Assembly (NCBI GenBank): GCA_018648585.1
Contig: JABGQW010000025.1
Span: 3,736-67,735 of the forward strand
Reading direction: 5' to 3'
Origin: a bacterium
GTDB taxonomy: Bacteria > Patescibacteriota > Gracilibacteria > UBA4473
Length of the DNA: 64,000 nt
Shown: piece after piece, positions 1 to 64,000 of the stretch
How the letters are laid out: every line of letters begins with the position of its first letter
Position numbering within the stretch: position 1 is the stretch's first letter
Notes under the pieces: generated by a model
Seen by the model: the letters and a program-made list of their open reading frames with translations, nothing else
Database searches by the model: none
What the model was told of the DNA's origin: nothing
Made by a program: the position numbers and the translations under genes

Positions 1-18
1 GTCCCCAATATTTCAGAC

Positions 19-1848
19 TTGGTGACCAAGCTTGAATCCGAACTCCAAGCGAGTGGGATTAATGTTGAAACAGACATCTACGCCGCCCTAATCAAAAAAG
101 AAGGCTTGCTCGTAGACTCGACAAAACTCGTCTTGTTAGTGAAAAAAATTCCCACCGTCGATGCAAACAAGGTTCTCCACATGGATACTCGACTCTCTCT
201 TTTGGCATGGATCAAAAGCGCAGAAGATGAGAATGGCGGAGCTCTCGATAAAAAAAGATATACCGCGGAAACAGAAGTAGCAACGCAAAAAACAAATTTA
301 GATAACTTGTTTGCAGCCTCCGACACATTGCTAAAAAAATTAAAAACAAGAACGGTCGCATCAACTGAATTTAAAAATGACCAAAAAGAAGCACAAGATC
401 TTTCCAGTGAATTTTTTGTCCAAAAACAAGCTTTTGAAAATTTCAAACAAAAACTAGAGGACAAGAAAAAAGAACTTCCAGAAAAGGACAAAAAGGCACT
501 CGAAGATTCATGGAACCGGCTTGAAGCGGTTCGTGAGTTTATCCTCAAGCGCGCCCGACACAATCTGGAAAAATTCGACAAACACACCCTCAATGAAAAA
601 AATCGGACATTCCTCACGACCAAAGAAGCCGCAGTAAAAGGAAAAAGAGATGCTGCAGAATCAGCACTTGGGACAATCAACACCGATATTACGACAGCCG
701 CTGGAGAGTTGGCGACAAGAAAATCCGAACTCGAAACAATTCGTTCAGAAGTAAAAAGTAAAGAGAGTGACTCAAGAAAAAAAGAGAAAAAATTCCAAGT
801 TACAAAACAAGAACTCCGTGAGGCAACTTCTAATCTGCGAAGAGCAGAAGATCGTTCTCGCGGAACAGACAAAACTATAGCAGACGGCAAAGTAACTACT
901 GCTACGACAGACTTAGCAACAGCAAAAAAGGCTTATGATGACGCTGATTCAAATATTCCCAACGCCGTTCGTCTCGCAAAAAAAGATTGGGAAAATGCAA
1001 AAAGAGATTTGGAAAATGCTGAAACGATTGCCCGCTTTGCATCGCTTGCAGACCAAGCAAAAACTGATTTTAATACTGCAAAAACGGATTATGGCAACGC
1101 AGAAACGGAATTTAACGACGCAGAAACAGCTCTCAACAATAAACAGGAAGACGCGTTGACAAAGAAAGAAGAAGTGACAAAACTCGAAAATACGCTCGAA
1201 CAGAAAAAATCCGAACGATCTGAAAATAAACTGAGCGAACTACAGCGAGAATTTGATCAAGCAGAAGAAAAACGGAAAGAATTTGAACTAGAAAATAATA
1301 TTTCTCTAAAAGAATTGGAGGAAGAGCAGACCAAAATAGAAGGCGAGCTCAGTCTCCTGAAGAGTAAGTCCGTCGAATGGACAAAAAATGATTCGGGCCT
1401 TGGACTTGCCAAGATCAATGAACGCATCCAACAAAAACTCCGTACTGAAAATTTTGCCGACGAAATCGATAAAAAGTTTGTTGAACAACTCGAACGCAAC
1501 GATCAGTACGAACAACTCAAAAAAGTATCCGAAGGAACCAGCGTAGAAGTGGACTACAAAATTGTCAGTGGGATGAATAGTCTCAAGTTTCCAAATCAGT
1601 TAAACACACCAACACATGGAAACTTTGTGGTGTACCGAAAAACCGAAAACTCAGTAATGCTCGAAGAAAAAGGTGGTGGCGGAAATAAAATGCTCACCAT
1701 CCTCGGCCCCGCAGCCGCTGGAGGAGTTGCGTACAAGAATGCAATAGTATCCAACCAAGACCTCGGTGGCGGAGCGTACAACGCAACAGATCCAGCTGTC
1801 GGCGGTGCTGGCGATCATGCGATCGCACTTAATATGAAAATTGCCTAA
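19..1848 (+). CDS. hypothetical coiled-coil protein, possibly 5'-truncated by the window edge
   Basis: 609-aa ORF. The frame stays open back to nt 1 and the ORF starts at TTG 19. Long K/E/A/T/D-rich helical sequence with a Gly-rich C-terminal ~100 aa (GGGGNK..AAAGG..GGGAY..VGGAGD). No enzymatic motif recognised. Confidence 0.6.
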   Translation: MVTKLESELQASGINVETDIYAALIKKEGLLVDSTKLVLLVKKIPTVDANKVLHMDTRLSLLAWIKSAEDENGGALDKKRYTAETEVATQKTNLDNLFAASDTLLKKLKTRTVASTEFKNDQKEAQDLSSEFFVQKQAFENFKQKLEDKKKELPEKDKKALEDSWNRLEAVREFILKRARHNLEKFDKHTLNEKNRTFLTTKEAAVKGKRDAAESALGTINTDITTAAGELATRKSELETIRSEVKSKESDSRKKEKKFQVTKQELREATSNLRRAEDRSRGTDKTIADGKVTTATTDLATAKKAYDDADSNIPNAVRLAKKDWENAKRDLENAETIARFASLADQAKTDFNTAKTDYGNAETEFNDAETALNNKQEDALTKKEEVTKLENTLEQKKSERSENKLSELQREFDQAEEKRKEFELENNISLKELEEEQTKIEGELSLLKSKSVEWTKNDSGLGLAKINERIQQKLRTENFADEIDKKFVEQLERNDQYEQLKKVSEGTSVEVDYKIVSGMNSLKFPNQLNTPTHGNFVVYRKTENSVMLEEKGGGGNKMLTILGPAAAGGVAYKNAIVSNQDLGGGAYNATDPAVGGAGDHAIALNMKIA

Positions 1849-1859
1849 TTTTTTCTCCC

Positions 1860-2288
1860 ATGAATACCGAAGAACAAACCCAGCTCGAACAATTTCTTCT
1901 CTGGTTTACCGATCAAGAGATCGTTCCAGAAAAAACACGAAGAGATTTCATCGCTCATATCCTGGAACTCGGATACCTCGATGAAAAATCAATCGAGTTC
2001 ATCGATCACGTGATGGAAAAACTCGAACGTCGAACCCATCGTGCAGAAGCGTACTGGACGGAAGAAGTGACCAAATGGTCTCGCTGGATCGAAGCAGAGA
2101 AAAATCCAAAAACATCGCTCCAAGAAAAAGATCTCAAAAATGCCGAAATAGAAATGCAGCGCGTGAGTGAGGAATTTGTCGAAGAATTCCACGCCGCAGA
2201 AAAAGAAGCCATGGACCAGGAAGAATCTGCTGAAAAAGCAGAAGAAATGAAGCAAAAAGAAGAATTGACAAAAAAGATAAATTCTTGA
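1860..2288 (+). CDS. hypothetical acidic helical protein
   Basis: 142-aa ORF with an ATG start 12 nt after the upstream stop. E/K-rich C-terminus. Same strand and tight spacing as its neighbours. Confidence 0.55.
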   Translation: MNTEEQTQLEQFLLWFTDQEIVPEKTRRDFIAHILELGYLDEKSIEFIDHVMEKLERRTHRAEAYWTEEVTKWSRWIEAEKNPKTSLQEKDLKNAEIEMQRVSEEFVEEFHAAEKEAMDQEESAEKAEEMKQKEELTKKINS

Positions 2289-2321
2289 CATTTGCATTAA
2301 AATAAGCTAGAAAAAAAGAGA

Positions 2322-5003
2322 ATGAAAATGCTCGTATCGCACTTCCAAAAAGAAAACCACGCCCGCTGGGTGTGGAGACGAGGTGTGCAATCGGATAATC
2401 TTGCGCTGCAAGTAAATCCAGATCAAAGTCCGCTCAAGATCGTAGATAAAAATAATCCGATTGGAGCGGCAGGAACGCTTTCCCTTGAAACCGAAGATTT
2501 TGCAAACCGAATTTTGGAAACAGCCACTGAGACAGGAACCGACATTTCCGTAAAAAATGAACGAGAAAAAAACACCAGAACTCCCGGAAACCCAATGGGA
2601 ATTTTGTTCGGCAGTAAATTTGAACAGCAGTGGGCAAATCCACTTTTTTGGCTCAATTTAACACTTTTTTCCAAAGATTCGATTCTCAAAAACGTAGGAA
2701 ACGCGGAAACAGAAATCCGCGAAATGCTTCAAAATTCTGCGTACGTCAGCTCCGGAGTGAGCTCTGCCCTGTATAATTCATCTCAGGCCTCCGCAATCAA
2801 AGCGATCTCCTTGGGACGAGAGTCTTATTTAGAAAAAACAGACTCTGCAACGTTTGAAGTTATCGCCCAAATGCTGGAAAATTCTTTCAGCGAGATTGGA
2901 ATTGATACTGCTCTAGAAGGAGAACTTGGGCAAAATGCATTACTTTCTCGAGAATGGATTCGAATTGTTGGCGATGTGAGTTTGTTGCGTACCAAGCGTC
3001 ACAAAAACATGCTCAAGGTTATCGTTGCGAACGTTCAAAAAGCGAAGAAAGAAGTTTTGGCGAACATCAAACGTGGTCGTGAGCATCTCACTCGACAACG
3101 AAAAAATATTGAAAGCAAAATCCAAACATATCAGACTGGAATGAAAACCAGCGCTGAATCCAGTAGAGAAAAAAACTTTTTCAATGGATTTGTTCAATCT
3201 GTTCTACAAAATCCAGATGCGTTTCTCGCCGGGGGATTGGTGGGGATGGTCGATATGAACCGTATTTTTGGAGATCCATTACCAAGCCGTGTTAAAATTT
3301 TGGATGCACTTAAAAGTAAATTTGAAGGAAAAATTTTGGCACTTGAGCGATCACAACAGCTCACACTCAACCAAGAACAGTTGATCCAAAATATGGATGA
3401 TCGTGAACAACTTTCAAATAACGCTCTCAACAACACAAATTTTGAAAATGTGTATAACGCGCTCGAGTCATTTAATGTCCAAACATATGAAGGAGCGACG
3501 GCACAAAAGCCAGAAAACGACGTACTAAAAATATTAACAAAAGGCTTGCGGCGGCTTGGGATAAACGCACGAGAAAGTATTTTTCGGAATGCTCCAGTAA
3601 ATCTCACAACCTCTGAACGACTTCTATTGTTGATTCAATTTTTGGGAAATAATCTTGATTTATTGGGAAATCAAAAATGTTCCCTCGATTTCAAACGAAC
3701 GCTCTACACATGGTTACAAGACACTCAGGCCGAAGAAGCTGAAACACTCGCACAAGGAACTCAGGCCGAAGCAGGAACTCCTGCGCAACGACGATATGTT
3801 TTAAATAATGCAATTGTCGTGCGCAACTCTGCACACACAGCGATTAATTCGCTCGAAGGGATTGATGAAGCACTCCGCGAACAAAATCCCGCTGCAATAA
3901 ATGAGAAATTTCAAACCATTCAGACATTTTTGACATCATTCAAAGAATTTTTTGGAGAAGATGGCGCAAGTGGCTCCCTCGCCCCAATGATTGAAAGAAT
4001 GCCTCGCGATGAACAAGATCTTCTTCATGCAATGAAAGATTTCAAAGGATTGCGTGAATATTTTTCAGAAACATTGGAGAACCTCCAAACACAAAGAAAA
4101 ACATATGTTGATGAAGTTTTGAAAGAACTTGCTCCAAATCCGGCTCTCCTCGAGGAAGAACGAGCCCGTGCGGCACGAGTTACTGAGCGCATGAGTGAAA
4201 TGGTTGGTGGTGGCGGATTGGCTTTTGCACGTGATGACTATGCAGCTCTTGAAAAAGCGCGATCCGATATATTTGAACGTGTCAAAAAATGGGATGATGC
4301 TACACAAGATCTGGCAAATCGTCATTTTGATCTCCCAAGCGCATCTGCTGGATTTGCCGGAATGATGCTCATCGGGGAAGGCCTTCAGCCTTCATTGGAC
4401 GCTATCCCAGAAGGAGGGGAAGAAGCTGCTGCCGTCGCAGAAGCAAATAATTTCAATGGTCTCATGAGACAGCGAATGCAGAGAACAATACAAACTGAAA
4501 AAGAATCTCAATTCAATCAAACGGTAGATGCCAATATGCAACACCAAATGGATACGCTCCTTGCTCGAAAAGTAGATGAAGATGGAGACAAAGTTGTAGA
4601 CCATGTCCCAGAGGCAGGAACAACTCTTGATCGATTAGAGGTCACTGATGTGACAAATGTCGATCGAACTATTACATTCCCAGACTCACTACAACACCGA
4701 GCAGTATTCGAAAATCTCACACTTATAAGATCTGGATTGCAAGAAAAAGAAGAGAAATATGTCGGAGCAGACCTAATGTTTCACAACAATACACACCTCG
4801 TACAAATCTTGGAAGAAAATGGAAAAGTCCTCGCAAAAAGCTGGAAAAAACCTGCTGACATTCATGGAGATCGAAATGCTATCCTACGAGTCGCACAAAA
4901 TGAAGAAGATGCGACGTGGATGATTCTCAATCTTTCGGCTGCTGGCACTCGTGCTGCCACAAGAACAAAAGGCGAACGAAGAAATATTGACCTCGCTGAG
5001 TAG
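2322..5003 (+). CDS. large hypothetical protein (893 aa, predicted mostly helical, no TM or signal peptide seen)
   Basis: Long uninterrupted ORF and third gene of a same-strand trio. No known motif recognised by eye. Confidence 0.65.
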   Translation: MKMLVSHFQKENHARWVWRRGVQSDNLALQVNPDQSPLKIVDKNNPIGAAGTLSLETEDFANRILETATETGTDISVKNEREKNTRTPGNPMGILFGSKFEQQWANPLFWLNLTLFSKDSILKNVGNAETEIREMLQNSAYVSSGVSSALYNSSQASAIKAISLGRESYLEKTDSATFEVIAQMLENSFSEIGIDTALEGELGQNALLSREWIRIVGDVSLLRTKRHKNMLKVIVANVQKAKKEVLANIKRGREHLTRQRKNIESKIQTYQTGMKTSAESSREKNFFNGFVQSVLQNPDAFLAGGLVGMVDMNRIFGDPLPSRVKILDALKSKFEGKILALERSQQLTLNQEQLIQNMDDREQLSNNALNNTNFENVYNALESFNVQTYEGATAQKPENDVLKILTKGLRRLGINARESIFRNAPVNLTTSERLLLLIQFLGNNLDLLGNQKCSLDFKRTLYTWLQDTQAEEAETLAQGTQAEAGTPAQRRYVLNNAIVVRNSAHTAINSLEGIDEALREQNPAAINEKFQTIQTFLTSFKEFFGEDGASGSLAPMIERMPRDEQDLLHAMKDFKGLREYFSETLENLQTQRKTYVDEVLKELAPNPALLEEERARAARVTERMSEMVGGGGLAFARDDYAALEKARSDIFERVKKWDDATQDLANRHFDLPSASAGFAGMMLIGEGLQPSLDAIPEGGEEAAAVAEANNFNGLMRQRMQRTIQTEKESQFNQTVDANMQHQMDTLLARKVDEDGDKVVDHVPEAGTTLDRLEVTDVTNVDRTITFPDSLQHRAVFENLTLIRSGLQEKEEKYVGADLMFHNNTHLVQILEENGKVLAKSWKKPADIHGDRNAILRVAQNEEDATWMILNLSAAGTRAATRTKGERRNIDLAE

Positions 5004-5006
5004 AAT

Positions 5007-6470
5007 TTAACCGCGATAATTCGGTGCTTCTTTGAGAATAGAAATATCGTGCGGATGTGATTCTTTGAGCGAGGCACCCGTGATTTGAACGAACTCGGCA
5101 TTTTTTTGAAAATCAAAAATCGTCCCAACGCCGGAGTACCCCATCGCACTGCGCACACCGCCACAGAGCTGAAAAAGTTCCGTCGAAACGTCACCTTTGA
5201 ATAAAACTTTTCCCTCGATTCCCTCCGGAACGAGTTTATCGTCAGCAACATTCGCTTGCGCGTAGCGTTCTTTTCCACCTTTTTGCATCGCAGAAAGAGA
5301 GCCCATTCCGCGATAATATTTCCAAGTTTTTCCGCCAGAATAAATTGTTTCACCCGGAGCTTGTTCTGTTCCCGCGAGCAGCGATCCGATCATCACGACG
5401 TTTGCACCCGCCGCGAGCGCTTTCGCGACATCTCCCGAATACCGAATCCCGCCATCAGCGATCAACGGAATTTTATGTTTTTTACAAACCGCAGAAACGT
5501 CCATCACCGCAGTCAACTGCGGAACGCCGATCCCAGAAATCACGCGTGTCGTACAAATCGATCCCGGACCGATTCCAACTTTTACGGCATCTGCACCTGC
5601 GGAAATCAAAGATTCTGCTGCGGCAGCGGTGGCGATATTTCCTCCGACAACATCGATTTTGGGATAATTTTTTTTGATAAATTTCACCGTCTCGATCACG
5701 CCTTTTGAATGTCCGTGCGCGGTGTCGACAAGTAAAACATCCGCTCCCGCTTCAACGAGTTTCGCAACACGTTCGTCTCGATTGGCAGCAGGTCCACACG
5801 CGGCGGCGACCAACAATCTTTTTCGATCGTCTTTCGAAGAAAATGGAAATTTCTCATTTTTTTCAATATCTTTTCGTGTCACCAGCGCGGCGAGCGTGCC
5901 GTCTTTTCGCAGAACGAGCAGTTTTGAATGTTTGGATTCTTCCAAAATATCGTTCGCCGCAGAAAGCGAAATGGATTCTGTCGTAGTGAGCAAATCCTCC
6001 AGCGGCGCCATTCTCTCGGCAACCGTACAATCTGCGTGTTTTTGAAGATAATCGTTGCGGGTGACCATTCCGATCACTTTTGTCGCGAGCGTTCCATCCT
6101 CCGTCACCGGCAGCGATTTGAAATGATATCGCAACCGCAAATCAATCACATCTGAGATTTTGTGTTCTGGAGAAATTACTTTTGGTTCACGAATAAATCC
6201 GTTTTCGAATCGTTTGACTCGCCGCACCATCGCGGCCTGTTCGTCGGGAGTACAATTTTTGTGAATCACTCCGATCCCGCCGTGGAGCGCCATCGCGATC
6301 GCCATATTTTCTTCGGTGACCGTATCCATCGCCGCGGAAACCAGCGGAATGTTGAGTTTCACGTTTCGGGTGAACTGAGTTTCAAGAGAAACTTCTTTCG
6401 GCAAAATCTCCGAATACTGCGGTACGAGCAGTACATCGTCAAATGTGAGTGCGGTTCGAATGTTTCCCAT
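5007..6470 (-). CDS. guaB: IMP dehydrogenase
   Basis: Catalytic loop [20 protein letters not shown], a CBS pair inserted in the barrel, and N-terminus [17 protein letters not shown]. Start moved in-frame from 6509 to the Met matching the family N-terminus. Confidence 0.95.
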
Positions 6471-6547
6471 TTTGAAAAGTGAATTTGGCAAAGGGTAGCG
6501 CAAATCCACATTTTTGTCAAAATTTTCCGGAACTCCGCAATCAAAAA

Positions 6548-6988
6548 CTACGCGACAATTTTTCCACCGGCTTTTTCGATCGCTTTTTTTGCAGAAGCAG
6601 AGAGAAGCAGCTCCCCTGTGATTTCAAGTTTTTTGGAAATCTCGCCATCGCCGAGAATTTTAACTTTCGCGTTTCGTTTCCCGATCAATTTTTTGTCGAG
6701 CAAACATTCCAGGCAAACTTTATCCCCATCTTTGAAATGTGCTTCCAAGATTTCTAAATTTACAATTTGTGATTCGACGCGATTTGGATTGTTGAATCCG
6801 CGCAATTTTGGCATTCGCGCCAAAACTCCGGACTGTCCACCCTCAAATCCAGGCCGGACACCGCCGCCTGCGCGAGCATTTTGTCCGTTGCAGCCTCGTC
6901 CCGCGAAGGTTCCTTTTCCTCCATTTCCCTGCCCTTTTCGGAGTCGAGATTTTTTGGGAACTTTCGGTGCCAATTCGTGTAATTTCAT
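6548..6988 (-). CDS. rplO: 50S ribosomal protein L15
   Basis: MKLHEL..RKGQGNGGKGTFAGRG..GQNARAGGGVRPGFEGGQ, the typical L15 N-terminus. Confidence 0.93.
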   Translation of the reverse strand: MKLHELAPKVPKKSRLRKGQGNGGKGTFAGRGCNGQNARAGGGVRPGFEGGQSGVLARMPKLRGFNNPNRVESQIVNLEILEAHFKDGDKVCLECLLDKKLIGKRNAKVKILGDGEISKKLEITGELLLSASAKKAIEKAGGKIVA

Positions 6989-7013
6989 GGAAATAGAACT
7001 TAGTTTTTAGTTC

Positions 7014-7754
7014 TTAATTTTTGACGGTTTCGTCTTTTTTTGGCGCCACGGGCGCGATCTTTTTTTCTGCTGGTTTTTTTACTTCCGCTTTTTCTTCAAC
7101 AGTTTTTTCGGGAACCACTGGAGCCTCTTCTTTTTTCACAGATTTTTTCCCAGGATTCGGTTCTTTTGAAAGAGAGAGCAACGCCTGCATTGTCGCATTT
7201 GCGATGTTCAATCGATTGCGTGATCCGTGCGCTTTTGAAAGCACATCTTTGACGCCTGCCAATTCAAGAATTTTTCGAACAGCACCGCCCGCAATCACAC
7301 CTTTTCCCTCCGTTGCTGGCAAAAGTAAAACTCGAGAAGATTTGAAAACAGAATTTACTGGATGTGGAATTGTTCCCTCCACAATCGGCACATTTATCAA
7401 ATTTTTCTTCGCAACGGCAACCGCTTTTTGAATTCCACCCAAAACTTCCGCAGATTTTCCAATTCCAAACCCAACGCGTCCTTTTTTGTCGCCAATCACC
7501 ACAGTCAAACGAAATCGCATTCGGCGTCCGCCTTTTACCACTCGGGTCACGCGATCGATCTGGAGAATCGCTTCTTCAAACTCTTTTGGTTCGCGCGGTT
7601 TTCGATCGCGGCCACCACGACGTGGTCGGCGTTCACGATTATCTCGTTGATCTCGCTGATCCGGTTTTGATTCTGGTGCTGCTGATTTTTCGGCTGGTGC
7701 CACAACTTCAGGAGCTTTTTTTTCTTCTGCCGGAGCCGTGTTTTCTTCTGTCAT
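7014..7754 (-). CDS. rpsE: 30S ribosomal protein S5 with K/E/P/A-rich N- and C-terminal extensions
   Basis: Core IDRVTRVVKGGRRMRFRLTVVIGDKKGRVGFGIGKSAEV and GSRNRLNIANAT. 246 aa, longer than a typical S5. Confidence 0.93.
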   Translation of the reverse strand: MTEENTAPAEEKKAPEVVAPAEKSAAPESKPDQRDQRDNRERRPRRGGRDRKPREPKEFEEAILQIDRVTRVVKGGRRMRFRLTVVIGDKKGRVGFGIGKSAEVLGGIQKAVAVAKKNLINVPIVEGTIPHPVNSVFKSSRVLLLPATEGKGVIAGGAVRKILELAGVKDVLSKAHGSRNRLNIANATMQALLSLSKEPNPGKKSVKKEEAPVVPEKTVEEKAEVKKPAEKKIAPVAPKKDETVKN

Positions 7755-7783
7755 TGGAAATTTGGATAATTTTTCACAGGAGA

Positions 7784-8125
7784 TTAAAACTCCAGTCCCG
7801 CTTTCCGAGCGGCATCAGCCAATGCTTTGATTTGGCCGTGATATTGAAATCCACTGCGATCAAACGCAACGCATTTTACTTTTTTGGTTTTCGCGAGTTC
7901 CGCGATTTTCGTTCCCACTTCTGCTGCTGCGGGAATCCCTGTTTTTTTCAAACCCAAACTCGAAACACCGCACAGTGTAATTCCTTTGTCGTCGTCCATG
8001 ATGTGCGCTGAAATCGCTCGATTTGATCGCAAGACAATCAATCGTGGCAATCCCGAGAGACGAGCACGTGTGTGCGTTCGTCGTGCGCGGGCAGCTGTTC
8101 GTTCGTGTTTTGTAGCTTGAGCCAT
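7784..8125 (-). CDS. rplR: 50S ribosomal protein L18
   Basis: RLIVLRSNRAISAHIMDD ... FDRSGFQYHGQIKALADAARKAGLEF. Confidence 0.93.
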   Translation of the reverse strand: MAQATKHERTAARARRTHTRARLSGLPRLIVLRSNRAISAHIMDDDKGITLCGVSSLGLKKTGIPAAAEVGTKIAELAKTKKVKCVAFDRSGFQYHGQIKALADAARKAGLEF

Positions 8126-8136
8126 TTTTCAGAAAA

Positions 8137-8688
8137 TTATTTTTTTGCAGCTGATTTTCCAGCTTTTCGGACGACGTGTTCGTCAATGTATCGAATCCCT
8201 TTTCCTTTGTACGGTTCTGGTTTTCGAAGGGCACGAATATTTGCGGTCACTTGGCCGACCAGTTGTTTGTCGATTCCAGAAATTGTCAGAATATTTGGAT
8301 TTTCTTTTTTAAAATCACAGGTCAAACTTTCCGGCAGTGGAAATTTGATGGGATGCGAATACCCCAAATTGAACTCGAGAGTTGTTCCTTTGAGCGCGAC
8401 ACGATATCCAACACCTTTTATTTCGAGTGTTTTGGAAAATCCTTCCGCAACGCCCTGAACCGCATTTGCCGCAAGACTGCGGTACAATCCGTGTCGAGCA
8501 CGCGCTGGCTTTGTGTCATTCGCGCGAGTGACGACGAGCTCGTTTTCATTTTTTTCGAAAGAAACGTACTCTGGCTCAAATGGAACCGCGAGTTCGCCTT
8601 TTGGGCCCTTTGCTTTCAAAACCGATCCCTCGATCGAGATTTCCACATTTTCGGGCACTGAAACTGGTTTTTTTCCAATTCGGGACAT
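8137..8688 (-). CDS. rplF: 50S ribosomal protein L6
   Basis: MSRIGKKPVSVPENVEI ... GVGYRV ... PEPYKGKGIRY. Confidence 0.93.
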   Translation of the reverse strand: MSRIGKKPVSVPENVEISIEGSVLKAKGPKGELAVPFEPEYVSFEKNENELVVTRANDTKPARARHGLYRSLAANAVQGVAEGFSKTLEIKGVGYRVALKGTTLEFNLGYSHPIKFPLPESLTCDFKKENPNILTISGIDKQLVGQVTANIRALRKPEPYKGKGIRYIDEHVVRKAGKSAAKK

Positions 8689-8771
8689 TTTTTGGGATTG
8701 TGATAAATCCGCTGCATCTCGCTATTTTCGCAAGATTACGCGGCGCGATTTTATGGAGAAAAGTTTTCGTG

Positions 8772-9008
8772 TCAAGTTTTTGTCGAGTTTTTTGCATTCG
8801 TCAATAAAACCATCGACGAAACGTACCGAAAATTCAGGATCTCACTCGTTTGAATTTGAAGCCACGCAGCCAATTTCAAAACCGCATCGCCGTCGCTCGA
8901 ATTAATCGCGCCATTTTTATTTTCGTACTGCAAAATTAAATTTTGGATTTTTTCGTTCGACGGAACTGACTCGCGCGATTCCAAGTTCATCACAAAAATT
9001 TTTCTCAA
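8772..9008 (-). CDS. possible small hypothetical protein
   Basis: 78-aa ORF occupying the gap between rplF and radA. No motif recognised, and it could be non-coding promoter space. Confidence 0.25.
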   Translation of the reverse strand: MRKIFVMNLESRESVPSNEKIQNLILQYENKNGAINSSDGDAVLKLAAWLQIQTSEILNFRYVSSMVLLTNAKNSTKT

Positions 9009-9056
9009 AAAACTGGATTTTTGTCAATTTCCGATCGCTCCGGTACAATCTCCGCG

Positions 9057-10433
9057 ATGGGAAAAACTCAAAATTGGCTGTGCGGCGAGTGCGGAGAAGT
9101 TTTTGGAAAATGGAGTGGAAAATGTCCGTCGTGCGACGCGTGGAACACGATCAAAGAATTTCACGAGGCGAGAATTTCGACCGGAAAAACGAAACTCAGC
9201 GCAGGACGCGACCTGGGCGCAGCGAAAAATGCAGTGCGAAAAACTGAGCCGCAGCAACGGATTGCGACAAAAATCGATGAAGTTGATCGCGTACTCGGCG
9301 GCGGATTTTTCCCAGGATCGATGATTCTTTTTGGCGGCGCGCCCGGAATCGGGAAATCCACACTCGCGTTGCAGATTTTTTTGAAATTTTCAGAAAAAAC
9401 AAAAACCGAATCCGAGCCCACAGCGTTGTATTTTTCCGGAGAAGAATCCGTCGAGCAGGTGCTGCATCGCGCGGAACGCGTGACAAAAAAATTTGGTGAA
9501 AAAGTGAACCAGATTTTCTCCACCAGCTCGCTCGAAGACATTTGCGAAACAATTGCAAAAAACTCGCCTGCACTCGCGGTGATTGATTCAATCCAAATGG
9601 TCGGCACGGAAAATTCAAGTTTTGGGCAACTTTCGCAGCTGCGGGAAAACGCGGAAATTTTATTGAAACTCGCGAAATCCACCGGCACAACAATCCTCGT
9701 GATCGGACATGTCACAAAAAATGACGAAATCGCGGGACCGAAAATTTTGGAGCACATCGTCGACGTCGTGCTGCGACTCGAAGGCGAGGGAACGAACGAA
9801 GTGCGGGTTTTGAGTTCGCCAAAAAATCGGTTCGGATCGACGCTCGAAGTTGGCGTTTTTGAAATGCGCGGATCAGGACTGGCGGAGTTGAAAAATCCGT
9901 CGGAATTTTTTCTCGCCGAACGCGCGGAAAACGCTGCCGGATCAGCGATCGCAGTCGTGCGCGAGGGATCGCGGAATTTTTTGTTGGAAATTCAGGTGCT
10001 CACCGTCAAAACAAATTTTGGGCAACCGCGGCGCACCGCGCACGGAATCGGGTTGTCAAAATTTCATCTGCTGCTCGCGGTCGTTTCAAAATTCACGCCG
10101 TTCAAATGCGGCGAATTCGACGCGTACTGCAGCGTTGTCGGCGGAATGAAAATCAAAGAACCAGCGGCAGATTTGGCAATTTGTGCCGCGATTTTGAGTT
10201 CCCGCGCGGAAAAAGAAATCTCCGCCGACACGGTGATTTTGGGCGAAGTCGGATTATCGGGCGAAGTCCGCAGCGTGGGAAATTTGGAAGCGCGGCTCGT
10301 GGAAGCGACGAAATTGGGTTTCAAAAAAGCGATCATTCCGCGCACGAGAGGGAAATTGAAAATCCCCGCAGGACTCGAAACCACCGAAGTTAAAAGTGTG
10401 CTGGAACTGGTGAAAATGGTTTTTAAAAATTGA
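9057..10433 (+). CDS. radA: DNA repair protein RadA/Sms
   Basis: C4 zinc finger CGECG..CPSCDAWNT, Walker A GGAPGIGKST, RadA-specific KNRFG, and a Lon-like C-terminal domain. Start moved in-frame to ATG 9057. Confidence 0.94.
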   Translation: MGKTQNWLCGECGEVFGKWSGKCPSCDAWNTIKEFHEARISTGKTKLSAGRDLGAAKNAVRKTEPQQRIATKIDEVDRVLGGGFFPGSMILFGGAPGIGKSTLALQIFLKFSEKTKTESEPTALYFSGEESVEQVLHRAERVTKKFGEKVNQIFSTSSLEDICETIAKNSPALAVIDSIQMVGTENSSFGQLSQLRENAEILLKLAKSTGTTILVIGHVTKNDEIAGPKILEHIVDVVLRLEGEGTNEVRVLSSPKNRFGSTLEVGVFEMRGSGLAELKNPSEFFLAERAENAAGSAIAVVREGSRNFLLEIQVLTVKTNFGQPRRTAHGIGLSKFHLLLAVVSKFTPFKCGEFDAYCSVVGGMKIKEPAADLAICAAILSSRAEKEISADTVILGEVGLSGEVRSVGNLEARLVEATKLGFKKAIIPRTRGKLKIPAGLETTEVKSVLELVKMVFKN

Positions 10434-10455
10434 AAAAATATGGTAAAATGAAAAG

Positions 10456-11202
10456 ATGAGTTTTAATTGGGAAGAAAAATTTTCAAAAATTCCAGCCATT
10501 TCTGATCCCGGTGAATTAGAAATGACACCAGAATTAAAAATTAAAGAAGATTTATACAATAAAACTTCCACTCCTGGTACATTTTTTCGTTCAACATTTC
10601 TTCCAAAAAGCGAATTGAAAAACGCTCAAGCAAAAGAATACACCAAAGAAATTGCCGAACATCAAGTTAATTGGAACGAAGTAAAAGATGAAATGATAGA
10701 TTTTGTAAACGAAGGAAATCCAAACATTGGCTGGAAATTACACCTCAACATTTCTCCTGAAAATGTTGTCTTTGTTGACAAATATTTACGAGAAAAAGGA
10801 ATCTGTTTTAAATTTCTTCATGGAAGTGAACTTGAAGATGGATTTATTTTTACAATTTATGTAGGAAGTTTTCAAAAAACACAGGAAATTTCCAAAATAC
10901 TGACAAAAGATTTACAAAATTTTTTAGCACAACCCCACAAAACAAATCATTTAGAATTTTCCGCAGGAGTTGTTGGGCGTTTCCGCGGAGCGGAATACAA
11001 AAACAAAGATTTTTTATTTTCTTCGTACAGCCCGAGTGGTTTTTCGTGGCTAGAATATGACAAACGCAATTATTCTCTCAAAAAAACAACCAAAATCGCC
11101 AATGAACAAGCGCTTGCGAAACAAAAAAAAGAAAGTGAAATTCGAGCAATAAAAGAACTTCAATTTCAATATGGCGATTATTTTTTTCCAGAAGAAAATT
11201 AA
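10456..11202 (+). CDS. hypothetical protein
   Basis: 248-aa ORF with an ATG start. Contains GWKLHLNISPENV; no secure family assignment. Confidence 0.55.
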   Translation: MSFNWEEKFSKIPAISDPGELEMTPELKIKEDLYNKTSTPGTFFRSTFLPKSELKNAQAKEYTKEIAEHQVNWNEVKDEMIDFVNEGNPNIGWKLHLNISPENVVFVDKYLREKGICFKFLHGSELEDGFIFTIYVGSFQKTQEISKILTKDLQNFLAQPHKTNHLEFSAGVVGRFRGAEYKNKDFLFSSYSPSGFSWLEYDKRNYSLKKTTKIANEQALAKQKKESEIRAIKELQFQYGDYFFPEEN

Positions 11203-11585
11203 AAATCCTGAAAATCTCGACGACTTCTCTTGTCTTTTTTTGATTCTCGCCCATCACCGTACCGAAATTTTGTTTTCCGCGTGTCCCGTTTTTGAGTTGA
11301 AATTTCTTTCGTTTTTTCGGCAGCAATCTCGCCAAACGCTGGATTGAGATCTTCGAAACATCCATCCGCCATTTCTTCTTTTCCACGTTTTTCGAGAAAT
11401 CGCAGCACGCGATATTTTTTCGTTCCCACGGGAAACTCCACCTCGACCACATCTTCAAGTTTCAAATTTTTTGCTGGTTTGGATTTTACGCCGTTCACCA
11501 AAACTTTCCCCGCGCGGCAAAATTCTCCCGCCTGCGTGCGAGATTTGACCATCCACGTCGTCCAAATCCATTTATCGAGCCGCAT
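11199..11585 (-). CDS. S4-domain RNA-binding protein (Hsp15/HslR-like)
   Basis: MRLDKWIW..KSRTQAGEFCRAGKVLVNGVKSKPAKNLKLEDVVEV is a typical S4 alpha-L motif. Basic C-terminal tail. Confidence 0.7.
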   Translation of the reverse strand: MRLDKWIWTTWMVKSRTQAGEFCRAGKVLVNGVKSKPAKNLKLEDVVEVEFPVGTKKYRVLRFLEKRGKEEMADGCFEDLNPAFGEIAAEKTKEISTQKRDTRKTKFRYGDGRESKKDKRSRRDFQDF

Positions 11586-11588
11586 TTT

Positions 11589-12125
11589 TTACAGAGAAAT
11601 CCAATACCGACGCGTCATCCCCGCTCCGACGTGTTCAATTTCTTCGTCCGCACGCGGGACGATATTTTCGAGGATTCCACCACATTTTTCGATAATTTTT
11701 GCCGATGCAAAATTTTTGTCGTCACACGTAATCAGCACTTTCTTGAGCCCAATTTTTTTAATTTTTGCGAGCGCCAGTTCAAGCATTTTTGTTCCAAATC
11801 CCTCGCCCCGACGCGACGCACGAACCAAATATCCGATGTGTCCGCCGAGTTTTTCAAGATTCGGAGTGAGTCGATGCCGAAAATTAAGTTTTCCCAACCA
11901 CTCGTCACCGTCCACCAGCCACCACGTTGTCGCCGGAGCCCAGCCCGGAGGCAGGTTTTTTCCCTCGCGATAATCCTCAAGTTTTTGCACGTGCGCATCA
12001 AAATCTTCGGACGCAATAAATCGCTTTTCTCGAGAAGTGAAACGCGCTGCTGCAAAATCATGTGCTTCTTGTTGCGCCGCGAGAAAACTTTCTCGATATT
12101 TTGAGGACGGAAAAACCAGTTCCAT
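11589..12125 (-). CDS. GNAT family N-acetyltransferase
   Basis: GYLVRASRRGEGFGTKMLELALAKIKKIGLKKVLITCDDKNFAS (acetyl-CoA binding-type segment). Start moved in-frame to MELVF, which removes the overlap with valS. Confidence 0.75.
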   Translation of the reverse strand: MELVFPSSKYRESFLAAQQEAHDFAAARFTSREKRFIASEDFDAHVQKLEDYREGKNLPPGWAPATTWWLVDGDEWLGKLNFRHRLTPNLEKLGGHIGYLVRASRRGEGFGTKMLELALAKIKKIGLKKVLITCDDKNFASAKIIEKCGGILENIVPRADEEIEHVGAGMTRRYWISL

Positions 12126-12135
12126 TTTTATTTTT

Positions 12136-15100
12136 TTAAAGATTTGAAAGTTGTTCTCGGAGTTTTTGCAACTCGTTCGCATTTTTTTCGAGCTGCGATT
12201 TTGTTTCTGCGACGAGCGACGCGGGTGCTTTTTCGATGTAATTTTTATTTTTCAAACGAGATTCGAGCGCCACGATCGATTTTTCGAGTGTGGAAATTTC
12301 GGTCGTGAGCCGCGTTTTTTCCGCCGCCGCATCGAATGGAATCTCAACAAAAATCTCCATTCCCTCCGATAAAACCGTCACTGAGTGTTCTGGCTTTTGA
12401 GAAATTTTCTCCGCTACTTTCACCGTCGAACAACCTCCCAGCACGGCGATCAAATCACTCTGTGCTGCAATTTCGTCCGCTGATTTTCCCGCGGAAATGT
12501 GAATCGAAATTTTTTCACGCGGCGGCAATTTTTTCTCCGCGCGAACCTTTCGCAATTCCGTCACAATCATCTGTATTTGAGCGAAAAGTGCCACCGATTT
12601 TTTGTCTTGAAAATCTGGCGCCGGAAAACTTTTTTCGATGAGAAATTCGTCATCTTTTGCCAAATCTTGCCACAATTTTTCCGTGACAAACGGAACGAGT
12701 GGATGCGCAAGTTTGAGAATTTCAAGAAAAATTCCGTACAAAAACGCAGGATTTCTCGACACTTTCGAAGTTTCTACAAACCAGTTGCAAAACTCATCCC
12801 ACACGAAATGATAAATTTCATCGCCCGCAGCAGAAATTTCGTACTTTTTCAATTTTTGCGAAACATTTGCACAAACCTCGGAAAACCGGTGCAGTAGCCA
12901 TTTTTCCGATAAATTTTTCGGTGTCAACGACGGGATCACATTTTCGGATTCAGAAAGTTGAAACTGAACAAATCGTCCCGCGTTCCAGAGTTTGTTGACG
13001 AAATTTCGGTACCCAGAAACTTTGGATTTTCCCAGCGGAATCGGATTCCCCGGCGTCGCCCCGATCACGAGCGAGAGCCGCACCGCGTCCGCACCAACTT
13101 CGGAAATTACTTCGAGCGGATCAATTCCATTTCCCTTCGTTTTCGACATTTTTTGACCGTGTTCGTCGCACACCAATCCGTGCAAATACACCGTGTGAAA
13201 CGGACATTTCCCGGTCGCGTACCGACCGAACATCACCATTCGCAAAACCCAAAAAGTGAGAATATCGTGCCCGGTCTCCAAAACATCGTTCGGATAAAAT
13301 CGCTGAAAATCCGTGGCCGATTCGTCCGGCCAACCGAGCGTGGAAAACGGCCACAGCGCGGAACTAAACCACGTGTCGAGCGTATCTTCGTCCTGCGTGA
13401 GCGAAGAAATTTCGAGCGAAAAATGCTGCAGATTTTCGAGTTTTTTCCAGGTTTTGAAAAATTCTTGCAATTTTCCAATCGATCCGTCGCGATGAATTTT
13501 TTGCAAAATTCCCAAAAATCCACCGTGCGAAACCACGAGCGCGTTTTTTTCTTTTTTGAGTTTGGCAAAAACCGCGTGCGCACGCGCCTCCAATTGCTCA
13601 AGATTTTCTGCGTTTGAATCCAGTTCTCCCGCTTCGATTTTTCGAGCAATCGCGTCGTACGGAAAATTTTCTGACGCGCCAAAAGCTTCCGCCAAGTTCT
13701 TTCCTTCCACCGCTCCCAGTCCCCACTCCCGCAATTCTGGCCAGATTTCAATTTTTGGAGAAATACCAAGTTCTGTTCGCAAAATTTCCGCCGTTTCAAT
13801 CGCGCGCTCCAAATCGGAGCAGATAATTTTTTCGAAATTTTTGTACGCCAATTTTTTTGCAGCGTCCCTCGCCTGCGATTTTCCTTTTTCGGTCAAATAG
13901 ATTCCGGAATGCTGTCCCTGTACTTTTTTGGAAACATTCCACTCACTTTCTCCGTGTCGAAAAAATGAAATTTCATTTCCGCGAGGGTCTTGCAAAAACT
14001 CAAAATCCCTCGACTCACCGCGCCGCCACTCCCAATTTTTTCGGAATCGAACAAATTTTTCGGTGTCATCGGAGCGACTGAAATGAAACAGTGCCGCCGT
14101 GATATTTTTGTGTCCGATCACCAAAACTTCGCCCGTTTCATTTTGAAGTTTTGAAAAAACAGACTGCGCGCGATCTCTTATCTGATCAAGCGATTCATCT
14201 TTCAGTTCGTCAAAATTAATTTGAATCGGGCTGACGCGACGAAAATTTGCACCCGATTTTTGCGCCAACTCTGTGGAACAAAATTCATCGAGTTCCGGCC
14301 AGACCTCAATTTGCGTATTATTCGCAAAAAGCCCCGCAACCAGCTCTGCAGTTTCTTTTCCTCGTTTTAAATTCGAACAAATAATTTTCGAAATTTTACG
14401 ATCTTTGACCTGTTCAAAAATTTCCTCCGCCGTCCGGCGTCCCGATTCTGTGAGTGAAAAATCACCGCCGATCACATTTTCGACGTTCGCCTGACTTTCT
14501 CCGTGTCGCGCAAAAATGACGGATTTTTTTTCGGGCAGAAAAATTTTCCCCGCTTCGTCGTACCACACCGGAATCCGGTGTCCCCACCAAATCTGCCGCG
14601 AGATGCACCAGTCACGGAGATTGTCCGTCCACTGAAAATACGTTTTTTCAAATCGTTTCGGCACAATTTTTATGTTTCCGTCGCGCACCGCGTCCGCCGT
14701 CAATTTGCACAGCGTGGTTTTTTTACCAGAAAATTTGTCGACAAATTCTTTGTTGACGGAAATGAACCACTGCGGCGACAGCATCGGCTCGACCACCGTC
14801 CCGGATCGGTAACATTTTGGGACGCGATTTGCGTGCGGCCGTTTTTGGAAAAGAAGACTTTTTTCCACCATAATTTCTCCCGCTTTTTTGCGCGCGGCGG
14901 CGACAGACAAACCTTCGCACAGTCCCGCGATCGCCGTCATTTTTCCCTTGAAATCTATTTTTTGGATCAGTTCCAAATCGTATTTTTGCGCGAGCGCGAA
15001 ATCCTCCGAAGAATGCGACGCGGAAATTGTCATCGCGCCGGTGCCAAATTCGGGATCGATCACCTCGTCCGCCACCACCCAAAACTTTCGCGTTCCCGCG

Positions 15101-15924
15101 TACGTTTCGGCTTCAAATTTCATTCCCTCAAGTTTTTTTCCGGGAACAATCTCTGTAATTTCGAAATCTTTTCGCAGCTGCGTGTGCTCGTTGAAATATT
15201 TTTTTGTCACGACGCATTCACGCCCCGCGGCATTTTTTGCGCGCACGTACTCCGCCGTCGGATGCACCATCACCGGGCTGTCGGCACATTTTGTTTCTGC
15301 GCGCACGGTTCCGAGAATGAACGGCCCGCACCAAAATTCGTAAAAATCTTCCTCGTTGTCCTCCCACTCGACTTCGTCGTCCGCCAAAACCGACTGCGCG
15401 CCGACCGACCAGTTGATCATTCGGTGTCCGCGTGTGATCAGTCCGTCGTCGGCAAGTTTTTTGAAAATCCAATTCACAGAAAAATTCCGCTCGCGATCAA
15501 ACGTGTACGCCTCCCGCGACCAGTCAAGATGCGCGCCCATTTTTTTGATCTGGTGCACGATTCGGTCGTGTTTTTCTGTGGCAAATTTTCGACACTCGCC
15601 CAAAAATCCCTCGCGCGACATTTCCTCGCGAGATTTAATTTCCAAATATTTGAGCACAACATTTTCGGTCGCGATCGCTGCGTGGTCCGTCCCGGGAAGC
15701 CACAAAACTTCGTGTCCGGTCATTTTTTTGTACCGAATCAAAATATCCTCGACCGCCAGCATCGCGGCGTGCCCGAGATGAAGCTGCCCCGTCACGTTTG
15801 GCGGCGGGAGCGGAATTGTGTACGATTTTTTCGCGGAATTTTCGTCCGCGCGCATCACGCCCGCAGATTCCCAATTTTCGTAAATTTTATCCTCGGAACC
15901 GTTGTGATCGTAATTTTTTTCCAT
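12136..15924 (-). CDS. valS: valine--tRNA ligase carrying an internal ~375-aa double histidine-phosphatase insertion
   Basis: HIGH-type PPNVTGQLHLGHA, WWGHRIPVWY, DTLDTWFSSALWPFSTLGWP, KMSKS as KMSKTKGN, and a C-terminal coiled coil. The insert holds two RHGES...SHGG-type modules (see findings). Confidence 0.95.
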   Translation of the reverse strand: MEKNYDHNGSEDKIYENWESAGVMRADENSAKKSYTIPLPPPNVTGQLHLGHAAMLAVEDILIRYKKMTGHEVLWLPGTDHAAIATENVVLKYLEIKSREEMSREGFLGECRKFATEKHDRIVHQIKKMGAHLDWSREAYTFDRERNFSVNWIFKKLADDGLITRGHRMINWSVGAQSVLADDEVEWEDNEEDFYEFWCGPFILGTVRAETKCADSPVMVHPTAEYVRAKNAAGRECVVTKKYFNEHTQLRKDFEITEIVPGKKLEGMKFEAETYAGTRKFWVVADEVIDPEFGTGAMTISASHSSEDFALAQKYDLELIQKIDFKGKMTAIAGLCEGLSVAAARKKAGEIMVEKSLLFQKRPHANRVPKCYRSGTVVEPMLSPQWFISVNKEFVDKFSGKKTTLCKLTADAVRDGNIKIVPKRFEKTYFQWTDNLRDWCISRQIWWGHRIPVWYDEAGKIFLPEKKSVIFARHGESQANVENVIGGDFSLTESGRRTAEEIFEQVKDRKISKIICSNLKRGKETAELVAGLFANNTQIEVWPELDEFCSTELAQKSGANFRRVSPIQINFDELKDESLDQIRDRAQSVFSKLQNETGEVLVIGHKNITAALFHFSRSDDTEKFVRFRKNWEWRRGESRDFEFLQDPRGNEISFFRHGESEWNVSKKVQGQHSGIYLTEKGKSQARDAAKKLAYKNFEKIICSDLERAIETAEILRTELGISPKIEIWPELREWGLGAVEGKNLAEAFGASENFPYDAIARKIEAGELDSNAENLEQLEARAHAVFAKLKKEKNALVVSHGGFLGILQKIHRDGSIGKLQEFFKTWKKLENLQHFSLEISSLTQDEDTLDTWFSSALWPFSTLGWPDESATDFQRFYPNDVLETGHDILTFWVLRMVMFGRYATGKCPFHTVYLHGLVCDEHGQKMSKTKGNGIDPLEVISEVGADAVRLSLVIGATPGNPIPLGKSKVSGYRNFVNKLWNAGRFVQFQLSESENVIPSLTPKNLSEKWLLHRFSEVCANVSQKLKKYEISAAGDEIYHFVWDEFCNWFVETSKVSRNPAFLYGIFLEILKLAHPLVPFVTEKLWQDLAKDDEFLIEKSFPAPDFQDKKSVALFAQIQMIVTELRKVRAEKKLPPREKISIHISAGKSADEIAAQSDLIAVLGGCSTVKVAEKISQKPEHSVTVLSEGMEIFVEIPFDAAAEKTRLTTEISTLEKSIVALESRLKNKNYIEKAPASLVAETKSQLEKNANELQKLREQLSNL

Positions 15925-15981
15925 TGAAAATGTGGAGAAATCACGCCGAGTGTACCGATTTTTGCGGGTTTTTCAACGCAG

Positions 15982-16009
15982 AAAAAAAGCCGGAATTTCA
16001 CCGGCTTTT
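15982..16009 (-). terminator. intrinsic terminator hairpin (bidirectional A-run/T-run flanks)
   Basis: AAAAAGCCGG-aatttca-CCGGCTTTT immediately downstream of the 80-aa gene. Confidence 0.7.
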
Positions 16010-16015
16010 AAAAAG

Positions 16016-16258
16016 TTAATTTTCTTTTTGTTCCGCCGCCCCCCAGTACCACCGGGAGACTTCTTTTCCATCGTCGTCTTCTTCGACGATAAAAACTGGC
16101 GATCCGTGCCAGATGAATTTTAGCAACACTGCCAACAGCAGTGTTCCGAAAACTCCAACTAACCAATCCTGAAAAAATATTCTCAGGTAGCTTCCGGCCC
16201 AAATCAAAATTACTAAAATTGTCAAGCCCACTTTCGTGAGCTTTTCTTTTTTTTTCAT
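16016..16258 (-). CDS. small membrane protein (2 predicted TM)
   Basis: 80-aa ORF MKKKEKLTKVGLTILVILIWAG.. with a hydrophobic core and acidic tail. Preceded by the conserved leader and followed by a terminator. Confidence 0.6.
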   Translation of the reverse strand: MKKKEKLTKVGLTILVILIWAGSYLRIFFQDWLVGVFGTLLLAVLLKFIWHGSPVFIVEEDDDGKEVSRWYWGAAEQKEN

Positions 16259-16277
16259 ATTTTTAATTTTTTAATCG

Positions 16278-16346
16278 TGCAGAACAAAAAGAACATTTCA
16301 CCGGGGATTCCCGAGAAAAATAATTCTTCCGGTTCTCCACGCGGTT
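16278..16346 (-). promoter_or_regulatory. conserved ~70-nt 5' leader, copy A
   Basis: About 90% identical by eye to copies at 16761-16830 and 17141-17212. A promoter-like TTGACA-N17-CAAAAT lies on the minus strand (plus coordinates 16378-16383 and 16355-16360). Confidence 0.55.
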
Positions 16347-16390
16347 CTACGTCGATTTTGACAGATTTTTTAAAGTTTGTCAAAAAAGAA

Positions 16391-16416
16391 AAAAAGTCGG
16401 AATTTCACCGACTTTT
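16391..16416 (-). terminator. intrinsic terminator hairpin
   Basis: AAAAAGTCGG-aatttca-CCGACTTTT, a paralogous copy of the hairpin at 15982. Confidence 0.7.
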
Positions 16417-16439
16417 CAAAAATGACAATCTTTGTCATT

Positions 16440-16745
16440 TTACATCGTCTGTCGCACAAACCATTTCCTAGGAAAAACGTCTCGAGCGCCTGTCCAAAGA
16501 CAAAAACCAAAACGCCAGAAAATCCAAGGAAGAAAAATCAAGTCAAACACAAGAATCCAATGAAAAAACCACGGAATCGCTTCAAAAGTTTTCATCATTT
16601 GTGAAAAAATGTTTGACCAACCTGCATCGAACCAACTGGCTTCGAGAAACAGCACCGCCATTGTAAAAAGCCCCGCTCCCCACATGACAATCGCAGGCAA
16701 TTTTAAAAATAAAAAATGCCCCACTTTTTTAAATATCTTTTTCAT
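16440..16745 (-). CDS. small membrane protein (about 3 predicted TM)
   Basis: Start moved in-frame to the ATGAAAAAG shared with the two sister cassettes. Sequence begins MKKIFKKVGHFLFLKLPAIVMWGAGLF... Confidence 0.55.
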   Translation of the reverse strand: MKKIFKKVGHFLFLKLPAIVMWGAGLFTMAVLFLEASWFDAGWSNIFSQMMKTFEAIPWFFHWILVFDLIFLPWIFWRFGFCLWTGARDVFPRKWFVRQTM

Positions 16746-16760
16746 AGTTTTCATTTTTTG

Positions 16761-16830
16761 TGCGCAGAGCGAAAAGAACATTTCCCGGGGATCTCCGAGA
16801 AAAAAAATTCTTCCGGTTCTCCACACGGTT
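16761..16830 (-). promoter_or_regulatory. conserved ~70-nt 5' leader, copy B
   Basis: Same element as copy A. TTGACA at plus 16862-16867 and CAAAAC at 16839-16844, 17-nt spacer. Confidence 0.55.
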
Positions 16831-16872
16831 ATGAATCAGTTTTGTCAGGTTTTTAAAATTTTGTCAAAAAAG

Positions 16873-16900
16873 AAAAAAAGCCGGGATTTCACCGGCTTTT
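16873..16900 (-). terminator. intrinsic terminator hairpin
   Basis: AAAAAGCCGG-gatttca-CCGGCTTTT. Confidence 0.7.
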
Positions 16901-16930
16901 CAAAAATGGTTTTTCAACCATTCGCATTTT

Positions 16931-17128
16931 TCAGTTCCAGCGCAGAGAAAGTCTGACTACCAAAAATCCCAACGCTCCTTCCGTCAGAAATAAGGGCAAC
17001 ATTCCCAAGACTTCTGAAAAGTTTTTTGCGATGGAAAAATCAATGTAATTCGATCCCAACCACCACAACGACAACAACCCAATCACAATGATTTTGAGGA
17101 CAATCCCCAAAGAATCTCTCTTTTTCAT
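16931..17128 (-). CDS. small membrane protein (2 predicted TM)
   Basis: 65-aa ORF MKKRDSLGIVLKIIVIGLLSLWWLG..., with a leader upstream and a terminator downstream. Confidence 0.55.
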   Translation of the reverse strand: MKKRDSLGIVLKIIVIGLLSLWWLGSNYIDFSIAKNFSEVLGMLPLFLTEGALGFLVVRLSLRWN

Positions 17129-17140
17129 AATTTTAATTTA

Positions 17141-17212
17141 TGCGCGCAGAACAAAAAGAACATTTCACCGGGGATTCCCGAGAAAAAAATTCTTCCGGTT
17201 CTCCACACGGTT
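17141..17212 (-). promoter_or_regulatory. conserved ~70-nt 5' leader, copy C
   Basis: Same element. Promoter-like TTGACG (plus 17243-17248), N16, TAAAAA (17221-17226), placed right after the mscS stop. Confidence 0.55.
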
Positions 17213-17248
17213 GTGGTACCTTTTTAGCAAAAAGTAAAAAATCGTCAA

Positions 17249-18307
17249 TCAGTCTTTTTTGAGATACACCGTCTGCGTTGGAAACGCCATTTCAATTTTT
17301 TCTTTTTCAAACGCCGACAAAATCCCCAGATTGATTTCCTGCTGCGTTTCCATGTGATCGAATTTTTTTCCGGTGAGCACAAAATACACCACCACGAATC
17401 CCAGACTCGAATCATCAAACGTGTGAAAATGTGTACGACCAAATTCTGCCAACTCAACTTTTTCAACGACCGATTTTACAATTTCTGGAATATTTTTCAG
17501 TTTTTCAACCGGCGTGTCGTACGTCACTCCAAACTCAAAATCCACGCGACGACGTTTTAATTTTTTGAAATTTTGAACGCGGGATTCCGTCAGTTCTCGA
17601 TTCGAAATCACAAGTTCTTCTCCGCGGAGCGCAGAAATCCGCGTGGTTTTGAGCCCGATTTTTTTGACGGTTCCCTCGTGCGTCCCGACGACGATGTAGT
17701 CGCCAACTTCGAACGGTTTGTCGAAATAAATCGTAAAACTTGAAAATAAATCACCGAGAATATTTTGAGCAGCCAAAGCGATCGCGATACCTCCAATTCC
17801 GAGAGACGCCACGAGCGTCGAAACATCGAATCCGAGATTTGAAAAAACCAGCAACGCGCCAATCGCCCAAAGCAAAATCCGCACAATCATCTGAATTCCC
17901 TGGAGCGACGTTTTATTTTTTCCGAGGGCAGATGATCGCAACCAATAAAAAACAACAGCCTGTCCCAGCCGCAACGCTTCGTACGCCAGCACAACGAAAA
18001 AGACACCGTCGACAATTTTTTGGCTCGCGGGATCCACGTTCAACACAAGTTTTGTTGTGAGAAAAAACGCAAAAATCAGATAAAAAATCCCTGAAATCTG
18101 CGAGATTTTTTCAAAAATCGTGTCATCAAATTGCGTGTTTGTTCTTTCCGCCATTTTCCCAAATTTGCGCAGCAAAACTTTTCGAAAAAGCCTGACCGCA
18201 AGCAAAATAGCAAAAAACAACAACACCGCGATCACCAGCTCCGAGAGAGAATTTCCAAAAAAATTCATCTCAGGAATCCACGCCGTCAAGATTTCAAAAT
18301 TTTCCAT
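17249..18307 (-). CDS. mechanosensitive ion channel, MscS family
   Basis: N-terminal TM helices followed by the MscS beta-domain PFEVGDYIVVGTHEGTVKKIGLKTTRISALRGEELVISN. Confidence 0.88.
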   Translation of the reverse strand: MENFEILTAWIPEMNFFGNSLSELVIAVLLFFAILLAVRLFRKVLLRKFGKMAERTNTQFDDTIFEKISQISGIFYLIFAFFLTTKLVLNVDPASQKIVDGVFFVVLAYEALRLGQAVVFYWLRSSALGKNKTSLQGIQMIVRILLWAIGALLVFSNLGFDVSTLVASLGIGGIAIALAAQNILGDLFSSFTIYFDKPFEVGDYIVVGTHEGTVKKIGLKTTRISALRGEELVISNRELTESRVQNFKKLKRRRVDFEFGVTYDTPVEKLKNIPEIVKSVVEKVELAEFGRTHFHTFDDSSLGFVVVYFVLTGKKFDHMETQQEINLGILSAFEKEKIEMAFPTQTVYLKKD

Positions 18308-18360
18308 TTTTGTGTGAAAAGAGTATTATTTTCATCCTGAATTGTAATGAACTAAAAAAA

Positions 18361-19290
18361 ATGGAAAAGCAAAAACTTATCATCGTCGGTTCCGGTCCCT
18401 CCGGATTTACGGCCGCAATTTATGCAGCGCGCGCTGGATTGGCACCACTGGTTTTCGAAGGAAGCAATCCTGGCGGACAGCTGATGGGCACCAGCGAAGT
18501 AGAAAATTTCCCCGGATTTCCAGACGGAATTCTCGGCGCACAACTCATGGCCAACATGCGCACGCAGGCGCAGAAATTTGGCGCAAAAACCGAAATGAAA
18601 GTCATCGACCGCGTTGATTTTGATGATGCAGAAAATTTGAAATTATTCTCCGGCAGCGAAGAATTTGTCGCAGAATCGGTAATCATCGCAACTGGCGCGA
18701 GCGCTCGCTGGTTAAATTTGGGAAAAGGCGAAGAAAAATTCTGGGGAAAAGGATACACCGCATGCGCAACCTGCGACGGTGCATTTTTCCGTGGGAAAAC
18801 GGTCGCCGTGATCGGCGGAGGCGACACCGCGTGCGAGGAGGCACATTTTCTCACTCGATTCGCAGACAAAGTTTTTCAGATTTATCGCGGGCCACAGGAA
18901 AAAATGCGCGCCAGTTTGCCAATGCAGCAGCGCGTTCAAGATCACGAAAAAATCGAACTGATTTTCAACAAAACCGTCACCGAACTGCGCGGCGAACCGA
19001 TTTTGAAATCCGTGGAATTGACGGACACCGCCACCGGAGAAACTTCCGAACTCGAGCTCGACGGACTTTTTATGGCGATTGGCCACGATCCAAACACGAA
19101 GTTTTTGGGCGACTCGCTCGAACTCGAAAAAAATTACATCCGTCCGGTCGGTGCCGCGGGGACGAAAATTCCATCGGTTTTCGTCGCGGGCGACGTGGTG
19201 GATTTCCGGTACCAGCAGGCGATCACCGCCGCCGGACACGGCTGCCAAGCCGCGATGGATGCGGAACATTATTTGGGGAATAAAAGTTGA
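18361..19290 (+). CDS. trxB: thioredoxin-disulfide reductase
   Basis: GSGPSGFTAAIYAAR, redox-active CATCDG, GGGDTACEEA, GHDPNT. Start moved in-frame to MEKQKLIIVG. Confidence 0.94.
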   Translation: MEKQKLIIVGSGPSGFTAAIYAARAGLAPLVFEGSNPGGQLMGTSEVENFPGFPDGILGAQLMANMRTQAQKFGAKTEMKVIDRVDFDDAENLKLFSGSEEFVAESVIIATGASARWLNLGKGEEKFWGKGYTACATCDGAFFRGKTVAVIGGGDTACEEAHFLTRFADKVFQIYRGPQEKMRASLPMQQRVQDHEKIELIFNKTVTELRGEPILKSVELTDTATGETSELELDGLFMAIGHDPNTKFLGDSLELEKNYIRPVGAAGTKIPSVFVAGDVVDFRYQQAITAAGHGCQAAMDAEHYLGNKS

Positions 19291-19292
19291 AA

Positions 19293-19619
19293 ATGGAAAT
19301 TTCTTTCTTTAACACGGCAACAACCTCTCCAATTATGATTGGAATCATTGTTCTTTATTTTATTACATCGGCAATCACAACCTTCGATATTCGAATGATT
19401 CAAGCAAAACGAAATGGAACACTTTCGGTCGATGAACCACTTCTTCCCGATTGGGTTAAATTCATTTTTTGGATTGATTGGGCTCTTTTTCTCGGATTAA
19501 TCTTCTTGAATTGGAAATTTGCAATTTTAATTTTCATTATTCGTTTTATTTTAAAATGTCTCCCTGTTTTAGAAATAATCGGAAACATTTTAATGTCTCC
19601 GTTCAGTCCAAAAAAATAA
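19293..19619 (+). CDS. small membrane protein
   Basis: Hydrophobic ~108-aa ORF with ATG 2 codons into the tracked TTG ORF. Follows trxB closely. Confidence 0.5.
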   Translation: MEISFFNTATTSPIMIGIIVLYFITSAITTFDIRMIQAKRNGTLSVDEPLLPDWVKFIFWIDWALFLGLIFLNWKFAILIFIIRFILKCLPVLEIIGNILMSPFSPKK

Positions 19620-19652
19620 CTCATTTCCACCAAAATCTCGCCGAAAAAGAGA

Positions 19653-19696
19653 GAGTCCGGGCTTGACCCGCTGCTCAGTTCGCCAAGCCCGGACTC
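19653..19696. terminator. 13-bp stem hairpin between convergent genes
   Basis: GAGTCCGGGCTTG-18 nt-CAAGCCCGGACTC, followed by a T-rich run on the minus strand (comM side). Confidence 0.6.
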
Positions 19697-19743
19697 CCGC
19701 CACCAGAAATAATCAAATCCCAAACTTTTCACAGTCCCAAAAC

Positions 19744-21267
19744 TCACTCATCTTTCCGCTCGCGGTACTGGATCGCCTCCGCGACGTGCGCGATGGAAAT
19801 ATTTTCTTCATCGGAAAGATCCGCGATCGTTCGCGCCAGTTTCAAAATTCGGTAAAACGCGCGTCCAGACAGATTCATCTGCTGCACCGCTGACTTCAAA
19901 AGTTCCTGCGAATCCTCGCCGATCTCACAATATTTTTTGACAAATGGCGAACTCATCTCCGCGTTCGTTTTTATTTTTTCGTTTTGAAATCTGGAATTCT
20001 GCCGATCCCGCGCCGCCTGCACGCGCGCCCGAACCGTCGCAGAATTTTCGCCCTCCGTCAGTCCGGACAATTTTTCAAACGGAATCCGCGGCACCTGCAC
20101 GTGCAAATCGATGCGATCGAGCATCGGTCCGGAAATCCGGTTTCGGTACCGAAAAACCTGATGAACACCACAACTGCACGGTTTTTGTGGATCACCATAA
20201 AATCCGCACGGACACGGATTCATCGCTGCGACCAGCATAATTTGCGCGGGAAATCGGTGCGATCCAGAACTGCGCGAAACTGTGACGACACCGTCTTCGA
20301 GCGGCTGGCGCAGTGTTTCCAGCGTTTTTTGTGGAAACTCGGGAAGTTCGTCGAGAAATAAAACACCGCGATGCGCGAGCGAAATTTCTCCTGGGCGCGG
20401 CGGATTTCCGCCACCGACGATCGCCACTCCACTCGCCGTGTGGTGCACCGCGCGGAACGGTCGCTCCAGCGCGATCGGATTTTTTTCAGAAGTGAGCCCC
20501 GCGATCGAGTGCACTTTTGTGATTTCGAGCGCTTCGGTGACCGACAGTTTTGGCAAAATTGTCGCGAACGCCTGCGCGAGCATCGTTTTTCCCGAACCGG
20601 GCGGCCCGTTCATCAGCAAATTATGTCCGCCAGCGGCAGCAATTTCGAGCGCACGTTTTGCGTGTTCGTTGCCGCGGATGTGCGAAAAATCGTGTTCAAA
20701 TTTCGTCGGAAATTCTCGATCCGACAGCGAGTGCGGCGGATGCGACTGTAAAATTTTTTCTCCAGAAAAATGATCGCACGCCTCGCGTAAATTTTTCAAA
20801 CCAAAAACTTCGATCGACTCGATCAACGCAGCTTCGGCGGCATTTTCGTCCGGAACAAAGATCTGCTCAAATCCACGCTCGGCAGCCGTCGCCGTCGTCG
20901 GCAAAATCCCCGGAATCGACCGAAGTTCGCCCGTGAACGCAAGCTCGCCGAGAAAAATTTTCTTTTCATCCGTCGGCAGCGAAAGCTGTCCCGTCGCGTG
21001 CAAAATTCCCAGCGCGATCGGCAGGTCAAACCGCGGCCCGTGTTTTTTGAGATCCGCCGGAGCGAGATTCACGACAATTTTTTTGCGCGGAAAATCGTAC
21101 CCAGAATTTTTGATCGCAGAGCGCACTCGTTCGCGCGCCTCCTGCACCGCCGCGTCCGCCAACCCGACAATCGAAAAACTCGGCAATCCGTTGTGCAAAT
21201 CCACTTCGATTTCGACTTCCTCCGCGTCCAGCCCGAGCAGTGTCAGCGTTTTGAGTTTTGCGAGCAT
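19744..21267 (-). CDS. comM: ComM/YifB Mg-chelatase-like AAA+ ATPase
   Basis: N-terminal Lon-protease-like domain, Walker A GPPGSGKT, LFLDELPEF, and cysteine cluster CPCGFYGDPQKPCSC. Confidence 0.92.
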   Translation of the reverse strand: MLAKLKTLTLLGLDAEEVEIEVDLHNGLPSFSIVGLADAAVQEARERVRSAIKNSGYDFPRKKIVVNLAPADLKKHGPRFDLPIALGILHATGQLSLPTDEKKIFLGELAFTGELRSIPGILPTTATAAERGFEQIFVPDENAAEAALIESIEVFGLKNLREACDHFSGEKILQSHPPHSLSDREFPTKFEHDFSHIRGNEHAKRALEIAAAGGHNLLMNGPPGSGKTMLAQAFATILPKLSVTEALEITKVHSIAGLTSEKNPIALERPFRAVHHTASGVAIVGGGNPPRPGEISLAHRGVLFLDELPEFPQKTLETLRQPLEDGVVTVSRSSGSHRFPAQIMLVAAMNPCPCGFYGDPQKPCSCGVHQVFRYRNRISGPMLDRIDLHVQVPRIPFEKLSGLTEGENSATVRARVQAARDRQNSRFQNEKIKTNAEMSSPFVKKYCEIGEDSQELLKSAVQQMNLSGRAFYRILKLARTIADLSDEENISIAHVAEAIQYRERKDE

Positions 21268-21310
21268 CGACCAGAAGTGTGTCAGAGATTTGAGATTTTT
21301 TCAATATTTT

Positions 21311-21338
21311 AAAAAACCGTACAACCGCACGGTTTTTT
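21311..21338 (-). terminator. intrinsic terminator
   Basis: AAAAAACCGT-acaaccgc-ACGGTTTTTT downstream of the 84-aa gene. Confidence 0.6.
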
Positions 21339-21355
21339 GTTTTTTCAAAATTTGT

Positions 21356-21610
21356 TCAATTCCGTCGGACCAAATAACGTTTTACTACGACAATAATCAC
21401 CGGAATCACCAAAAGTAAAACTGCCAATATTATCCAGCCCGTTCCATCGAGAACCTTGAAATAAATTCGAATCGAAATAATCACCGCAGAAACGGCGCAA
21501 ATCGCGAAACAACCCCTCCAGATGCTTTTAAGTGTTTGTTCTGGAATCATGGCATATAAAAAAGCCAAACATGTAGAAATCGCCGCTAAAACTATAGAAA
21601 ATATTTCCAT
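21356..21610 (-). CDS. small membrane protein (2-3 TM)
   Basis: 84-aa hydrophobic ORF followed by a terminator. Confidence 0.5.
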   Translation of the reverse strand: MEIFSIVLAAISTCLAFLYAMIPEQTLKSIWRGCFAICAVSAVIISIRIYFKVLDGTGWIILAVLLLVIPVIIVVVKRYLVRRN

Positions 21611-21736
21611 TTTTTTCCTCCTAGGATTTTTGTGAAAGAACAGATTCCTGACAGAGGAAATCCATTCTTTCGATTAAAAAACAAATTTACACACTCTGTC
21701 ACAGTTGTTTTTAAAATTTCTTGCAGGATCCGTCAA

Positions 21737-22042
21737 CTAAAACGGCAAATCCTCCACCGCGGCGAAATCCCCACCAGGTGCTGGCGCGGCTTTTGGTGCA
21801 GATGGTACTGGGGCTGCGCTACGTTTTGACGGATCTGGTTTCCACGTGTCCACAACCAAATAATGCGTCATCCCGCTCGCACTCGGCGCTCGGCGTTCCA
21901 AAACATTTGCGTTGACCCAACCGTTGTCGAGATTTTCCTTCAATTTTTGAAGATCTGATTCCGAAAGACTCAGTTTGATCATTTCTCCGTACTGTGTCTG
22001 AATTTTTTTTGCGTTGCCGCAGTACACTTTTTCGTCTGCCAT
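21737..22042 (-). CDS. small protein ending in an SSB-like acidic tip (..AAVEDLPF); candidate ssDNA-binding or SSB-mimic protein
   Basis: 101 aa: a compact N-terminal domain, a Pro/Ala linker, then C-terminal EDLPF. Confidence 0.45.
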   Translation of the reverse strand: MADEKVYCGNAKKIQTQYGEMIKLSLSESDLQKLKENLDNGWVNANVLERRAPSASGMTHYLVVDTWKPDPSKRSAAPVPSAPKAAPAPGGDFAAVEDLPF

Positions 22043-22139
22043 TTTATTTTTTTGAAAAAATTACACGCGAAGTGTACCGAGTTCTGAAAATTTTTCGAAC
22101 TCTTTTTCAAACTTTTTTCCAGCAATTCTCAATTCTCCC

Positions 22140-22410
22140 ATTTCACATTCCCAACTCGAGTAGAAATCCATTTTCAAAACTTTTAACTCGAAACTCTGAA
22201 CTCTCAACTTTCTGAAAAACCTCCGGCAGGAATGAATTTTAAAATACTTGATTGGCTCGCTCCACTCGCCAATCTTCGAACATTTTTTGTTTTTAAAAAA
22301 CTTTAAACTCTGAACTCTCAACTTTTAACTTTTTAAAACTTTCTCTCAATTCCCCCTGACAAGGAGGCGAGGGGGTTGTTTTTTTTGAAACGATAAACCC
22401 TAAACTTTTC
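22140..22410. repeat. partial or degenerate copy of the modular intergenic repeat family
   Basis: Contains CATTCCCAACTCGAG..AAATCCA, AACTCTGAACTCTCAAC heptamers, and CCCCCTGACAAGGAGGCGAGGGGGTTG followed by a T8 run. Confidence 0.7.
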
Positions 22411-22414
22411 GCTC

Positions 22415-23395
22415 TCAAATTTTTTCCCGGCAACTCTCGGCCCAGCTTTTATTTTTTTGGTACCACTCGATCGTCAGCGGCAACGCCTGCTCAAAAGTGT
22501 GTGCCGGCGTCCACCCGAGTTCGCGCTGAATTTTCCCCGCATCGATCGCGTACCGTCGGTCGTGCGCTTTTCGATCCGTGACAAATTCGAGTTTTGAAAT
22601 TGAGCCCGTGGTTTTCAAAATTAAATCCGTGATTTCCAAATTTGTTTTTTCGTTGTGGCCGCCGATGTTCCAGATTTCGCCCGGCGCGGATTTTTCAAAA
22701 ATCAAACGAATCGCCTCGCAGTGATCCCGCACAAAAAGCCAGTCGCGGATATTTTTTCCGTCCCCGTACACCGGCAAATTTTCGCCATTCATCGCGCGAA
22801 ACAGAAAAAACGGAATCAATTTTTCGGGAAACTGGTACGGCCCGTAATTATTCGAACACCGTGAAATTGTCGCGTGCAATCCGTACGTGCGGTGCCACGA
22901 CTGCACGAGCAGATCCGCCGAAGCTTTTGCCGCGGCGTACGGACAATTGGGATCGATGGCTGTTTTTTCCGTGAAAAAATCTGACGAATTATCGCCGAGA
23001 TCTCCGTACACTTCGTCCGTCGAAACCTGGTGGTAGCGCGAAACTTCGTATTTTCGACACGATTCCAACAACGTGTGCGTCCCGACAAAATTGGTGCGAA
23101 TAAATGGCGACGAATCCTCAATCGAGCGATCCACGTGCGTTTCCGCTGCGAAATTAATGACGCCGTTGAATTTTTCGGTTGCAAAAAGTTCGTCGACAAA
23201 TTTTGCGTCTGAAATATCGCCCTGCGCAAATTTGTACCGAGAATCATTTTCAATTTCAGATAAATTTTCCAAATTTCCCGCATACGTCAGCAAATCTAAA
23301 TTTACGACATGCCAATCTGTTTTTTCGAGCGCGTGGTGAATAAAATTGGAACCGATAAATCCCGCGCCACCCGTGACCAATATTTTTTGTGCCAT
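22415..23395 (-). CDS. rfbB: dTDP-glucose 4,6-dehydratase
   Basis: GGAGFIGSNF Rossmann motif and catalytic YAAAKASAD (YxxxK). C-terminal region is typical of RmlB. Start moved in-frame to MAQKILVTGG. Confidence 0.92.
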   Translation of the reverse strand: MAQKILVTGGAGFIGSNFIHHALEKTDWHVVNLDLLTYAGNLENLSEIENDSRYKFAQGDISDAKFVDELFATEKFNGVINFAAETHVDRSIEDSSPFIRTNFVGTHTLLESCRKYEVSRYHQVSTDEVYGDLGDNSSDFFTEKTAIDPNCPYAAAKASADLLVQSWHRTYGLHATISRCSNNYGPYQFPEKLIPFFLFRAMNGENLPVYGDGKNIRDWLFVRDHCEAIRLIFEKSAPGEIWNIGGHNEKTNLEITDLILKTTGSISKLEFVTDRKAHDRRYAIDAGKIQRELGWTPAHTFEQALPLTIEWYQKNKSWAESCREKI

Positions 23396-23479
23396 TCTGC
23401 CACGCACGGTAGCAAATTTCCAAAAATCAGACAAAAAATCTGCTTGCATTTTGAACTGAAAAAAATAAACTCACGCTCG

Positions 23480-23554
23480 CGCCGCCATAGCTCAGTGGTA
23501 GAGCACATCCATGGTAAGGATGGGGTCTTGAGTTCAAATCTCAATGGCGGCTCC
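23480..23554 (+). tRNA. tRNA-Thr (anticodon GGU), CCA encoded
   Basis: Hand-folded cloverleaf: acceptor GCCGCCA/TGGCGGC, D arm GCTC-AGTGGTA-GAGC, anticodon arm CATCC-ATGGTAA-GGATG, T arm TTGAG-TTCAAAT-CTCAA. Confidence 0.9.
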
Positions 23555-23606
23555 ACAAAACTTTTCAGAGAAAAACTCTCGTTCGTTTTTTTGGAGTTCG
23601 AAAAAA

Positions 23607-25235
23607 TCAACGCGATTCCAGCATTTTCAATTTTTGCGCTGCGGGCGCAAATCGCGGATTGAAATGCAGCGCGTTTTTCCACACCGTTTCCGCCAGGTCC
23701 AACTTGCCCACTTCTTCGTACAAATTCCCCAGCTCAAAATGCGCCGGCGCATAAAACGGGTTGTATTTGAGTTCGGTGAGAAATTCTTTTTCCGCTTCGG
23801 CGTATTTTTTTTCCAATCGCAACAACAGTCCCAAATTCATGTGCGCGAGTGGTTTGTCTGGTTTGATTTCAATCGCTTTTCGAACTTCACGCGTCGCGTC
23901 CGCCACGCGCCCGACAGAAAAATACGACGCGCCCAAACTGTTGTGCGCTGCCGCAAAATTTGGCGAACTTTCTGCTACTTTTTCCCAGTACGAAACATTA
24001 TTTGAAAACGCGCCGATGTACTGCCACGACGCAAAACTCGCCGCAACAAAAATCGCACCCACGATCGCGCACTGCGCTCGAAGTGAAATTTTTTGAGAAA
24101 TAACACGTGCCAGTTCGAGAAAAACCAGCATCGTCCCGATCAACGGAAAATACAGCCGATTTTCAACAAAAAACTTACTTTCATTTGCGGTCGCCGCAAT
24201 AAAAGTTGGGAGCAAAAACAAAAGAAAAATCGCACCGCCCAATCCAAGCTTTCGCCAATCAAATTCGCGTCGCCAGAGAAAAAACAAACTTCCCAAAACC
24301 CCCATCGCCACGAACCCCGGAACAAATGTCATGTCGGATAAAATTGCGTACGGAGCGAACGAAACCGGAAGAAATATTTTTCCAAAATGCGGAATCACGG
24401 CTGGCAAATTGTGCCACACCGATTCGAAATTGTGGACAGAAAAAAGCGCGCCCGTTTGCAGCCCCTCGATGTCGATGCTGATCGCCGCTCTTCGCGCAAA
24501 ATACCAAATCGGAATCACCACCGCCCACGTGAGAATTAAATATTTTTGAAGTGGGAAAAAGATGTTTTTTTTACGCCACCACCACATCGCCAACAAATGC
24601 ACCGCCGGCAAAACGATCGCCACTTCTTTGGAAAAAAATGCCGCCAACAACGTCAATCCGTACAGAAAAATGCGCCCCGGCGTTGTTTTTTTTTCAAGAT
24701 GAAATAATGCGAGAAAACTCAGCAACGCAAAAATCGCGAACAAACTGTCCACTCGCGCGGGAATCCAACCAACCGTCTGCGTCACCGCCGGATGCACGGC
24801 GAAAAAAAGCGCGACAAAAAAAGCGAGCGTTCGCTGTTTTGTAAATTTTTGAAGAAACTGAAATAACACGCCCACCGCGAGCAAATGCAGCAACAAGTTT
24901 GTGAAATGGAACGACGCGTACGGCCACGTCGGAATTTGCCAGTGCGCGTCCACGACGTACGAAATAATTTCGAGCGGTCGGTACAGTGCGCCACCTGGCT
25001 GATCGCCGCGAAAATTGTCGAGCGAAAATGTTTCAATCACGCTGCGCCACTGGCTCAAAAAATGCATCGAATCGCCGATCAATTTATTGTCATCGCAAAA
25101 CACAAGATCAAATCCGATCGAGCGTCCAAAAACCAGCGCCACTGCGAGCGCAAACCAAATCCAAACACGCGGCCCGTGGATCAATTTTGAAAAGTTCATC
25201 GACGAAATTTTGCCAATTTTTTTGCAGAAAAGCAA
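23607..25235 (-). CDS. polytopic membrane protein with C-terminal TPR repeats (PMT/ArnT-like glycosyltransferase architecture)
   Basis: About 10 hydrophobic segments followed by TPR-like AHNSLGASYFSVGRVADA..AIEIKPD..AHMNLGLLL...AHFELGNLYEEVGK. Start may be Met-13 (25199). Confidence 0.7.
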   Translation of the reverse strand: MLFCKKIGKISSMNFSKLIHGPRVWIWFALAVALVFGRSIGFDLVFCDDNKLIGDSMHFLSQWRSVIETFSLDNFRGDQPGGALYRPLEIISYVVDAHWQIPTWPYASFHFTNLLLHLLAVGVLFQFLQKFTKQRTLAFFVALFFAVHPAVTQTVGWIPARVDSLFAIFALLSFLALFHLEKKTTPGRIFLYGLTLLAAFFSKEVAIVLPAVHLLAMWWWRKKNIFFPLQKYLILTWAVVIPIWYFARRAAISIDIEGLQTGALFSVHNFESVWHNLPAVIPHFGKIFLPVSFAPYAILSDMTFVPGFVAMGVLGSLFFLWRREFDWRKLGLGGAIFLLFLLPTFIAATANESKFFVENRLYFPLIGTMLVFLELARVISQKISLRAQCAIVGAIFVAASFASWQYIGAFSNNVSYWEKVAESSPNFAAAHNSLGASYFSVGRVADATREVRKAIEIKPDKPLAHMNLGLLLRLEKKYAEAEKEFLTELKYNPFYAPAHFELGNLYEEVGKLDLAETVWKNALHFNPRFAPAAQKLKMLESR

Positions 25236-25237
25236 TC

Positions 25238-26014
25238 TCAGTCTCGCGGCGCGGGGCGAAAATTTTTCGGTGCTCGCGACTCCGGACGCGGCGGACGATT
25301 CTGTTGAAAATCAGGATTCCACGGAACGATACGCGTGGCAGAAAATTCAGTTTTGGAAACCGGTTCTCCGAGCATTCGAATTTTTTCACCCGAAGAAATT
25401 TCTGTTCCTGAACGAATTTTTGCTTTTGAAAAATCAACTTCCCAGATTTTTTGAGAAAAATCTTCAAGAATCAAAATCGTGTCATCCGAAATTTTTAAAA
25501 TTTCTCCCGCGAGCGCGCCCATTTCTGGATTTCGCCACACGCGCTGTCGCGTCCGCTCGACACCGGAATAAAATGGAACATTTTCTGCTGCCATTTTTTC
25601 CATGTGTTCCACCATCACGTGCCGATGCAACAGCACGCCGCCAGCGATTTGAACAAAAAGTAACGAGCACATCCACACCCAAACCGGAATTTTGTACGCG
25701 CGCCCGGTCCGTCGGACGAAAAAATTTGTCAGCCACCACAGTGCGGCAAACGCGCCGATCCAAAAAATCGGCAAACTCAGCGCAAGCAGTTGAAAAATTG
25801 CGCCCGGGCGTGGTCCGTGCATCATTTCTGGCATGTCCAAAATCCGCCCCGAGTGGATCGTCCCCGCCGCGGCGAGAACTCCAAATCCGAGAAATGCCAG
25901 CGCCCCGACAAAAATCGCCGCTCGGCGGAGCAAAAATTCCCACCGCGCCCGCGGACGCAGACCACGATTTTTAATTTTTTTGAGAACGGAACCGGTCGTT
26001 TTTGAGAATGTCAT
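25238..26014 (-). CDS. membrane protein, putative anti-sigma factor
   Basis: Starts 4 nt after the ECF sigma stop. Several TM helices. Assignment is by position only. Confidence 0.45.
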   Translation of the reverse strand: MTFSKTTGSVLKKIKNRGLRPRARWEFLLRRAAIFVGALAFLGFGVLAAAGTIHSGRILDMPEMMHGPRPGAIFQLLALSLPIFWIGAFAALWWLTNFFVRRTGRAYKIPVWVWMCSLLFVQIAGGVLLHRHVMVEHMEKMAAENVPFYSGVERTRQRVWRNPEMGALAGEILKISDDTILILEDFSQKIWEVDFSKAKIRSGTEISSGEKIRMLGEPVSKTEFSATRIVPWNPDFQQNRPPRPESRAPKNFRPAPRD

Positions 26015-26018
26015 TTTT

Positions 26019-26585
26019 TTAAAATTGCGTGTTGGTGCGCTGCGCGATTTCGCGAAACGATTTTTTTGCACGAGAAACCAGCGTCGCGATCGTGCCCATC
26101 GGTTTTTTCAAAATATCGGAAATCTCGGTGTACGACAAATCGTCGTAAAATTTCAGAACCAAAATTTCGCGATATTTTTTTGGAACCTGCGCCAAAATCT
26201 GTTGAATTTTTTTTCCTGAAAGTTTCACGTCCAAGTCCAGTACAAAATCTGTTTTTTCTGGCAACGAAACCGTTTCGTCAAATTCAACTTCGGTGTCGTG
26301 GCCGCGCGATCGAAACCATCGAAACCGGGAAATTGTCTCGTTGTGCGCGATGCGATAAATCCAGCTGCGGAACGCAACACGCCCGTCAAAATCGTTGAGA
26401 TTTTTCCAAACTTTGAGAAAAATATCCTGCAAAATTTCCTCGACCGTTTCTGGGCAAAAATTGGAAATTCGCCGAATGTACGCCGCAAGTCGACGATCGT
26501 ACCGATCCATCAGCGGCGCAAAAAAATCCACGTCCGCGCGTGCTTTTTCGACGAGTTGTTCGTCCGAAAAATTTTGAATTTTCAT
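26019..26585 (-). CDS. ECF-type RNA polymerase sigma-70 factor
   Basis: Region 2 (WIYRIAHNETISRFR) and region 4 HTH (DLSYTEISDILKKPMGTIATLVSRAKK). Start moved in-frame to MKIQNFSDEQL. Confidence 0.88.
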   Translation of the reverse strand: MKIQNFSDEQLVEKARADVDFFAPLMDRYDRRLAAYIRRISNFCPETVEEILQDIFLKVWKNLNDFDGRVAFRSWIYRIAHNETISRFRWFRSRGHDTEVEFDETVSLPEKTDFVLDLDVKLSGKKIQQILAQVPKKYREILVLKFYDDLSYTEISDILKKPMGTIATLVSRAKKSFREIAQRTNTQF

Positions 26586-26702
26586 GCCACACAGTCGTAA
26601 AAAATTTCGCCACCAAAAGCAAGTACGCACCGGAGAAAATTTTCTTTCAAAAAAACCCCGCTGTTCTTCGCGGGGTTTTTTGTTGGAAATGAATTTTTGA
26701 AA

Positions 26703-27314
26703 TTATTCTGCGACTGAGTCCCGCATTCCGCGGTTTTGGAAATTTTTTCCGCGACCGTCGCGTCCTGTTTTTTCACCACCATTCATTCCTTTTTTTCCAC
26801 GATTCATTTTTTCTCCCGATTCCCACTGCGCGGCTCGCTCCTGAATTTTTGAAACTTCAGCTGCGTCGTCCGAAGTAATTGTGATCTGCACTCCGTTCGC
26901 CGCCAGTTCAATTTCGCGATTCGCATTTTCGTGCTGCGGACGATCGTCGTTTTCAGAAAAACGAGATTTGTGCTCCTGGATTTTTGAAACCACCGCTGCG
27001 TCCGTCGAAGAAATTGTTTTAATCACTCCGTTTGAAATATTTTCAATCGAACGCGTGACAGAATTTTGCATCGTTTCGTGTTCTGCCTGTCGTTCTGCGC
27101 GACGAGTTTCCATCGCGGTTTTGAACGATTCGAAATCTCCGCTGAGAAAAAGTTGTTTCATTTCGTCGAAATGTTCCTGCGTCATTTCTGGGCGATTTCC
27201 GTTTTCGCTGTCGTGTCCGCCGAAAAATGCGTCTGCCGTCGGAACAACCAAAAGAGAAAGTGCGAGCGCGGTGCTCGCGATGCCGATGCCGAGTTTTGAA
27301 GTTTTCATTTTCAA
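26703..27314 (-). CDS. secreted hypothetical protein with an internal duplication
   Basis: Signal peptide MKMKTSKLGIGIASTALALSLLVVPTADA. Repeats NGVIKTISSTDAAVVSKIQEH and NGVQITITSDDAAEVSKIQER. Confidence 0.6.
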   Translation of the reverse strand: MKMKTSKLGIGIASTALALSLLVVPTADAFFGGHDSENGNRPEMTQEHFDEMKQLFLSGDFESFKTAMETRRAERQAEHETMQNSVTRSIENISNGVIKTISSTDAAVVSKIQEHKSRFSENDDRPQHENANREIELAANGVQITITSDDAAEVSKIQERAAQWESGEKMNRGKKGMNGGEKTGRDGRGKNFQNRGMRDSVAE

Positions 27315-27410
27315 GAAAGTTAAAAAGTTGAAATTAAAGCGGAAGTGGCCAGCTTCACCCGATGATACGCGGCGACGAAATTTTTTCTTTCAAAATTTTT
27401 TGAAAAAATC

Positions 27411-28523
27411 TCACAGCCCGTCCGGACGTTGAAAAATTGTTCCAGAAAAAATACCGCGAAAAACGTGCACGATCGTGATTCCCCACAATCCGACCGACAA
27501 AACCCAGAAAAATTTTGCCACAAAAATCAAAAACCCAAACACCGGAACCGCAAGCGAAACCGTCGCCAGCGAAATTCCGAGCGCCGCAGTCGGAAACACG
27601 AACGCGAAAAATCCGAGCGAGAACGGAATCGAAGTTCCGCGTTTTAAATATTTCGAAAAAAATAAAATCAGCGTGATCCCAAACCAAAAAAATCCAAATC
27701 CCAAAATAAACGGCGTGTACAAAACGAGAAAATTTTTGATCGCGCCGGAAAAATGCGCAAGCGACTCAATCGATCCCGTCGCCGCCGCGAGCGAAAAAAA
27801 CGCGATCAGCGATACGCCGACCGGCGCCAGCGGAATGAAAAAACTCGGTGCCACCGAGGCAGGAGGAAGCGGCTGAAATTTCATTCGAAAAAAAATCATC
27901 ATCTGCACCACCGCGAAAATCACGAACGCCACGCCGATCAAAAATAAATGAAAAATCAAAACTTTTTCTGAAAACGACACCGACCAGTGCGGCACGAGAA
28001 AATTTCCGGCAAAAATGTTGACGAACAATCCCACCGGCGGCAAAAGCCAAATTCCGATCGCGTGTTTTTGTTCCACTTTTTCAGAGCAAATCAACATCGC
28101 GCAAACCGAGAAAATCACGATCACGCCGAACACGATTCCGAACCAGTACAAACTCGTCGCCAACTGCACCGCGAAATCGAGCGAAATTAGTTTTTCAGGA
28201 ATTACAATTTTGGAAATTGCCGTCGACAAAATCGCAGATGCGATCGAAATTCCCGCAAAAAATTTTGAAGAAACCGGGTGCAAAAAATCTTTTTTGACAC
28301 AACTCGGACAGATCACCGCGCGCGCCAGAAATCCGAAAATGGCCAAAACGAAGACTCCACCAGCAACCCCGAGGAAAATTAGTGCCAAAAATTTGAGCAT
28401 CAAACTTCCCGCTGCCACGCCCAAAATCTGGGAAAAAATCGCCAGCGCGCCCGTCGCCATCACTGCCATAAACCAGCGCGCCTCGAGGGACGCGATCGCC
28501 GATCTTGTTGAATTTTTGAACAT
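27411..28523 (-). CDS. TehA/SLAC1-type (TDT family) anion transporter
   Basis: About 10 TM helices. N-terminal LEARWFMAVMATGALAI is typical of the family. Start moved in-frame to MFKNST, which removes the overlap with pgi. Confidence 0.7.
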   Translation of the reverse strand: MFKNSTRSAIASLEARWFMAVMATGALAIFSQILGVAAGSLMLKFLALIFLGVAGGVFVLAIFGFLARAVICPSCVKKDFLHPVSSKFFAGISIASAILSTAISKIVIPEKLISLDFAVQLATSLYWFGIVFGVIVIFSVCAMLICSEKVEQKHAIGIWLLPPVGLFVNIFAGNFLVPHWSVSFSEKVLIFHLFLIGVAFVIFAVVQMMIFFRMKFQPLPPASVAPSFFIPLAPVGVSLIAFFSLAAATGSIESLAHFSGAIKNFLVLYTPFILGFGFFWFGITLILFFSKYLKRGTSIPFSLGFFAFVFPTAALGISLATVSLAVPVFGFLIFVAKFFWVLSVGLWGITIVHVFRGIFSGTIFQRPDGL

Positions 28524-28616
28524 TTTGAAAAAAAATTGGGAAATAATTTTACTCCAATCGAAAAATTTCCACCACCAGTTCTGGCATTTTTTTTTTGAAA
28601 TTGTAGACTGCGAGCG

Positions 28617-29714
28617 ATGATCAAAATTAATTTCGAACACGCACCGGCGAAAATTTCGGAGAAAAAGTTTTCCAAAATCATGGAAAAATTTAAATCACGC
28701 GGCCAAGAATTTTTCGAAATTCTGGACGAATCGACCGCAGATTTTCATTCGTTCGCAGCAAAATTTTCAGGAAAATACGATGAAATTCTCGTGCTCGGAA
28801 TCGGCGGATCCGCGCTCGGGACGCGGCTGCTCGCTGATTTTTTTGGGAATAAAAAATTGCACGTGCTCGACACGCTCGATCCGGACGAAGTTTCGAAATT
28901 TCCAAAATCGCCGAACACGCTCGTCGTCGTGATTTCGAAATCCGGCGGCACGCTCGAAACGATGAAATTACGCGATCATTTTGTGGAAAAAATGCCGATC
29001 GACCGATTTGTCGTAATTTCTGAAAAAAACTCAAACCTGTGGAATTGGGCAGCGGAGAAAAAAATTCCCGCGTTCGAAATGCCGCGAAATGTCGGCGGAC
29101 GATTTTCGGTTTTGACGAGCGTCGGACTGCTCCCGGCCGCAGTTGCGGGGATCGAAATCGATGAAATTTTGGTCGGTGCGAAAAAAATGCGCGACGAATT
29201 TTTGCGTGAAAATGGATTGCCGTGGCAGCTCGCGCGGACAATTTTTGAAAGTGGAAAATCGCAGCTCGTGCATTTTCCGTACATTTCGAAATTGAAAACT
29301 TTTGGCGCGTGGTGGACGCAGCTCGTCGGCGAATCGCTCGGGAAAAATGGGAACGGATTCACGCCGATTCCCGCGGTCGGACCGACCGATCAGCATTCGC
29401 TGCTCCAACTTTTGGCGGACGGACCGGACGATTTTTTCACGATTTTTGTGGAAAATTTGGAGTTTGAAAAAAATCCGCTCGGAAAAATCGCGAACGCGGA
29501 ACTCCGCGCGACGGCGGAAAGTTTGGCGGAAAAAAATCGGCCGAGCGCGACGATTAAAATTGAAAAATGCGACGCGGAAACTTTGGGCGAACTGATCGCG
29601 CTCTGGCAGGGAACCGTCGCGCTGCTCGGCGAACTTTTGGAAGTGAACGCGTTTGACCAGCCGGGCGTCGAACGAGGAAAAGTTTTGACGAAAAAGTTTT
29701 TGGGGAAATTGTAA
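28617..29714 (+). CDS. pgi: glucose-6-phosphate isomerase (short form)
   Basis: LGIGGSALG, ISKSGGTLET, GGRFSVLTSVGLLPAA, GPTDQHS, NAFDQPGVERGK. Confidence 0.9.
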   Translation: MIKINFEHAPAKISEKKFSKIMEKFKSRGQEFFEILDESTADFHSFAAKFSGKYDEILVLGIGGSALGTRLLADFFGNKKLHVLDTLDPDEVSKFPKSPNTLVVVISKSGGTLETMKLRDHFVEKMPIDRFVVISEKNSNLWNWAAEKKIPAFEMPRNVGGRFSVLTSVGLLPAAVAGIEIDEILVGAKKMRDEFLRENGLPWQLARTIFESGKSQLVHFPYISKLKTFGAWWTQLVGESLGKNGNGFTPIPAVGPTDQHSLLQLLADGPDDFFTIFVENLEFEKNPLGKIANAELRATAESLAEKNRPSATIKIEKCDAETLGELIALWQGTVALLGELLEVNAFDQPGVERGKVLTKKFLGKL

Positions 29715-29760
29715 TATTTTGACAAACTGATCGTTTTAAGTTTTACGTGGTTTTATTAAA

Positions 29761-31533
29761 ATGAAAACAACCGCTCGATCAACGCTGAAACAGTACTGGA
29801 ACGTTTCTAAAAAATATTCTGGATATTTTTATTTCAAATTTTTTGTAAAAGCGCTCGCAATTGCCGGCGCAATTTATGTGCAACTTTATTTCAAAGATTT
29901 TTTTGATTTAATTACAGAATTTTCCGGCGAAAATCGAATGGATTTATGGCCAAAATTACTTCGAATTTTTATCATCGTGACCGTTTTTGATTTTGCAATT
30001 TATCCGATTTTGGAAAGAATTGGCGACTGGTTAATAACACGTTTTCAAGTAAAAGGAATGCGCGATTTGCAAAATGTGTGTTTTGAAAATATGCACAAAC
30101 ATTCGGTTGGATTTTTCGCCAACAGTTTTGTCGGAAGTTTGATTGCAAAATCTGGACGATTCGTCCGTGGTTTTGAACGATTGGACGATCTGATATATTT
30201 CAATTTTTGGCCAAATATTTTGCGCCTCATTCTGTCCGTAATTGTCCTTTTTACGCTGGTTCCCATGATTGCAATTCTTCTTTTGGGTTGGGCAATTTTG
30301 TACGTCTTGGTCGTGAATTATTTTTCTTTGAAACGGAGAAAATACGAAATTATTCGCAACAAAGAAGAAACAAAATCGCACGGACTTTTCGCCGATGGAG
30401 TTTCAAATACATTCACCGTGAAAATGTTTGCGCGTTTTTTTTACGAACGAAAAAAAATGTTTTCTCAAACACAACGAGAAAGCGACGCTCGAATGGTGGC
30501 GTGGATTTTTAACGTCAAACAAGATTTTTTACAGTCTGTTTTGATGACGTTGCTGCAAGCCGTTGTGTTTTGGTTTTTGATTCGTGGCTGGCTCGACGGA
30601 TCGGTGTCCGTCGGAACAATGGTCGTCACACAAGCGTATCTCATCGGAATTTACGTGAATTTTTGGAATTTCGGACAAGTCATCAAAGATCTGTACACTG
30701 TTTTTTCGGACGCGGAAGAAATGTCCGAAATTATTGAAAAAACGCCGCAGATTTTGGATCCAGAAAATCCGGAAAAATGCAAAATTCACCGCGGAAAAAT
30801 CAAGTTTCAAAACGTCTCGTTCGGGTACCAGAAAAAAAATCCCGTTCTCAAAAATTTCAATTTCCGCGCAAAACCCGGCGAGCACGTCGGGCTGGTCGGT
30901 GCGTCTGGTGCGGGAAAATCCACGATCACGAAACTGCTGCTGCGATTCGACGATCTCGACCACGGGGAGATTTTGATCGACGGGCAAAATATTTCGAACA
31001 TTTCGCAGGAAAATCTGCGCGAAAAAATCGCGTACGTGCCACAGGAACCGCTGCTGTTTCACCGGTCACTTTTTGAAAACATTCGATACGGAAATCTCGA
31101 CTCAAAAAAAACGGACGTCGTCGCCGCGGCAAAAATGGCGCACGCGCACGAATTTATCGAAAAAACGGAAAAAAAATACGACACGCTCGTCGGAGAACGC
31201 GGGATAAAATTGAGCGGCGGCGAACGGCAGCGGGTTTCGATCGCGCGCGCGATTTTGAAAAATGCACCGATCCTCGTACTCGACGAAGCCACGAGCGCGC
31301 TCGATTCGAGATCGGAGGAAAAAATTCAGTCCGCACTCGAAGTTTTGATGAAAAACCGCACGACGCTCGTGGTGGCGCACCGGCTCTCGACACTGAAAAA
31401 AATGGACTGGATCGTCGTGATCGGCGACGGGAAAATTTTGGAGCAGGGCTCGCCGCGCGAACTTTTGGCGGACAAAAACAGTCGGTTCAAAAAAATGTGG
31501 GACCGACAGGTCGGCGGATTTTTGCCGGACTGA
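29761..31533 (+). CDS. ABC transporter, fused permease/ATPase (type I exporter, MsbA-like)
   Basis: Six N-terminal TM helices. Walker A GASGAGKST, signature LSGGERQR, Walker B ILVLDEATSALD. Confidence 0.92.
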   Translation: MKTTARSTLKQYWNVSKKYSGYFYFKFFVKALAIAGAIYVQLYFKDFFDLITEFSGENRMDLWPKLLRIFIIVTVFDFAIYPILERIGDWLITRFQVKGMRDLQNVCFENMHKHSVGFFANSFVGSLIAKSGRFVRGFERLDDLIYFNFWPNILRLILSVIVLFTLVPMIAILLLGWAILYVLVVNYFSLKRRKYEIIRNKEETKSHGLFADGVSNTFTVKMFARFFYERKKMFSQTQRESDARMVAWIFNVKQDFLQSVLMTLLQAVVFWFLIRGWLDGSVSVGTMVVTQAYLIGIYVNFWNFGQVIKDLYTVFSDAEEMSEIIEKTPQILDPENPEKCKIHRGKIKFQNVSFGYQKKNPVLKNFNFRAKPGEHVGLVGASGAGKSTITKLLLRFDDLDHGEILIDGQNISNISQENLREKIAYVPQEPLLFHRSLFENIRYGNLDSKKTDVVAAAKMAHAHEFIEKTEKKYDTLVGERGIKLSGGERQRVSIARAILKNAPILVLDEATSALDSRSEEKIQSALEVLMKNRTTLVVAHRLSTLKKMDWIVVIGDGKILEQGSPRELLADKNSRFKKMWDRQVGGFLPD

Positions 31534-31555
31534 AAAATGTGGTACGCTCCGCCCC

Positions 31556-32716
31556 GTGAAAACATATTTGTTCGTTCTCGGGAGAAATGTTGCGCTGTCT
31601 CGCGCGGAGTTGAAAAATTTTTGCGACGAAATTCTGGTGGACGAAAAAAATCATCTGCTGCTCGCGGAAAATTTGAAATTTGAAAATCCGCGGGATTTGC
31701 CAAAATCGCCGGAACAGATTTTTCTCGATCGACTCGGCGGCACGATCCGGATCGCGGAAATTGTCGACGAGTTTTTTTCGAAAGAAAAAATGGCGGACGC
31801 GATCGCCAAAATCGCGCTGGAAAATGGCGAGGAAAAACCCAAAATCGGCGTCTCCGCGTGGGGCACTGGAAACCGGTTTTTGCCGGATTTTTTGAAACTT
31901 TTGAAAACGAAATTTGCCGCGGTGCGATTTGAAAATGTCGGCGGAAAAAATCTCACGTCGGGAAATATTTTTGATCGAAAACTTTTGAAACGCGGGAACG
32001 AATTCATCGTCTGGCAGCGGGAAAACTCGTTTTTGCTCGCGAAAACCTGCGCCAACCAAAACCTGCGAAATTACGTTTTGCGCGATCGCGACAAACCGTT
32101 CCGCGACGCAAAAATGGGAATGCTGCCGCCGAAACTCGCGCAGATTTTGATCAATCTCGCCGCGCCAGGAAAAACCGAAACCGTGCTCGATCCGTTTTGC
32201 GGCTCGGGGACGATCTGCAGCGAATCCGCGATCGCCGGATTTCGAAGCGTCGGCAGCGACACAAATTCGAATTTTTTGGACGGCGCAAAAAAGAATTTTC
32301 AATTTCTCGCGGAAAAATTTCGGTACAACCAAAATTCCGGCACGTTTTTTGTGCGAGAAGCAACGGAATTTCCGTTTGGAAATTACACCGGCGTGATCGC
32401 GACAGAGGGCTGGCTCGGGGAAAATTTTGAAAAAATACCAACGCCCGGACAGATCGCAGAAAATGAAAAAAAAGTCGTCGAACTGTGGACAAAATTTTTT
32501 GCCAATTTACACGGAAAAAATATCCGACGAATCGCACTCTGCCTCCCGTGTTGGCGCACAAATTCGGGTGAGAAATCGATCGCCGAAAAAATATTTGCCA
32601 AAGCCAAAAATTCTGGCTACACTCCGCTCGCTCTTTTTGGCGCACAAAACACGTTTGTGTACGCACGAGACGAAAGTTTCGTTGCGCGCGAGATCTGTGT
32701 TTTGGAAAAAAAATAA
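31556..32716 (+). CDS. class I SAM-dependent methyltransferase (UPF0020/THUMP-associated RNA methylase-like)
   Basis: Motif I LDPFCGSGTI. A canonical (D/N)PPY motif was not seen (TEGWLG at the expected place). GTG start. Confidence 0.55.
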   Translation: MKTYLFVLGRNVALSRAELKNFCDEILVDEKNHLLLAENLKFENPRDLPKSPEQIFLDRLGGTIRIAEIVDEFFSKEKMADAIAKIALENGEEKPKIGVSAWGTGNRFLPDFLKLLKTKFAAVRFENVGGKNLTSGNIFDRKLLKRGNEFIVWQRENSFLLAKTCANQNLRNYVLRDRDKPFRDAKMGMLPPKLAQILINLAAPGKTETVLDPFCGSGTICSESAIAGFRSVGSDTNSNFLDGAKKNFQFLAEKFRYNQNSGTFFVREATEFPFGNYTGVIATEGWLGENFEKIPTPGQIAENEKKVVELWTKFFANLHGKNIRRIALCLPCWRTNSGEKSIAEKIFAKAKNSGYTPLALFGAQNTFVYARDESFVAREICVLEKK

Positions 32717-32782
32717 CCGCCCCAAGTAAAATTCACGTAGCGTGTTTTACGCGGAGAAAAAAACAGTGATGCAATCACAACA

Positions 32783-32857
32783 ATCCCGGGTAGCTCAGCG
32801 GTAGAGCAATTGGCTGTTAACCAATGGGTCGCCGGTTCGAATCCGGCCCCGGGAGCC
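32783..32857 (+). tRNA. tRNA-Asn (anticodon GUU), CCA encoded
   Basis: Hand-folded: acceptor TCCCGGG/CCCGGGA, anticodon arm ATTGG-CTGTTAA-CCAAT, T arm GCCGG-TTCGAAT-CCGGC. Confidence 0.9.
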
Positions 32858-32969
32858 ATAAAAAAATAGTGATGTTCCCCCCGCGGGAATAGCACTCTTT
32901 TTTATTTTCACGAAGTGGAATTTCGAATCGGTTCGGTTCGATGACGAACACAGTGAGGAAAACGAAGTC

Positions 32970-32998
32970 ATCCGGCCCCGGGAGCCATAAAAAAATAG
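32970..32998 (+). repeat. 29-nt direct duplicate of the tRNA-Asn 3' end plus trailer (att-like)
   Basis: ATCCGGCCCCGGGAGCCATAAAAAAATAG is identical to 32840-32868. Confidence 0.8.
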
Positions 32999-33112
32999 AC
33001 GAATCCTCGTGATTTGTTGTTTTTTAAAACTACGTAATTTGACTTGCTGTCGAACGAAATGATGAATGCAAAACGATCCAACGCCAGGAGAATTTTATTT
33101 TTAAAAAAAAAC

Positions 33113-33140
33113 TTGCTTTTTTTATTTTATTTTGTATCAT
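33113..33140 (+). promoter_or_regulatory. sigma-70-like promoter for cspA
   Basis: TTGCTT-N16-TATCAT preceded by an A/T-rich UP-like tract. It leaves a ~90-nt 5' UTR, as is usual for csp genes. Confidence 0.5.
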
Positions 33141-33231
33141 CGGGCCCTTGTGGGTAGCGTGTTAAAGAGTTTAGACGATAAATTTCTACAATACAAAACT
33201 TACGAAATTTATTTTCTAACCTTTTCTTACC

Positions 33232-33429
33232 ATGAAAGGTTCAATCAAAAACCTCCTCAACGGGTTTGGATTCATCACTCCTGAAGACGGAGACAAAGAC
33301 ATTTTCTTTCACGCCAACGATCTCGTCGGTGTTGATTTTGAAAGTCTGAAACCTGGTGACGTCGTCACATTTGACGTCGGACAGTCAGAAAAAGGCCCAA
33401 AAGCCGAAAACATTGCACTCGCCGCGTAA
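33232..33429 (+). CDS. cspA: cold-shock protein (CSD)
   Basis: NGFGFI (RNP1) and IFFHAN (RNP2). 65 aa. Confidence 0.93.
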   Translation: MKGSIKNLLNGFGFITPEDGDKDIFFHANDLVGVDFESLKPGDVVTFDVGQSEKGPKAENIALAA

Positions 33430-33455
33430 TTTTTACACGGTCGCAATCACAAAAA

Positions 33456-33482
33456 AGATCGCAAAATGCGGTCTTTTTTTAT
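33456..33482 (+). terminator. intrinsic terminator
   Basis: AGATCGCA-aaa-TGCGGTCT followed by a T7+ run. Confidence 0.75.
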
Positions 33483-33678
33483 TGAGAAGAAAATAGTAAA
33501 AATTGACAATTCACCGAAAACGCACTAAAAACACTTTGTACTTTTCGAAATCTGAATTTTTTCAGGCTGAGAAGTCGTTCTCTGAAATATCGATCATTTT
33601 AATTCACAGATTTGAGTGAAACGTTTTGGGTTGCTCCAGCTCAGGATGTTTCACTTAAATTAATTTAAAATTTGTATT

Positions 33679-34464
33679 ATGAAAAATTTAGTTTTTATTC
33701 TTTTGATTTCAGCATTCTTTACCGGATGCGTGAGTATCCCCCAGCTTCCACAATCCTTTGACTCGTATGTCAAAAGTGGTGGTCAAGCAGAATACTGTCC
33801 CACTTCTGTAAAAATGAAAATCGTAATGCGGGATTCAATTCCACAATATCGTTTTTCAAAACAGCAGAAAAATGATACCACAGCTTGGATTTACGCCGAC
33901 ACAGCAGGTAATCGACAGTATTTTGGTTGGTCTTATTTGGGCGAATCAGGTACCTACTGCTACTGCTGTTCGGAATGGCAAAACACTATGGATGAGATTG
34001 AAACAGAAATGGAAAACTTCCATCAATGTTATTCTCAGACAGATAATCCTCACAACAAAAGGATTATCAAATCTTTTTTAAAAGAACTTTTGCCGACAGA
34101 AGCTCAAACAAAATTGTTGATTATTTCTGAAAAGAAATTAAGCAAATCAACCATTCCTGAGATTGAGCACTATCCACTTTCTAATTCCAAAAAATGGAAA
34201 ATTGCCTCTGGCAAATTCCGGCTCATAATGACCGAAAATTTTACGCTCGATGTTCTTTTTGTCGATGCGGCCCCCGGATCATTTGAGGGGAAAACTTTTA
34301 TTCAACTGGGAAACAACGAAATGATCACCTTTCGTGATCAGTACAAACCAATGAGCCGACTGACAAATAAGGAAATGAACAAACTCCTTGACATTCTGGC
34401 CTCTCAAGCAGAAGAAATCCAAGAACTCTGGACAGGAATTATCAAAAAATTGAAAGAGAATTAA
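33679..34464 (+). CDS. hypothetical lipoprotein
   Basis: Lipobox LLISAFFTGC. The sequence texture differs from neighbouring genes. Confidence 0.65.
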   Translation: MKNLVFILLISAFFTGCVSIPQLPQSFDSYVKSGGQAEYCPTSVKMKIVMRDSIPQYRFSKQQKNDTTAWIYADTAGNRQYFGWSYLGESGTYCYCCSEWQNTMDEIETEMENFHQCYSQTDNPHNKRIIKSFLKELLPTEAQTKLLIISEKKLSKSTIPEIEHYPLSNSKKWKIASGKFRLIMTENFTLDVLFVDAAPGSFEGKTFIQLGNNEMITFRDQYKPMSRLTNKEMNKLLDILASQAEEIQELWTGIIKKLKEN

Positions 34465-34480
34465 AGATCGATTCTTTAGA

Positions 34481-34509
34481 AAAAACCCCAGCGACTGCCG
34501 GGGTTTTTC
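34481..34509. terminator. bidirectional terminator hairpin between convergent genes
   Basis: AAAAACCCCAGC-gact-GCCGGGGTTTTT. Confidence 0.65.
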
Positions 34510-34529
34510 TTTTATTTTCGAAAAAAGTC

Positions 34530-35528
34530 TTAACTTCCGCACGCTGCGGCCGCAGCCGCGTCGCCTTCTCCGCTCCATCCAAATCCTGGACTTGGGGCGG
34601 CGGTTGGCATTTCTATTTCACATTCGGCAGGAGCCGTTTCAAATCCTGCACAAATCGCGTTCATCAAACTCTGCGGATCACGTCCTGCGCTGGAAACTTT
34701 TCCGTTGATCACGAGTGTTGGCGATCCGCGAACACCGTATTTCAAATTATCGGCATCGTTGACGAGAAATTTTGGAAATCGTTCATTGACCCACGTGGTT
34801 TTATCTTCAAATCCAGACATCACGCTGAATTCTGTGTCGAGCGCTGCAACACACTCCGTGACATCCAATCCTGATTTTTCCAAGCATCCCGCGCCGTCGT
34901 CTGCTTCCAGAAAACAAGTCAAATATTCATTAAATTTTTCTGGTGATTCTTTCGAAATACAAACCTGATTCATTTGTTCTTTGAGTTCTTTTTCGCCGTG
35001 CATCGCGTAGTTGACGAATTTCAATTGAAAATCAATCGCATCGCCAAGCGTCTGAACGACTGGCAATAATCCTTTTTCAATCTGCGTCCCGTACGGACAA
35101 TGACTCATCACAAAAGCTTCCACCACCGGCGTTTCTACTTTTTCCATTTCCACTGCCGCTGCAACTACCGCAACAGCCGCTGCCGTCGCAGCAGCTTCTC
35201 TGTCTTTTGTCACCTGATCGACATCCATCACTTGTGGATAAAATTCTTTTCCATCGTTCGAAATGTAGGAAACGATTTCTCGCCCGCCCGCATCCACGAC
35301 AAGTTTGTATAATTTTTCTGAAACTTCGCTCATTTCTTTGACCGTCGCGGCCTGCCCCGCTGGCATCAACGCGATATTTATAAATTCTTCAGCCACTGTT
35401 TTTAGTTCCGTTTCTGACAAATCTGAAAATGCAGAATCATTGTCGATGACCGACGCTTGCAAATCTTGTGTCTCACAGCCAGTCAAAACCAACCCGAGCA
35501 ACAAACCGAGAACGAGAAATTTTTTCAT
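34530..35528 (-). CDS. thioredoxin-fold lipoprotein (DsbA-like)
   Basis: Lipobox LVLTGC and a VMSHCPYG motif at the start of a thioredoxin-like domain. Several additional Cys residues. Start moved in-frame to MKKFLVLG. Confidence 0.55.
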   Translation of the reverse strand: MKKFLVLGLLLGLVLTGCETQDLQASVIDNDSAFSDLSETELKTVAEEFINIALMPAGQAATVKEMSEVSEKLYKLVVDAGGREIVSYISNDGKEFYPQVMDVDQVTKDREAAATAAAVAVVAAAVEMEKVETPVVEAFVMSHCPYGTQIEKGLLPVVQTLGDAIDFQLKFVNYAMHGEKELKEQMNQVCISKESPEKFNEYLTCFLEADDGAGCLEKSGLDVTECVAALDTEFSVMSGFEDKTTWVNERFPKFLVNDADNLKYGVRGSPTLVINGKVSSAGRDPQSLMNAICAGFETAPAECEIEMPTAAPSPGFGWSGEGDAAAAAACGS

Positions 35529-35612
35529 TTCAAAAGGGATTATTCGAGTTCGATGGTACATATTTTGTTAAAAAAAACAAGTTTTTTTTACTAAAATTCA
35601 ATATTTTGTTTT

Positions 35613-36419
35613 TTACGCAAAATACGCCGCAGCGTTTTCGAAAACTTTTCGATTCGTCGTTTCCTCCGGAACTTCAAAATTCTCGCGCCGCGCGAGTTCT
35701 TTCATTTTTCCAAATTCTGGCAAATTCGTCGAAAAAAGTCCACGCTCCGGATGCGGCATTAATCCAAGAATCCGTCCGCTCGGATCGCAAATTCCCGCGA
35801 TATCGCGCGCCGCACCGTTCGGGTTGGCGGGAAATTTTCCGTTGGCCAAAACTCCGTGCGCATCAATGTACTGAAAAACAATCTGGTCATTTTTTTCGAG
35901 CGCGTCGAGCTGCGTATCCGGCAGATAAAAATTTCCTTCGCCGTGCGACATCGGCAAATACAACTTTTCAATTCCGCGCGTCCAAACGCATTTTTGCGAA
36001 ACCATTTTCAAGTGCACGTACCGGCAGACAAATCGGTTCGTTTTATTTTTGAGAAGTCCCGCCTGGCGTTCGCCGTATTTTTTTTCCAAAGCCGGTACAA
36101 GTCCGAGCGCCACCAAAACCTGGAATCCGTTGCAGATCCCGAGCGTCAACGTGTCGCGCTGCACAAATTTTAAAACTTCGTCGCCGAGATTATTTTGAAT
36201 TAAATTCGAAAGTGCTTTTCCTGATCCGGTGTGATCGCCGTGCGAAAACCCGCCCGGAAAAACGAGAATTTGAGTTTTGTCCAAAATTTTCGGATCATCG
36301 AGCAAATCCCGCGTGTGCACGTACCGCGCGTCGCAGCCAGCCGCGTTGAGCGCGAAAATGGTTTCGGTTTCGGAATTTATTCCGTACCCGCCGAGAACGA
36401 TTGCGGTTGGTTTTTTCAT
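35613..36419 (-). CDS. purQ: phosphoribosylformylglycinamidine synthase, glutaminase subunit
   Basis: GATase triad context LGICNGFQVLV ... MPHPER. Confidence 0.92.
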   Translation of the reverse strand: MKKPTAIVLGGYGINSETETIFALNAAGCDARYVHTRDLLDDPKILDKTQILVFPGGFSHGDHTGSGKALSNLIQNNLGDEVLKFVQRDTLTLGICNGFQVLVALGLVPALEKKYGERQAGLLKNKTNRFVCRYVHLKMVSQKCVWTRGIEKLYLPMSHGEGNFYLPDTQLDALEKNDQIVFQYIDAHGVLANGKFPANPNGAARDIAGICDPSGRILGLMPHPERGLFSTNLPEFGKMKELARRENFEVPEETTNRKVFENAAAYFA

Positions 36420-37222
36420 TATAAATTTTTGAAAAAGGCCGGATCAATGTCGTACTCAGTACGTTCAACGAATCCAATTTTAAATTTTTGCAACAATTCA
36501 ACGAGCCGATCTCCGTTAATTAATTCTATTCTCAAATTTTGAGCAGCCTCTTTTGCCTGGCGAGAAAATGCTGACGTTGTGATAAAAACAGCCTTTTCTG
36601 CTCCAAACTGCTGTTTTGCCCCCGCCAACTTCTGAACATCTGGTGCTCCCACCGTGTTTCCAGTTGCATATTTTTTTGCCTGAAATACAACCTGAAATCG
36701 AACAAGCCCCAAAATCAAATCTCCTCGACCATCAATGCCTCCGTCCCCCGAACGCTGTGTAACTTCGACATTTTCAAAATCTAACTTTTCAAAAAGCTGA
36801 CCACACAAACGTTCAAATTGAAATGGATCAAGCTGCTGCAAAATTTCCGATGGAGAAGCTTCCGGCTCTTCTGTCTTCAGATTTTCTTCTTCCACAACGG
36901 AGGCTAAATTTAATTCCGACTTTTTATCATTTAAAAATAACGCAACTTCTTTTTTTCCTTTTTCAGAAAGCTCCCAAACCCCACGAGGAGAATCCGAAAG
37001 TAATAATCCGGCTTGTTTTAATTTTTCCCGAGAAAATGCCACTCTGTTTCTAAAAATTGGATATCCGGTGGTTGGATATTTTTCCAAAAAATCAGCATCT
37101 GTTATTTCAGGAAAAAAAGATGCCACTTTTTCGGTCGCTTCGCTTGTTTTAGATCTTCCTCCAAGAGAATGAAGCGCTAAAAGCAACTTTGGCTCAATTT
37201 GTGACTGTGTTGGAATTTTCAT
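36419..37222 (-). CDS. mrr: Mrr-family restriction endonuclease (Mrr_N winged helix plus Mrr_cat)
   Basis: N-terminal LLALHSLGGRSKTSEATEKVASFF..IFRNRVAFSREKLKQAGLL. Catalytic-domain pattern FERLCGQLFEKLDFENVEVTQRSGDGGIDGRG...FQAKKY. Confidence 0.8.
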   Translation of the reverse strand: MKIPTQSQIEPKLLLALHSLGGRSKTSEATEKVASFFPEITDADFLEKYPTTGYPIFRNRVAFSREKLKQAGLLLSDSPRGVWELSEKGKKEVALFLNDKKSELNLASVVEEENLKTEEPEASPSEILQQLDPFQFERLCGQLFEKLDFENVEVTQRSGDGGIDGRGDLILGLVRFQVVFQAKKYATGNTVGAPDVQKLAGAKQQFGAEKAVFITTSAFSRQAKEAAQNLRIELINGDRLVELLQKFKIGFVERTEYDIDPAFFKNL

Positions 37223-37225
37223 TTT

Positions 37226-40156
37226 TTAAAACTCTAAAAAAGTCCCCCGATAATTCTCCGTCAATTTTGAAATTGAAATCGGATCGACGCCCGCAATCAC
37301 CAAATCCGTGCCAGAAACTTCGCCCAAAAGTTTCGCGTCAGAAAACATTTTTTGAAATTCGGTCTCGCGATCCGGCGCGATCGAAACGAGAAATCGCGTT
37401 TTGGATTCGGAAAAAAGCGCAATCCGCAGATCGTCCGCGAGATTTGAAAAATCGACGTGCGCGCCAATTTCTCCCGCGATGCAAGATTTTGAAATCGCCG
37501 CCGCGAGCCCGCCGATTCCCACGTGCGCGATCGACGTGAAAAGATTTTCTCCGTGCGCCGCGAAAATTTTTCGAAACCGCGCGAGTGATTTTTCAGCGGA
37601 AATTTTCGGAACGACGGATTTTGAAAGTTTGTGCGCAGCGGAAAATTCGCTCCCGCCAAACTCGGAAAACGTGTCGCCGATCAGAAAAATTTTGTCGCCG
37701 GCGAATTTGAAATCGAGCGTCTGCGTGCGCGCTGCGTCCGAAATCACGCCGAGCGCGGAAATCAGCAGCGTCGGCGGAACGGAAATTTTGACGGGATTGT
37801 CGTCCGCGTCGAATCCTTTGAAATCGTTGAACATCGAATCTTTTCCGGAAATGAACGGCGTGCCGAAAATTGTCGCGGTTTCAAAACACGCGTGCGCCGC
37901 GGCGAGCAACTGCCCGAGCCGCTCGGGTTCGTCCGAGCTGCACCAGCAAAAATTATCCATAATTGCGAGCGAATCCACGTCCGCGCCGACCGCAACCGCC
38001 GCCGCGACACAGTCGTCGATCGCACCAGCCGCAGCAGAAAAAGCGTCCGATTCGGTTGCGCGCGCGCCGAGCGATTGCGATAAAACGACGGCTTTTTTTG
38101 AATCCAAAACTGGCCGCACCACCGACGCGGTTCCGTTGACACGACCCGGTCCCTGCAGCGGTTTGACGACGCTGCCGCCCAAAACTTCGTGATCGTACTG
38201 CTGCGAAATCCACTCGTTCGACGCAACATTTGGTCGCGCGATCATTTTCAAAATTTCGGATGAAAAATCTGAAATTTCTGGCAATTTTATTTTTTCGGAA
38301 ACGGAAACTTGCGGCACGGATTTCAAATTTTCCCGCGGCCAGCCCGACGCGAGAAATCCGAGATCGAGATCGAACACTTTTTGGTTTTTGAAAAAAATGC
38401 AGCCGCGCCCCGAATCGGTAAATTCTCCGACGATCGTGGATTCGACGCCGCGTTTTTTTAAAATTTGAACAAATTCGTCGGCTTTTTCCGCAGGAACAGA
38501 AAATGTCATTCGCTCCTGCGATTCGGAAATCCAAATTTGCCACGGCGCGAGATTTGGATATTTGAGCGGCACGCGATCGAGAAAAACTTCAAATCCGCCC
38601 GCCTCGTCGCCGAGCTCGCCGATCGTTCCGGAAATTCCGCCCGCGCCGCAGTCGTGCACGGAATTTATGAATCCGCCCTCGCGCAGTTCGCGGATCACCG
38701 CGTCCGAAAGTTTTTTTTGCGTGATCGGATCGCCGATCTGCACCGCCGTCGCGGGACTTCCCTCGTCCAAACTTTCGGAACTGAAAGTTGCGCCGTGAAT
38801 TCCGTCGACCCCGACGCGGCCGCCCGCGACAATAATTTTGTCGCCCGCGACGGCTGATTTTTCACTGGAATCGCGCCCGTCAAGTTTTCGCGGAATCAGT
38901 CCGATCGTGCCCGCAAAAACGAGCGGTTTTCCTGCGTACCGATCGTCGAAAAAAGTGAATCCCTGCGGCGACGGAATCCCGGACTGGTTGCCACCTTCGT
39001 TGATTCCCGCGACGACGCCGTCGAGAATTTCTCGTGGTTGCAGCGCAGGATTTGATTTCTTTTTTCCGCGAAAAAGTTCGATTTTTTTTCGTGGATCTCC
39101 GGTACAAAATCCGTACCGATTGATCACCGGACGCGCGCCGCGGCCATACCCGAGACAATCGCGGTTGACGCCGACGATCCCGGTCATCGCTCCGCCGAGC
39201 GGATCGAGCGCGGACGGCGAGTTGTGCGTTTCCATTTTGTCGGACACGACCCAGTTTTCGTCGAAAACGATTCCACCGGAGTTGTCGCTGAAAACGGAAA
39301 CACAGAAATCTTTTTTCCCTTTTTTCCGGCGAATTTCCTCGGTCGCGCGACGGATAAATTTTTTGAAAATTCCTTCCGCGTGCTCGTCGATCGGGTTTGC
39401 GAAAATCGTGTGCCGGCAGTGCTCCGACCAAGTTTGCGCGATCGATTCGAGTTCAACGTCGGTCGGATTTCTTTTTTCTGCACGAAAATAATCGCGAATC
39501 GTGTGCAGGTACAAAAGTGAAAGCGCGAGCGGCCCGCGGTGCGTTCCGTCGGAATTTTTGATTCCTTTTTTTCCGAGCTCAATTAATTCCTCGTCAGAAA
39601 TTTCTAAATTTATTTCGTCTGCAGTCAAATGATCATTTTGAATCGAAACTTTTGGAACAAATGTTTCCATCCCGCCGGCGGAGAAAAAATCGTCCGCGGA
39701 TTTTACCGCCACGCGCTGAATCATCGGATTGGCAAACATCCAGCCAATTTTTTCGGCATCTTTCAAATCCAAACCAGCGCCAGAAACGCACAACAACACG
39801 GAGGAAAAAACGCCCTCGGCGTGCGGATCAAATTTCACTTTGAGAAGATCTTCGATGGTCTCCACCACGGTGCGCCCGACGTTGTCGGTGACGCCCGGGA
39901 GAAATCCGATTTCGATCGCCCAGTCAAATTCACGGGTGAAATCAGGTTCGTCAACACTGAAATTTTCGTACACGGGATTTGTCAACGCCTGCCCAATTTT
40001 AATTTTTTCGGAATCGGAAAATTTCCGTGCGATCGTGAAAATATCCGCGGTTTCGACGCGCGTGATCGGCAGTCCAGAATTTTGGATTTTTTGGGAAAAA
40101 GCCGCGCCACGAGGATCCTCGACACGGTTCTGGATTTCGATGCGAAATGCGTTCAT
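37226..40156 (-). CDS. purL: phosphoribosylformylglycinamidine synthase subunit PurL with an N-terminal tandem PurS-like extension
   Basis: SEHCRHTIF and duplicated AIRS-synthase-like halves. The first ~230 aa hold two PurS-like repeats (..EDPRG...LTNPVYENF and LPGVTDNVG...ANPMIQRV). Start moved in-frame to MNAFRIEIQ. Confidence 0.9.
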   Translation of the reverse strand: MNAFRIEIQNRVEDPRGAAFSQKIQNSGLPITRVETADIFTIARKFSDSEKIKIGQALTNPVYENFSVDEPDFTREFDWAIEIGFLPGVTDNVGRTVVETIEDLLKVKFDPHAEGVFSSVLLCVSGAGLDLKDAEKIGWMFANPMIQRVAVKSADDFFSAGGMETFVPKVSIQNDHLTADEINLEISDEELIELGKKGIKNSDGTHRGPLALSLLYLHTIRDYFRAEKRNPTDVELESIAQTWSEHCRHTIFANPIDEHAEGIFKKFIRRATEEIRRKKGKKDFCVSVFSDNSGGIVFDENWVVSDKMETHNSPSALDPLGGAMTGIVGVNRDCLGYGRGARPVINRYGFCTGDPRKKIELFRGKKKSNPALQPREILDGVVAGINEGGNQSGIPSPQGFTFFDDRYAGKPLVFAGTIGLIPRKLDGRDSSEKSAVAGDKIIVAGGRVGVDGIHGATFSSESLDEGSPATAVQIGDPITQKKLSDAVIRELREGGFINSVHDCGAGGISGTIGELGDEAGGFEVFLDRVPLKYPNLAPWQIWISESQERMTFSVPAEKADEFVQILKKRGVESTIVGEFTDSGRGCIFFKNQKVFDLDLGFLASGWPRENLKSVPQVSVSEKIKLPEISDFSSEILKMIARPNVASNEWISQQYDHEVLGGSVVKPLQGPGRVNGTASVVRPVLDSKKAVVLSQSLGARATESDAFSAAAGAIDDCVAAAVAVGADVDSLAIMDNFCWCSSDEPERLGQLLAAAHACFETATIFGTPFISGKDSMFNDFKGFDADDNPVKISVPPTLLISALGVISDAARTQTLDFKFAGDKIFLIGDTFSEFGGSEFSAAHKLSKSVVPKISAEKSLARFRKIFAAHGENLFTSIAHVGIGGLAAAISKSCIAGEIGAHVDFSNLADDLRIALFSESKTRFLVSIAPDRETEFQKMFSDAKLLGEVSGTDLVIAGVDPISISKLTENYRGTFLEF

Positions 40157-40581
40157 AAATTTCGAAAAAGACGTGCCGAGTGTACCGCGTCCGAAAAATA
40201 TTTCAACGGAAAAGAAAAAAAGACCGGAAGACGCAACATGCATCAACCGGTCAAATAGTTAAAAAGCTTTCATTTCTAATTTTTGAAATAAAAACAAAAG
40301 CAGGAGATGCCGAGCAATTGCCACTCGAATAATCTATCAACCAAACCTAAAAATTTATGTTTGCTCGACATCTTTATAAAATAAAACAATAAACAATCAC
40401 CAACTTGTGAAGAAATCTCAAAAAAGAAACAAGCCGGTGAAAAAACTCTCGCACGCGGGAGTTATCACACCGACCAATCAGAAAGAAAGCTATCAAAGAA
40501 CTTTCGAGCGGAGATGGAGATTTTTTCTGCACCCCACAGAACGAAGTAATCTCTTTTTACGAAAATCAAAAAAAAAGTCAA

Positions 40582-40617
40582 GAAAAAAAGAGACAGTTGA
40601 GCTAAGTCGAACTGTCT
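40582..40617 (-). terminator. strong orphan intrinsic terminator in the purL-rpsP gap
   Basis: Minus strand reads GAGACAGTT-cgacttagctc-AACTGTCTC followed by T7. No annotated gene lies upstream of it. Confidence 0.7.
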
Positions 40618-41019
40618 CTAATCACGTCAGTCATAAAATTTTTGGAAAAGAAAAACTGACGCAGTTTCGACGGGTAACGGTAATTTATTTTCACAATAGA
40701 TGTATGAGGTATTTCCCCGCCGAAAAAATATTTTGCGATCAAATCGACAAAAAAACGCTCGCACGCGAAAGTTATTTTGTCGATCTAACTTGAGTTTTTC
40801 TCTAATTTTTTGAACTGGCGTCAAAGATCACTTTCGGTGAAATGTTCGCCCGCAGAAAGTTCTGCGCCAATCCATTCACAACCGAACTATTTTTCTTTTA
40901 GCACAAACTTAAAAAACAAGTCAAGCATTTTTGAAACCGCTCAAAATTGAGTTTTAGAAAAAGTTTGACAGAAACAGACTTTTTAATAAACTCGCGTGGC
41001 AAATTTTTGATTTTTCCAC

Positions 41020-41397
41020 ATGCTCGTGATTCGATTTTCCAGAATTGGACGTAAAAAACAGGCCTTTTTTAAACTCGTTGTTGCTGAAAAAGCACGCGCA
41101 GTTCAGAAAAAAATCACCAAAGATCTCGGGTATTTCAACCCGCTTTCCGATGGAGGAAAAGGCGAATTTGTGTTTGATGCCGACTCGATCAAAAAATATA
41201 TTGCCAACGGTGCGCAGCTTTCTCAGACTGCCGCGCGAATGTTGACGAAAAATGGCGTCAAAGAAGCAGAAAAATTCATTGAAAAACGAACCACAAAACC
41301 AAAAAAAGAAAAAGCTCCCGCACCTGCGCCTGAAACTGCGCCAGTTGCCGAGGCAGCTCCGGCCGAAGAAACTCCTGCAGAAGAAAAAACGGAATAA
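41020..41397 (+). CDS. rpsP: 30S ribosomal protein S16 with a Pro/Ala/Glu-rich C-terminal tail
   Basis: MLVIRFSRIGRKKQAFFKLVVAEKARAVQKKITKDLGYFNPL. Confidence 0.93.
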   Translation: MLVIRFSRIGRKKQAFFKLVVAEKARAVQKKITKDLGYFNPLSDGGKGEFVFDADSIKKYIANGAQLSQTAARMLTKNGVKEAEKFIEKRTTKPKKEKAPAPAPETAPVAEAAPAEETPAEEKTE

Positions 41398-41412
41398 TTT
41401 TTTAGTTTCTGG

Positions 41413-41673
41413 ATGGATGATAAATTTCCCGCTCTCGATTTTGTTCGGTACGTTCTTGGACAAATTTGTGCTTCTTCTGATGAAGTCGACGTCGTCGTGA
41501 CACACGATGATCGCGGCACGCTTTTGACAGTGCACGTCAACGACGCAGACATGGGACGATTGATCGGAAAAGACGGACAAACTATTTCCGCGCTTCGCAC
41601 GCTTCTCAACGTGATGTCTGCGCGAGAAAATAAACGGTTTTATTTAAAAATTCAAGACCCAGTTGAAAAATAA
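41413..41673 (+). CDS. KH-domain RNA-binding protein (YlqC/UPF0109-like)
   Basis: GRLIGKDGQTISALRTLL GxxG loop. Conserved position after rpsP. Confidence 0.85.
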   Translation: MDDKFPALDFVRYVLGQICASSDEVDVVVTHDDRGTLLTVHVNDADMGRLIGKDGQTISALRTLLNVMSARENKRFYLKIQDPVEK

Positions 41674-41721
41674 TTTTCGATTGTGCTAGAATCTTCGTGA
41701 CTTTTTAAGATTGTTTTTAAA

Positions 41722-42207
41722 ATGGGCGACGATCGTGTGGTTCCGGCAGTTCAGTACCTCGACACCACTCCTCCGGATGCAATGACGACTCCGGCTTTTG
41801 GCGGTGTCCCGACCACCGCTGGCGGTGTTCCGTTCAACGCGACCGCCGACACAGTTGCGCATCTGGGAAATTACACGCTGATGGATTTGGTACAAATGTT
41901 TGTTCCGATCGCATTTATCATCGCAGCCGGACTCGCGGCTGTTTTCATCTTCATCGGTGGAATGAATTTTATTCTCTCCGGTGGAAACGAAGAAAAAATA
42001 AAAACCGCCGTCAACACGATCCGATACGCGATTGTGGGACTGGTCGTCACAATTTTGAGTTTCACGTTTGTGACGATTGTCGGACGTATTTTTGGACTGG
42101 ATTTCATCAGTTACCTCAACTACGCCAAAATCCGCGAATCGATCACGCTGATGATAAATCCTGCGGCAGACAACAACACACAACATTTTACACTGCCGCG
42201 GCAGTAA
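41722..42207 (+). CDS. T4SS-type (TrbC/VirB2-like) pilin-family small membrane protein
   Basis: Two TM helices flank FIGGMNFILSGGNEEKIKTAVNTIRYAIVGLVV, the pattern typical of the pilin-like family abundant in CPR genomes. Confidence 0.55.
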   Translation: MGDDRVVPAVQYLDTTPPDAMTTPAFGGVPTTAGGVPFNATADTVAHLGNYTLMDLVQMFVPIAFIIAAGLAAVFIFIGGMNFILSGGNEEKIKTAVNTIRYAIVGLVVTILSFTFVTIVGRIFGLDFISYLNYAKIRESITLMINPAADNNTQHFTLPRQ

Positions 42208-42217
42208 ATTTTTTCAA

Positions 42218-42982
42218 ATGTGTTTTCAAAAAAAATCATTCCCGGAAAAGGATCCGGAGAAAAATTTTTGCGACACAAGATTTTGTTTGCAATCCTGGCT
42301 CCTCGACGCATTTTTCCCGGCGAAATGTCTGACGTGCGGCCGCGCGGGCGATTTTTTGTGTGAAACACATCGCCAGTTTCCACCGGCGCCCCAGAACGAA
42401 GCGCAATTTCAACATCTCGATGAAATTTTTGCAGCCACCGAGTACTACGATCCGGTGGTGAAAAAGTCGGTAGAATTTTTTAAATTTCGCGGATTTTCAG
42501 CGTTGGCAAAAATTTTTGCAGAAACAATTGTCGAGCGCGTTCCCGATAATTTTTTAGAAAATGCGATTCTCGTGCCGATTCCCCTGCACTGGACACGGAA
42601 ACTTTGGCGCGGATTTAATCAAGCCGACGTGCTCGCACGAGCGATTTTGGAAAACCGAACCCGGGATCTAGATCCCGGGTTCGAATTAAAATTTGATTTA
42701 AAACGCGTTCGTCGCACGCACCAGCAAGCACGACTGGGAAAATCTGCTCGCAAAAAAAATCTTGACGATGCGTTTTTCTGGTGCGGAGAAAATCTGGCAG
42801 GGAAAAAAATCGTACTGGTCGACGATGTCGTCGCCAGCGGATCAACACTGGATGCGGCTGCCGCAGTACTGAAAAAATCTGGTGCAAAAGCAGTTCACGC
42901 GGTGGTTTTTGCGCGCGGCGGGAAAACCAAAGAACCCGGGTTCGATCAATCAAACACCGATTCAAAATCTTCCAGCGCCTGA
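42218..42982 (+). CDS. comF: ComF family protein (phosphoribosyltransferase domain)
   Basis: N-terminal Cys pairs CLTCG..CETH, RGFNQADVLARAI, PRT motif KKIVLVDDVVASGSTL. The 3' end overlaps the convergent RAYT gene by 37 nt. Confidence 0.88.
   Translation: MCFQKKSFPEKDPEKNFCDTRFCLQSWLLDAFFPAKCLTCGRAGDFLCETHRQFPPAPQNEAQFQHLDEIFAATEYYDPVVKKSVEFFKFRGFSALAKIFAETIVERVPDNFLENAILVPIPLHWTRKLWRGFNQADVLARAILENRTRDLDPGFELKFDLKRVRRTHQQARLGKSARKKNLDDAFFWCGENLAGKKIVLVDDVVASGSTLDAAAAVLKKSGAKAVHAVVFARGGKTKEPGFDQSNTDSKSSSA
42657..42682. repeat. REP-type perfect 26-nt palindrome inside the comF ORF
   Basis: GAACCCGGGATCTAGATCCCGGGTTC, identical to the copies at 43487 and 43574. Confidence 0.9.
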
Positions 42983-43443
42983 GCCGAATCCGCTTTTTCG
43001 CTCACCCACTCCCAATCTTGCGGATTTGAAACGATTTTATGATGCACCGCATTCTGCAAAATGTACTGCGTGAGCTGCGCGAGATATTCGTCATCGTCGA
43101 CCAATTTTGCTTGAAATCGCCCCTCAAAAACTGGCTGTTTCATTCCTTTTTTTACAGAATCACCGTATTTTGCGTTGAAAAATGCAGCGTACGACTGTTG
43201 AACGCGATTCATAAATTCTGATATTTTTGAATTGGGAGTTGGTTTTTCAAATATTAAAAAATGGAAATGGTTTGGTAATAAACACCACGCCAAAACTCGA
43301 ACCGACGGATACAAATCAAGATATCGAATAATATTTTCCCCAAATCGCTGAAAATCTCGATCCTCAAAAAAGAGTTGCTGCTTATTGTATCCACGGTTGT
43401 AGATATGATAAAACCGTTCCGTTTCCAATATTCTACGTGGCAT
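42946..43443 (-). CDS. REP-associated tyrosine transposase (RAYT; IS200/IS605 Y1 HUH family)
   Basis: HUH as LPNHFHFLI and a catalytic-Tyr helix QYILQNAVHHK. 165 aa. Palindromic REPs lie directly upstream. Confidence 0.85.
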   Translation of the reverse strand: MPRRILETERFYHIYNRGYNKQQLFFEDRDFQRFGENIIRYLDLYPSVRVLAWCLLPNHFHFLIFEKPTPNSKISEFMNRVQQSYAAFFNAKYGDSVKKGMKQPVFEGRFQAKLVDDDEYLAQLTQYILQNAVHHKIVSNPQDWEWVSEKADSAQALEDFESVFD

Positions 43444-43486
43444 CCTAATTATTGTATGTTAGTGAAAAATTGTCGTCAACTTTTTA

Positions 43487-43707
43487 GAACCCGGGATCTA
43501 GATCCCGGGTTCTAGTTTTCCACGAATCATTTGTTCGCCCACTCACATCCCTTGACATTTTTCGTTGTTTTTTGAACCCGGGATCTAGATCCCGGGTTCG
43601 GTTTCCTTCCTCATCCCGGGTTCGGTTTTTCCACAAATCATTTGTTCATCTCACCTCCCTTGACATTTTTCGTTGTTTTTTGAACCCGGGATCTAGAACC
43701 CGGGTTC
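43487..43707. repeat. REP cluster: three 26-nt palindromes plus one half-site, embedded in an ~87/108-nt direct repeat
   Basis: Palindromes at 43487-43512, 43574-43599 and 43682-43707 (1 mismatch); half-site at 43613-43623. The intervening segments (TTTTCCACgAATCATTTGTTC...CCCTTGACATTTTTCGTTGTTTTTT) are themselves duplicated. Confidence 0.9.
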
Positions 43708-43730
43708 GGTTTTAAAAAAAACCACCGCAC

Positions 43731-43792
43731 AAAAAAAAGACCGGTCTCTTCGAGACCGGCCTTTTTTGCTCGCCCCCCGCTTTCGCGGGGGG
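43731..43792 (-). terminator. tandem terminators downstream of the S-layer gene
   Basis: Minus strand reads CCCCCCGC-gaaa-GCGGGGGG, then CCGGTCTC-gaa-GAGACCGG followed by T8. Confidence 0.8.
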
Positions 43793-43847
43793 ATTTCCTG
43801 TTTCATAACAATTTACTTTTCTTTTTGAGAATTTTTAAATCTCAAAA

Positions 43848-46800
43848 TTAGTCACTGTTTACTTTTGCAGTCGTGTCAATATTGAGCAAGTATCCGTTCA
43901 ACCAATCAGCAGATGTATCTGAGTGAGAAGTTGAAGACTCATCTGACCACACAACAGTTCCTGCTGCTGCAGCACGTGTTGTTGCACCGGCATGAGAATT
44001 ATCGGTTGAAATAGTAACAGACACTGTATCATCATCAGCCGCAGGCGTTCCTGCTGTTGTATTCTCCGTATTATTCATAAGAAGTGCGTACGTTCGAGAA
44101 TCACCAGCAGACAATTTCTGATTGGCGAATGTGACCGTAACCGTTCCAGTAATATCATCAGCTGCTGTGTACGTATCTGCAATCGCAGATGTTACAACCG
44201 CAGTATTGTCGATATTTCCGTCCGTTTTCACTTGTTTTACTTCGAATACAGCATCTGCTGAAGCTTTCATTCCAGCAAGATTCACTGTGAATTTCAATTT
44301 ACCCAATTCAATTTGACGTGCGCTATCCGCAGTCACGACAAATCGGTAAATTTCTTGTGAAGCCGCAAGCGGTGTTCCACTAAAATTCTGTGTTGCTGCG
44401 TGTCCAACCGACATTTCTGTTCGGTATGCGACAAACTCTTGTCCGGTGACAGAATTTGCAGTGACATTCGCTGTTGCCAAATCAGATCCAGTAGCAGCCG
44501 TAACTGCTTCCACTCCATTTTCTTGCTCAGATGTATCTAACGCAAGAGTAAGTCGTTTTCCTGTCTGATCAGCCTGAGTGATATCGCGAACACTCACTTT
44601 GATTGACACGTATGTCGACTCGTCTTTTGGAACGCTGATGCGATCCGCATTTCCGAGTTGGAAGTGAAGATCTCCGCCTGTCATCTGTTTTGTCTGAACA
44701 AGTTGTCCAGCAGCATTATAAAGCTTGAAATCTACGCGATCACCAATATCAGTTCCTCCAACTGAATTCGTAAAGTACAAATCTCTGATCTGAACTTCAT
44801 CATCAGCCGCGTTAAATCGAACACGCATCACTTCTACGTCTTGAGTACCTGCTACCAAGACATCTCCGTAAATGGTCGTTCCAAGATCAACGCTCAAACT
44901 TCCTGAATTCACCAATTCAAATTCATTTCCTCCCAAGGCCGTTGCACTAACCAACGCTGAACCATTGTACACGTAGACGGTTTGTCCATTCTCAACATTG
45001 TCTGCGTCCACCGCAGTCACTTCGATTTGCATTGTGTGTTTGAGATTCAATGCGGTAACTCCGTCGGTTTCAACTCCAACCGTACCATTTGCATCTCCAA
45101 CAACCACGGTACCAACCTCTGCTGAGTTCACATTTCCTGTGATAAATGGTGAAGCTGTTTCGGTGAGAATTGCTGCTGCTCCTGCACCTGTAACCGTATA
45201 TCCAAGTCCAGCCAATGCTGCTCGAAGGTAAGTTCCTTGTTCTGCCGCAGTTGGAGTAGCTCCAAGCTGCAAGCTTGCAACTCCGTCATCACACGTTGGG
45301 TCGGTGATAACACCATCTGCAACATAAGTCAAAACACAGATTGTGCTTCCTGCGTCGTCAGTAAGCGTAATTTTATCTCCTACTGCACCTGCTGTAGAGA
45401 TCGTCAATGTTGTCGCACCCGCTGTTCCTGCGGTTCCAATTGCGGAATCGAAGGTAAGAGTCGTCCCAGTCGCTGTAGTCAAGTTCTCTGTTGTAGTTGT
45501 TGATTCCAAAACAGTGTAGGTTGTTGCCGCAGCGCTTGCTGCGTTTTTGATCGTCAAATAAACATCCTCGTCTGCTTCGTACAAAGTAGCATCAGCAACT
45601 GTTGCTGTTGCGCTATTTGCAACGACCGTTGCAAGAGTTTCCGACACAACCCCTGCCGAAGCTTCGATCGTGTTGAAGACAACTGTAAATTCTTTTTGTC
45701 CTGCGGATGGAATCACAACAGACAAATCATTGAATGTTGCTGCTCCAGCTGAAGTCAGGTTTTTGCTTGATCCCTGCTGAGTTCCATCGACAAAGATTGC
45801 CGCGGTGTACTCCGTGTAGGTGTCCGCACTTCCTGTTCCAACTCCTTGGATCGATGCAGAAGTCACATTGACGTCTCCTGAATCATTGTTGTCCAAGACA
45901 AACTCCATAAAAGTCACATCATCCACTCCCGCGACGATTTTTCCACCGGAAAGTCCGTCACTTTTTGTGATTGAGATGCTTGAAACCTGCACTTCCACAA
46001 AAGAAGCAACTGCCGATCCCAACATTTGATCTGTCGGAACCTGATCTCCGGTCGAGATGTACTCTGGAGATTCGAAATCCGTCGAGTTCAAACTCACTTT
46101 GATGCTTGTTCCCGTCACTGCGTCTGAAGTAATATTACCAACCAATTTCATGATTGATGCTCCCGCGATTTCAAACGTAGTATCAAAAGCCAATACTGCG
46201 TCTGTTATACTTGGAGTGGTGCTTGCACTCGTGAAATTATTTTCACTGTCAACGAGCTGATCGTTCAAAAACAATCGGAAGTTGTCAAAATAAGTATTCA
46301 AATTAGTAAAAGCCGTCACTGTTGCACCAGACACTGTTGTGTCTACGATTCCCGAAGAATCTGCCAACTCAACCGTCACACCGTCCAACAAAAGTGGCTG
46401 GTCAACGACGATACGTGCTGTCATAAAAACAACATCGTTGGATCCGGGAGCGTACTCCTGATTTCCGAGAGATGCTGGATCTCGAGACACGTTCAAGTCT
46501 CCGCTGTCGATGGTGTAAGCCATCAAACGAGCACAATTGTCTTCTGCTGCTTCTGCTGTACAGCTCACACCCGTAGATGTAGCCCCTGTCGCTGAAGCAA
46601 AAGAATATCCATCTCCATTTCCGATTGCTTTGACTCCGAAGCTGGTGCCGATCTCGATCGCCACGATATCTTCGTAGTTGTCCACTTTGAAGTTGATGTT
46701 GTCTCCGTCCTCGGCGCTGACGATATCTGCTCGCATTGAGAAGATTCGTGAGTCACCGTCTTCGATGACGTATCCACCAGTCACACCGTTGTCCAATCGG

Positions 46801-48146
46801 AACGTGATGTAATCACCGTCCATGATTGTTTCGGCACTGACCTGCTCTCCGCTCACGTACAAAGCAACATTTTCGAGAATATTCTCGATTTCTGCCGTTC
46901 CGTCGTTTTTGAAGGTAACAGCTCGCAATTCAACATCTTTGTTGGTGTTTGAGCTATTTTGCATTCGGAATTTACCAATCTCGATAAAGTTGTCTCCAAC
47001 GTCGATGTTGGTGTTTGATCCAAGTGCTGAGAAAGTAACTTCTGACACTTCGTAATCTGCAACTTCCATTTCTTCTCCTTCGAGTGGAAAGTCTCCGACT
47101 ACGTTGGCTGCCGTGCTGCTGAGATCATCAGCGCTGACGACTGCCAATCGGTTGTGGTGTCCGATATTGTGATCATTCGTTCCGTATTTCGAAGAAGCCA
47201 CGATATCAGCCATCAAAGTCTGACCTGCTGGCACCACGATTGGTGGGTTGAAACGCAATTGAACAACATCGTCGTTGTTGATGGATGCGTCGTTTCCGAC
47301 TTTGAATCCGTCAATTTCCATCCACACGCTGTCGAAATCGTCGTTGTCTCCCAAACCGAGACGAGTCACGGTCAAGTTTGCAACTTCAACATCTGAATCA
47401 TCAGATGCTGTAAATTCGAAAGTTGTGTAGGGAACACTCGTTGCGTTAAATGGAACATTTGTTCCGCGAGGAGTATCGTTGGAGATTACCACCTCAAGCG
47501 TTCCTTCGGCTGGGCCGGTAGGAGCTGCTACAACCAACTGAGAATCGTAAACAACACGTGCCGTTTCTGCACGAGTCACAGGATTTGCGGGACCAAAAGT
47601 TCCGTCGCTGTATCCTGACATCAGTCCGTTGTTGTACGCAGTTTCAGCGTAGGTATAAAACCAATCGCTTGCTGCTACGTCTTTGAAGTGAGGGCCACCA
47701 GTCGTGTCGAGATCAATCTCGAACGCGTTGATAACCATTTTTGCCAATTCAACTCGGTTGATTCCGTTTCCAGGACGGAACGCTCCGTCTGGGTAACCGT
47801 CAATCCATCCGTAGTTGTACATAGTTTCGATGTAATCGTAAAACCATGCAGAAGTTGCTACGTCTGGGAAGTGAGGTCCTCCGTATGTATCGAGTTCAAC
47901 ACCTGAAGCTAAAACAATAACTTTGGCAACCTCGGCTCGGTTCAGCTGACGACTTGGGGCAAATGACCCGTCATCGTTTCCTGAAAGAACTCCTTGGTCC
48001 ATAAGTTCGCCGATAGCTTCCTCGGCCCATGATGGGATTTCTGACTCATCAGTGAAACCAAGATACGCGAATGTGGTCGCAGGTGCGATCATAAACGCCA
48101 TCCCAGCCAATGCCAATGAGGCGATCCCTTTCTTAAAGATATTCAT
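43848..48146 (-). CDS. S-layer protein with three N-terminal SLH domains
   Basis: Signal peptide MNIFKKGIASLALAGMAFMIAPATTFA. Three SLH repeats (F.D....W....I......G...G..DG.F.P.....R.E.A). About 1200 aa of T/A/V/G/D/S-rich beta-type sequence. Confidence 0.88.
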   Translation of the reverse strand: MNIFKKGIASLALAGMAFMIAPATTFAYLGFTDESEIPSWAEEAIGELMDQGVLSGNDDGSFAPSRQLNRAEVAKVIVLASGVELDTYGGPHFPDVATSAWFYDYIETMYNYGWIDGYPDGAFRPGNGINRVELAKMVINAFEIDLDTTGGPHFKDVAASDWFYTYAETAYNNGLMSGYSDGTFGPANPVTRAETARVVYDSQLVVAAPTGPAEGTLEVVISNDTPRGTNVPFNATSVPYTTFEFTASDDSDVEVANLTVTRLGLGDNDDFDSVWMEIDGFKVGNDASINNDDVVQLRFNPPIVVPAGQTLMADIVASSKYGTNDHNIGHHNRLAVVSADDLSSTAANVVGDFPLEGEEMEVADYEVSEVTFSALGSNTNIDVGDNFIEIGKFRMQNSSNTNKDVELRAVTFKNDGTAEIENILENVALYVSGEQVSAETIMDGDYITFRLDNGVTGGYVIEDGDSRIFSMRADIVSAEDGDNINFKVDNYEDIVAIEIGTSFGVKAIGNGDGYSFASATGATSTGVSCTAEAAEDNCARLMAYTIDSGDLNVSRDPASLGNQEYAPGSNDVVFMTARIVVDQPLLLDGVTVELADSSGIVDTTVSGATVTAFTNLNTYFDNFRLFLNDQLVDSENNFTSASTTPSITDAVLAFDTTFEIAGASIMKLVGNITSDAVTGTSIKVSLNSTDFESPEYISTGDQVPTDQMLGSAVASFVEVQVSSISITKSDGLSGGKIVAGVDDVTFMEFVLDNNDSGDVNVTSASIQGVGTGSADTYTEYTAAIFVDGTQQGSSKNLTSAGAATFNDLSVVIPSAGQKEFTVVFNTIEASAGVVSETLATVVANSATATVADATLYEADEDVYLTIKNAASAAATTYTVLESTTTTENLTTATGTTLTFDSAIGTAGTAGATTLTISTAGAVGDKITLTDDAGSTICVLTYVADGVITDPTCDDGVASLQLGATPTAAEQGTYLRAALAGLGYTVTGAGAAAILTETASPFITGNVNSAEVGTVVVGDANGTVGVETDGVTALNLKHTMQIEVTAVDADNVENGQTVYVYNGSALVSATALGGNEFELVNSGSLSVDLGTTIYGDVLVAGTQDVEVMRVRFNAADDEVQIRDLYFTNSVGGTDIGDRVDFKLYNAAGQLVQTKQMTGGDLHFQLGNADRISVPKDESTYVSIKVSVRDITQADQTGKRLTLALDTSEQENGVEAVTAATGSDLATANVTANSVTGQEFVAYRTEMSVGHAATQNFSGTPLAASQEIYRFVVTADSARQIELGKLKFTVNLAGMKASADAVFEVKQVKTDGNIDNTAVVTSAIADTYTAADDITGTVTVTFANQKLSAGDSRTYALLMNNTENTTAGTPAADDDTVSVTISTDNSHAGATTRAAAAGTVVWSDESSTSHSDTSADWLNGYLLNIDTTAKVNSD

Positions 48147-48482
48147 CTTCTAAGGGTTTAAAAACTAAAAATAAAAAGTGGGTGTTCAGAAAAAACTTCT
48201 GAACTTTATGAAAAAGTTGAAAAATCTCATTTTTTGGTGGCCCGGACAAAAAAAACTGAATTTTATCGAGCCCGAGCAAACGATAAAATTTCATTTTTCG
48301 GTGGACAATCCACAAAAAAAATGACAAAAGTGCCATTTTGGCACCATTAAAATGTGGTCATTTCAGACCAGTTGAGAAAAAGTTTGACGATCTGTCAAAG
48401 AGCCCTAATCCTTGCTCTGTCGCATAATCCCGCGAGCAGAGCGCAAGTGTGACATTGTAATGACGCACTTTGGATCACTGGC

Positions 48483-48510
48483 ATCGTACCGAATCAACAC
48501 AAACTGTCAA
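48483..48510 (-). promoter_or_regulatory. candidate sigma-70 promoter of the S-layer gene
   Basis: Minus strand TTGACA-N16-TACGAT. It implies a ~330-nt 5' UTR containing hairpin GTGCCA-ttt-TGGCAC. Confidence 0.4.
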
Positions 48511-48599
48511 TCGCCCCGAGCCGCTTATTGAAACGAATTTTTTAAGAATTTGTTACATCTTTTTTTGATTTTTTTTCTCAATAAAAAATCATCCCCACT

Positions 48600-49487
48600 T
48601 CTTCATTTCCAACTCGATTGAAAATCCATTTTCTTCCAAAAGAAACGCACCGCCCCCCTCATTCCCAACTCCTCCCGCTCCTCATTCCCAACTTGATTGG
48701 GAATCCAGAAAAATAGATCCCCGTTTTCACGGGAATGAGAATTTTTACCATTTTTAAAAAGAACGCAGATCTGCATTCTCTACTTTTTTAACTCTGAACT
48801 CTAAACTCTGAACTCTCAACTTTTTGAAACTTTCTCTCAATTCCCCCTGACAAGGGGGCGAGGGGGTTGTTTTTTTTCATTCCCAACTCGATTGGGAATC
48901 CAGAAAAATAGATCCCCGTTTTCACGGGAATGAGAATTTTTACTATTTTTAAAAAGAACGCAGATCTGCATTCTCTACTTTTTTAACTCTGAACTCTGAA
49001 CTCTGAACTCTCAACTTTTTGAAACTTTCTCTCAATTCCCCCTGACAAGGGGGCGAGGGGGTTGTTTTTTTTCATTCCCAACTCGATTGGGAATCCAGAA
49101 AAATAGATCCCCGTTTTCACGGGAATGAGAATTTTTACTATTTTTAAAAAGAACGCAGATCTGCATTCTCTACTTTTTTAACTCTGAACTCTGAACTCTG
49201 AACTCTCAAACTCTAAACTTTTTAAAACTTTCCCTGCATTCCCCCTGACAAGGGGGCGAGGGGGTTGTTTTTTTTCATTCCCAACTCGATTGGGAATCCA
49301 GAAAAATAGATCCCCGTTTTCACGGGAATGAGAATTTTTACTATTTTTAAAAAGAACGCAGATCTGCATTCTCTACTTTTTTAACTCTGAACTCTGAACT
49401 CTGAACTCTCAAACTCTAAACTTTTTAAAACTTTCCCTGCATTCCCCCTGACAAGGGGGCGAGGGGGTTGTTTTTTTCAACGCGAAA
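48600..49487. repeat. modular tandem repeat array: 4 full units plus a degenerate leading copy
   Basis: Unit starts at ~48683, 48878, 49073 and 49276 (periods 195, 195, 203, 202 nt). The units are near-identical. See findings. Confidence 0.92.
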
Positions 49488-49493
49488 CTTTTT

Positions 49494-49958
49494 CTATTTC
49501 ACCGCATCCTGAAATTCTTGAAACGAGTCGCGACTCTGCTCGGCACCTTCGCGAATTTTTCGAATCGCGTCCTGCAGCTGTTCTGCCGCTGATTTCGCCT
49601 GCTTGTATCGCTGCTCCAAATCAACCAGTTTTTCTTCCATTTTTGTTTTTTGTGTCTCGAGTTCAATTTTTTTTTCGACCAACTGTCGCTCAAATTCTTC
49701 CGGTGAAAGATCAAGCGCCTGAAGTTTTTCCGGTAAATTTTTCAAATTTTCAACAAGTGACTCGTACACCTGTTGCAAATCCTCGTGCTGCCCCCCCAAA
49801 AGTTCCGCACGTTCTGCGTCCGTCTGACTTCCCACAAAATCTTCAAAAAAAATGCGCGCCTGAAAAAGTCGGCCGTCCAAAACAATTTTTCCAGATTCCG
49901 TACCAGAAAAAACCCACAACCCGCCAAGCGCCACCGCACACAAAAAAAATTTTTTCAT
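49494..49958 (-). CDS. secreted or membrane-anchored coiled-coil protein
   Basis: Hydrophobic N-terminus MKKFFLCAVALGGLWVF followed by E/K/Q-rich helices. Start moved in-frame to that Met. Confidence 0.55.
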   Translation of the reverse strand: MKKFFLCAVALGGLWVFSGTESGKIVLDGRLFQARIFFEDFVGSQTDAERAELLGGQHEDLQQVYESLVENLKNLPEKLQALDLSPEEFERQLVEKKIELETQKTKMEEKLVDLEQRYKQAKSAAEQLQDAIRKIREGAEQSRDSFQEFQDAVK

Positions 49959-50039
49959 TTTCCAAAAAATCAACCGCAGCTTGCCACGAAATGAGAATTT
50001 TGACAATTTTTAAACTCGAAACTCTCAACTCAAAACTCT

Positions 50040-50245
50040 CAACTTTTTTGAATTTTTAAAACTTTCTCTGCATTCCCCCTGACAAGGGGGCAAGGGGGTT
50101 GCTTTTTTTTGTTTTTAAAAAACTCGCAACTTTTCGGAACGCAGCTCTGCATTCCCTACTTTTTAAAAAACTCTGAACTCTTAACTTTTAACTTTTTTAA
50201 AACTCTGAACTCTGAACTCTTAACTTTTAACTCTAAACTCCCCCT
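50040..50245. repeat. partial copy of the modular repeat family
   Basis: CCCCCTGACAAGGGGGCAAGGGGGTTGC plus a T-run, GGAACGCAGCTCTGCATTCC, and AACTCTGAACTCTGAACTCTTAAC heptamers. Confidence 0.8.
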
Positions 50246-50577
50246 CAATTTCCCCCATCGCTGAGCAACTCTCGAATGTCAGAACCGTGAAAATTATTCA
50301 ACTGCTCGGAAATCCCACGAACGGATTCTGGCGACAAAACGCGAATCGGCACAATCGGCAGCTGCACGCGCTCTGGTCGCGTGTCGAGATCTTTTTTCAA
50401 AAGCCCCTCCATCGTCACCCGCGCATCGCAGTGCGGACAAAAAAACTGAAACGCCAAACTTTCTTCGTCTGCCGACATCACATCCAGCTCCGCACCAGTC
50501 AATTTTTGACGGCAACGCGGGCACGGAATGTGCTCCAGAATTTCGTCCACCAATTTCGTAACATTTCGAAAATCCAT
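50245..50577 (-). CDS. zinc-ribbon protein
   Basis: CPRC...(26 aa)...CPHC. Start moved in-frame to MDFRNV. Confidence 0.5.
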   Translation of the reverse strand: MDFRNVTKLVDEILEHIPCPRCRQKLTGAELDVMSADEESLAFQFFCPHCDARVTMEGLLKKDLDTRPERVQLPIVPIRVLSPESVRGISEQLNNFHGSDIRELLSDGGN

Positions 50578-50874
50578 CACAGAAAATTTTGACGGGATTT
50601 TTAGGGGGACGCAAGGATTTCCAGTGGACAAAAAGAAAGAAAAATACTTGAGTAACCCGACCCACCGAAACTCGCTCCCAGAGAACGGAAACTCACATTT
50701 TGACAAACTGAAAAATGTGCACATTTTTTACTCCTGACGCAACCATTGACACAAAAAAAAGGCGTTGTCCTGCGGATAAAAATGAACAAATAATTTTCTT
50801 TCTTTTTTTGTGGAAAACTAAAAAATTCGACACTTTTTGCAAAAAAGCGCCCACAATTTTCAAAAAGAAAAAAC

Positions 50875-52833
50875 TCAGTACACAAACACCGAGAAAAATA
50901 TTTGACTGACTTCGCCGCGCAAATCTTCAACCCAGAGGGACATTTTGTGTTCTCCGGCGGCCGAAAATGTTCGAGAAATTCTTGCGCCCCGAATCGCCGC
51001 TGGCGCACCCGATCGCGAGTTTGATCGCTGCTGCCAATAAAGATTTGTGTTTGTCGGGGAAACCGTTTGCAGTGTTTTTGAAGTTTTGTTCGGAGCGGAC
51101 CAGTAAAATTTAAGATTTTTTCCAACACTCGCTCGCGCATCAAAAATGACCGATTCGCCCACGCGCGGATATTTTTTGGAAATGGAAACCGTTGCCTGCG
51201 GCGCGGGAATTGAAAAAACTTCAACTGTTTTTTGCACGGTTCGAACATTTTTTCCCGCATCTCGAATCTGCATCCGCACGGTCACTTCTCCGGGATTAGA
51301 AAAAATCCACTCGGAAGAATTGGACGAACGAAAATCACTTTCCCATTTTCCGTCACCGTCCAGATCAAATCGCACTTCGAGCGTCCGACTCGTCGTCGAA
51401 TTCCAAGAATTTTCAGAATTTTCAAATAAATTTTTCGGAAAAAATCGCACGCGATCGCCGACGTAAATTTGCGCTGGCGAGTGCGAAATCGTACCCACGG
51501 GAATCGTATTTTGTTGCACCCGAATCCGGCGCGTTTGCGTCACGACCGTGGAATCTTCGTTTCGAATTTCGAGCGTGACGAGAAAATCTCCCGTGCGATC
51601 AAAAATCGTGTGTGTGTGATTTTGAGAAGAAAATGCGGTTTTCCACCGTGTAAATTGACGTTCGGTTTTTTGAAACTGAACGTCTGATTCTTCGTTCCAG
51701 AGTTGCAAAACCGCCCAGCGGTACTGATATTTTTGGGAACGAACCGGCGTACTGCGCAGCGTCGCGGAAAATCGCAGATCGTCGCCCACTTCGGCGGAAA
51801 CAATCGACGAATTCGTATTTCCAAAATGAGACATGTTGGTTAAATTTTGAACAAAAATTTCGGCAGAAAAATCCACCGGATCCGGCTCCAAATCAACAGA
51901 AAGTTCTGTTTGTTCGCAGAACGGGTTGGCGTACCCAAAACACGCGCGAACGCGGATTTTGTGAATTCCAGGCGAATCAAATTTATTCGTCACAATTTTT
52001 GAGCGCGGAGACCGATTCCACTGCTGTCCGTCGAAACTCCACTCCAGCCAGCCGAGCGCCGGCACACGCGAACGACTCGCGTCGAACGTGAAAATTGTCG
52101 ATTCGGTGAATCCAGAAATTCCAGGACGAACGTCCACGATCGGCGGCACGACTGGCGTGGACACGATTTTCAATTTTGACCAACGCGACCGCGGGAGAAT
52201 CAAACCGAGCAACGTTCGTTTTTTGGGAACAATTCCCTCGATTTCTAAAATTTCTCCGTCAAAAAATTTAATTTCAGCGCGCGGAGAAGTCGTCGTCGCC
52301 GTGTCAAAAACGTGCGAAACAAATTTTTGGCGCGACCAGCCGGTGTCCCAATTTCCATCGTTGTCAAAATCCCAGCGTGCCAAAACTTCGTTGATATTTT
52401 CACTGGCACTCGCAGAAATCACGAGAGTGAAATCAATCGGCTGCCCGACGTACGCCTGCGTTTTTTCAACGGAAATCTGTGCGCTCCGCGGAAAAACATC
52501 GATGACTTTGTACGTGCGGTACGTCGTGGAAATCAGCTGCGTTTCGCGATCGCGGATCTGACATTTTGTCGTGTACGATCCGATGTTTTTCGGTGAGAAA
52601 TCGAGTGTCAATCGCGAAGAAAACTGCGTCCATCCACTCGTCGGAGAAACCTGACAGCGCATTTCGATTCCGCCAGAATTTCCAGCGGAATTGCGCGAAT
52701 CCGTCGCGTCAATCGTAAAAGTCGATCCCGCCCCACCGAGGTGGGGCGAAACCGAGAAGTTGGCGTGCGGCAAGCCGCTCGCCAACACGGGGCAGGTAAT
52801 CAACAAGCCAATTCCGAAAATCCATTTTTTCAT
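50875..52833 (-). CDS. secreted protein with repeated PKD/Ig-like domains
   Basis: Signal peptide MKKWIFGIGLLITCPVLASG. Repeated F.(F/I)DA..S and DxDGDG.W motifs (FDNDGNWDTGW, FDLDGDGKWESDF). Confidence 0.7.
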   Translation of the reverse strand: MKKWIFGIGLLITCPVLASGLPHANFSVSPHLGGAGSTFTIDATDSRNSAGNSGGIEMRCQVSPTSGWTQFSSRLTLDFSPKNIGSYTTKCQIRDRETQLISTTYRTYKVIDVFPRSAQISVEKTQAYVGQPIDFTLVISASASENINEVLARWDFDNDGNWDTGWSRQKFVSHVFDTATTTSPRAEIKFFDGEILEIEGIVPKKRTLLGLILPRSRWSKLKIVSTPVVPPIVDVRPGISGFTESTIFTFDASRSRVPALGWLEWSFDGQQWNRSPRSKIVTNKFDSPGIHKIRVRACFGYANPFCEQTELSVDLEPDPVDFSAEIFVQNLTNMSHFGNTNSSIVSAEVGDDLRFSATLRSTPVRSQKYQYRWAVLQLWNEESDVQFQKTERQFTRWKTAFSSQNHTHTIFDRTGDFLVTLEIRNEDSTVVTQTRRIRVQQNTIPVGTISHSPAQIYVGDRVRFFPKNLFENSENSWNSTTSRTLEVRFDLDGDGKWESDFRSSNSSEWIFSNPGEVTVRMQIRDAGKNVRTVQKTVEVFSIPAPQATVSISKKYPRVGESVIFDARASVGKNLKFYWSAPNKTSKTLQTVSPTNTNLYWQQRSNSRSGAPAAIRGARISRTFSAAGEHKMSLWVEDLRGEVSQIFFSVFVY

Positions 52834-52934
52834 CCGCGGAAGACTTGTACAACTTTTTAGAAAAATTGTCAAGTCTCGCCGTTCGCAAATTTTAAAAAAA
52901 CCACTACACTCCGAGAGAATTTTTTGAAACTAAA

Positions 52935-54206
52935 ATGGAAAAAATGCAGATCCACACGCGCACGCTCTCAAACGGACTTCGGATTCAAGCCGTCGAAATG
53001 CCCGGCACTGCGGTCGTCACAACTTTGATTCTCGCCGGAGCGGGATCGCGATACGAAACGATTGAAGTTGCTGGAATTTCACACTTTTTGGAACACATGT
53101 TTTTCAAGGGAGCAAAAAAATATTCCACGCCGAAGGCCGTCGCTGAAGCAGTGGATTCGTTCGGTGGCGAATTCAACGCGTTCACGGGAAAAGAGTACGC
53201 CGGATATTACGTCAAATCGGGCGCGCAAAATTTGGAAAAATCGCTCGACGTGCTGTCGGACATGCTACTGAACTCGAAATTTGCACCGCAAGAAATTGAC
53301 CACGAACGCGGCGTGATTTTGGAAGAAATGGCGATGTACCTCGACATGCCAACGTACCAAATCAGTTGGGATTTTGAACGGCTTGTTTTTGGCGATCAAC
53401 CGCTCGGACGCGACCAGATCGGAACCCGCGAACTGATTAAAAATGTCACACAGCAACAATTTCAAAAATATCAGAAAAATCTGTACTCGCCAGACAATCT
53501 CGTAATCACGCTCGCCGGCGCGGTCGATGAAAAATCGATCGATTTGGTCGAGAAGTTTTTCGAAATGCCCGCGTGGAAAAAATCGCACGAACCCGTAAAA
53601 TTTGATCCAATGCTCGGCACGCGAAAATTTAAAATTCGAGAGAAAAAAACCGAGCAGTACCACATTTCATTCGGCGTGCGCGCGCTGTCGGAACGCGATG
53701 AAAATTTTCCAGCGCTGAAAATTTTGTCGACGATTTTGGGTGGAAATATGTCGAGCCGAATGTTTCAGCACGTGCGCGAACAAAAAGGGTTGTGCTACTC
53801 GATCCGCAGCTCGATCGACGAGTACACCGACGCAGGACTTTTGACCACGAGCGCCGGCGTAAAACTCGACGATGTTTTAAAATCCGCCACCGCGATCCGC
53901 GCGGAGTACGATGATTTGCGGGAAAACGGATTCAGCGACGCCGAACTCGAAAAAGCGAAAAATTACGTGCTGGGAAAAACCGATCTGCTGACCGAAGACA
54001 CCGAGGCAGTCGCGCATTATTTTGGGAAAAATCAACTTTTGTACCGCGATTTGGAAAGTTTCGAAGACTGGAAAAATCAAATCTCCACGGTCGAAAAATC
54101 TGCGGTTGAAAATCTTGCGCAGAAACTGCTCGTGCCAGAAAATTTTCGGTTCGCGGGAATCGGCCCCAAAATTGACGAAGAAAAATTACAGCAAATTATT
54201 TCGTAA
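52935..54206 (+). CDS. M16 family (pitrilysin/insulinase-like) zinc peptidase
   Basis: Inverted zinc motif HFLEH with downstream GGEFNAFTGKEYAGYY. Confidence 0.88.
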   Translation: MEKMQIHTRTLSNGLRIQAVEMPGTAVVTTLILAGAGSRYETIEVAGISHFLEHMFFKGAKKYSTPKAVAEAVDSFGGEFNAFTGKEYAGYYVKSGAQNLEKSLDVLSDMLLNSKFAPQEIDHERGVILEEMAMYLDMPTYQISWDFERLVFGDQPLGRDQIGTRELIKNVTQQQFQKYQKNLYSPDNLVITLAGAVDEKSIDLVEKFFEMPAWKKSHEPVKFDPMLGTRKFKIREKKTEQYHISFGVRALSERDENFPALKILSTILGGNMSSRMFQHVREQKGLCYSIRSSIDEYTDAGLLTTSAGVKLDDVLKSATAIRAEYDDLRENGFSDAELEKAKNYVLGKTDLLTEDTEAVAHYFGKNQLLYRDLESFEDWKNQISTVEKSAVENLAQKLLVPENFRFAGIGPKIDEEKLQQIIS

Positions 54207-54215
54207 ATTTTAAAA

Positions 54216-54662
54216 ATGGGAAATGTCGGCTGTCCAATTTCGTTGAAAATAACCGACACGTGCGTCGCGCGGATCAACGCGGCTGCTGCGGTTTTGATCG
54301 CCGTGATTTCTCTTTTTTGGCCAAACTGGTTTTTGCCGCTGCTGCTGGCCGGAGATTTTTTTCTGCTCGGATTTTTGGAAATGAAATCGCCCCGCAGCGT
54401 GGGCGCGAAAAAAATTGCCGCGGTTCTCAAAAATTGTCGAAAAGTGAACGCCGGTCCAAAACTTTTTGCCGCAAAAATTGGATTTTGGGTTTCGCTCGTA
54501 ATTTTTATTTGCGCAGTCGCAAACTGGAACACCGCCTATTTTATTTTTGCCACAATCCTGACAATTGCCGCCGGAGCCGAGGCGATTTTTGAATTTTGTC
54601 TCGGGTGCAAAATTTTTCCGATCTGGCACCGGATCACGTCAAAATTAAAAGCGAAAAAATAA
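54216..54662 (+). CDS. DUF4395-like membrane protein
   Basis: Four hydrophobic segments and a C-terminal FCLGCKIF motif. Confidence 0.6.
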   Translation: MGNVGCPISLKITDTCVARINAAAAVLIAVISLFWPNWFLPLLLAGDFFLLGFLEMKSPRSVGAKKIAAVLKNCRKVNAGPKLFAAKIGFWVSLVIFICAVANWNTAYFIFATILTIAAGAEAIFEFCLGCKIFPIWHRITSKLKAKK

Positions 54663-54685
54663 ATCGCTGATCAAAAAAATCATTT

Positions 54686-55669
54686 TCACTCTGTTTGCAA
54701 TTTTTCGTCGAGCTGCGCCGTTTTTTTATTTTCAGATTCAAAAACTTCCGCCTGCGCCGCAAACTGATCGAGAAAAACTTCGTGCGCCGCATCGTGCCGC
54801 TGCGATTGAAACATCCGGATCAATTTTAATTTTTCAAAATCAAGCGCCTGATCCGCCTCGCACCGCTCCCCCAAACATTCTTTTCGGTGCACCGTGTAAT
54901 TTAAAATTTCCGGCGACAATTTTTTTTCTTCCTCCAAAACTTCTCGTGTGATTTTTCCCGCAACACGATGATCCGGGTGATCGTCCGCTCGCGACGGAAT
55001 GAAAATTGTGTCGGGATCCCAATTTTTCAAAATTTTGCGCAAATTTTCTTTGAGCCGAATCCGCGTGTACGCAGAATTTGGAAAATACGAATTTCGCCCG
55101 CTCGAACGCTGTCCGGTGTACGAACTTTGCGCATTTCCACGCGTGTCGATGTCGGCCAAATTTCCGTCAGGAAATCCGAGAAACGCAACGTCTCGATCCG
55201 ACAATCCGAGCGATCGCACCGCCCGCAGCGACTCATTTCGGCGAAGAACTCCGTACGATTTTGCAGCAGAAAAATCTTCGTCGGCGAGCGCGTCGCCGTC
55301 GGTGACGTACACAATTTTCACCGATTCGCCGTTTTCAATTTTTTCAGAAAGTGTTCGACTGCAGCACAAAATTTCATCGTCTGGATGCGGCGCCACCACA
55401 ACCGTTGTTTTGGAACTTTCCGTCACAGGAAAAACACTCGTTTGCAACTCCCGCGTAAAACTCGAATTTTCCAGCGCACGTTTTCGTTCTGCGATTCGCT
55501 CACGCGTCGCCGCCGCTCGCTCGAGATAAAAATTCCGATTTTTTTCTTTTTGAAAATCCGCGGCCTGTTCGATCACCGGCGTTTGACGAGAAATTTGACG
55601 ATGATCCACGTCCGCATTTCCACTCAAAATCTGCTGCCAAAAAATTCCCGCCACTAAAAATTCTCCCAT
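54686..55669 (-). CDS. PIG-L/LmbE family deacetylase
   Basis: VVAPHPDDEILC, VTDGD, DDHPDH. Confidence 0.82.
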   Translation of the reverse strand: MGEFLVAGIFWQQILSGNADVDHRQISRQTPVIEQAADFQKEKNRNFYLERAAATRERIAERKRALENSSFTRELQTSVFPVTESSKTTVVVAPHPDDEILCCSRTLSEKIENGESVKIVYVTDGDALADEDFSAAKSYGVLRRNESLRAVRSLGLSDRDVAFLGFPDGNLADIDTRGNAQSSYTGQRSSGRNSYFPNSAYTRIRLKENLRKILKNWDPDTIFIPSRADDHPDHRVAGKITREVLEEEKKLSPEILNYTVHRKECLGERCEADQALDFEKLKLIRMFQSQRHDAAHEVFLDQFAAQAEVFESENKKTAQLDEKLQTE

Positions 55670-55689
55670 CGCGAGACATTCTCGCGGGG

Positions 55690-55960
55690 AATTCGAAAAC
55701 TTTCAACTGAAAAAAAACTTTCCGATTCTCCGGAACGCAGATCTGCGTTCCCTGCTTTTTTAAAACTCGAAACTCTCAACTTTTCACTCCAGCTTCTCAT
55801 TCCCAACTCGATTGGGAATCCAAGAAAATAGATTCCCGTTTTCACGGGAATGAGAATTTTTATCATTTTTAAAAAAAACGCAGGTCTGAGTTCCCTCCTT
55901 TTTTAACTCTAAACTTTTAACTCTGAACTTTTCCCAACTCTAAACTCTCAACTTTCAACT
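55690..55960. repeat. copy of the modular repeat family (modules in a different order)
   Basis: Perfect 20-nt palindrome GGAACGCAGATCTGCGTTCC (55732-55751). Also CATTCCCAACTCGATTGGGAATCCA, CCCGTTTTCACGGGAATGAGAATTTTTA, and heptamer-like AACTCTA/AACTTTT runs. Confidence 0.85.
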
Positions 55961-55961
55961 T

Positions 55962-57596
55962 TTAACTTTTTTCTCCCGCGACGCGCTGCACCTCGTCGAA
56001 CGTGGTGATCCCGGACAAAACTTTGAGAATTCCATCCTCGCGCAACGTGAGAAAATCTGAATTTTCGCGTAAAAATTGTAAAATTTTAATTTCGGAATCG
56101 CCGTGCAAAATCATTTCGCGAATTTCGTCGGTGACAAAAAATGCTTCGCAGATCGCGATCTGATCGTGAAATCCCGTGTTCGAACATTTTTCGCAGCCGA
56201 CCGCGACAGGAATTTTTTCAGGAAATTTGAGGTCGGGAAAAATGCGTTGCAGGTTTTGAAGTTCGGCTGCCGCAGCTTTTTGGAGCACAGAAATCGGCTG
56301 CTCGCCCGCGCAGTGCGGACAAACTCGGCGCACGAGTTTTTGCGCAAAAACAGCGTTGACCGTCGGCGCGATGTTGTAATTTTCCATTCCCATATTTCGC
56401 AGGCGGGAAACCGCTCCGATTGCAGAATTTGTGTGCAGCGACGACAGCACCGTGTGTCCGGTCAGCGCCGCTTCGAAAGCAAGTCGCGCCGTGCCGATCG
56501 TCCGCACTTCTCCGACTAAAATTACGTCCGGATCGTGACGCAGCAACGATTTGAATCCTGTTTCGAAATTGTACGCGCGGTCTTCGTTGACCTGCGACTG
56601 CGAAACGCCCGGCAGGTGGTACTCGATCGGATCTTCGAGCGTGACGAGTTTTTGTTCCGGTAAATTGAGTTCGGCGAGCATCGAGTACAACGTCGTGGTT
56701 TTTCCCGATCCAGTCGGCCCAGTGACCAGCACGATTCCATTTTTTTGGTGCAACGATTTCAAAATTTTTTCTTCCGCGTGCGGCGCAAATCCCAGTTCGG
56801 AAAAAGTCCGAATTCCACGATTCGAATCGAGAACTCGCATCACGACCGATTCGAGCGTCGGCGTCGGCAGCGTCGAAACACGCAGATCGACGAGTCGGCC
56901 GTTGACGCGGATCGCGGCGTGCCCGTCCTGCGGCGCGTCGGAAATATTGGATTTCATCCCAGATTCGAATTTGATGCGCGAGATCAGCGATTCCGCGATT
57001 TCGGGAGAAAGTCGGAGCGCGTCGTGCAAAACTCCGTCAACCCGCAGCCGGAGCACCACGCCGTCGACGACTGGTTGAAAATGAATGTCGCTCGCGCCGA
57101 TCGCGACCGATTCCACTTCGATTTCCGCGAGCGCACTTTTTGCCGGGAGATTTGAAATTTTTTTCTCGAGTTCCGCAAAATTTTGCAGCGTGGATTCCAG
57201 TTTTGTTTCGTGTTCTTCAACTTGGTCGCGAACCGCGACAGAATGTTTTTTCAAAATCTGTACGTCGTAATTTTTCAGCGCACGATCAAATCCGTCGCGC
57301 GAACAAATGTACACTTCGAGTTCGTATTTTTTCTGGAGTTCGGCAAATAATTTTTTCGTTTCGGCGGCCGAGGGTTCGACGATCGCCACGCGCAATTTTT
57401 TTCCAATTTTTTCGAACGGAAACAGTTCTGCTTTTTCTGATTCTTCTGCAGAAATAATTTTCAAAATATCCAAATTGATCGGAAATTCCGCAACATCGAC
57501 GTACTCAAATCCAAGTTTGGCCGCGCGTTCCCGCGTGGCGCGTTCTTGAAAATCACGATTGATTTTCAAAATTGAACCCGAAGAAGAATTTGCCAT
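55962..57596 (-). CDS. pilB: type IV pilus assembly ATPase (PilB/GspE family)
   Basis: GSPII_E N-terminal domain, Walker A GPTGSGKTTT, tetracysteine CPHC...CEKC. Start moved in-frame to MANSSSGS. Confidence 0.92.
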   Translation of the reverse strand: MANSSSGSILKINRDFQERATRERAAKLGFEYVDVAEFPINLDILKIISAEESEKAELFPFEKIGKKLRVAIVEPSAAETKKLFAELQKKYELEVYICSRDGFDRALKNYDVQILKKHSVAVRDQVEEHETKLESTLQNFAELEKKISNLPAKSALAEIEVESVAIGASDIHFQPVVDGVVLRLRVDGVLHDALRLSPEIAESLISRIKFESGMKSNISDAPQDGHAAIRVNGRLVDLRVSTLPTPTLESVVMRVLDSNRGIRTFSELGFAPHAEEKILKSLHQKNGIVLVTGPTGSGKTTTLYSMLAELNLPEQKLVTLEDPIEYHLPGVSQSQVNEDRAYNFETGFKSLLRHDPDVILVGEVRTIGTARLAFEAALTGHTVLSSLHTNSAIGAVSRLRNMGMENYNIAPTVNAVFAQKLVRRVCPHCAGEQPISVLQKAAAAELQNLQRIFPDLKFPEKIPVAVGCEKCSNTGFHDQIAICEAFFVTDEIREMILHGDSEIKILQFLRENSDFLTLREDGILKVLSGITTFDEVQRVAGEKS

Positions 57597-57825
57597 TCGT
57601 AAAATTGTACCAAAAAAATCACGGAAAATCAACTCCCCGTGCGGGATTTTCGTCATCCCAACCCGAACTTTGAACGCGGCACATTTCGCCAAAATTCGTG
57701 GAAATTCAAACCAGCAACTTGACAAATAAAAAAAAGATTTAGAATTTAAAACGTTCTCGTTCTCGAACTTTCCAAAAAAAGTTACGGCGGCGGGAAAAAG
57801 ATCTTTGAAAAATTACCCAAAAAAA

Positions 57826-57891
57826 GTGAGTCAATTTAGCTTCTGTTCTGCTCGTACTACGGACAGGAGAGAAGTTAAATTGAATACTCAC
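57826..57891 (+). other. long imperfect hairpin (about 25 pairs) just upstream of the lipoprotein start codon
   Basis: GTGAGT/ACTCAC, CAATTTA/TAAATTG and CTTCT/AGAAG arms, apical loop GTACTAC. Ends 16 nt before ATG 57908. Confidence 0.5.
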
Positions 57892-57907
57892 TAATATTTA
57901 TTAAGTT

Positions 57908-58639
57908 ATGAAAACGAAAATTTTTTATTTATTGATTATCTCTCTGGGATTGTTCTCCGCTTGCGGTGGATATTCTGACGAAGAAATGCAAAGTGCAAAA
58001 AAAGAAAGTTACGCTGCAGGAAAGAAAAAAGGAACGGAAGACGAAAGAGCAATTACCCAAAAGACTTTTGAACTCCAAAAAACCGCGATCGAAAAAGAAG
58101 CGATTCAGGAGTACATTAAAACACAGGCCGAAGATACATTCCGTCCAATAAAAGAAGGTCTTAGCGATCTGGGACTCTCTGCCGCTGAAGTAAGTGGCTT
58201 TCGTTCTTTAACAAGAACAATTCCAAGTCCAAAGCAAGGATGGTCGGACTTAAAACTCCCTGATTTTTTCAAAGAGACATTCCCTGTTGAAAAAATACTA
58301 AAGCTCTACGCGGAGTTTCCCTCCTCTGTAGAATCTATCGTATCGATGCTCTCCGTGCGTGAAAAAAATGCACTAATAATTTGGCTAACAAAATATGAGC
58401 ATTTGGCAAATAAGGAAATTTCGCCCAGCAGGTGGAAAGAATTTGAAGCTGCCGAAAAGGCAAAAATAAAATTACGCATTGAAACCGCACATGGAGACGA
58501 CACCCCGGGAGCAACATCAATTGCAGACCAGCTAGGCTGTCTTGAGTTTGAGGCCCGAGCATTTCTTTTCCAGCGAGCCTATCCGAATGCAACAAAAAAA
58601 TTCAAGAAGGCAAAAGAACTAGCCAAAGAAAATGGGTAA
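57908..58639 (+). CDS. hypothetical lipoprotein
   Basis: Lipobox LGLFSACGG followed by a K/E-rich helical region. Confidence 0.65.
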   Translation: MKTKIFYLLIISLGLFSACGGYSDEEMQSAKKESYAAGKKKGTEDERAITQKTFELQKTAIEKEAIQEYIKTQAEDTFRPIKEGLSDLGLSAAEVSGFRSLTRTIPSPKQGWSDLKLPDFFKETFPVEKILKLYAEFPSSVESIVSMLSVREKNALIIWLTKYEHLANKEISPSRWKEFEAAEKAKIKLRIETAHGDDTPGATSIADQLGCLEFEARAFLFQRAYPNATKKFKKAKELAKENG

Positions 58640-58658
58640 CGTTTCATACAAGATCTTG

Positions 58659-58684
58659 AAGGCGCTTGCAAATGCAAGCGCCTT
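58659..58684. terminator. 11-bp hairpin between convergent genes
   Basis: AAGGCGCTTGC-aaat-GCAAGCGCCTT. Confidence 0.6.
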
Positions 58685-58720
58685 CTTTACTTTCTTGAAA
58701 CTGAATTCTAACTTTTTCTC

Positions 58721-59398
58721 TCAACTCGAAACTCGCGACTCGAAACTGTTTTTCCCCAATTTTGTGCGGAGGATTTTTTCCGCACGCTCGCGAGTAAAAT
58801 CAATGTCGTCTCCGGTCGTAATTTTGATCGATTGTTTTTCTGATTTTTCAAACAAGTTCTCTGGAAGAAAATCCGTCACAAAGAAACATTTTATCTGTGT
58901 TCCACAAATCTGCTGCAAAATCTGCCGTGTTTTTTCTTCGGCAAAAATCGCCTCGGCAAAAAAAATCGTGTCCACGTGCGCGTGCCGCAGCGGCCGGAGA
59001 AACTTGCGCCAGAGCCGGCGAAACTCCACCGAATCAGCAAACCCTTCGTTCGCCATCTGCGCTAAAATCGAAACCGGCGTCGGGAAAATTTTTGGCGTCG
59101 CTTCTCCGCGTCTTTTTTCTTGCGGAGAATATTTTGGGTCAACGGAAATTTTTTCCGTGAAATTTTTTGCGATTAAATTTTTTCGGTCAAAAATAATTGC
59201 CACTCGGCCAAATCGCGTCACCCCGCGAAAAATCTCCCGGATCGCGTCTGCCCAAAAATCCGATTCGTGCGTCGCATTTTTTTCTTTTTTTTCTGAATCT
59301 CCGACGAAAAATTCAAGCTCGGCGGCCGGATTTTTTTTCAAAATTGCGCGTCCAATCGCAAGCGATCCGAAATCTGTTCCCCAAAATTTGAAAACCAT
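58721..59398 (-). CDS. hypothetical protein, possibly a degenerate glutamate-racemase-like fold
   Basis: Weak positional resemblance to MurI (FKFWGTDFGSLAIGRAIL.. vs FDSGVGGL..; C-terminal ITTGDDIDF.. vs TTGD..F). Both catalytic Cys motifs appear absent. Start moved in-frame to MVFKFWG. Confidence 0.3.
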   Translation of the reverse strand: MVFKFWGTDFGSLAIGRAILKKNPAAELEFFVGDSEKKEKNATHESDFWADAIREIFRGVTRFGRVAIIFDRKNLIAKNFTEKISVDPKYSPQEKRRGEATPKIFPTPVSILAQMANEGFADSVEFRRLWRKFLRPLRHAHVDTIFFAEAIFAEEKTRQILQQICGTQIKCFFVTDFLPENLFEKSEKQSIKITTGDDIDFTRERAEKILRTKLGKNSFESRVSS

Positions 59399-59476
59399 CG
59401 CGCGGAATGTAGCAAAAATTTGGGATTTACGAAAAAAAAATTTACAATTTAACAAACAAACACCAACCCCACCTCG

Positions 59477-60001
59477 ATGGAAAACGTGAAACCTGCGGCG
59501 CGCGCGCCAGCAGCAGAGAAAAAATGGGACGGATTTTCTGCTTTTTTAATTCTGGCAGCGATCGGAATTGCTGTGTTTTCGGGAGTTTTGGGCTGGAAAA
59601 AACACAATCTCAATCGGGAAATTTTTGAAATCCAAAATTCCATCGGGCGCGTCGAGGCACAAATTCAAACGATCAAACAGGCGGACAACGTCGACGACAA
59701 ACAGCGCGCGAACGAAATTCTCCAGCGTGCCGAAACGTACCGAATTCGGTGGTCCACGCTGATCAACGCGATTTTGCGGTACGAATCCTCCGACATTCGA
59801 TTTTTGGAACTGGGTTCGACACCGGAGGGCGAAGTGAAAATTTCGGGACGCGCAACTTCGATTTCAAATTTGACGCAGTTTTTGGAAAAAATGAAAACCG
59901 ACGTGAACGCGCACCAACCGTTCGTTCCAACGATTTCGGCAGAAAAAAATTCTGACTGGATTGATTTCAGTCTCCGATTCATCATCAACCTCCCACAATG
60001 A
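59477..60001 (+). CDS. pilN: PilN-like type IV pilus assembly protein
   Basis: Single N-terminal TM helix followed by a coiled coil. Sits immediately upstream of the pilO-like and pilC genes with overlapping stops and starts. Confidence 0.6.
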   Translation: MENVKPAARAPAAEKKWDGFSAFLILAAIGIAVFSGVLGWKKHNLNREIFEIQNSIGRVEAQIQTIKQADNVDDKQRANEILQRAETYRIRWSTLINAILRYESSDIRFLELGSTPEGEVKISGRATSISNLTQFLEKMKTDVNAHQPFVPTISAEKNSDWIDFSLRFIINLPQ

Positions 60002-60519
60002 AAAATTTTAAAATTCTGGGATTCGTTGTTCTCGTGCTCGCCGTCGGATTCGGCGTCGTGCCGCTGCAAAAATCGGTGAAAAAAACGCAAACCGATCAGC
60101 AGCTTCTCGTGGCAAAAAAAGAAAAAAAAGTGGAAGAATTTCGAAAACTGCAACTTCTGATGACACCGGCAACGCAGGCCACCGTTGCGAAATCTCCGGA
60201 ACGCCAGATCCCACCGACCGCAGAACAAGAAAGTCTCATTCGCGATCTGTACCGAATTATTCGCGGATTGGGATTTGAGTTTGACGGACTAAATTTTTCA
60301 AAAAGTTACAACGAAAAAGTTCAATCCCCGCAGATCAACGCTTCATTTTCGATCAAAGGAACGCGCAGCCAGGTTCAAAATTTTCTTCGCGCGGTCGAAG
60401 AAAATGAACGATTTTTGGGACTGGAAAATCTCGGCCAACTCAAAAACACCGAACCAAATTCTGGCGTCATCCAGCTCTCAGTGTCGCTGTACTCGTTTTA
60501 TCAGCAAGAACTCGAATGA
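59998..60519 (+). CDS. pilO: PilO-like type IV pilus assembly protein
   Basis: N-terminal TM helix, coiled coil, and a C-terminal alpha/beta domain. ATGA-type overlaps with both neighbours. Confidence 0.6.
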   Translation: MKNFKILGFVVLVLAVGFGVVPLQKSVKKTQTDQQLLVAKKEKKVEEFRKLQLLMTPATQATVAKSPERQIPPTAEQESLIRDLYRIIRGLGFEFDGLNFSKSYNEKVQSPQINASFSIKGTRSQVQNFLRAVEENERFLGLENLGQLKNTEPNSGVIQLSVSLYSFYQQELE

Positions 60520-61676
60520 AATTTGAGCTGAAAACGACGCCACCGGTTTCGACCAAAAAAATAATTTACGGCGTGACCGATCGCTCGGGCGCTCCGCTGT
60601 GGGAAAAATTGAACGATTTTTTGATCGATCATTCTCCCGTCAAAATGAAAGAAAAAGGACTTCTTTTTAATTCACTGCGGCTGCTCGTCAGCTCCGGAAT
60701 CCGATTTACAAAAGCGCTCGGAATGCTGAGCCAGCGCACGCACAATCTGCGATTGAAACGGATTCTCGACACGATCAACTACGACATGACTGAGGACGGA
60801 AAAAAGTTTTCCGAGGCGATGCGAAAATATCCGACGGTTTTTCGAACATCCGAAATAAAAATGGTGTACTCCGGCGAAATCACCGGAAAAATCGAAGACG
60901 TGCTCGACACAATTTCGGTGCAAATTCAAAAAAATCTCGAACTCGAAGGACGCATCCAAACCGCGATGATGTACCCGAGTGTCGTTTTGAGCGCGATCGT
61001 GCTGGCGATCGGCGTCGTGATGGGATTTGTCGTGCCGAAGTTTGAAACGCTGTTTGAATCGTTCGGGAGCGAGTTGCCCGCGATCACGAAATTTATGATC
61101 GGCGCATCCCATTTTGTGCAGCACTCGTGGTGGCTGGTGATCACGATCGTCGTTGCGGGAATTTTTTGGTTTCGAAACTGGAAAAACTCGGAAACGGGAA
61201 AACGAGCGTGGCACGGATTTTTATTGGAATTGCCGATTTTGAAACCGCTGATCAACAACATTCAAACAGTGCACGTCGCGGGGAATCTCAGCACGATGAT
61301 GGCCTCTGGAATTCCGGTGACAAAAGCGCTGCAAATTTTGTCAAAAGTCGTGACAAATTCGGTGATCAGCGACGGAATTTTGAACGCGGAAAAAATGGTG
61401 CGCGACGGAAAACAAATGCACGAGGGATTTCGCGAGCAAAAATTATTCGATCCGGTGCTCGGCGAAGTCGTGGAAGTCGGGGAACAATCGGGCTCGATTC
61501 CAGAAATTTTGAAAAAAACAGCCGACCAGTACCAGATGGAAATCGACGCGCAGTTGCGAAATATCACCACGCTGATCGAGCCGGTTGTGATCGTGCTGGT
61601 GGGCGGCGCCGTGATTTTTATGGCGTTCGCAATTTTGACGCCGGTGTTCAAAATGCAGCAAGTTTTTACCGGATGA
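60516..61676 (+). CDS. pilC: type IV pilus platform protein (PilC/GspF family)
   Basis: Duplicated T2SSF domains and three TM segments. Contains typical EVGEQSGSIPEIL. Confidence 0.9.
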   Translation: MKFELKTTPPVSTKKIIYGVTDRSGAPLWEKLNDFLIDHSPVKMKEKGLLFNSLRLLVSSGIRFTKALGMLSQRTHNLRLKRILDTINYDMTEDGKKFSEAMRKYPTVFRTSEIKMVYSGEITGKIEDVLDTISVQIQKNLELEGRIQTAMMYPSVVLSAIVLAIGVVMGFVVPKFETLFESFGSELPAITKFMIGASHFVQHSWWLVITIVVAGIFWFRNWKNSETGKRAWHGFLLELPILKPLINNIQTVHVAGNLSTMMASGIPVTKALQILSKVVTNSVISDGILNAEKMVRDGKQMHEGFREQKLFDPVLGEVVEVGEQSGSIPEILKKTADQYQMEIDAQLRNITTLIEPVVIVLVGGAVIFMAFAILTPVFKMQQVFTG

Positions 61677-62152
61677 AAAAATTCTCTGCCGGATTCACGC
61701 TGATCGAACTCATCGTGAGCATCACGATTTTGGCGATTCTTGCGGCGGTGACGGTGCCCTCGTTCCGCGGATTTCAGCGCGCGACACGATTGGAAAATTC
61801 TGTGCAAATCGTGGAAACAACGCTCGCGGCAGGATTTTCGACAGCGCGATCGCAGCGAAAAATTGTCACGATTTCTGGCGCGGAAAACGGCGCGGAAATT
61901 TTTTCGGAAAAATGCGACACGGACGAAAAATGCGAGATCGGAAAATTCGCGCTCGAATCCGGCGTGGAATTTGGAGAAAAATTTGAAGTGAAATTTTCAC
62001 CGCCGTTCGGCGACGCAGATTTTGAAGAATTGGAAAAACAAGAATCGGAAAAAGTTGTCTCGATCGAATCTGGCGGCGACCGCGTGAATTTAAAAATTTT
62101 CAAAAACTCCGGACTGATTTCGCGATTTTTTTCTGACGCCGATGAAGAATAA
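61673..62152 (+). CDS. prepilin-type protein (N-terminal cleavage/methylation motif)
   Basis: MKKFSAGFTLIELIVSITILAILA. ATGA overlap with the pilC stop. Start moved in-frame within tracked ORF 61127-62152. Confidence 0.85.
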   Translation: MKKFSAGFTLIELIVSITILAILAAVTVPSFRGFQRATRLENSVQIVETTLAAGFSTARSQRKIVTISGAENGAEIFSEKCDTDEKCEIGKFALESGVEFGEKFEVKFSPPFGDADFEELEKQESEKVVSIESGGDRVNLKIFKNSGLISRFFSDADEE

Positions 62153-62603
62153 AAATCCGGGATACGCGCTGCTGGAAGTGATCGTGTCGATCGTGATTCT
62201 TTCGGCGACGCTGTCTGCGACCGTCGGGCTGATGTGGGTGACGAGCTCCGCGAGCGAACGCAACCGCGACCAAATCACCGCGATGTACCTCGCGCAGGAA
62301 TGTTTGGAAGTTTCGAGAAATGTCCGCGACAGCGCCTGGCGCCAGCATCTTCCGTGGAACTGCGCATTTGGAATTGGAAAAAATACGGCCAGCTGTTCTG
62401 ATTTGAAAAAAGAAATGACCGCGATGAGAAACGAAAAACTTGTAGAAATTGGCGACAAAAAAACGAAATTTGATCGAAGCTGGGACACGAAATTTGATGG
62501 AAAAGAAAAAGTAAAAATTACCTGCACCGTGGAGTGGTCGCTCCGCAGCGGAAAAGATCAAGTGCAACTTTCCCACATTCTCACCGACTGGCGCAAAAAA
62601 TGA
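62142..62603 (+). CDS. minor pilin / pseudopilin
   Basis: MKNKNPGYALLEVIVSIVILSATL class III signal-like N-terminus. Confidence 0.7.
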   Translation: MKNKNPGYALLEVIVSIVILSATLSATVGLMWVTSSASERNRDQITAMYLAQECLEVSRNVRDSAWRQHLPWNCAFGIGKNTASCSDLKKEMTAMRNEKLVEIGDKKTKFDRSWDTKFDGKEKVKITCTVEWSLRSGKDQVQLSHILTDWRKK

Positions 62604-63124
62604 AAAACTTTTTCCAAAAATTTCTGCAAAAAAAATTCCGGCGAATTCCGGGATTTTCGCTGATCGAAATTTTGGTCGCGATCGTCGTGTCGGGAATCGT
62701 GCTGTCGGCGGTGATGACGAGCTACGTTTCGCTCACGCAAACCAGTCGCAAAATCGATCTCTCTCGGCAACTGCAGCGGGAAATGAATTTTGCGATGATC
62801 AGAATCGGCGACAGAATTCGCAGCCATCCGATCGATTTTTTGGATAAAAAATGTAAAAATTCCGCCTCAAAATTGTGTCTCAAAAATCTCACGATCGAGT
62901 TTTCCGATGGAAATTTGTGGTTTGAAAATCAGCCACTTTTTTCTGAAATTTTTGCCGTGGAAAATGCGACATTCGCGCTGACTCCGAGCACCGATCCGGG
63001 AAGTTTTGGGAAAACGCAGCCGCGCGTCAAAATAATTCTCGAAGTCGGATCGGCAGAAAAAAACCACGTAAAAATTCCACCACTTTTGTTGCAGACGACA
63101 ATTTCTTCTCGAACGTACCAATGA
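62600..63124 (+). CDS. minor pilin / pseudopilin
   Basis: ..IPGFSLIEILVAIVVSGIVLSAV. Start moved in-frame to MKNFFQKF; ATGA overlap with the upstream gene. Confidence 0.75.
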   Translation: MKNFFQKFLQKKFRRIPGFSLIEILVAIVVSGIVLSAVMTSYVSLTQTSRKIDLSRQLQREMNFAMIRIGDRIRSHPIDFLDKKCKNSASKLCLKNLTIEFSDGNLWFENQPLFSEIFAVENATFALTPSTDPGSFGKTQPRVKIILEVGSAEKNHVKIPPLLLQTTISSRTYQ

Positions 63125-63921
63125 TCGCCCAATTTTTTGGAAAAATAAAAATGCGAACTCGATGCAAAAACTCGGGAGCGACGCTCCTGATCTCGATTGT
63201 TTTGTGCGGACTGATTTTGACCGTCGGGCTCGGACTCTCCCGCGCGCTGATGCGCGAACTCGATTTTTCGTCCGATTTGATTTTGAGTGAAAAATCATAT
63301 TTCGGTGCAGAATCCGGCGTCGAGCTCGCACTTTTGAAATTGAAAAAAGAACCGACACAAAATCTCGAACCGACAGAAATTTTGAGTGCAGAAAATTTTT
63401 CAAACACGAGCGTCTCACTCGAAATCCAAAATCTCGTGGAAAATTTTAAATTTACGCTCGCGCCAAAAAGTTCTGCAAAATTCTGGCTCCGCCGCGACAT
63501 CGATTTGGGAGAAACTTTTGAAAAAAAACCGGTGCGCGATTTTTCTTTTTCGCCGAAAAAAAACTGGGACGATTCGGTGCAGTGGAAAATTCAGTGCAAC
63601 TCCGACGGAAATTCTGCCACCGCGCTGCTCGGAAAAACCGCGGGAGAAACTGCGATTTCAAAATCCACGACGGGCGAAAATTCTGAATCGATCGAAACTT
63701 TTCTCGCAGGATTTCAAAAACCAAACTGTTCTTTTTCGCTGATAAATCTTTCTGGAAATTCATTTGAAATTTCGGCAAACGCGCCGAAAAAAATGCCGCC
63801 GCACGAAGCGACGATTCGCGCGATCGGGGAATCTGGTGGGCGAGAAAAAGTCGTGGAATTTCGGTACCGCCAAAAAAATCTGTCGCCATTTTTCGATTTT
63901 GGATTGCTGCAAAAAAATTAA
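63121..63921 (+). CDS. PilX-like minor pilin
   Basis: Hydrophobic N-terminus GATLLISIVLCGLILTVGLGL. Position at the end of the pilin operon. Confidence 0.5.
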   Translation: MIAQFFGKIKMRTRCKNSGATLLISIVLCGLILTVGLGLSRALMRELDFSSDLILSEKSYFGAESGVELALLKLKKEPTQNLEPTEILSAENFSNTSVSLEIQNLVENFKFTLAPKSSAKFWLRRDIDLGETFEKKPVRDFSFSPKKNWDDSVQWKIQCNSDGNSATALLGKTAGETAISKSTTGENSESIETFLAGFQKPNCSFSLINLSGNSFEISANAPKKMPPHEATIRAIGESGGREKVVEFRYRQKNLSPFFDFGLLQKN

Positions 63922-64000
63922 AGTAATTTTTCTGGCTCCGCAGTTGGCGCAGAAATTCCGTCCTCCAACTCCGTCACTTTTTCGATTTTTGTCTGCAATT

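Follow-up and report, generated by a model that had tools for sequence, protein, structure and literature searches.

A valyl-tRNA synthetase of an uncultured Patescibacterium carries two tandem histidine-phosphatase modules at its CP3 site

In the 64-kb stretch of DNA analysed here (hereafter the window), an uncultured Gracilibacteria/Peregrinibacteria-type Patescibacterium encodes a genuine, single-polypeptide valyl-tRNA synthetase (ValRS) in which two tandem, complete histidine-phosphatase (His_Phos) modules take the place of the small CP3 subdomain, the surface element that follows the CP2–CP3 linker and precedes the second Rossmann half. Within a lineage-specific family of variable copy number, the protein is one state among several: across candidate-phyla bacteria, one to four copies of an entire, unrelated catalytic fold sit nested in the catalytic domains of ValRS and isoleucyl-tRNA synthetases (IleRS), neither annotated nor described in the literature searched. 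Few enzymes are as conserved as the aminoacyl-tRNA synthetases, and domains added to them have repeatedly proved to represent new biology, be it editing, signalling or complex formation. The explanation we put forward here, with a probability of roughly 35%, is that of a genuine ValRS whose modules would act as tethered phosphomonoesterases on a phosphorylated ligand, possibly tRNA ends.

The valS gene runs on the minus strand (12136–15924) as a single uninterrupted frame in the ORF list and encodes 1262 aa plus a stop codon, just as a first-pass annotation made from the sequence alone had read it; the peptide strings quoted there all occur where they had been placed (e.g. WWGHRIPVWY at aa 446–455 and RHGES at aa 473 and aa 656). 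Its N-terminal part (aa 1–455; 14560–15924, minus strand) comprises the first Rossmann half with the HIGH signature in the form HLGH (aa 49–52; 15769–15780), the CP core, the CP1 editing domain and CP2, is matched by Pfam tRNA-synt_1 (aa 13–474) and is confidently modelled by AF2. The C-terminal part (aa 847–1262; 12139–13386, minus strand) supplies the second Rossmann half from DTLDTWFSS (aa 847) onwards, the KMSKS signature as KMSKT (aa 925–929; 13138–13152), the anticodon-binding domain and the C-terminal coiled coil, with matches to Pfam Anticodon_1 (aa 1007–1142) and Val_tRNA-synt_C (aa 1198–1262) and a pLDDT of 90–98. When the whole protein is searched, both Pfam families at issue match significantly, as the domain assignment of the first reading would predict: tRNA-synt_1 with E = 1e-124 and His_Phos_1 with E = 1e-58, the latter over two stretches.

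The full-length protein scores 867.1 bits against the NCBIfam valS equivalog NF004349 (cut-off 704) and 773.6 bits against TIGR00422 (cut-off 612.1). Its AF2 model (pLDDT 80.6, pTM 0.69) is confident over the ValRS parts and superposes on ValRS of Thermus thermophilus, the best Foldseek match (1GAX_A; E = 4e-48; TM 0.81 on target length), meaning that the rest of the synthetase is intact, as proposed earlier, and that its core fold is, according to the model, preserved despite the insert. In the editing motif, the window protein reads GTGAMTISASHSSEDF where canonical ValRS has GTG.VKITPAHD.ND; judged by the residue roles in E. coli ValRS, the conserved editing Asp (second D of ..ND, here SEDF) is kept, whereas Thr stands in place of the VKITP Lys. 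In NCBI nr, the protein goes by the generic name ‘class I tRNA ligase family protein’. Neither a second valS, as had been noted before, nor a further His_Phos coding region is found within the 64-kb window, and the neighbourhood, made up of housekeeping genes only, offers no functional association for the modules. Just upstream of the valS ATG, a consensus scan finds a candidate sigma-70-like promoter match (TTGAAA, 16-nt spacer, TACACT; 15949–15976, minus strand).

The segment between WWGHRIPVWY and DTLDTWFSS spans 391 aa (aa 456–846; 13387–14559) and includes the stretch originally singled out (13402–14526, i.e. aa 467–841). It divides into module 1 (aa 456–645; 13990–14559, minus strand; Pfam E = 1.8e-23) and module 2 (aa 646–846; 13387–13989, minus strand; Pfam E = 4.7e-36). 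Searched individually against Pfam His_Phos_1 (PF00300; gathering score 21.7), the modules reach 83.7 and 124.7 bits, respectively, and the proposal of two complete branch-1 histidine-phosphatase modules inside a ValRS has held up. Module 1 matches positions 1–200 of the 205 in an HMM of embedded modules and, when modelled alone (AF2 pLDDT 87.5, pTM 0.85), has top 50 PDB matches that all belong to the histidine-phosphatase family, the nearest folds being small phosphatases; module 2 is modelled with a pLDDT of 80–95 within the full protein. The catalytic columns read R-H-G-N-R-E-H in both modules alike—R473-H474-G475 (14500–14508), N480, R521, E546 and H605 (14110–14112, in IGHKNI) in module 1, and R656-H657-G658 (13951–13959), N663, R707, E733 and H800 (13525–13527, in VSHGG) in module 2—in agreement with the earlier statement that the catalytic positions are intact. 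Alignment to FBPase-2 and PhoE places E543/E546, H605, E733 and H800 on catalytic residues. Module 1 lacks the G..EG loop motif, and its identity to module 2 is only 31%.

The insertion site corresponds to the CP3 subdomain of class Ia synthetases, directly after the CP2–CP3 linker (WCISRQIWWGHRIPVWY, aa 439–455; 14560–14610, minus strand), which by sequence lies immediately upstream of the insert. The homologous linker of ScIleRS (453-ARDWNVSRNRYWG-465) borders the pocket that receives the CCA end of the tRNA (PMC7955072). CP3 is reported to lie opposite CP2 (PMC7191050), and the CP3 literature we found, these two papers included, reports no direct CP3–tRNA contact. To the speculative roles suggested in the first-pass annotation (processing of tRNA ends, alarmone hydrolysis or a phospho-switch), the site lends positional plausibility only. 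Canonical bacterial ValRS and the Thermus enzyme share with the window protein the HIGH and KMSKS signatures, CP1, CP2, the anticodon-binding domain and the coiled coil; their CP3, however, has ~25–40 residues, including a Zn knuckle in Thermus-type enzymes, where the window protein has two phosphatase domains. As the first-pass annotation had stated, the flanking ValRS blocks are normally only a few tens of residues apart: the distance is ~35–40 residues in the alignment consensus and 25 in the close relative P0281, which lacks the insert and whose CP3 is DEKEKIVAVGDTKNPDKSWTQDKD. Because such relatives with a CP3 of 25 residues exist, a bulky CP3 is not structurally required. No Cys pairs of the Zn-binding CxxC...CxxC knuckle of Thermus-type CP3 are present at the borders of the insert (VWYDEAGK...SLTQDEDTLDTW). 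In P0009–P0014, the knuckle is kept around the module, which is there nested inside CP3.

At least 41 of the best 150 clusters at 50% identity are ValRS or IleRS with one to four His_Phos modules, and numerous homologues bear modules within a full-length single frame; we are nearly certain of the architecture and of its belonging to a family. The hosts are Patescibacteria (Gracilibacteria and Parcubacteria) with modules at two or three sites, namely CP3, the junction of CP core and CP2, and occasionally elsewhere, in numbers from zero to four. Relatives with two or more modules are few (two in P0125, at least four in P0121 and two in the IleRS P0141–P0144), and single-module relatives such as P0126, P0130 and P0001 agree with the window protein in where the module sits, in its family and in the junction sequences. 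Whereas several single-module relatives from its own clade have lost the catalytic Glu or the second His, the window protein has two modules, both intact. Architecture differs even among members of one clade with 99–100% bootstrap support, and an ASCH (RNA-associated) domain, at a sub-threshold score, lies beside the module in P0147. The recommended search for orthologues with or without the insert thus turned up both, i.e. the module-bearing clusters and the insert-free P0281. The uniqueness implied by the first reading, by contrast, does not stand, given dozens of ValRS and IleRS clusters with one to four modules. What does stand is that no description was found: our literature search on synthetase–phosphatase combinations yielded nothing relevant on this architecture, and no curated model for a phosphatase-bearing synthetase turned up. 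The possibility raised at the outset, that of a common and already annotated ValRS subtype, therefore applies in part: the family recurs and the protein is in nr, but with neither a subtype annotation nor, in the literature searched, a description.

Several fusions invite comparison. The NCBIfam family NF040702 (isoleucine--tRNA ligase, N-acetyltransferase domain-containing) likewise combines, by its model name, a class Ia synthetase with a catalytic domain, the added domain being GNAT rather than histidine phosphatase. 6-Phosphofructo-2-kinase/fructose-2,6-bisphosphatase and the RNase H/acid phosphatase (NF005567, Rv2228c type) have the same fold as the modules and are among their best matches; both, however, are end-to-end fusions, whereas the domains of the window protein are nested in tandem in a loop of the catalytic domain of their host, and its scores of 62–86 bits fall far below the cut-off of 326 for these known-fusion families. 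The existence of the RNase H fusion nevertheless means that the histidine-phosphatase fold can join a nucleic-acid enzyme. Free-standing tandem di-His_Phos proteins (~400–430 aa, e.g. P0136 and P0197) also have two modules in a row, yet stand alone.

How the pair came about is best approached from the modules themselves. Those of the window score 233–257 against single modules embedded in ValRS and at most 207 against free tandem proteins, which disfavours the capture of a pre-formed free tandem phosphatase, and FEFLQDPRGNE, with which module 1 ends, is similar to the usual junction between module and ValRS. We infer that a module already in place was probably duplicated or shuffled as a whole unit to give the pair. 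A neighbour-joining tree of modules (200 bootstraps) has very low support, with local clades alone being robust, and free-standing (~180 aa) as well as free tandem (~410 aa) proteins interleave in it with the embedded modules. Searched for near orthologues that carry this tandem pair, GTDB genome contigs and JGI metagenome contigs gave only distant phosphatases. The one closer relative, L009 (72% identity), is frameshifted and its sequence stops inside module 1; compared with it, module 1 is 65% and the ValRS core 72% identical, so that the two have diverged at a similarly slow pace.

Conservation was counted across 54 embedded modules from diverged hosts, which share only 20–40% identity with each other. 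The nucleophile His is found in all 54, the first Arg in 52 and the second Arg in 53, and 36 of the 54 have the full catalytic set. Several embedded modules from the clade of the window protein (P0130, P0139, P0127, P0140 and module 2 of P0122) have dropped the acid Glu, the second His or both. The phosphate-binding pocket is thus the invariant feature of embedded modules, which are apparently under selection for phosphate-binding and catalytic residues. We consider it somewhat better than an even bet that the modules are catalytically active phosphatases.

Under the explanation favoured here, the modules would be tethered phosphomonoesterases, or at least phosphate-pocket binders, for a phosphorylated ligand encountered at the synthetase. 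Among the candidates, a phosphate at the tRNA acceptor end (3′-phosphate, 2′,3′-cyclic phosphate or pyrophosphate, which block aminoacylation) would be the most plausible, in which case end clearing would be coupled to charging; the alternative would be a nucleotide. In favour of this reading stand the CP3 site next to the linker of the CCA-end pocket, the restriction of hosts to ValRS-like and IleRS-like proteins among the best 150 module matches, the sub-threshold ASCH domain of P0147 and the natural occurrence of phosphate lesions on the CCA end that prevent charging. That tRNA ends are the substrate seems doubtful. We know of no histidine phosphatase acting on RNA ends, and the modules are not obvious RNA binders because they are mildly acidic (pI 5.4–5.8), as are their free-standing relatives. 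Moreover, the occurrence of one to four copies at several sites argues against precise geometric coupling to the active site. Also against the favoured reading are the small-molecule phosphatases as nearest sequence and structure relatives, the placement of CP3 opposite CP2, close relatives that do without the insert (P0281) and the embedded modules that have lost the acid Glu and/or second His.

A more specific version, which strikes us as improbable, is a built-in device for tRNA-end repair or immunity that would remove a 3′-phosphate, a 2′,3′-cyclic phosphate or a toxin-added 3′-pyrophosphate from tRNA(Val) or, in the case of IleRS, tRNA(Ile). Chargeable CCA-OH would then be restored at the synthetase itself, and multiple modules might share out the chemistry or widen the specificity. 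Toxins of the required kind do exist, since toxSAS enzymes pyrophosphorylate the CCA end and thereby block charging (bioRxiv 10.1101/2021.04.30.441581; PMC11559606). A PADLOC anti-phage scan returned one partial match of 22.6 bits to a winged-helix model and no stretch above threshold. If tRNA ends or nucleotides were the substrate, this would constitute a new coupling of RNA-end chemistry to charging, possibly a counter-measure to tRNA-end toxins, and a role in repair or immunity would add a new activity of the histidine-phosphatase fold and a new kind of aminoacylation quality control.

Rather than serving the synthetase, the modules might be ordinary small-molecule phosphatases (akin to PhoE, GpmB, CobC or phosphoserine phosphatase) that moonlight in metabolism: in a streamlined genome, they would have been fused into an essential gene with constitutive expression, at a loop that tolerates insertion, and would be unlinked to tRNA charging. 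This reading, to which we assign a modest chance, would fit the closest sequence and structure relatives of the modules—FBPase-2, PhoE, CobC, phosphoserine phosphatase and TIGAR, all of them small-molecule phosphatases—as well as the acidity shared with free-standing homologues, the interleaving of free-standing and free tandem proteins with embedded modules in the tree, and the variable insertion sites and copy numbers. It sits less well with the recurrence of internal insertions at the homologous CP3 of the paralogous ValRS and IleRS, with the host range among the best 150 module matches (34 ValRS-like and seven IleRS-like clusters, and no other synthetase or other host type) and with the persistence of degenerate modules that no longer have the acid Glu or second His. 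Nor does either module reach a curated NCBIfam cut-off for a characterised phosphatase family: scores fall short for dPGM (TIGR01258, 44.5 bits versus a cut-off of 81.7; NF038349, 54.8 and 71.9 bits versus 225), CobC (TIGR03162, 52.8 and 79.2 bits versus 162.9) and SixA (TIGR00249, 29.4 bits for module 2 versus 74.5, with module 1 giving no match). The neighbourhoods of the free-standing relatives L010 and L011 contain no informative gene association. Should the modules be metabolic moonlighters after all, they would still be instructive as to how ultra-small genomes use tolerant loops in essential genes to house further functions.

Catalysis could also be dispensable, with the modules acting mainly as a structural or ligand-sensing replacement of CP3, either as a scaffold or as phosphate-pocket binders, for instance an allosteric sensor for a phosphorylated metabolite or a dock for partners. 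The near-invariant Arg, His and Arg of the phosphate pocket, set against the loss of Glu or the second His in several modules, would be expected of such a role, as would the nesting of the module inside CP3 in the Zn-knuckle-bearing forms. We nonetheless hold it to be unlikely, given the complete catalytic set in both window modules and in two-thirds of the embedded modules (36/54), and relatives manage with a 25-residue CP3.

The variation among close relatives in the presence, absence, site and copy number of modules, together with unrelated inserts (P0278, P0123) and ASCH-like segments in the same loops, recalls a near-neutral or selfishly spreading domain cassette that settles in permissive surface loops with no benefit to the host. 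Such a cassette would hardly be expected to keep catalytic and pocket residues across modules of 20–40% identity, or to diverge about as slowly as an essential core, as module 1 does, and we regard this reading as very unlikely. The insert begins with DEAGK and ends with LTQDE, followed by D; neither intein-like termini nor signatures of mobile elements are present, and His_Phos_1 is the sole Pfam match within the insert, which led us to reject both an intein or other self-splicing insert and a mobile element.

Finally, an assembly chimera or a frameshifted gene pair, suggested by the splitting of valS across reading frames in two related MAG loci (L001 and L009; the L009 breaks lie in A-rich runs and look like sequencing errors), can be dismissed, as the window gene is a single frame, independent assemblies (ENA, JGI and Logan) place the identical protein on 21 contigs or more, three loci (L006–L008) show 0 nt differences from the window gene, the modules are too dissimilar (31% identity), and many module-bearing homologues are full length in a single frame; the misassembly considered in the first-pass annotation is thus not borne out by the assemblies compared. 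Being full length, consistently assembled and intact in both modules, the window protein makes a good experimental entry point.

The valS gene of this Gracilibacteria-type Patescibacterium occupies positions 12136-15924 of the minus strand as a single unbroken reading frame of 1262 aa, in which the standard code is used throughout. The first-pass annotation had described its product as a ValRS interrupted in-frame by two histidine-phosphatase modules, and profile searches bear this out: the translation significantly matches the Pfam families tRNA-synt_1 (E=1e-124) and His_Phos_1 (E=1e-58, in two stretches) as well as Anticodon_1 and Val_tRNA-synt_C, and it scores 867 bits with the curated valS equivalog NF004349 (cut-off 704). 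Each module alone exceeds the Pfam His_Phos_1 threshold of 21.7 bits (83.7 and 124.7 bits), and an HMM built from ValRS-embedded modules matches each of them nearly end to end. All peptides quoted earlier lie where they had been placed: HLGH at aa 49, WWGHRIPVWY (the first ValRS block) at aa 446-455, the second block from aa 847, KMSK at aa 925, and, within the modules, RHGES motifs at aa 473 and aa 656 and the second His at H605 (IGHKNI) and H800 (VSHGG). The coordinates given earlier, 13402-14526, cover aa 467-841; the whole segment separating the two blocks comprises 391 aa (aa 456-846; 13387-14559, minus strand), with module 1 at aa 456-645 and module 2 at aa 646-846. These profiles identify the host protein as a genuine ValRS and each module as a genuine branch-1 histidine phosphatase. 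In agreement with the earlier reading, the 64-kb window contains no second valS, nor any other His_Phos coding region.

Alignments to FBPase-2 and PhoE place the full branch-1 catalytic set, i.e. Arg-His(nucleophile)-Gly, Asn, a second Arg (SxLxR), the acid Glu and the second His, in both modules, confirming that the catalytic residues are intact; module 1 is devoid of the G..EG loop motif that normally follows the Glu. Modelled alone, module 1 adopts a confident fold (pLDDT 87.5, pTM 0.85) whose nearest solved structures are small phosphomonoesterases (TM ~0.7, ~20% identity), including the FBPase-2 domain, a riboflavin-pathway histidine-family phosphatase, TIGAR, PhoE, phosphoserine phosphatases, Rv3214 and CobC. 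Since both modules score below the curated cut-offs of all characterised subfamilies searched, including CobC, GpmB, dPGM, PspA, SixA and the RNase H/acid phosphatase fusion, they are probably generic compact phosphatases rather than mutases. Their pI of 5.4-5.8 is mildly acidic, as in free-standing relatives. An intein was ruled out by the insert ends and by the Pfam matches (His_Phos_1 only).

The segment that separates WG.P.P.W from D.WF.S is known from work on IleRS as the CP3 subdomain (residues 473-534 of the Candida and 459-526 of the yeast enzyme), which binds Zn in T. thermophilus IleRS (PMC7191050, PMC7955072). Because the insert occupies this very segment, the modules appear to replace CP3, starting about 10 residues past the segment lining the A76 pocket. 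In yeast, the CP2-CP3 linker ARDWNVSRNRYWG is part of the pocket that holds the tRNA CCA end and reveromycin A (PMC7955072); the linker directly upstream of the insert reads RDWCISRQIWWG. A model of aa 1-1195 (pLDDT 80.6, pTM 0.69) is confident in the ValRS core, with pLDDT values of 80-95 in module 2 and 60-94 in module 1, and its core superposes on the T. thermophilus ValRS-tRNA complex (1GAX) with a TM of 0.81 on target length; how the module active sites are oriented relative to the tRNA is something we infer. A structure search with the ValRS model found no solved synthetase with a comparable insert. The window's clade has a divergent editing-domain motif, reading GTGAMTISASHSSEDF at 14980-15030 (aa ~295-315) as compared to the canonical GTG.VKITPAHD.ND(Y/F), i.e. 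Lys is changed to Thr and the first Asp to Ser while the second Asp is kept, and the editing chemistry of the clade may differ. The canonical motif is present in two insert-free database representatives, P0281 and P0282.

The uniqueness implied by the first-pass annotation did not hold: among the 150 best matches, 41 are synthetases with embedded modules, 34 of them ValRS-like and seven IleRS-like. A word-indexed protein search returned ValRS fragments in ~18 clusters, each bearing one His_Phos_1 module at the site seen in the window, with source labels including Candidatus Gracilibacteria, Parcubacteria and Patescibacteria. This search listed matches of up to ~790 aa and missed the full-length window protein although it is in the collection, and thus under-reports long synthetases. 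The full-length family was seen by an exhaustive search of 1.84 billion 50%-identity representatives, which gave 12 matches at E<1e-30 and 644 at E<1e-10. Most relatives carry one module at CP3 (site 2), which in P0009-P0014 is nested within a retained CxxC...CxxC knuckle, and P0125 shares the two CP3 modules of the window. Another site, between the CP core (QWF) and CP2 (site 1), is used together with one module at CP3 in P0122/P0268 and P0123, together with at least three in P0121, and exclusively in P0140, where the Zn knuckle is intact; in P0212, a module follows TLGWP. In the IleRS representatives (P0141-P0144, P0155), either both modules are at CP3 or one is at CP3 and the other further downstream. 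Pfam delimits four His_Phos_1 stretches in P0121 and two each in P0125, P0123 and the IleRS P0144.

In a ValRS-core tree built after the modules had been cut out, the window's clade (99-100% bootstrap) mixes one-module, two-module, site 1 plus site 2, site 1 plus three and site 1-only states. Close relatives P0281 and P0282 (57% and 56% identity in the N-terminal part) have a 25-residue CP3 without insert, and P0278 (59% identical) bears a different insert of no assigned family at the same spot. Such mixing suggests that CP3 and CP2 are insertion hot-spots in this lineage, with the phosphatase module acting as a copy-number-variable cassette. The nearest relative, P0277 (locus L009), shares 72-73% identity and carries the label Candidatus Gracilibacteria; one further relative is labelled Peregrinibacteria. 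The other insert at the CP3/CP2 loops (P0278, C-terminal ~100 aa; P0123, aa ~640-890) has a weak LPD13 match as its sole Pfam signal (22.8 bits vs 27) and a common motif, EVFI..IFAK(I/M)R(N/G)W. An additional segment lies ahead of the phosphatase module in P0147 (aa ~455-580), P0210 (aa ~440-580), P0220 and P0251; that of P0147 matches ASCH (PUA-like, RNA-associated; PF04266, 20.5 bits vs 21.2, E=8e-4) just below threshold, and the match in P0210 is far weaker. Type-2 (eukaryote-like) IleRS (P0141-P0144, P0155, P0275, P0276) carry one or two modules at the CP3-equivalent site, P0155 having an extra one in its C-terminal half. The module tree groups their first modules in one clade and their second modules in a separate one, which argues for an old and conserved pair.

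We found no description of the ValRS/IleRS-phosphatase combination in the literature searched, and NCBIfam, which has an exception model for GNAT-bearing IleRS (NF040702), offers no counterpart for it. The combination is new as a described entity, yet abundant in public metagenome data under generic names, so that only half of the notion of a common, already annotated subtype applies. NCBI nr, for instance, holds the window's protein as 'class I tRNA ligase family protein [bacterium]' (MBT3349435.1, MBT6995916.1, MBT7772777.1). Other class Ia synthetases have likewise accreted a domain; unusual here are nested, tandem and copy-variable catalytic domains of an unrelated superfamily.

As to the origin of the pair, the window modules score 233-257 against ValRS-embedded single modules, 213 against each other and at most 207 against free-standing tandem di-phosphatases. 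Module 1 ends in FEFLQDPRGNE, similar to the usual module-to-ValRS junction (e.g. FFVAPEGENLRQD in P0001), which fits a whole-unit duplication. Module 2 best matches the site 1 module of P0121 (41% identity) and module 1 mostly site 2 modules, hinting at shuffling between sites. The global module tree branches without resolution, hence we infer this history. Among the nearest non-synthetase relatives, tandem pairs of His_Phos_1 modules often occur as free-standing proteins of ~400-430 aa, which account for 29 of the 150 best matches (P0136, P0145, P0149, P0197 and 25 others); P0197 has an N-terminus resembling a signal peptide.

We estimate a probability of roughly 60% that the modules are catalytically active as phosphatases. 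As tethered phosphomonoesterases or phosphate-pocket binders, they would act on a phosphorylated ligand met at the synthetase, the most interesting candidate being a phosphate on the tRNA acceptor end. Charging-blocking phosphate lesions of the CCA end exist in nature, as in pyrophosphorylation by toxSAS (bioRxiv 10.1101/2021.04.30.441581, PMC11559606). Such a substrate would also fit the location of CP3 after the linker lining the CCA pocket, the restriction of hosts to ValRS and IleRS among the best module matches and the ASCH-like domain beside the module in P0147. Nevertheless, tRNA ends are a doubtful substrate, given the acidity of the modules, the small-molecule substrates of their closest relatives, the variable sites and copy numbers and the existence of relatives without insert; nor is any histidine phosphatase known to us to act on RNA ends. 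Metabolic moonlighting of the modules is a tentative alternative.

The nucleophilic His is present in all 54 embedded modules compared, the two Arg in 52 and 53 of them, and the full catalytic set in 36. The acid Glu and/or second His are lost in a subset that includes single-module relatives of the window's clade (P0130, P0139, P0127, P0140) and module 2 of P0122. The phosphate-binding pocket thus seems to be the universally conserved feature, with complete catalytic competence common but not universal. A scaffold or sensor role of the modules is slightly less likely than metabolic moonlighting. A near-neutral cassette is unlikely: compared to L009, module 1 is 65% identical and the ValRS N-terminal part 72%, implying a constraint comparable to that on the essential core. 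For dN/dS, no orthologues of intermediate distance were found among GTDB genome and JGI metagenome contigs.

An artefact is highly improbable, as the identical 1262-aa protein occurs on at least 21 contigs from independent assemblies (including ENA ERZ27237601, JGI 3300004109 and Logan SRR3719505) and the gene shows zero nucleotide differences from the window in three fetched loci, which dispels the earlier concern about a chimeric assembly. A repeat-induced assembly error is excluded because the modules are only 31% identical. One cluster mate differs by a single residue (V739G), and base composition along the insert is unremarkable. In two related assemblies, valS is spread over three reading frames: in L001 (2609-6480; GCA_942491595.1), whose ValRS has modules at both sites, and in L009 (3424-5177; GCA_012034115.1), where the frame changes at A-rich runs, suggesting errors of sequencing or assembly and not genuinely split genes.

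A promoter-like match lies directly upstream of valS, and a hairpin with a T-run just downstream of the preceding gene; Rfam found two tRNA genes and no regulatory RNA in the whole window. Immediately downstream and co-directional (11199-12182, minus strand) are genes for a GNAT (Acetyltransf_3, RimJ/RimL-like) and an S4-domain (Hsp15-like) protein. This arrangement is kept in all other assemblies fetched, and the three genes may form an operon of translation-related genes. Other neighbours of valS are housekeeping or envelope genes. Elsewhere in the window, three plus-strand frames of 609 aa (19-1848), 893 aa (2322-5003) and 248 aa (10456-11202) have no Pfam match, and a minus-strand gene at 43848-48146 encodes a 1432-aa protein with SLH domains.

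Follow-up and report, generated by a model that had tools for sequence, protein, structure and literature searches.

A conserved hairpin leader in front of dissimilar small membrane-protein ORFs between mscS and valS in a member of the Gracilibacteria

Why should small genes arranged in tandem share their non-coding sequence and not their proteins? This question is raised by a three-unit array on the minus strand of a 64-kb window (the whole stretch of genomic DNA analysed herein, from an uncultivated Gracilibacteria-like bacterium), located between 17248 and 15982 and flanked by the genes mscS and valS. The initial annotation had described three such units, and all of the elements described therein were found at their places (Table 1). 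The order and spacing are identical in all three: promoter-like site, leader, ORF and terminator. The TGA stop codon of mscS directly adjoins the −35 box of unit A. The three pairs of −35 and −10-like sequences were confirmed with respect to both sequence and spacer, as were the ORF lengths and the near identity of the terminators, which consist of GCCGG or GTCGG, TGAAATY, CCGGC or CCGAC and T7; the stem of terminator B carries a compensatory change from C-G to U-A. The start of ORF C had to be corrected, as it reads ATGAAAAAA and not ATGAAAAAG. In some annotations ORF B is lengthened to 128 aa through the leader, and the ORF C protein has an acidic C-terminus. Recognition of the promoter-like sites by an ECF sigma factor was considered and rejected, since the ECF-type motif of this genome, TGAAAG-N16/17-CGTA, sits only 5' of the sigma operon.

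Table 1. Positions of the array elements and of the neighbouring genes in the 64-kb window (z, relative to shuffled sequence)
Feature	Position	Strand	Remarks
mscS	17249..18307	-	352 aa; upstream core gene; Pfam MS_channel_1st/2nd/3rd
Promoter-like site, unit A	17248-17221	-	TTGACG-N16-TAAAAA; -10 hexamer 8 nt 5' of AACCG
Leader A	17140..17212	-	73-nt predicted 5'-UTR hairpin, 27 pairs including 6 G-U; RNAfold -31.8 kcal/mol, z -4.4; antisense -15.4; covariance model 96 bits
ORF A	16931..17128	-	65 aa; two TM-like segments; orphan; codon-usage score 0.10, coding range
Terminator A	16868..16901	-	GAAAAGCCGG-TGAAATC-CCGGCTTTTT + T-run
Promoter-like site, unit B	16867-16839	-	TTGACA-N17-CAAAAC
Leader B	16758..16830	-	RNAfold -26.6, z -2.9; covariance model 87 bits
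ORF B	16440..16745	-	101 aa; two TM-like segments; orphan; codon-usage score -0.02, borderline
Terminator B	16384..16417	-	GTCGG...CCGAC
Promoter-like site, unit C	16383-16355	-	TTGACA-N17-CAAAAT
Leader C	16273..16346	-	RNAfold -30.4, z -4.7; covariance model 89 bits
ORF C	16016..16258	-	80 aa; two TM-like segments; orphan; codon-usage score 0.20
Terminator C	15982..16005	-	GCCGG-TGAAATT-CCGGC-T7
valS promoter-like site	15949..15976	-	TTGAAA-N16-TACACT
valS	12136..15924	-	1262 aa; downstream core gene

The conserved part of the units is non-coding. For the window units, the alignment z-score was 16-17 for promoter plus leader versus 2.4-3.9 for the ORFs, and there are exactly three occurrences of the 18-mer GTGGAGAACCGGAAGAAT in the 64 kb, where 0.04 would be expected. 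The leader had been described as ~70 nt long and ~90% identical; its conservation stands, at a length of ~73 nt, and the measured identity is 77-95% (A/C, 95%; A/B, 82%; B/C, 77%). No dispersed copy was detected in the 64 kb beyond the three at this locus, which speaks against a MITE or a palindromic repeat of the CREE, ERIC or RPE type, for which numerous copies scattered over unrelated intergenic regions would be expected. A unit of the same build at 21736-21310 was rejected as a further copy, as its leader similarity is not significant and it was not found by the covariance model.

Each leader was predicted to fold into a single long imperfect hairpin, with z-scores of −2.9 to −4.7 for the three window copies relative to shuffled sequence. 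The pairing of AGAAC with GUUCU and the inner CGGG/CCCG pairing, both proposed earlier, are present in the minimum-energy structure; the CCGG/CCGG pairing proposed with them is not, and GGAAGAAU pairs with GUUCUUUU instead. The sense leader RNA (−23.6 to −31.8 kcal/mol, with 2-6 G-U pairs) is more stable than the antisense RNA (−15.2 to −20.5) by 6-16 kcal/mol, and this difference, together with the G-U pairs, suggests that the element is an RNA read from the same strand as the ORFs. The hairpin neither includes nor sequesters the start codon region, and it therefore implies no simple mechanism at the level of translation.

The regulatory reading of the leader had been tied in the initial annotation to its presence at orthologous loci in relatives. 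The leader was found at the mscS-valS locus of two other lineages, L019 and L024, as one copy per locus in front of a dissimilar two-TM ORF; a decayed remnant was detected in one other lineage, and no leader cassette in nine. MscS identity for L019 and L024 is 64-67%, and in both lineages the −35 box likewise abuts the mscS stop codon. Including these relatives, the promoter-like site is located 8 nt upstream of the leader in four of the five copies. The covariance model scored the leaders of L019 and L024 at 79 and 41 bits, and the z-scores of their hairpins were −2.8 and −1.7, respectively. Leader identity across lineages was 64-74%, at a distance where the four-fold sites of mscS are saturated (31-36% identical), indicating purifying selection on the leader. 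The earlier contrast between conserved non-coding sequence and dissimilar proteins is thereby strengthened, the ORFs behind these leaders being unrecognisable as relatives of one another, and the leader exceeds the proteins behind it in both age and conservation. Leader B shares the UUUUCG and GCAC states with L019 and L024, and is therefore likely to be the more ancestral copy in the window. The same shared states, together with length, hinted that ORF B might be the orthologue of the L019 ORF; this was rejected, since the protein comparison was not significant (E 0.4-0.8).

The fold is retained in L019 and L024 despite partly different arms. In the window the hairpin arms are AGAAC/GUUCU; L019 has GUUcGAG/CUCAAC and L024 has GUGAU/AUCAC. 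The apical loop differs among copies and lineages (AAUC, AGAUC, UACU and GACG). P2/P3 of L019 has partly lost its homologous register, and shifted pairs take its place. When the five sequences from three lineages were aligned by fitting to the model, 88.5% of the cells were paired, versus 48-64% in slid registers. Double changes were observed at three pairs, few of them truly compensatory, and the covariation score of 0.189 was attained in 19 of 500 shuffles; covariation support is weak, because just three independent lineages contribute to it. A mini-uORF within the leader (AUG UUC UUU..., encoding MFFLFC...) is present in the window copies and in L019. In A and C it overlaps ATGA, in B it is in frame, in L019 it continues for 26 nt into the ORF, and in L024 its AUG is missing. 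As frame, stop and AUG all vary, the leader-peptide reading was rejected.

Could such a hairpin persist without a specific function? The module would then be a relic of one small gene that was repeatedly duplicated in tandem long ago, its promoter and terminator kept by ordinary selection and its copies homogenised by gene conversion, and the hairpin might be, for instance, a former terminator flanked by A and U tracts. The mosaic pattern, with leader A resembling C and promoter B resembling C, fits gene conversion; the covariance model also matches an ordinary terminator-like hairpin at 42216-42282; and all of the ORFs share a two-TM build, as expected for ancient paralogues, A and C being colinear at 29% identity. 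Gene conversion, however, cannot explain the identity of the leader between lineages with saturated neutral sites, nor can it explain the fold retained in spite of the altered arms. We consider a functionless hairpin fairly unlikely.

We favour the reading that the leader is a lineage-specific, selected cis-acting 5'-UTR RNA hairpin within a duplicated and partly homogenised expression module, and we give this reading about an even chance of being correct. Its location between promoter and ORF, the preference for the sense strand and the maintenance of the hairpin in three lineages all support a cis-acting RNA, and of the three candidate explanations in the initial annotation a shared cis-regulatory RNA is the best supported. 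The leader is probably a new and narrowly distributed RNA control element. Each unit would be an independently transcribed mini-gene for a small two-TM membrane protein, and the common non-coding module of ~185 nt would comprise a sigma-70-like promoter and the 5'-UTR of ~73 nt, preceded by the terminator of the unit before. The predicted transcription start is at AACCG or immediately upstream of it, and the RNA would fold into the long imperfect, G-U-containing hairpin from ~4-5 nt past its predicted 5' end, leaving free the A/U-rich start region, which is devoid of a Shine-Dalgarno sequence. The leader sequence would be held by selection, and the ORFs behind it would diverge or be replaced. 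The module appears to have been tandemly duplicated and partly homogenised within this genome; that leaders A and C are 95% identical, with different promoters and unalignable ORFs, indicates gene conversion or copying of the leader only.

The hairpin would then set the fate of the mRNA, and candidate routes are protection of the 5' end, cleavage by an RNase specific for dsRNA, or an early end to transcription at the inner GC hairpin and U-tract. With respect to the last, the inner hairpin and U-tract of copy B were flagged by the terminator scan, and those of A, C and L019 look similar by eye; in L024, 8 nt separate the stem from the U-run, and the inner hairpin is not terminator-like there. 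One trans-acting factor or one physical signal could co-regulate all three genes. The closest parallels are the 5'-terminal stabiliser stem-loops of the ompA, ermC and aprE type and the RNase III-processed leader hairpins of the rnc, pnp and lambda N type. In common with these, the leader carries a stable stem-loop a few nt from the predicted 5' end and an imperfect duplex of ~25-27 bp, linked in cis to an ORF whose ribosome-loading region is free. It differs from them in that it has no homology to described leaders and no Rfam match, in that one leader precedes several dissimilar tandem ORFs, and in that its sequence, not just its fold, is strongly conserved.

As the leader is located in a predicted 5' UTR, it might also act as a sensor, either a riboswitch or a thermosensor, that responds to a ligand or to temperature and controls the small membrane proteins. 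Mutually exclusive folds can be drawn in all three lineages, UUUCUCGG being contested by the CCCGG strand or by the purine-rich arm; the inner hairpin with its U-tract resembles an expression platform; and dual pairing constraints would suit the high sequence conservation. The 5'-proximal alternative fold, which is possible in all lineages and could form co-transcriptionally, was nevertheless rejected, since its stability is not significant relative to shuffles (z −0.4 to −2.3). A search of the window against Rfam 15 at the gathering threshold detected two tRNAs only, and in the region 15900-17300 even matches at E <= 10 were all far below the gathering score and fell on terminators or low-complexity sequence; the leader thus matches no riboswitch or other family therein. 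Its fold is a long and plain hairpin, variable in the apical loop, with few conserved unpaired bases and no multi-helix junction, which is not aptamer-like, and the unsequestered start codon argues against a classical thermometer. We regard a sensor of either kind as very improbable.

No significant similarity was detected among ORFs A, B and C (BLASTP E >= 0.39 for all pairs); when composition correction was omitted, A and C were colinear with 29% identity over 58 aa, at a marginal E of 0.019 in an eight-sequence database. No homologues of the three were found among billions of proteins, and no significant match in Pfam, PHROGs or NCBIfam. All five leader-linked ORFs, including those of L019 and L024, nevertheless have a two-TM build in mutually unrecognisable sequences; for this reason the term "unrelated", applied to the proteins at first, is too strong, even though the lack of significant similarity behind it holds.

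Small, hydrophobic, lineage-restricted orphans in tandem between core genes, each with its own promoter and terminator, recall type I toxin-antitoxin loci, in which case the ORFs would encode membrane toxins whose mRNA is restrained by the structured leader and an antisense or trans-acting small RNA. Tandem multiplication is typical of type I loci. The predicted 5' UTR is long and structured, and its possible co-transcriptional alternative fold brings to mind the metastable structures described for hok and aapA1 mRNAs (PMC6733600, PMC5416894). Over 19 nt, the 3' end of ORF C shows 89% complementarity to the 3' arm of the leader (z −3.3). This complementarity is missing in units A and B, and long-range 5'-3' pairing of the hok/aapA type was rejected as it is seen in unit C only. 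No promoter-plus-terminator pair on the opposite strand is conserved across the units, the plus-strand sites being copy-specific; a small RNA encoded in trans may nonetheless exist. A typical type I toxin has fewer than 60 aa and a single TM segment, and the toxins of known tandem loci are recognisable paralogues, whereas the ORFs here encode 65-101 aa, have two TM-like segments each and are not recognisable as paralogues; the start codon region, in addition, is outside the hairpin. The comparison with the tandem arrays ldr/rdl, ibs/sib and aapA/isoA (PMC5416894, PMC6733600) gives the same picture: small hydrophobic ORFs with their own promoter and terminator, structured 5' UTRs with possible metastable folds and a tandem arrangement between core genes are shared, and larger two-TM ORFs that are not recognisably paralogous, an unsequestered start and no detected antisense RNA gene set the present locus apart. 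The toxin-antitoxin option of the initial annotation is hence not supported, and we judge it unlikely.

The site of the array is itself variable. The gene order trxB-mscS-valS is conserved among relatives, and the promoter-like site of valS is kept in all of them, forming the downstream boundary of the variable spot. Between mscS and valS, eight lineages carry no cassette, one more has a leaderless ORF of 150 aa, one contains the remnant, and the rest carry one, one or more, or three cassettes. The content is wholly different even at 90-93% MscS identity (L019 versus L032, and L023 versus L026), and the intergenic spot is best read as a fast-turnover site. Six assemblies were identical over 1.4 kb with zero variation, and are therefore uninformative on strain microdiversity.

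A DNA-level cassette system would capture or exchange unrelated ORFs at this spot, using the hairpin or terminator as recombination site or the modules of 185 nt as homology arms. The variation in cassette number and content among lineages fits such a system, as do the sharp borders between conserved module and variable ORF and the likeness of leader A to leader C in the absence of ORF similarity. No conserved boxes of the RYYYAAC/GTTRRRY type were detected, however, and the arms differ by lineage with no AAC/GTT core; on this ground and that of the strand asymmetry, an attC site or operator at the DNA level was rejected. Neither the neighbours nor the ten further window ORFs scanned gave a match to an integrase or recombinase, Phage_integrase included; L021 does carry one, but it is not conserved. 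Every cassette has its own promoter and terminator, and the fold is G-U-dependent and strand-specific at the RNA level. The locus gave no match in phage, plasmid or viral collections, and a phage or plasmid origin was rejected for lack of a blastn match. Cassette capture, the third suggestion of the initial annotation, is accordingly weak, and we hold a DNA-level system to be very unlikely.

Chromosomal integron cassette arrays and CALINs contain homogeneous attC repeats, such as the VCRs of Vibrio, and share with the present locus a conserved repeat, an imperfect palindrome, that alternates with variable numbers of small ORFs, most of them orphans. Here the repeat lies 5' of each ORF, between promoter and start codon, whereas attC is located downstream of the ORF; R and L boxes and a nearby integrase are lacking, the cassettes have promoters and terminators, and the structure favours sense RNA. 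In the vlp/vsp-type surface-protein gene families of Mycoplasma, conservation reaches into the signal peptide and variation is by promoter slippage or site-specific inversion. Tandem genes in a reduced genome, with a conserved 5' non-coding region and divergent coding bodies, are common to both; the present genes differ in being co-oriented, invariant in six assemblies and free of a lipoprotein signal. CREE of Neisseria is a repeat with inverted repeats that supplies promoters and gives RNase III-sensitive hairpins in transcripts, and the minimal mobile element of Neisseria consists of variable genes between conserved flanks that are swapped by homologous recombination (PMC2649163, PMC1538595). 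The mscS-valS spot resembles the latter. Unlike CREE, the leader is not dispersed, with three copies in 64 kb at one locus and in one orientation to the ORF, and it shows no signature of terminal repeats or target duplication.

A portable role of the module may still be envisaged, in which promoter, leader and terminator together form an expression cassette responsible for gene turnover between mscS and valS. Short ORFs of new or foreign origin, most of them T-rich and hence hydrophobic, would be placed behind the selected leader, either through exchange driven by homology or gene conversion between modules, in a CPR bacterium capable of natural transformation, or by de novo emergence. We consider this reading unlikely. 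If true, the locus would represent a "poor man's integron" that works with no recombinase, or a nursery of small membrane proteins.

Exact gapped patterns of the leader gave chance matches only in genome, metagenome and viral contig collections, none of them similar to the leader beyond the bases fixed in the pattern; these patterns missed even the source contigs, so that absence elsewhere is weak evidence. As far as these three large collections indicate, the element is very narrowly distributed and maybe of minor importance, and its immediate importance is limited by this narrow distribution and by the lack of a functional handle. To our knowledge, almost nothing is known about post-transcriptional control in the Gracilibacteria/Peregrinibacteria. 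Should the leader prove to be a genuine regulatory RNA, this poorly studied branch of the CPR would have yielded a cis-element not described before, and the genes behind the leader would constitute a small co-regulated set of orphan two-TM proteins beside a mechanosensitive channel gene. With a selected leader set against rapidly replaced coding sequence, the mscS-valS spot would offer a concrete locus for the turnover, and possibly the birth, of small membrane proteins.

On the minus strand, three consecutive four-part units, each consisting of a promoter-like site, a non-coding leader, an ORF and an intrinsic terminator, are flanked by mscS and valS. This tandem arrangement, described in the initial annotation, is present in the sequence as a real pattern. 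The leader begins with AACCG exactly 8 nt downstream of the −10 hexamer, and the units end in near-identical terminators, that of unit B carrying a compensatory stem change from C-G to U-A. The 18-mer GTGGAGAACCGGAAGAAT from the leader occurs three times in 64 kb (0.04 expected). The alignment z among units was 16 to 17 for promoter plus leader and 7 to 10 for the terminators, but only 2.4 to 3.9 for the ORFs. The conserved module is therefore bounded to about 185 nt; its edges, both sharp, lie some 10-15 nt ahead of one terminator and immediately behind the start codon that follows.

Coordinates of the three units and of other features in the window
Feature	Position	Strand	Description
mscS	18307-17249	minus	
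Promoter-like site, unit A	17248-17221	minus	TTGACG-N16-TAAAAA
Leader A	17212-17140	minus	~73 nt
Leader A, 3' arm segment	17146-17164		complementary to ORF C 3' end
ORF A	17128-16931	minus	65 aa, start ATGAAAAA
Promoter-like site, unit B	16867-16839	minus	TTGACA-N17-CAAAAC
Leader B	16830-16758	minus	~73 nt
ORF B	16745-16440	minus	101 aa, start ATGAAAAA
Promoter-like site, unit C	16383-16355	minus	TTGACA-N17-CAAAAT
Leader C	16346-16273	minus	~73 nt
Leader C, 3' arm segment	16279-16297		complementary to ORF C 3' end
ORF C	16258-16016	minus	80 aa, start ATGAAAAA
ORF C, 3' end segment	16018-16036		complementary to leader arms
valS promoter-like site	15949-15976	minus	TTGAAA-N16/17-TACACT
valS	15924-12136	minus	1262 aa
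Fourth unit of like build	21310-21736	minus	TTGACG-N17-TAAAAA
ORF of fourth unit	21610-21356	minus	84 aa, three TM
ECF sigma-factor gene	26019-26585		
ECF-sigma-type motif	26624-26649	minus	TGAAAG-N16/17-CGTA
ECF-sigma-type motif	27366-27392	minus	TGAAAG-N16/17-CGTA
195-bp unit, tandem copies	48682-49477		four copies, 97% identity
195-bp unit, solo copies	near 22349, 50072		
Runs related to 195-bp unit	55901-55970		

BLASTP detected no significant similarity between the products of ORFs A, B and C (E ≥ 0.39 for all pairs). Only without composition correction did A and C give a colinear alignment (29% over 58 aa, E = 0.019 in an eight-sequence database). None of the three matched Pfam, PHROGs or NCBIfam, and only the queries themselves were found among 5.8 billion clusters (A and C) or in a full HMMER scan of 1.84 billion representatives (B). 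All three proteins have a basic N-terminus and precisely two TM-like segments. The earlier description of the proteins as unrelated is too strong, because this architecture is common to them. Codon-usage scores were within the coding range for A and C and borderline for B. We take the ORFs for real small membrane proteins that are either young or evolving very fast.

Each leader copy was predicted to form a single long imperfect hairpin, composed from outside to inside of helices P1 (GUGUG/CGCGC), P2 (AGAAC/GUUCU), P3 (GGAAGAAU/GUUCUUUU) and P4 (CGGG/CCCG), with a U4/GAAA step between P3 and P4. Fold energies for leaders A, B and C were −31.8, −26.6 and −30.4 kcal/mol (z of −4.4, −2.9 and −4.7 against dinucleotide shuffles). 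The CCGG/CCGG pairing proposed initially is absent from this minimum-energy fold. Owing to 2-6 G-U pairs, the sense strand folds better than its reverse complement by 6-16 kcal/mol, and this asymmetry speaks for sense-RNA structure as against a DNA palindrome, an antisense RNA or a single-stranded DNA recombination site. It is also at odds with a DNA cassette system, which the turnover at this spot and the sharp module edges would fit; with no att boxes in the hairpin and no recombinase among the ten window ORFs tested, such a system is very unlikely. A riboswitch or thermosensor is equally improbable for a leader devoid of aptamer-like architecture. No Rfam family matched the leader, even at E ≤ 10. 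Nor did the leader pass the tests for an attC/integron site, a MITE or a leader peptide.

The identical locus was found in marine MAGs (e.g. GCA_018670455.1) from many samples, with zero differences over 1.4 kb in six assemblies. The nearest MscS proteins, named Gracilibacteria, Peribacteraceae or Patescibacteria, show 55-69% identity. The order trxB-mscS-valS is kept in 13 of the 13 lineages examined, and the content of the mscS-valS gap is hypervariable. Among the loci retrieved from relatives, the gap is 65-115 nt long without a cassette in L020, L021, L022, L028/L029, L030, L032 and L033; it holds an unrelated 150-aa ORF in L026/L027, a remnant (the leader 3' half only plus a 47-aa ORF) in L023, one full cassette in L019, and one full cassette with extra mini-genes in L024/L025, as against three cassettes in the window. 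MscS of L026 and L023 is 93% identical, and yet their gap genes, encoding a TM-anchored protein (L026, 5064-5516) and the remnant (L023, 5128-5271), are completely different, indicating very fast turnover. In L024 (4440-4625; same in L025), the leader cassette is followed by a second tiny unit, in which a terminator T-run and a TTGACC promoter-like site precede a hydrophobic ORF of 20 codons (MFRNLVVFVLLVVLALPPVG) that ends in a terminator of its own, CCGGCGAAAGCCGG-T7. Behind this unit, a 104-aa soluble ORF overlaps the valS promoter.

In both L019 and L024, the mscS stop codon runs straight into the −35 box, exactly as in the window, and a clear leader homologue follows (covariance-model scores of 79 and 41 bits). 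The ORF behind it encodes a two-TM protein (99 or 71 aa), for which no similarity was detected either to A, B and C or between the two; small two-TM ORFs accompany the leader whenever it is present. Leaders of different lineages share 64-74% identity, as against 31-36% at the four-fold degenerate sites of mscS, a level equivalent to saturation. It follows that purifying selection acts on the leader and that it is older than this species. On the MscS tree the cassette has a scattered distribution, and it is missing even from a relative with MscS 90% identical to that of L019. Its history is one of repeated loss, as supported by the decaying copy in L023, or else of site-specific regain.

In the model-fitted alignment of five leaders, 88.5% of cells were paired, compared with 48-64% in slid registers, and double changes were observed at three pairs. 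The covariation score, statistically weak, was attained in 19 of 500 shuffles for these five leaders from three independent lineages. The outer arms differ yet pair (window AGAAC/GUUCU, L019 GUUcGAG/CUCAAC, L024 GUGAU/AUCAC); in L019, shifted pairs replace part of the homologous register. Across three independent lineages, structural conservation of this kind is suggestive, not proof.

Within the genome, leaders A and C are 95% identical with derived states in common, leader B shares the states UUUUCG and GCAC with L019 and L024, and promoter C is closer to promoter B than to promoter A. A recent whole-unit duplication would leave the ORFs about 95% identical, but the nucleotide sequences of ORFs A and C cannot be aligned. 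As judged from these comparisons, copying or homogenisation must have affected the leader-to-start segment separately from the coding sequence, through gene conversion or a duplication of the leader alone. This mosaic would also fit a hairpin incidental within an old duplicated module, as would the cross-match of the covariance model to an ordinary terminator; this reading, which leaves the conservation between lineages unexplained, is unlikely.

The leader lies between promoter-like site and ORF. Transcription would start at or beside AACCG, so that only some 4-5 nt of transcript would precede the hairpin of 25-27 bp and an A/U-rich start region, devoid of a Shine-Dalgarno sequence, would remain outside it. 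The hairpin would most plausibly set mRNA fate, by shielding against 5'-end-dependent decay, by dsRNA-specific cleavage, or by premature termination at its inner GC hairpin and U-tract (flagged by scan in copy B, similar in A, C and L019, unconvincing in L024). In nascent-length fragments from all lineages, a competing fold appears in which the CCCCGG strand is taken up by the 5' AACCGNGUGG region and UUUCUCGG by the purine arm; it could account for the strong constraint on the leader sequence itself. As its stability was not significant, we commit ourselves to a cis-acting structured 5'-UTR element, at about even chances, and to no specific action.

Type I toxin-antitoxin loci would share hydrophobic ORFs, autonomous units and a structured UTR, and unit C includes a 19-nt 5'-3' complementarity. 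No conserved antisense gene was found, however, the start site is unsequestered, and the proteins are longer than toxins of this kind usually are and not recognisably paralogous, making this identity unlikely. The stretches involved in the complementarity are the ORF C 3' end and the leader 3' arm of units C and A (19 nt at 89%), with a duplex z of −3.3 in unit C only.

Several other features were observed. ValS carries two Pfam His_Phos_1 (PGAM-like histidine phosphatase) stretches between the halves of its class-I catalytic domain, and the same insert is present in relatives with ValS of 1065-1287 aa; a phosphatase domain within an aminoacyl-tRNA synthetase is unusual. The valS promoter-like site and the following GTGATTT 5'-UTR motif are kept in every relative examined (L019-L033), and its −10 CGGTACACT is found again ahead of the genes at 22071 and 40179. 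In the fourth unit, the stop of a 101-aa ORF abuts the promoter-like site, followed by a 15-bp hairpin (GAAAGAAUGGAUUUC/GAAUCUGUUCUUUC), AGGAGG, the three-TM ORF and a terminator; similarity of its leader to the three studied leaders was not significant. The spot upstream of comM is likewise variable among relatives. Each tandem 195-bp copy contains AACTCTG heptad runs, a CCCCCTCGCCCCCTTGTCAGGGGG hairpin and an ORF of about 57-63 aa (MQICVLFKN...), and partial copies are dispersed elsewhere in the window. The ECF-sigma-type motif occurs exactly twice in the window (0.12 expected), directly upstream of the sigma-factor gene and of the preceding 201-aa gene, a placement that suggests an autoregulated ECF operon.

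That the module is a recombinase-free cassette-exchange or gene-nursery device appears quite improbable. The leader, known from three lineages only, would work like other lineage-specific 5'-UTR leader hairpins, although it belongs to no Rfam family. We file it as a further structured cis-regulatory leader, unusual in that, at an intergenic spot of fast turnover, one selected leader serves several orphan ORFs with no recognisable resemblance to each other.

What the first reader, a model, noticed from the sequence alone, without database searches (positions are those of the whole stretch)
48600..49487. 0.9-kb modular tandem repeat array (4 units of 195-203 nt) between two minus-strand genes, upstream of the S-layer promoter
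No credible ORF is present. Four near-identical head-to-tail units start at ~48683, 48878, 49073 and 49276, preceded by a degenerate partial copy. Each unit is a fixed string of five modules. (a) An 8-bp hairpin ATTCCCAA-ctcga-TTGGGAAT. (b) A hairpin CCCGT-tttc-ACGGG followed by GAATGAGAATTTTTAC. (c) The palindrome GAACGCAGATCTGCATTC flanked by an A5 run and a T-run, which is terminator-like on both strands. (d) A heptanucleotide microsatellite (AACTCTG)n whose copy number and variants differ between units and account for the 195 versus 203 nt periods. (e) CCCCC-tgacaa-GGGGG-cga-GGGGG followed by T8, in which two alternative G5 partners compete for one C5. This is more structured than a REP or BIME cluster. 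Possible roles are a stack of transcription insulators shielding the highly expressed S-layer gene, a protein-binding array (GGGAAT recurs in modules a and b), a family of small structured RNAs, or a non-autonomous mobile element amplified in situ.
Basis: seen in the sequence. Interest (0 to 1): 0.72.

Follow-up and report, generated by a model that had tools for sequence, protein, structure and literature searches.

The report
Tandemly amplified mosaic hairpin repeat (BIME-like)
The 0.9-kb array is real, but it is a species-specific, copy-number-unstable tandem amplification of a ~195-nt dispersed intergenic repeat built from small hairpin modules, the candidate-phyla-radiation counterpart of the REP/BIME clusters of E. 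coli, rather than a dedicated regulatory device of the S-layer gene.

Summary
In detail: four head-to-tail units (195, 195, 203, 203 nt; 97% identical) lie at 48683-49478, preceded by a degenerate partial copy, between a small secreted-protein gene and the S-layer gene. Independent assemblies break inside the array or carry only two units, but their junctions support at least three units, so copy number is uncertain or polymorphic. The modules are not unique to this spacer. Partial units sit in three other intergenic regions of the window, one complete single unit (85-89% identical) lies at an unrelated locus, and another Gracilibacteria genus shows the same module order with different stems. 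S-layer orthologs have 384-927-nt upstream spacers without units or arrays. Module c is GTAG plus a palindrome, which is REP-like, and b is a hairpin with its head on the opposite strand. A RAYT-like transposase lies 5 kb away, but its flanking palindromes are different. Hairpins b and c fold better on the gene-sense strand, where each is followed by a T-run. No promoter, ORF or Rfam family was found in the units. Best reading: a BIME-like mosaic repeat amplified in situ by unequal recombination, with at most an incidental terminator or insulator effect. The 24-nt core of module e is identical across several phyla and occurs in frame inside genes; this is unexplained.

The parts
48599..48682 (-). 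Degenerate partial copy: an a-like hairpin (ATTTCCAACTCGATTGAAAAT) plus a duplicated start of module a (CATTCCCAACT)
   Evidence: (D6)
48683..48877 (-). Unit 1 (195 nt; private SNPs at unit positions 12, 67, 121; 195-type 3' half)
   Evidence: also present in L001/L002/L058
48878..49072 (-). Unit 2 (195 nt). A hybrid: 5' part like units 3/4, 3' part like unit 1
49073..49275 (-). Unit 3 (203 nt; has the 8-nt heptamer-tract insertion AAACTCTA)
   Evidence: the 203-type to u4 junction is also seen in L003
49276..49478 (-). Unit 4 (203 nt; identical to unit 3 except for the last base)
   Evidence: present in L001-L004
48879..48899 (-). Module a (example from unit 2): 8-9 bp hairpin ATTCCCAA-CTCGA-TTGGGAAT
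   Evidence: (-10.2 kcal/mol); compensatory variants in L056 and L059
48912..48943 (-). Module b (unit 2). On the gene-sense strand it is the hairpin AUUCCCGUGAAAACGGGGAU followed by CUAUUUUU. On the plus strand it has an ATAGA head. The tail is GAATGAGAATTTTTAC
   Evidence: (terminator-like on the minus strand)
48956..48978 (-). Module c (unit 2). REP-like: on the minus strand, GTAG-A-GAATGCAGATCTGCGTTC followed by T5
   Evidence: (-10.5 kcal/mol, z -3.8 on minus; -4.8 on plus)
48985..49016 (-). Module d (unit 2): heptamer microsatellite (AACTCTN)n, with 4-5 repeats per unit
49038..49072 (+). Module e (unit 2): CCCCC-TGACAA-GGGGG-CGA-GGGGG followed by TTG-T8. It is terminator-like only on the plus strand. 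The 24-nt core is shared across phyla
48483..48510 (-). The only sigma-70-like promoter match in 48100-50300 (TTGACA-16-TACGAT). It lies about 340 nt upstream of the S-layer ATG and about 90 nt downstream of the degenerate copy
43848..48146 (-). S-layer (SLH-domain) protein gene, 1432 aa, downstream of the array
49494..49958 (-). Upstream 154-aa gene (signal peptide plus coiled coil). A divergent b-d-e partial unit lies directly upstream of its ATG
49965..50255 (-). Dispersed partial units in the next spacer (b', d, e, then c, d)
55688..55970 (-). Dispersed partial units (c, d, a, b, c', d). The a-b block is nearly identical to the array's
22147..22385 (-). Dispersed partial unit (a', d, a different terminator hairpin, d, e) just after the stop codon of the 22415-23449(-) gene
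42946..43443 (-). RAYT-like Y1 transposase (HUH = HFHFL; Tyr in QYILQNAV). It is a candidate but unproven mobilising enzyme
   Evidence: (NF047646, 72.8 bits, cutoff 80)
42657..43707 (.). Private palindrome cluster GAACCCGGG(A/T)TC bracketing the RAYT-like gene, including a 108-nt tandem repeat at 43502-43712

Best explanation
The array is a local tandem amplification of a ~195-nt mosaic intergenic repeat. It has at least 3 copies (4 in this assembly), and the number is either polymorphic or collapsed in other assemblies. The host is a Gracilibacteria/Peregrinibacteria-type CPR bacterium.

The unit is a fixed string of short hairpin modules. In gene-sense order after a stop codon these are: the e core; a slippage-prone heptamer tract; a REP-like GTAG+palindrome (c) with a T-run; hairpin b, headed on the other strand, also with a T-run; and hairpin a.

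Shown:
- The same unit and sub-strings of it are dispersed at unrelated intergenic sites of this lineage.
- A different genus has the same module order with different, compensating stems.
- The orthologous S-layer spacer in relatives lacks the array.

Inferred:
- The composite spreads as REP/BIME-type elements do, by single-strand hairpin recognition by a Y1/RAYT-type enzyme or by recombination.
- Once two adjacent copies existed, unequal crossing-over or replication slippage expanded them. The hybrid unit 2 and the perfectly duplicated units 3/4 point to this.
- Transcripts from the upstream gene meet two hairpin+U-tract terminators or 3'-end stabilisers per unit (c and b), and antisense transcripts meet e plus U8. 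The cluster would therefore incidentally insulate the S-layer promoter from read-through. This looks like a by-product of a largely selfish or neutral repeat, not an evolved S-layer device.
For: Reality and instability of the array:
- searches show the array itself.
- searches show contigs breaking in it, a 2-unit versus 4-unit difference, independently confirmed junctions, and the hybrid unit 2.

Dispersal:
- Modules occur at 22.1-22.4, 49.97-50.26 and 55.7-56.0 kb of the window.
- One complete unit, 85-89% identical, lies at a locus whose flanks do not match the window, with an SLH-protein ORF running into module e.
- A 188-nt e-d-hairpin composite is 91% identical next to an unrelated GDH-like gene.

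Not conserved at the orthologous site:
- Syntenic relatives have 384-542-nt spacers (927 nt in L059) with no unit hits and no arrays.

REP/BIME character:
- c reads GTAG+palindrome.
- Many GTAG-G[variable palindrome] elements occur in CPR loci. GTAGA-TCCCG..CGGGA occurs 5 times in 14 kb of L059, in both orientations.
- A RAYT-like gene lies 5 kb away, with the HUH and Tyr motifs, and its position is conserved in relatives.

Conserved architecture with covarying stems:
- 95.5% of cells paired and 19 of 27 pairs with double changes, against 4-10 in slid controls. This alignment was fitted to the model, so it is biased towards the structure.

Strand of structure:
- The whole unit folds at -58.6 kcal/mol (z -3.2) on the minus strand and -47.6 (z -1.9) on the plus strand.
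- c folds at -10.5 versus -4.8 kcal/mol and b at -11.1 versus -7.2.
- All 6 imperfect pairs of b and c in this lineage are G.U on the gene-sense strand.

Other roles lack support:
- Terminator-like calls fall in every unit, and there is no promoter-like site in the units.
- No Rfam family matches.
Against: - The palindromes flanking the RAYT-like gene (GAACCCGGGWTC) are not modules a-e and occur only next to that gene, so no enzyme is linked to the unit.
- The RAYT model score (72.8 bits) is below NCBIfam's cutoff of 80.
- Unlike classical BIMEs, b and c differ in sequence, b's head is ATAG rather than GTAG in this species, and the unit carries extra modules (a, d, e).
- Composite units are co-oriented with the flanking genes at every locus where I could judge it: 4 loci in the window, L055, L056 and 3 loci of isolate A1. 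This would also fit a selected 3'-UTR or terminator cassette.
- Only about 64 kb of this genome and a handful of other contigs could be examined, so genome-wide copy number is unknown. The metagenome scan with the lineage-specific d-e junction found only 4 loci.
- No transcription data are available.
Confidence: 0.6

Rival explanations
1. Selected insulator or terminator stack. The repeated cassette is maintained because it stops read-through from the upstream genes (via c and b) and antisense transcription (via e), protecting the very highly expressed S-layer gene and its long leader.
For: - Hairpin+T-run signals occur in every unit on the gene-sense strand, and e plus T8 on the other strand.
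- Stems are optimised on the transcribed strand.
- The e-(d)-c-b-a cassette sits directly after stop codons, co-oriented with genes, in two genera.
- The array lies just upstream of the only promoter-like site.
Against: - Orthologous S-layer spacers in five relatives have no array and no units.
- Copy number differs between assemblies.
- Elsewhere a single cassette is the rule, and no other arrays were found.
- The module-like hairpins seen in L059 (a-like and b-like, similar in layout but not in sequence) lie in the opposite orientation to the S-layer gene.
Confidence: 0.17
2. Regulatory DNA upstream of the S-layer promoter: an array of protein-binding sites (heptamers AGAGTTC, GGGAAT half-sites, phased A-tracts) or tandem promoters that boost or phase-vary S-layer expression.
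For: - It is positioned about 90-1000 nt upstream of the promoter-like site.
- The heptamer number varies between units.
- Heptamer-like motifs recur in other spacers, and as the palindrome GAGTTCGAACTC in relative L062.
Against: - No sigma-70-like promoter lies in any unit.
- The same modules lie downstream of unrelated genes.
- The array is absent from orthologous promoters.
- The heptamer tract is too far from the -35/-10 for classical phase variation.
Confidence: 0.07
3. Array of small structured RNA genes, one per unit.
For: The unit folds significantly better than shuffles on the minus strand (z -3.2). Three helices covary across copies.
Against: - No Rfam match even at E<=1 beyond noise.
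- No promoter-like site per unit.
- The helices are simple terminator/REP-type hairpins, and the units are not conserved in relatives.
Confidence: 0.05
4. Assembly artefact: a single unit, or two units, expanded by the assembler.
For: - Units 3 and 4 are identical but for one base.
- Most contigs break in the array, and one assembly has only two units.
Against: - Assemblers collapse repeats rather than expand them.
- Three distinct unit types exist.
- The u1-to-next-unit junction and the 203-type-to-u4 junction are each seen in separate assemblies (L058, L003).
- Even the shortest version has two tandem units.
Confidence: 0.05

Closest known systems
BIME (bacterial interspersed mosaic elements), especially BIME-2 clusters of E. 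coli, made of REP sequences
   Same: - Extragenic position.
- A mosaic of short imperfect palindromes plus fixed linker motifs.
- Palindromes with a GTAG head (module c).
- Two hairpins whose heads lie on opposite strands.
- The whole motif string iterated head-to-tail with variable copy number.
- Located in 3' flanks between co-directional genes.
- A RAYT-type Y1 transposase gene in the genome.
(The BIME/REP definitions come from my own knowledge and from the abstract of PMC2817692 listed.)
   Different: - The unit is longer (195-203 nt) and has five modules, including a heptamer microsatellite and the e core.
- b and c are unrelated in sequence, and b lacks GTAG here.
- The palindromes that flank the RAYT-like gene are a different sequence.
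- The host is a CPR bacterium with a genome of about 1 Mb.
- No sequence similarity to enterobacterial REPs.
BOX elements of Streptococcus pneumoniae / MIRU-VNTR of mycobacteria (own knowledge)
   Same: Dispersed, modular intergenic repeats in which a sub-module or the whole unit varies in tandem copy number between strains. They form stable stem-loops and are co-oriented with the flanking genes.
   Different: No sequence relation. MIRUs are 40-100 nt and carry small overlapping ORFs, whereas no conserved ORF is present here. BOX has an A-Bn-C layout with no REP-type heads.
Intrinsic (Rho-independent) terminators
   Same: c (stem -10.5 kcal/mol plus U5) and b (stem plus CUAUUUUU) on the gene-sense strand, and e plus U8 on the other strand, fit the hairpin+U-tract consensus.
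   Different: They are embedded in a repeated, dispersed composite. In other genomes the e core is usually followed by only 2-4 T, so it is not primarily a terminator.
Rickettsia palindromic elements (RPE) and other small repeats that insert in frame into ORFs (own knowledge)
   Same: The 24-nt e core occurs in frame inside long ORFs. Examples are the 8-aa insert PPDKGARG in a LeuRS, an in-frame copy in a prephenate-dehydratase-like ORF, and the C-terminus of an SLH protein.
   Different: It is far shorter than RPEs (24 nt versus about 100-150 nt) and is identical across several phyla.

Membership tests
REP (repetitive extragenic palindromic) elements | Short (about 20-40 nt) imperfect palindrome located outside genes | tested here: met
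   Modules a, b and c are 18-22-nt imperfect palindromes in intergenic DNA.
REP (repetitive extragenic palindromic) elements | Conserved GT(A/G)G tetranucleotide at the 5' side of the palindrome | tested here: inconclusive
   c has GTAG in all 4 units, at 50147-50159 and in L056, but GCAG or GGAG in the two copies at 55.7-55.9 kb. b has ATAG here and GTAG in L059. a and e have none.
REP (repetitive extragenic palindromic) elements | High copy number dispersed over the genome | tested here: inconclusive
   There are 4 loci in 64 kb plus 2 unrelated loci in metagenome contigs. The rest of the genome was not available.
REP (repetitive extragenic palindromic) elements | Cognate RAYT gene flanked by the same REPs | tested here: not met
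   A RAYT-like gene is present (NF047646, E 2.6e-20, 72.8 bits, below the cutoff of 80). However, it is flanked by GAACCCGGGWTC palindromes that occur nowhere else in the window and are not modules a-e.
BIME | Mosaic of REPs in alternating orientation separated by conserved linker motifs | tested here: inconclusive
   The head of b lies on the plus strand and the head of c on the minus strand, with fixed linkers. But b and c are different sequences, and b's head is degenerate.
BIME | Tandem iteration of the mosaic with variable copy number (BIME-2 type) | tested here: met
   4 units in the window, 2 in L001/L002, and junction evidence for 3 or more.
BIME | Binding of IHF, DNA gyrase or Pol I | not testable with these tools
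   This needs biochemistry.
MITE | Terminal inverted repeats at the two ends of the element | tested here: not met
   The unit ends (CATTCCCAAC... and ...GGGGGTTGTTTT) are not inverted copies of each other. The inverted repeats found by the repeat finder are all module-internal palindromes or pairs of c copies in different units.
MITE | Target-site duplication and a related autonomous IS | tested here: inconclusive
   The single unit in L056 is bracketed by a 12-nt direct repeat, CCCTCGTTCCCA, but this equals the unit's own first 12 nt. No IS with matching ends was found.
Intrinsic terminator | G+C-containing hairpin followed directly by a U-tract on the transcribed strand | tested here: met
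   b is called in every unit on the minus strand. c has a 10-bp stem (-10.5 kcal/mol) plus U5. Activity was not tested.
Described RNA families (Rfam 15) | Covariance-model match at or near the gathering score | tested here: not met
   There are no matches at gathering score other than two tRNAs elsewhere in the window. At E<=1 there are only two noise-level hits next to the array, not in it.
CRISPR array | Short direct repeats separated by unique spacers | tested here: not met
   The units are contiguous and 97% identical over their full 195-203 nt, with no unique spacers.

The most novel reading that the evidence does not exclude
The units are built around a previously undescribed, ultra-short (24-nt) hairpin element, CCCCCTGACAAGGGGGCNAGGGGG. 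It is identical in Gracilibacteria, Peribacteria, Nitrospina, Poribacteria and other sponge symbionts, Chloroflexota and Saccharibacteria, and it inserts in frame into essential genes. In Gracilibacteria it anchors a conserved post-stop-codon cassette (e, then a REP-like c, then b, then a) whose stems covary between genera. If this is right, there is an unknown cross-phylum mobilisation or templated-insertion mechanism, and a functional 3'-end RNA/DNA module specific to CPR bacteria. The 0.9-kb array would be its most amplified instance.
Probability: 0.2. Interest if true: 0.7.

Novelty: new variant of a known kind. Interest (0 to 1): 0.4.

Why it matters
CPR bacteria have very small, streamlined genomes, so proliferating mosaic hairpin repeats are not what one would expect there. 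Examples are a 0.9-kb tandem cluster and copies that enter ORFs in frame. I found nothing on them in the literature I could search.

Practically, the array is a site where short-read MAG assemblies break or collapse, because 6 of the 8 contigs shown end in it. It would also be a natural VNTR-type marker for strain tracking.

Biologically, it offers a test bed for three questions: whether RAYT/REP systems operate in CPR, how terminator or insulator signals are supplied around the most highly expressed gene of these cells, and what spreads a 24-nt hairpin across phyla.

Tried and rejected
- Rfam at gathering and permissive thresholds, on the window and on 7 loci: nothing relevant.
- Literature search for the e-core sequence and for the MAG accession: no papers. 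The search for CPR repeat literature returned only general REP/MITE papers.
- Viral-contig scans for the e core and for module c: 0 hits each, so there is no phage link.
- PDB sequence search with the RAYT-like protein: no hit at E<=0.01.
- I tested whether L055 is the ortholog of the 22.2-kb locus. It is not, because the flanking protein is unrelated, which turned the result into evidence for dispersal.
- I looked for a transposase in the ~900-nt repeat that carries the e core in a sponge symbiont (L015/L019): none found.
- I looked for arrays of modular units in all other loci with TRF: none.
- A replication origin or iterons: rejected. There is no skew switch and no dnaA context.
- Coding repeats: rejected. 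All frames are interrupted.
- Tandem promoters: rejected for now. No promoter-like site lies in the units.
- The window's own species did not appear in the GTDB representative scan, so a genome-wide census was not possible.

Full report
**1. Observation**

The repeat is there. Tandem Repeats Finder reports 48682-49477 with period 195, 4.0 copies and 97% matches. The repeat finder gives start-to-start spacings of 195, 195 and 203 nt. The units start at 48683, 48878, 49073 and 49276, and a degenerate partial copy lies at 48599-48682.

The 195/203 difference is an 8-nt indel in the heptamer tract plus four SNPs. Unit 1 has three private SNPs. Unit 2 is a hybrid, with a 5' part like units 3/4 and a 3' part like unit 1. 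Units 3 and 4 differ only in the last base.

No ORF longer than 63 aa crosses the array. The flanks are a 1432-aa SLH-domain protein (43848-48146, minus strand) and a 154-aa signal-peptide/coiled-coil protein whose likely start is the ATG at 49958.

**2. Is it an assembly artefact?**

The small protein is encoded on 22 public contigs. Of the eight shown, six stop 64-277 nt after the gene, inside the array. A contig from the S-layer side (L058) stops 16 nt beyond unit 1.

One 79.8-kb k141 contig, also deposited as GCA_018673235.1, spans the spacer with only two units, u1 plus u4, giving a 950-nt spacer against 1348 nt here. L003, from a different assembly, shows a 203-type 3' end joined to unit 4, and L058 shows unit 1 joined to a further unit.

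The repeat is therefore real, with at least three units supported. The number four is not secure, and the locus is either polymorphic or collapsed in some assemblies.

**3. The modules are not specific to this spacer**

In the window they recur in three other regions: 22147-22385, 49965-50255 and 55688-55970. They are always on the same strand and always between minus-strand genes.

A metagenome scan with the lineage-specific d-e junction found two further loci, each represented by two contigs:
- L054/L056 carry one complete a-e unit, 85-89% identical, in a context that otherwise does not match the window. An SLH-protein ORF runs into module e there.
- L055/L057 carry 188 nt that are 91% identical to window 22204-22385, but next to a GDH-like gene unrelated to the window's neighbour.

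This is dispersal, not synteny.

**4. Lineage and comparison with relatives**

NCBI names the S-layer homologs Candidatus Gracilibacteria or Peregrinibacteria. Syntenic relatives keep the order small genes, S-layer gene, Y1 transposase, SMC-like ATPase. One of them is a circular 1.33-Mb genome. Their S-layer upstream spacers are 384-542 nt (927 nt in L059) and contain no unit matches and no arrays. The array is therefore a recent, species-specific addition of about 0.9 kb to an ordinary promoter/leader spacer.

**5. What the modules are**

Read on the gene-sense (minus) strand, module c is AAAAAA-GTAG-A-GAATGCAGATCTGCGTTC-TTTTT. That is a GTAG head plus a palindrome, the REP layout. The CPR loci I fetched are full of GTAG-G[variable palindrome]C-TTTT elements. 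In L059 a b-like element, GTAGA-TCCCGTTTCAAGAACGGGA, occurs five times in 14 kb in both orientations. In the window b has its (degenerate, ATAGA) head on the plus strand, so b and c form a pair with heads on opposite strands, and the whole string is iterated. This is the BIME pattern.

A Y1 transposase 5 kb away (42946-43443) matches NCBIfam's REP-associated tyrosine transposase over its full length. The score is 72.8 bits, just under the cutoff of 80. It has HUH (HFHFL) and the tyrosine motif, and its position is conserved in relatives. It is bracketed by its own palindromes, GAACCCGGG(A/T)TC, which occur nowhere else in the window. Its ortholog in L062 is bracketed by a different palindrome. 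No enzyme can therefore be tied to modules a-e.

**6. Architecture is conserved while stems change**

Another Gracilibacteria genus (isolate A1) has, after stop codons and co-oriented with the genes, the order e core, GTAG-palindrome, ATTCC...GGAAT hairpin, with different stem sequences.

A covariance model of c-b-a recovers these at E of about 0.0003-0.02 (E-values from this model are rough). On the fitted alignment, 95.5% of cells pair and 19 of 27 pairs show double changes, against 4-10 in slid controls. The alignment is fitted to the model, so this overstates the case.

L059 has a-like hairpins with the same CTYGA loop and three compensatory stem changes.

**7. Which strand matters**

| Element | Minus (gene-sense) strand | Plus strand |
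|---|---|---|
| Whole unit | -58.6 kcal/mol (z -3.2) | -47.6 kcal/mol (z -1.9) |
| Hairpin c | -10.5 kcal/mol | -4.8 kcal/mol |
| Hairpin b | -11.1 kcal/mol | -7.2 kcal/mol |

All six imperfect pairs of b and c in this lineage are G.U on the gene-sense strand and C.A on the other. In L059 the modules are flipped relative to the genes, and the wobbles flip with them. The counts are small and not all independent.

The gene-sense strand is also expected to be the lagging-strand template, given the negative GC skew on the plus strand. The asymmetry therefore fits either RNA hairpins or single-strand DNA hairpins.

On that strand b and c are each followed by a T-run, and b is called terminator-like in every unit. 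The only promoter-like site lies outside the units, at 48510-48483. Module e plus T8 is terminator-like only on the opposite strand.

**8. The e core**

The 24-nt pattern, with two free positions, hits 45 loci in species-representative genomes. These include Gracilibacteria (about 17 loci in one MAG), Peribacteria, Nitrospina, Poribacteria and other sponge symbionts, Chloroflexota, Saccharibacteria and others, all with unrelated flanks.

Next to gene ends it is mostly antisense to the upstream gene, and about 11 copies lie inside long ORFs. In L051 it encodes PPDKGARG within a LeuRS, and the closest homolog (75-78% identical) lacks exactly those residues. It is absent from viral contigs, and I found no literature on it. 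I cannot explain its spread.

**9. Verdict**

The finding is a real, unstable tandem amplification of a dispersed mosaic hairpin repeat. The closest known kind is a BIME-2-type REP cluster, but membership in REP sensu stricto fails on the cognate-RAYT criterion.

The most likely mechanism of formation is spread of the composite followed by unequal crossing-over or slippage. The hybrid unit 2, the duplicated units 3/4 and the heptamer indels point this way.

The most likely effect is redundant termination or 3'-end stabilisation between the upstream gene and the S-layer promoter, as a by-product. A selected insulator role, a regulatory array, sRNA genes and an assembly artefact are less likely, for the reasons listed under the rival explanations.

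Noticed in passing
window 42657-43707 (gene 42946-43443, minus strand): A RAYT-like Y1 transposase sits directly downstream of the S-layer gene. It is bracketed by a private cluster of GAACCCGGG(A/T)TC palindromes, including a 108-nt tandem repeat at 43502-43712. The gene's position (S-layer, then RAYT, then SMC-like ATPase) is conserved in relatives L062, L066 and L067, but the flanking palindromes differ (GGATCCGGATCC in L062).
   Followed up: partly
L009-L053 (genome-contig hits); window 22352, 48843, 49038, 49241, 49444, 50075: The 24-nt core of module e (CCCCCTGACAAGGNGGCNAGGGGG) is identical in MAGs labelled as at least six phyla, with unrelated flanks. It is absent from viral contigs, and I found no literature on it.
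   Followed up: partly
L051 1017-1040; L010 3553-3576; L048 322-345; L056 1400-1423; L062 9921-9953: Small palindromic elements lie in frame inside ORFs. The e core gives an 8-aa insert, PPDKGARG, in a LeuRS that the closest homolog lacks. The same insert occurs in a prephenate-dehydratase-like ORF in two MAGs, and the e core forms the C-terminus of an SLH protein. A GGATCCGGATCC palindrome encodes DPDPTPDPDP inside the RAYT ortholog itself.
   Followed up: partly
window 48329-48370 (minus strand): Two terminator-like hairpins (GGTGCCAAAATGGCACT plus a T-run; TGGTCTGAAATGACCA) lie inside the ~340-nt leader between the promoter-like site (48510-48483) and the S-layer ATG. This could be an attenuator or an mRNA-stabilising leader.
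   Followed up: no
window 49958 vs 50006: The mechanical ORF of the small upstream gene starts at a TTG (50006) inside a repeat module. The ATG at 49958 gives a typical signal peptide (MKKFFLCAVALGG...) and is the start used by public gene calls.
   Followed up: yes
window 21740-22040 (minus strand): An unannotated-looking small ORF of about 100 aa (MADEKVYCGNAKKIQTQYGEMIKLS...) lies immediately downstream of the 22.1-22.4-kb module cluster.
   Followed up: no
L059 4074-5003 and 9401-11700: In a different genus, the S-layer gene is also surrounded by long spacers packed with small hairpin repeats (GTAGATCCCGTTTCAAGAACGGGA five times; GTCCTGAACTTGATTCAGGAT twice). They are not in tandem arrays and occur in both orientations.
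   Followed up: partly
L026 1-792: A Poribacteria locus fetched through the e-core scan starts with what looks like a CRISPR array (37-nt repeat GTTTGGAAGAAGTTTCCCGATTGAAGGGAATTGAAAC, period 74-75). It is unrelated to the finding.
   Followed up: no
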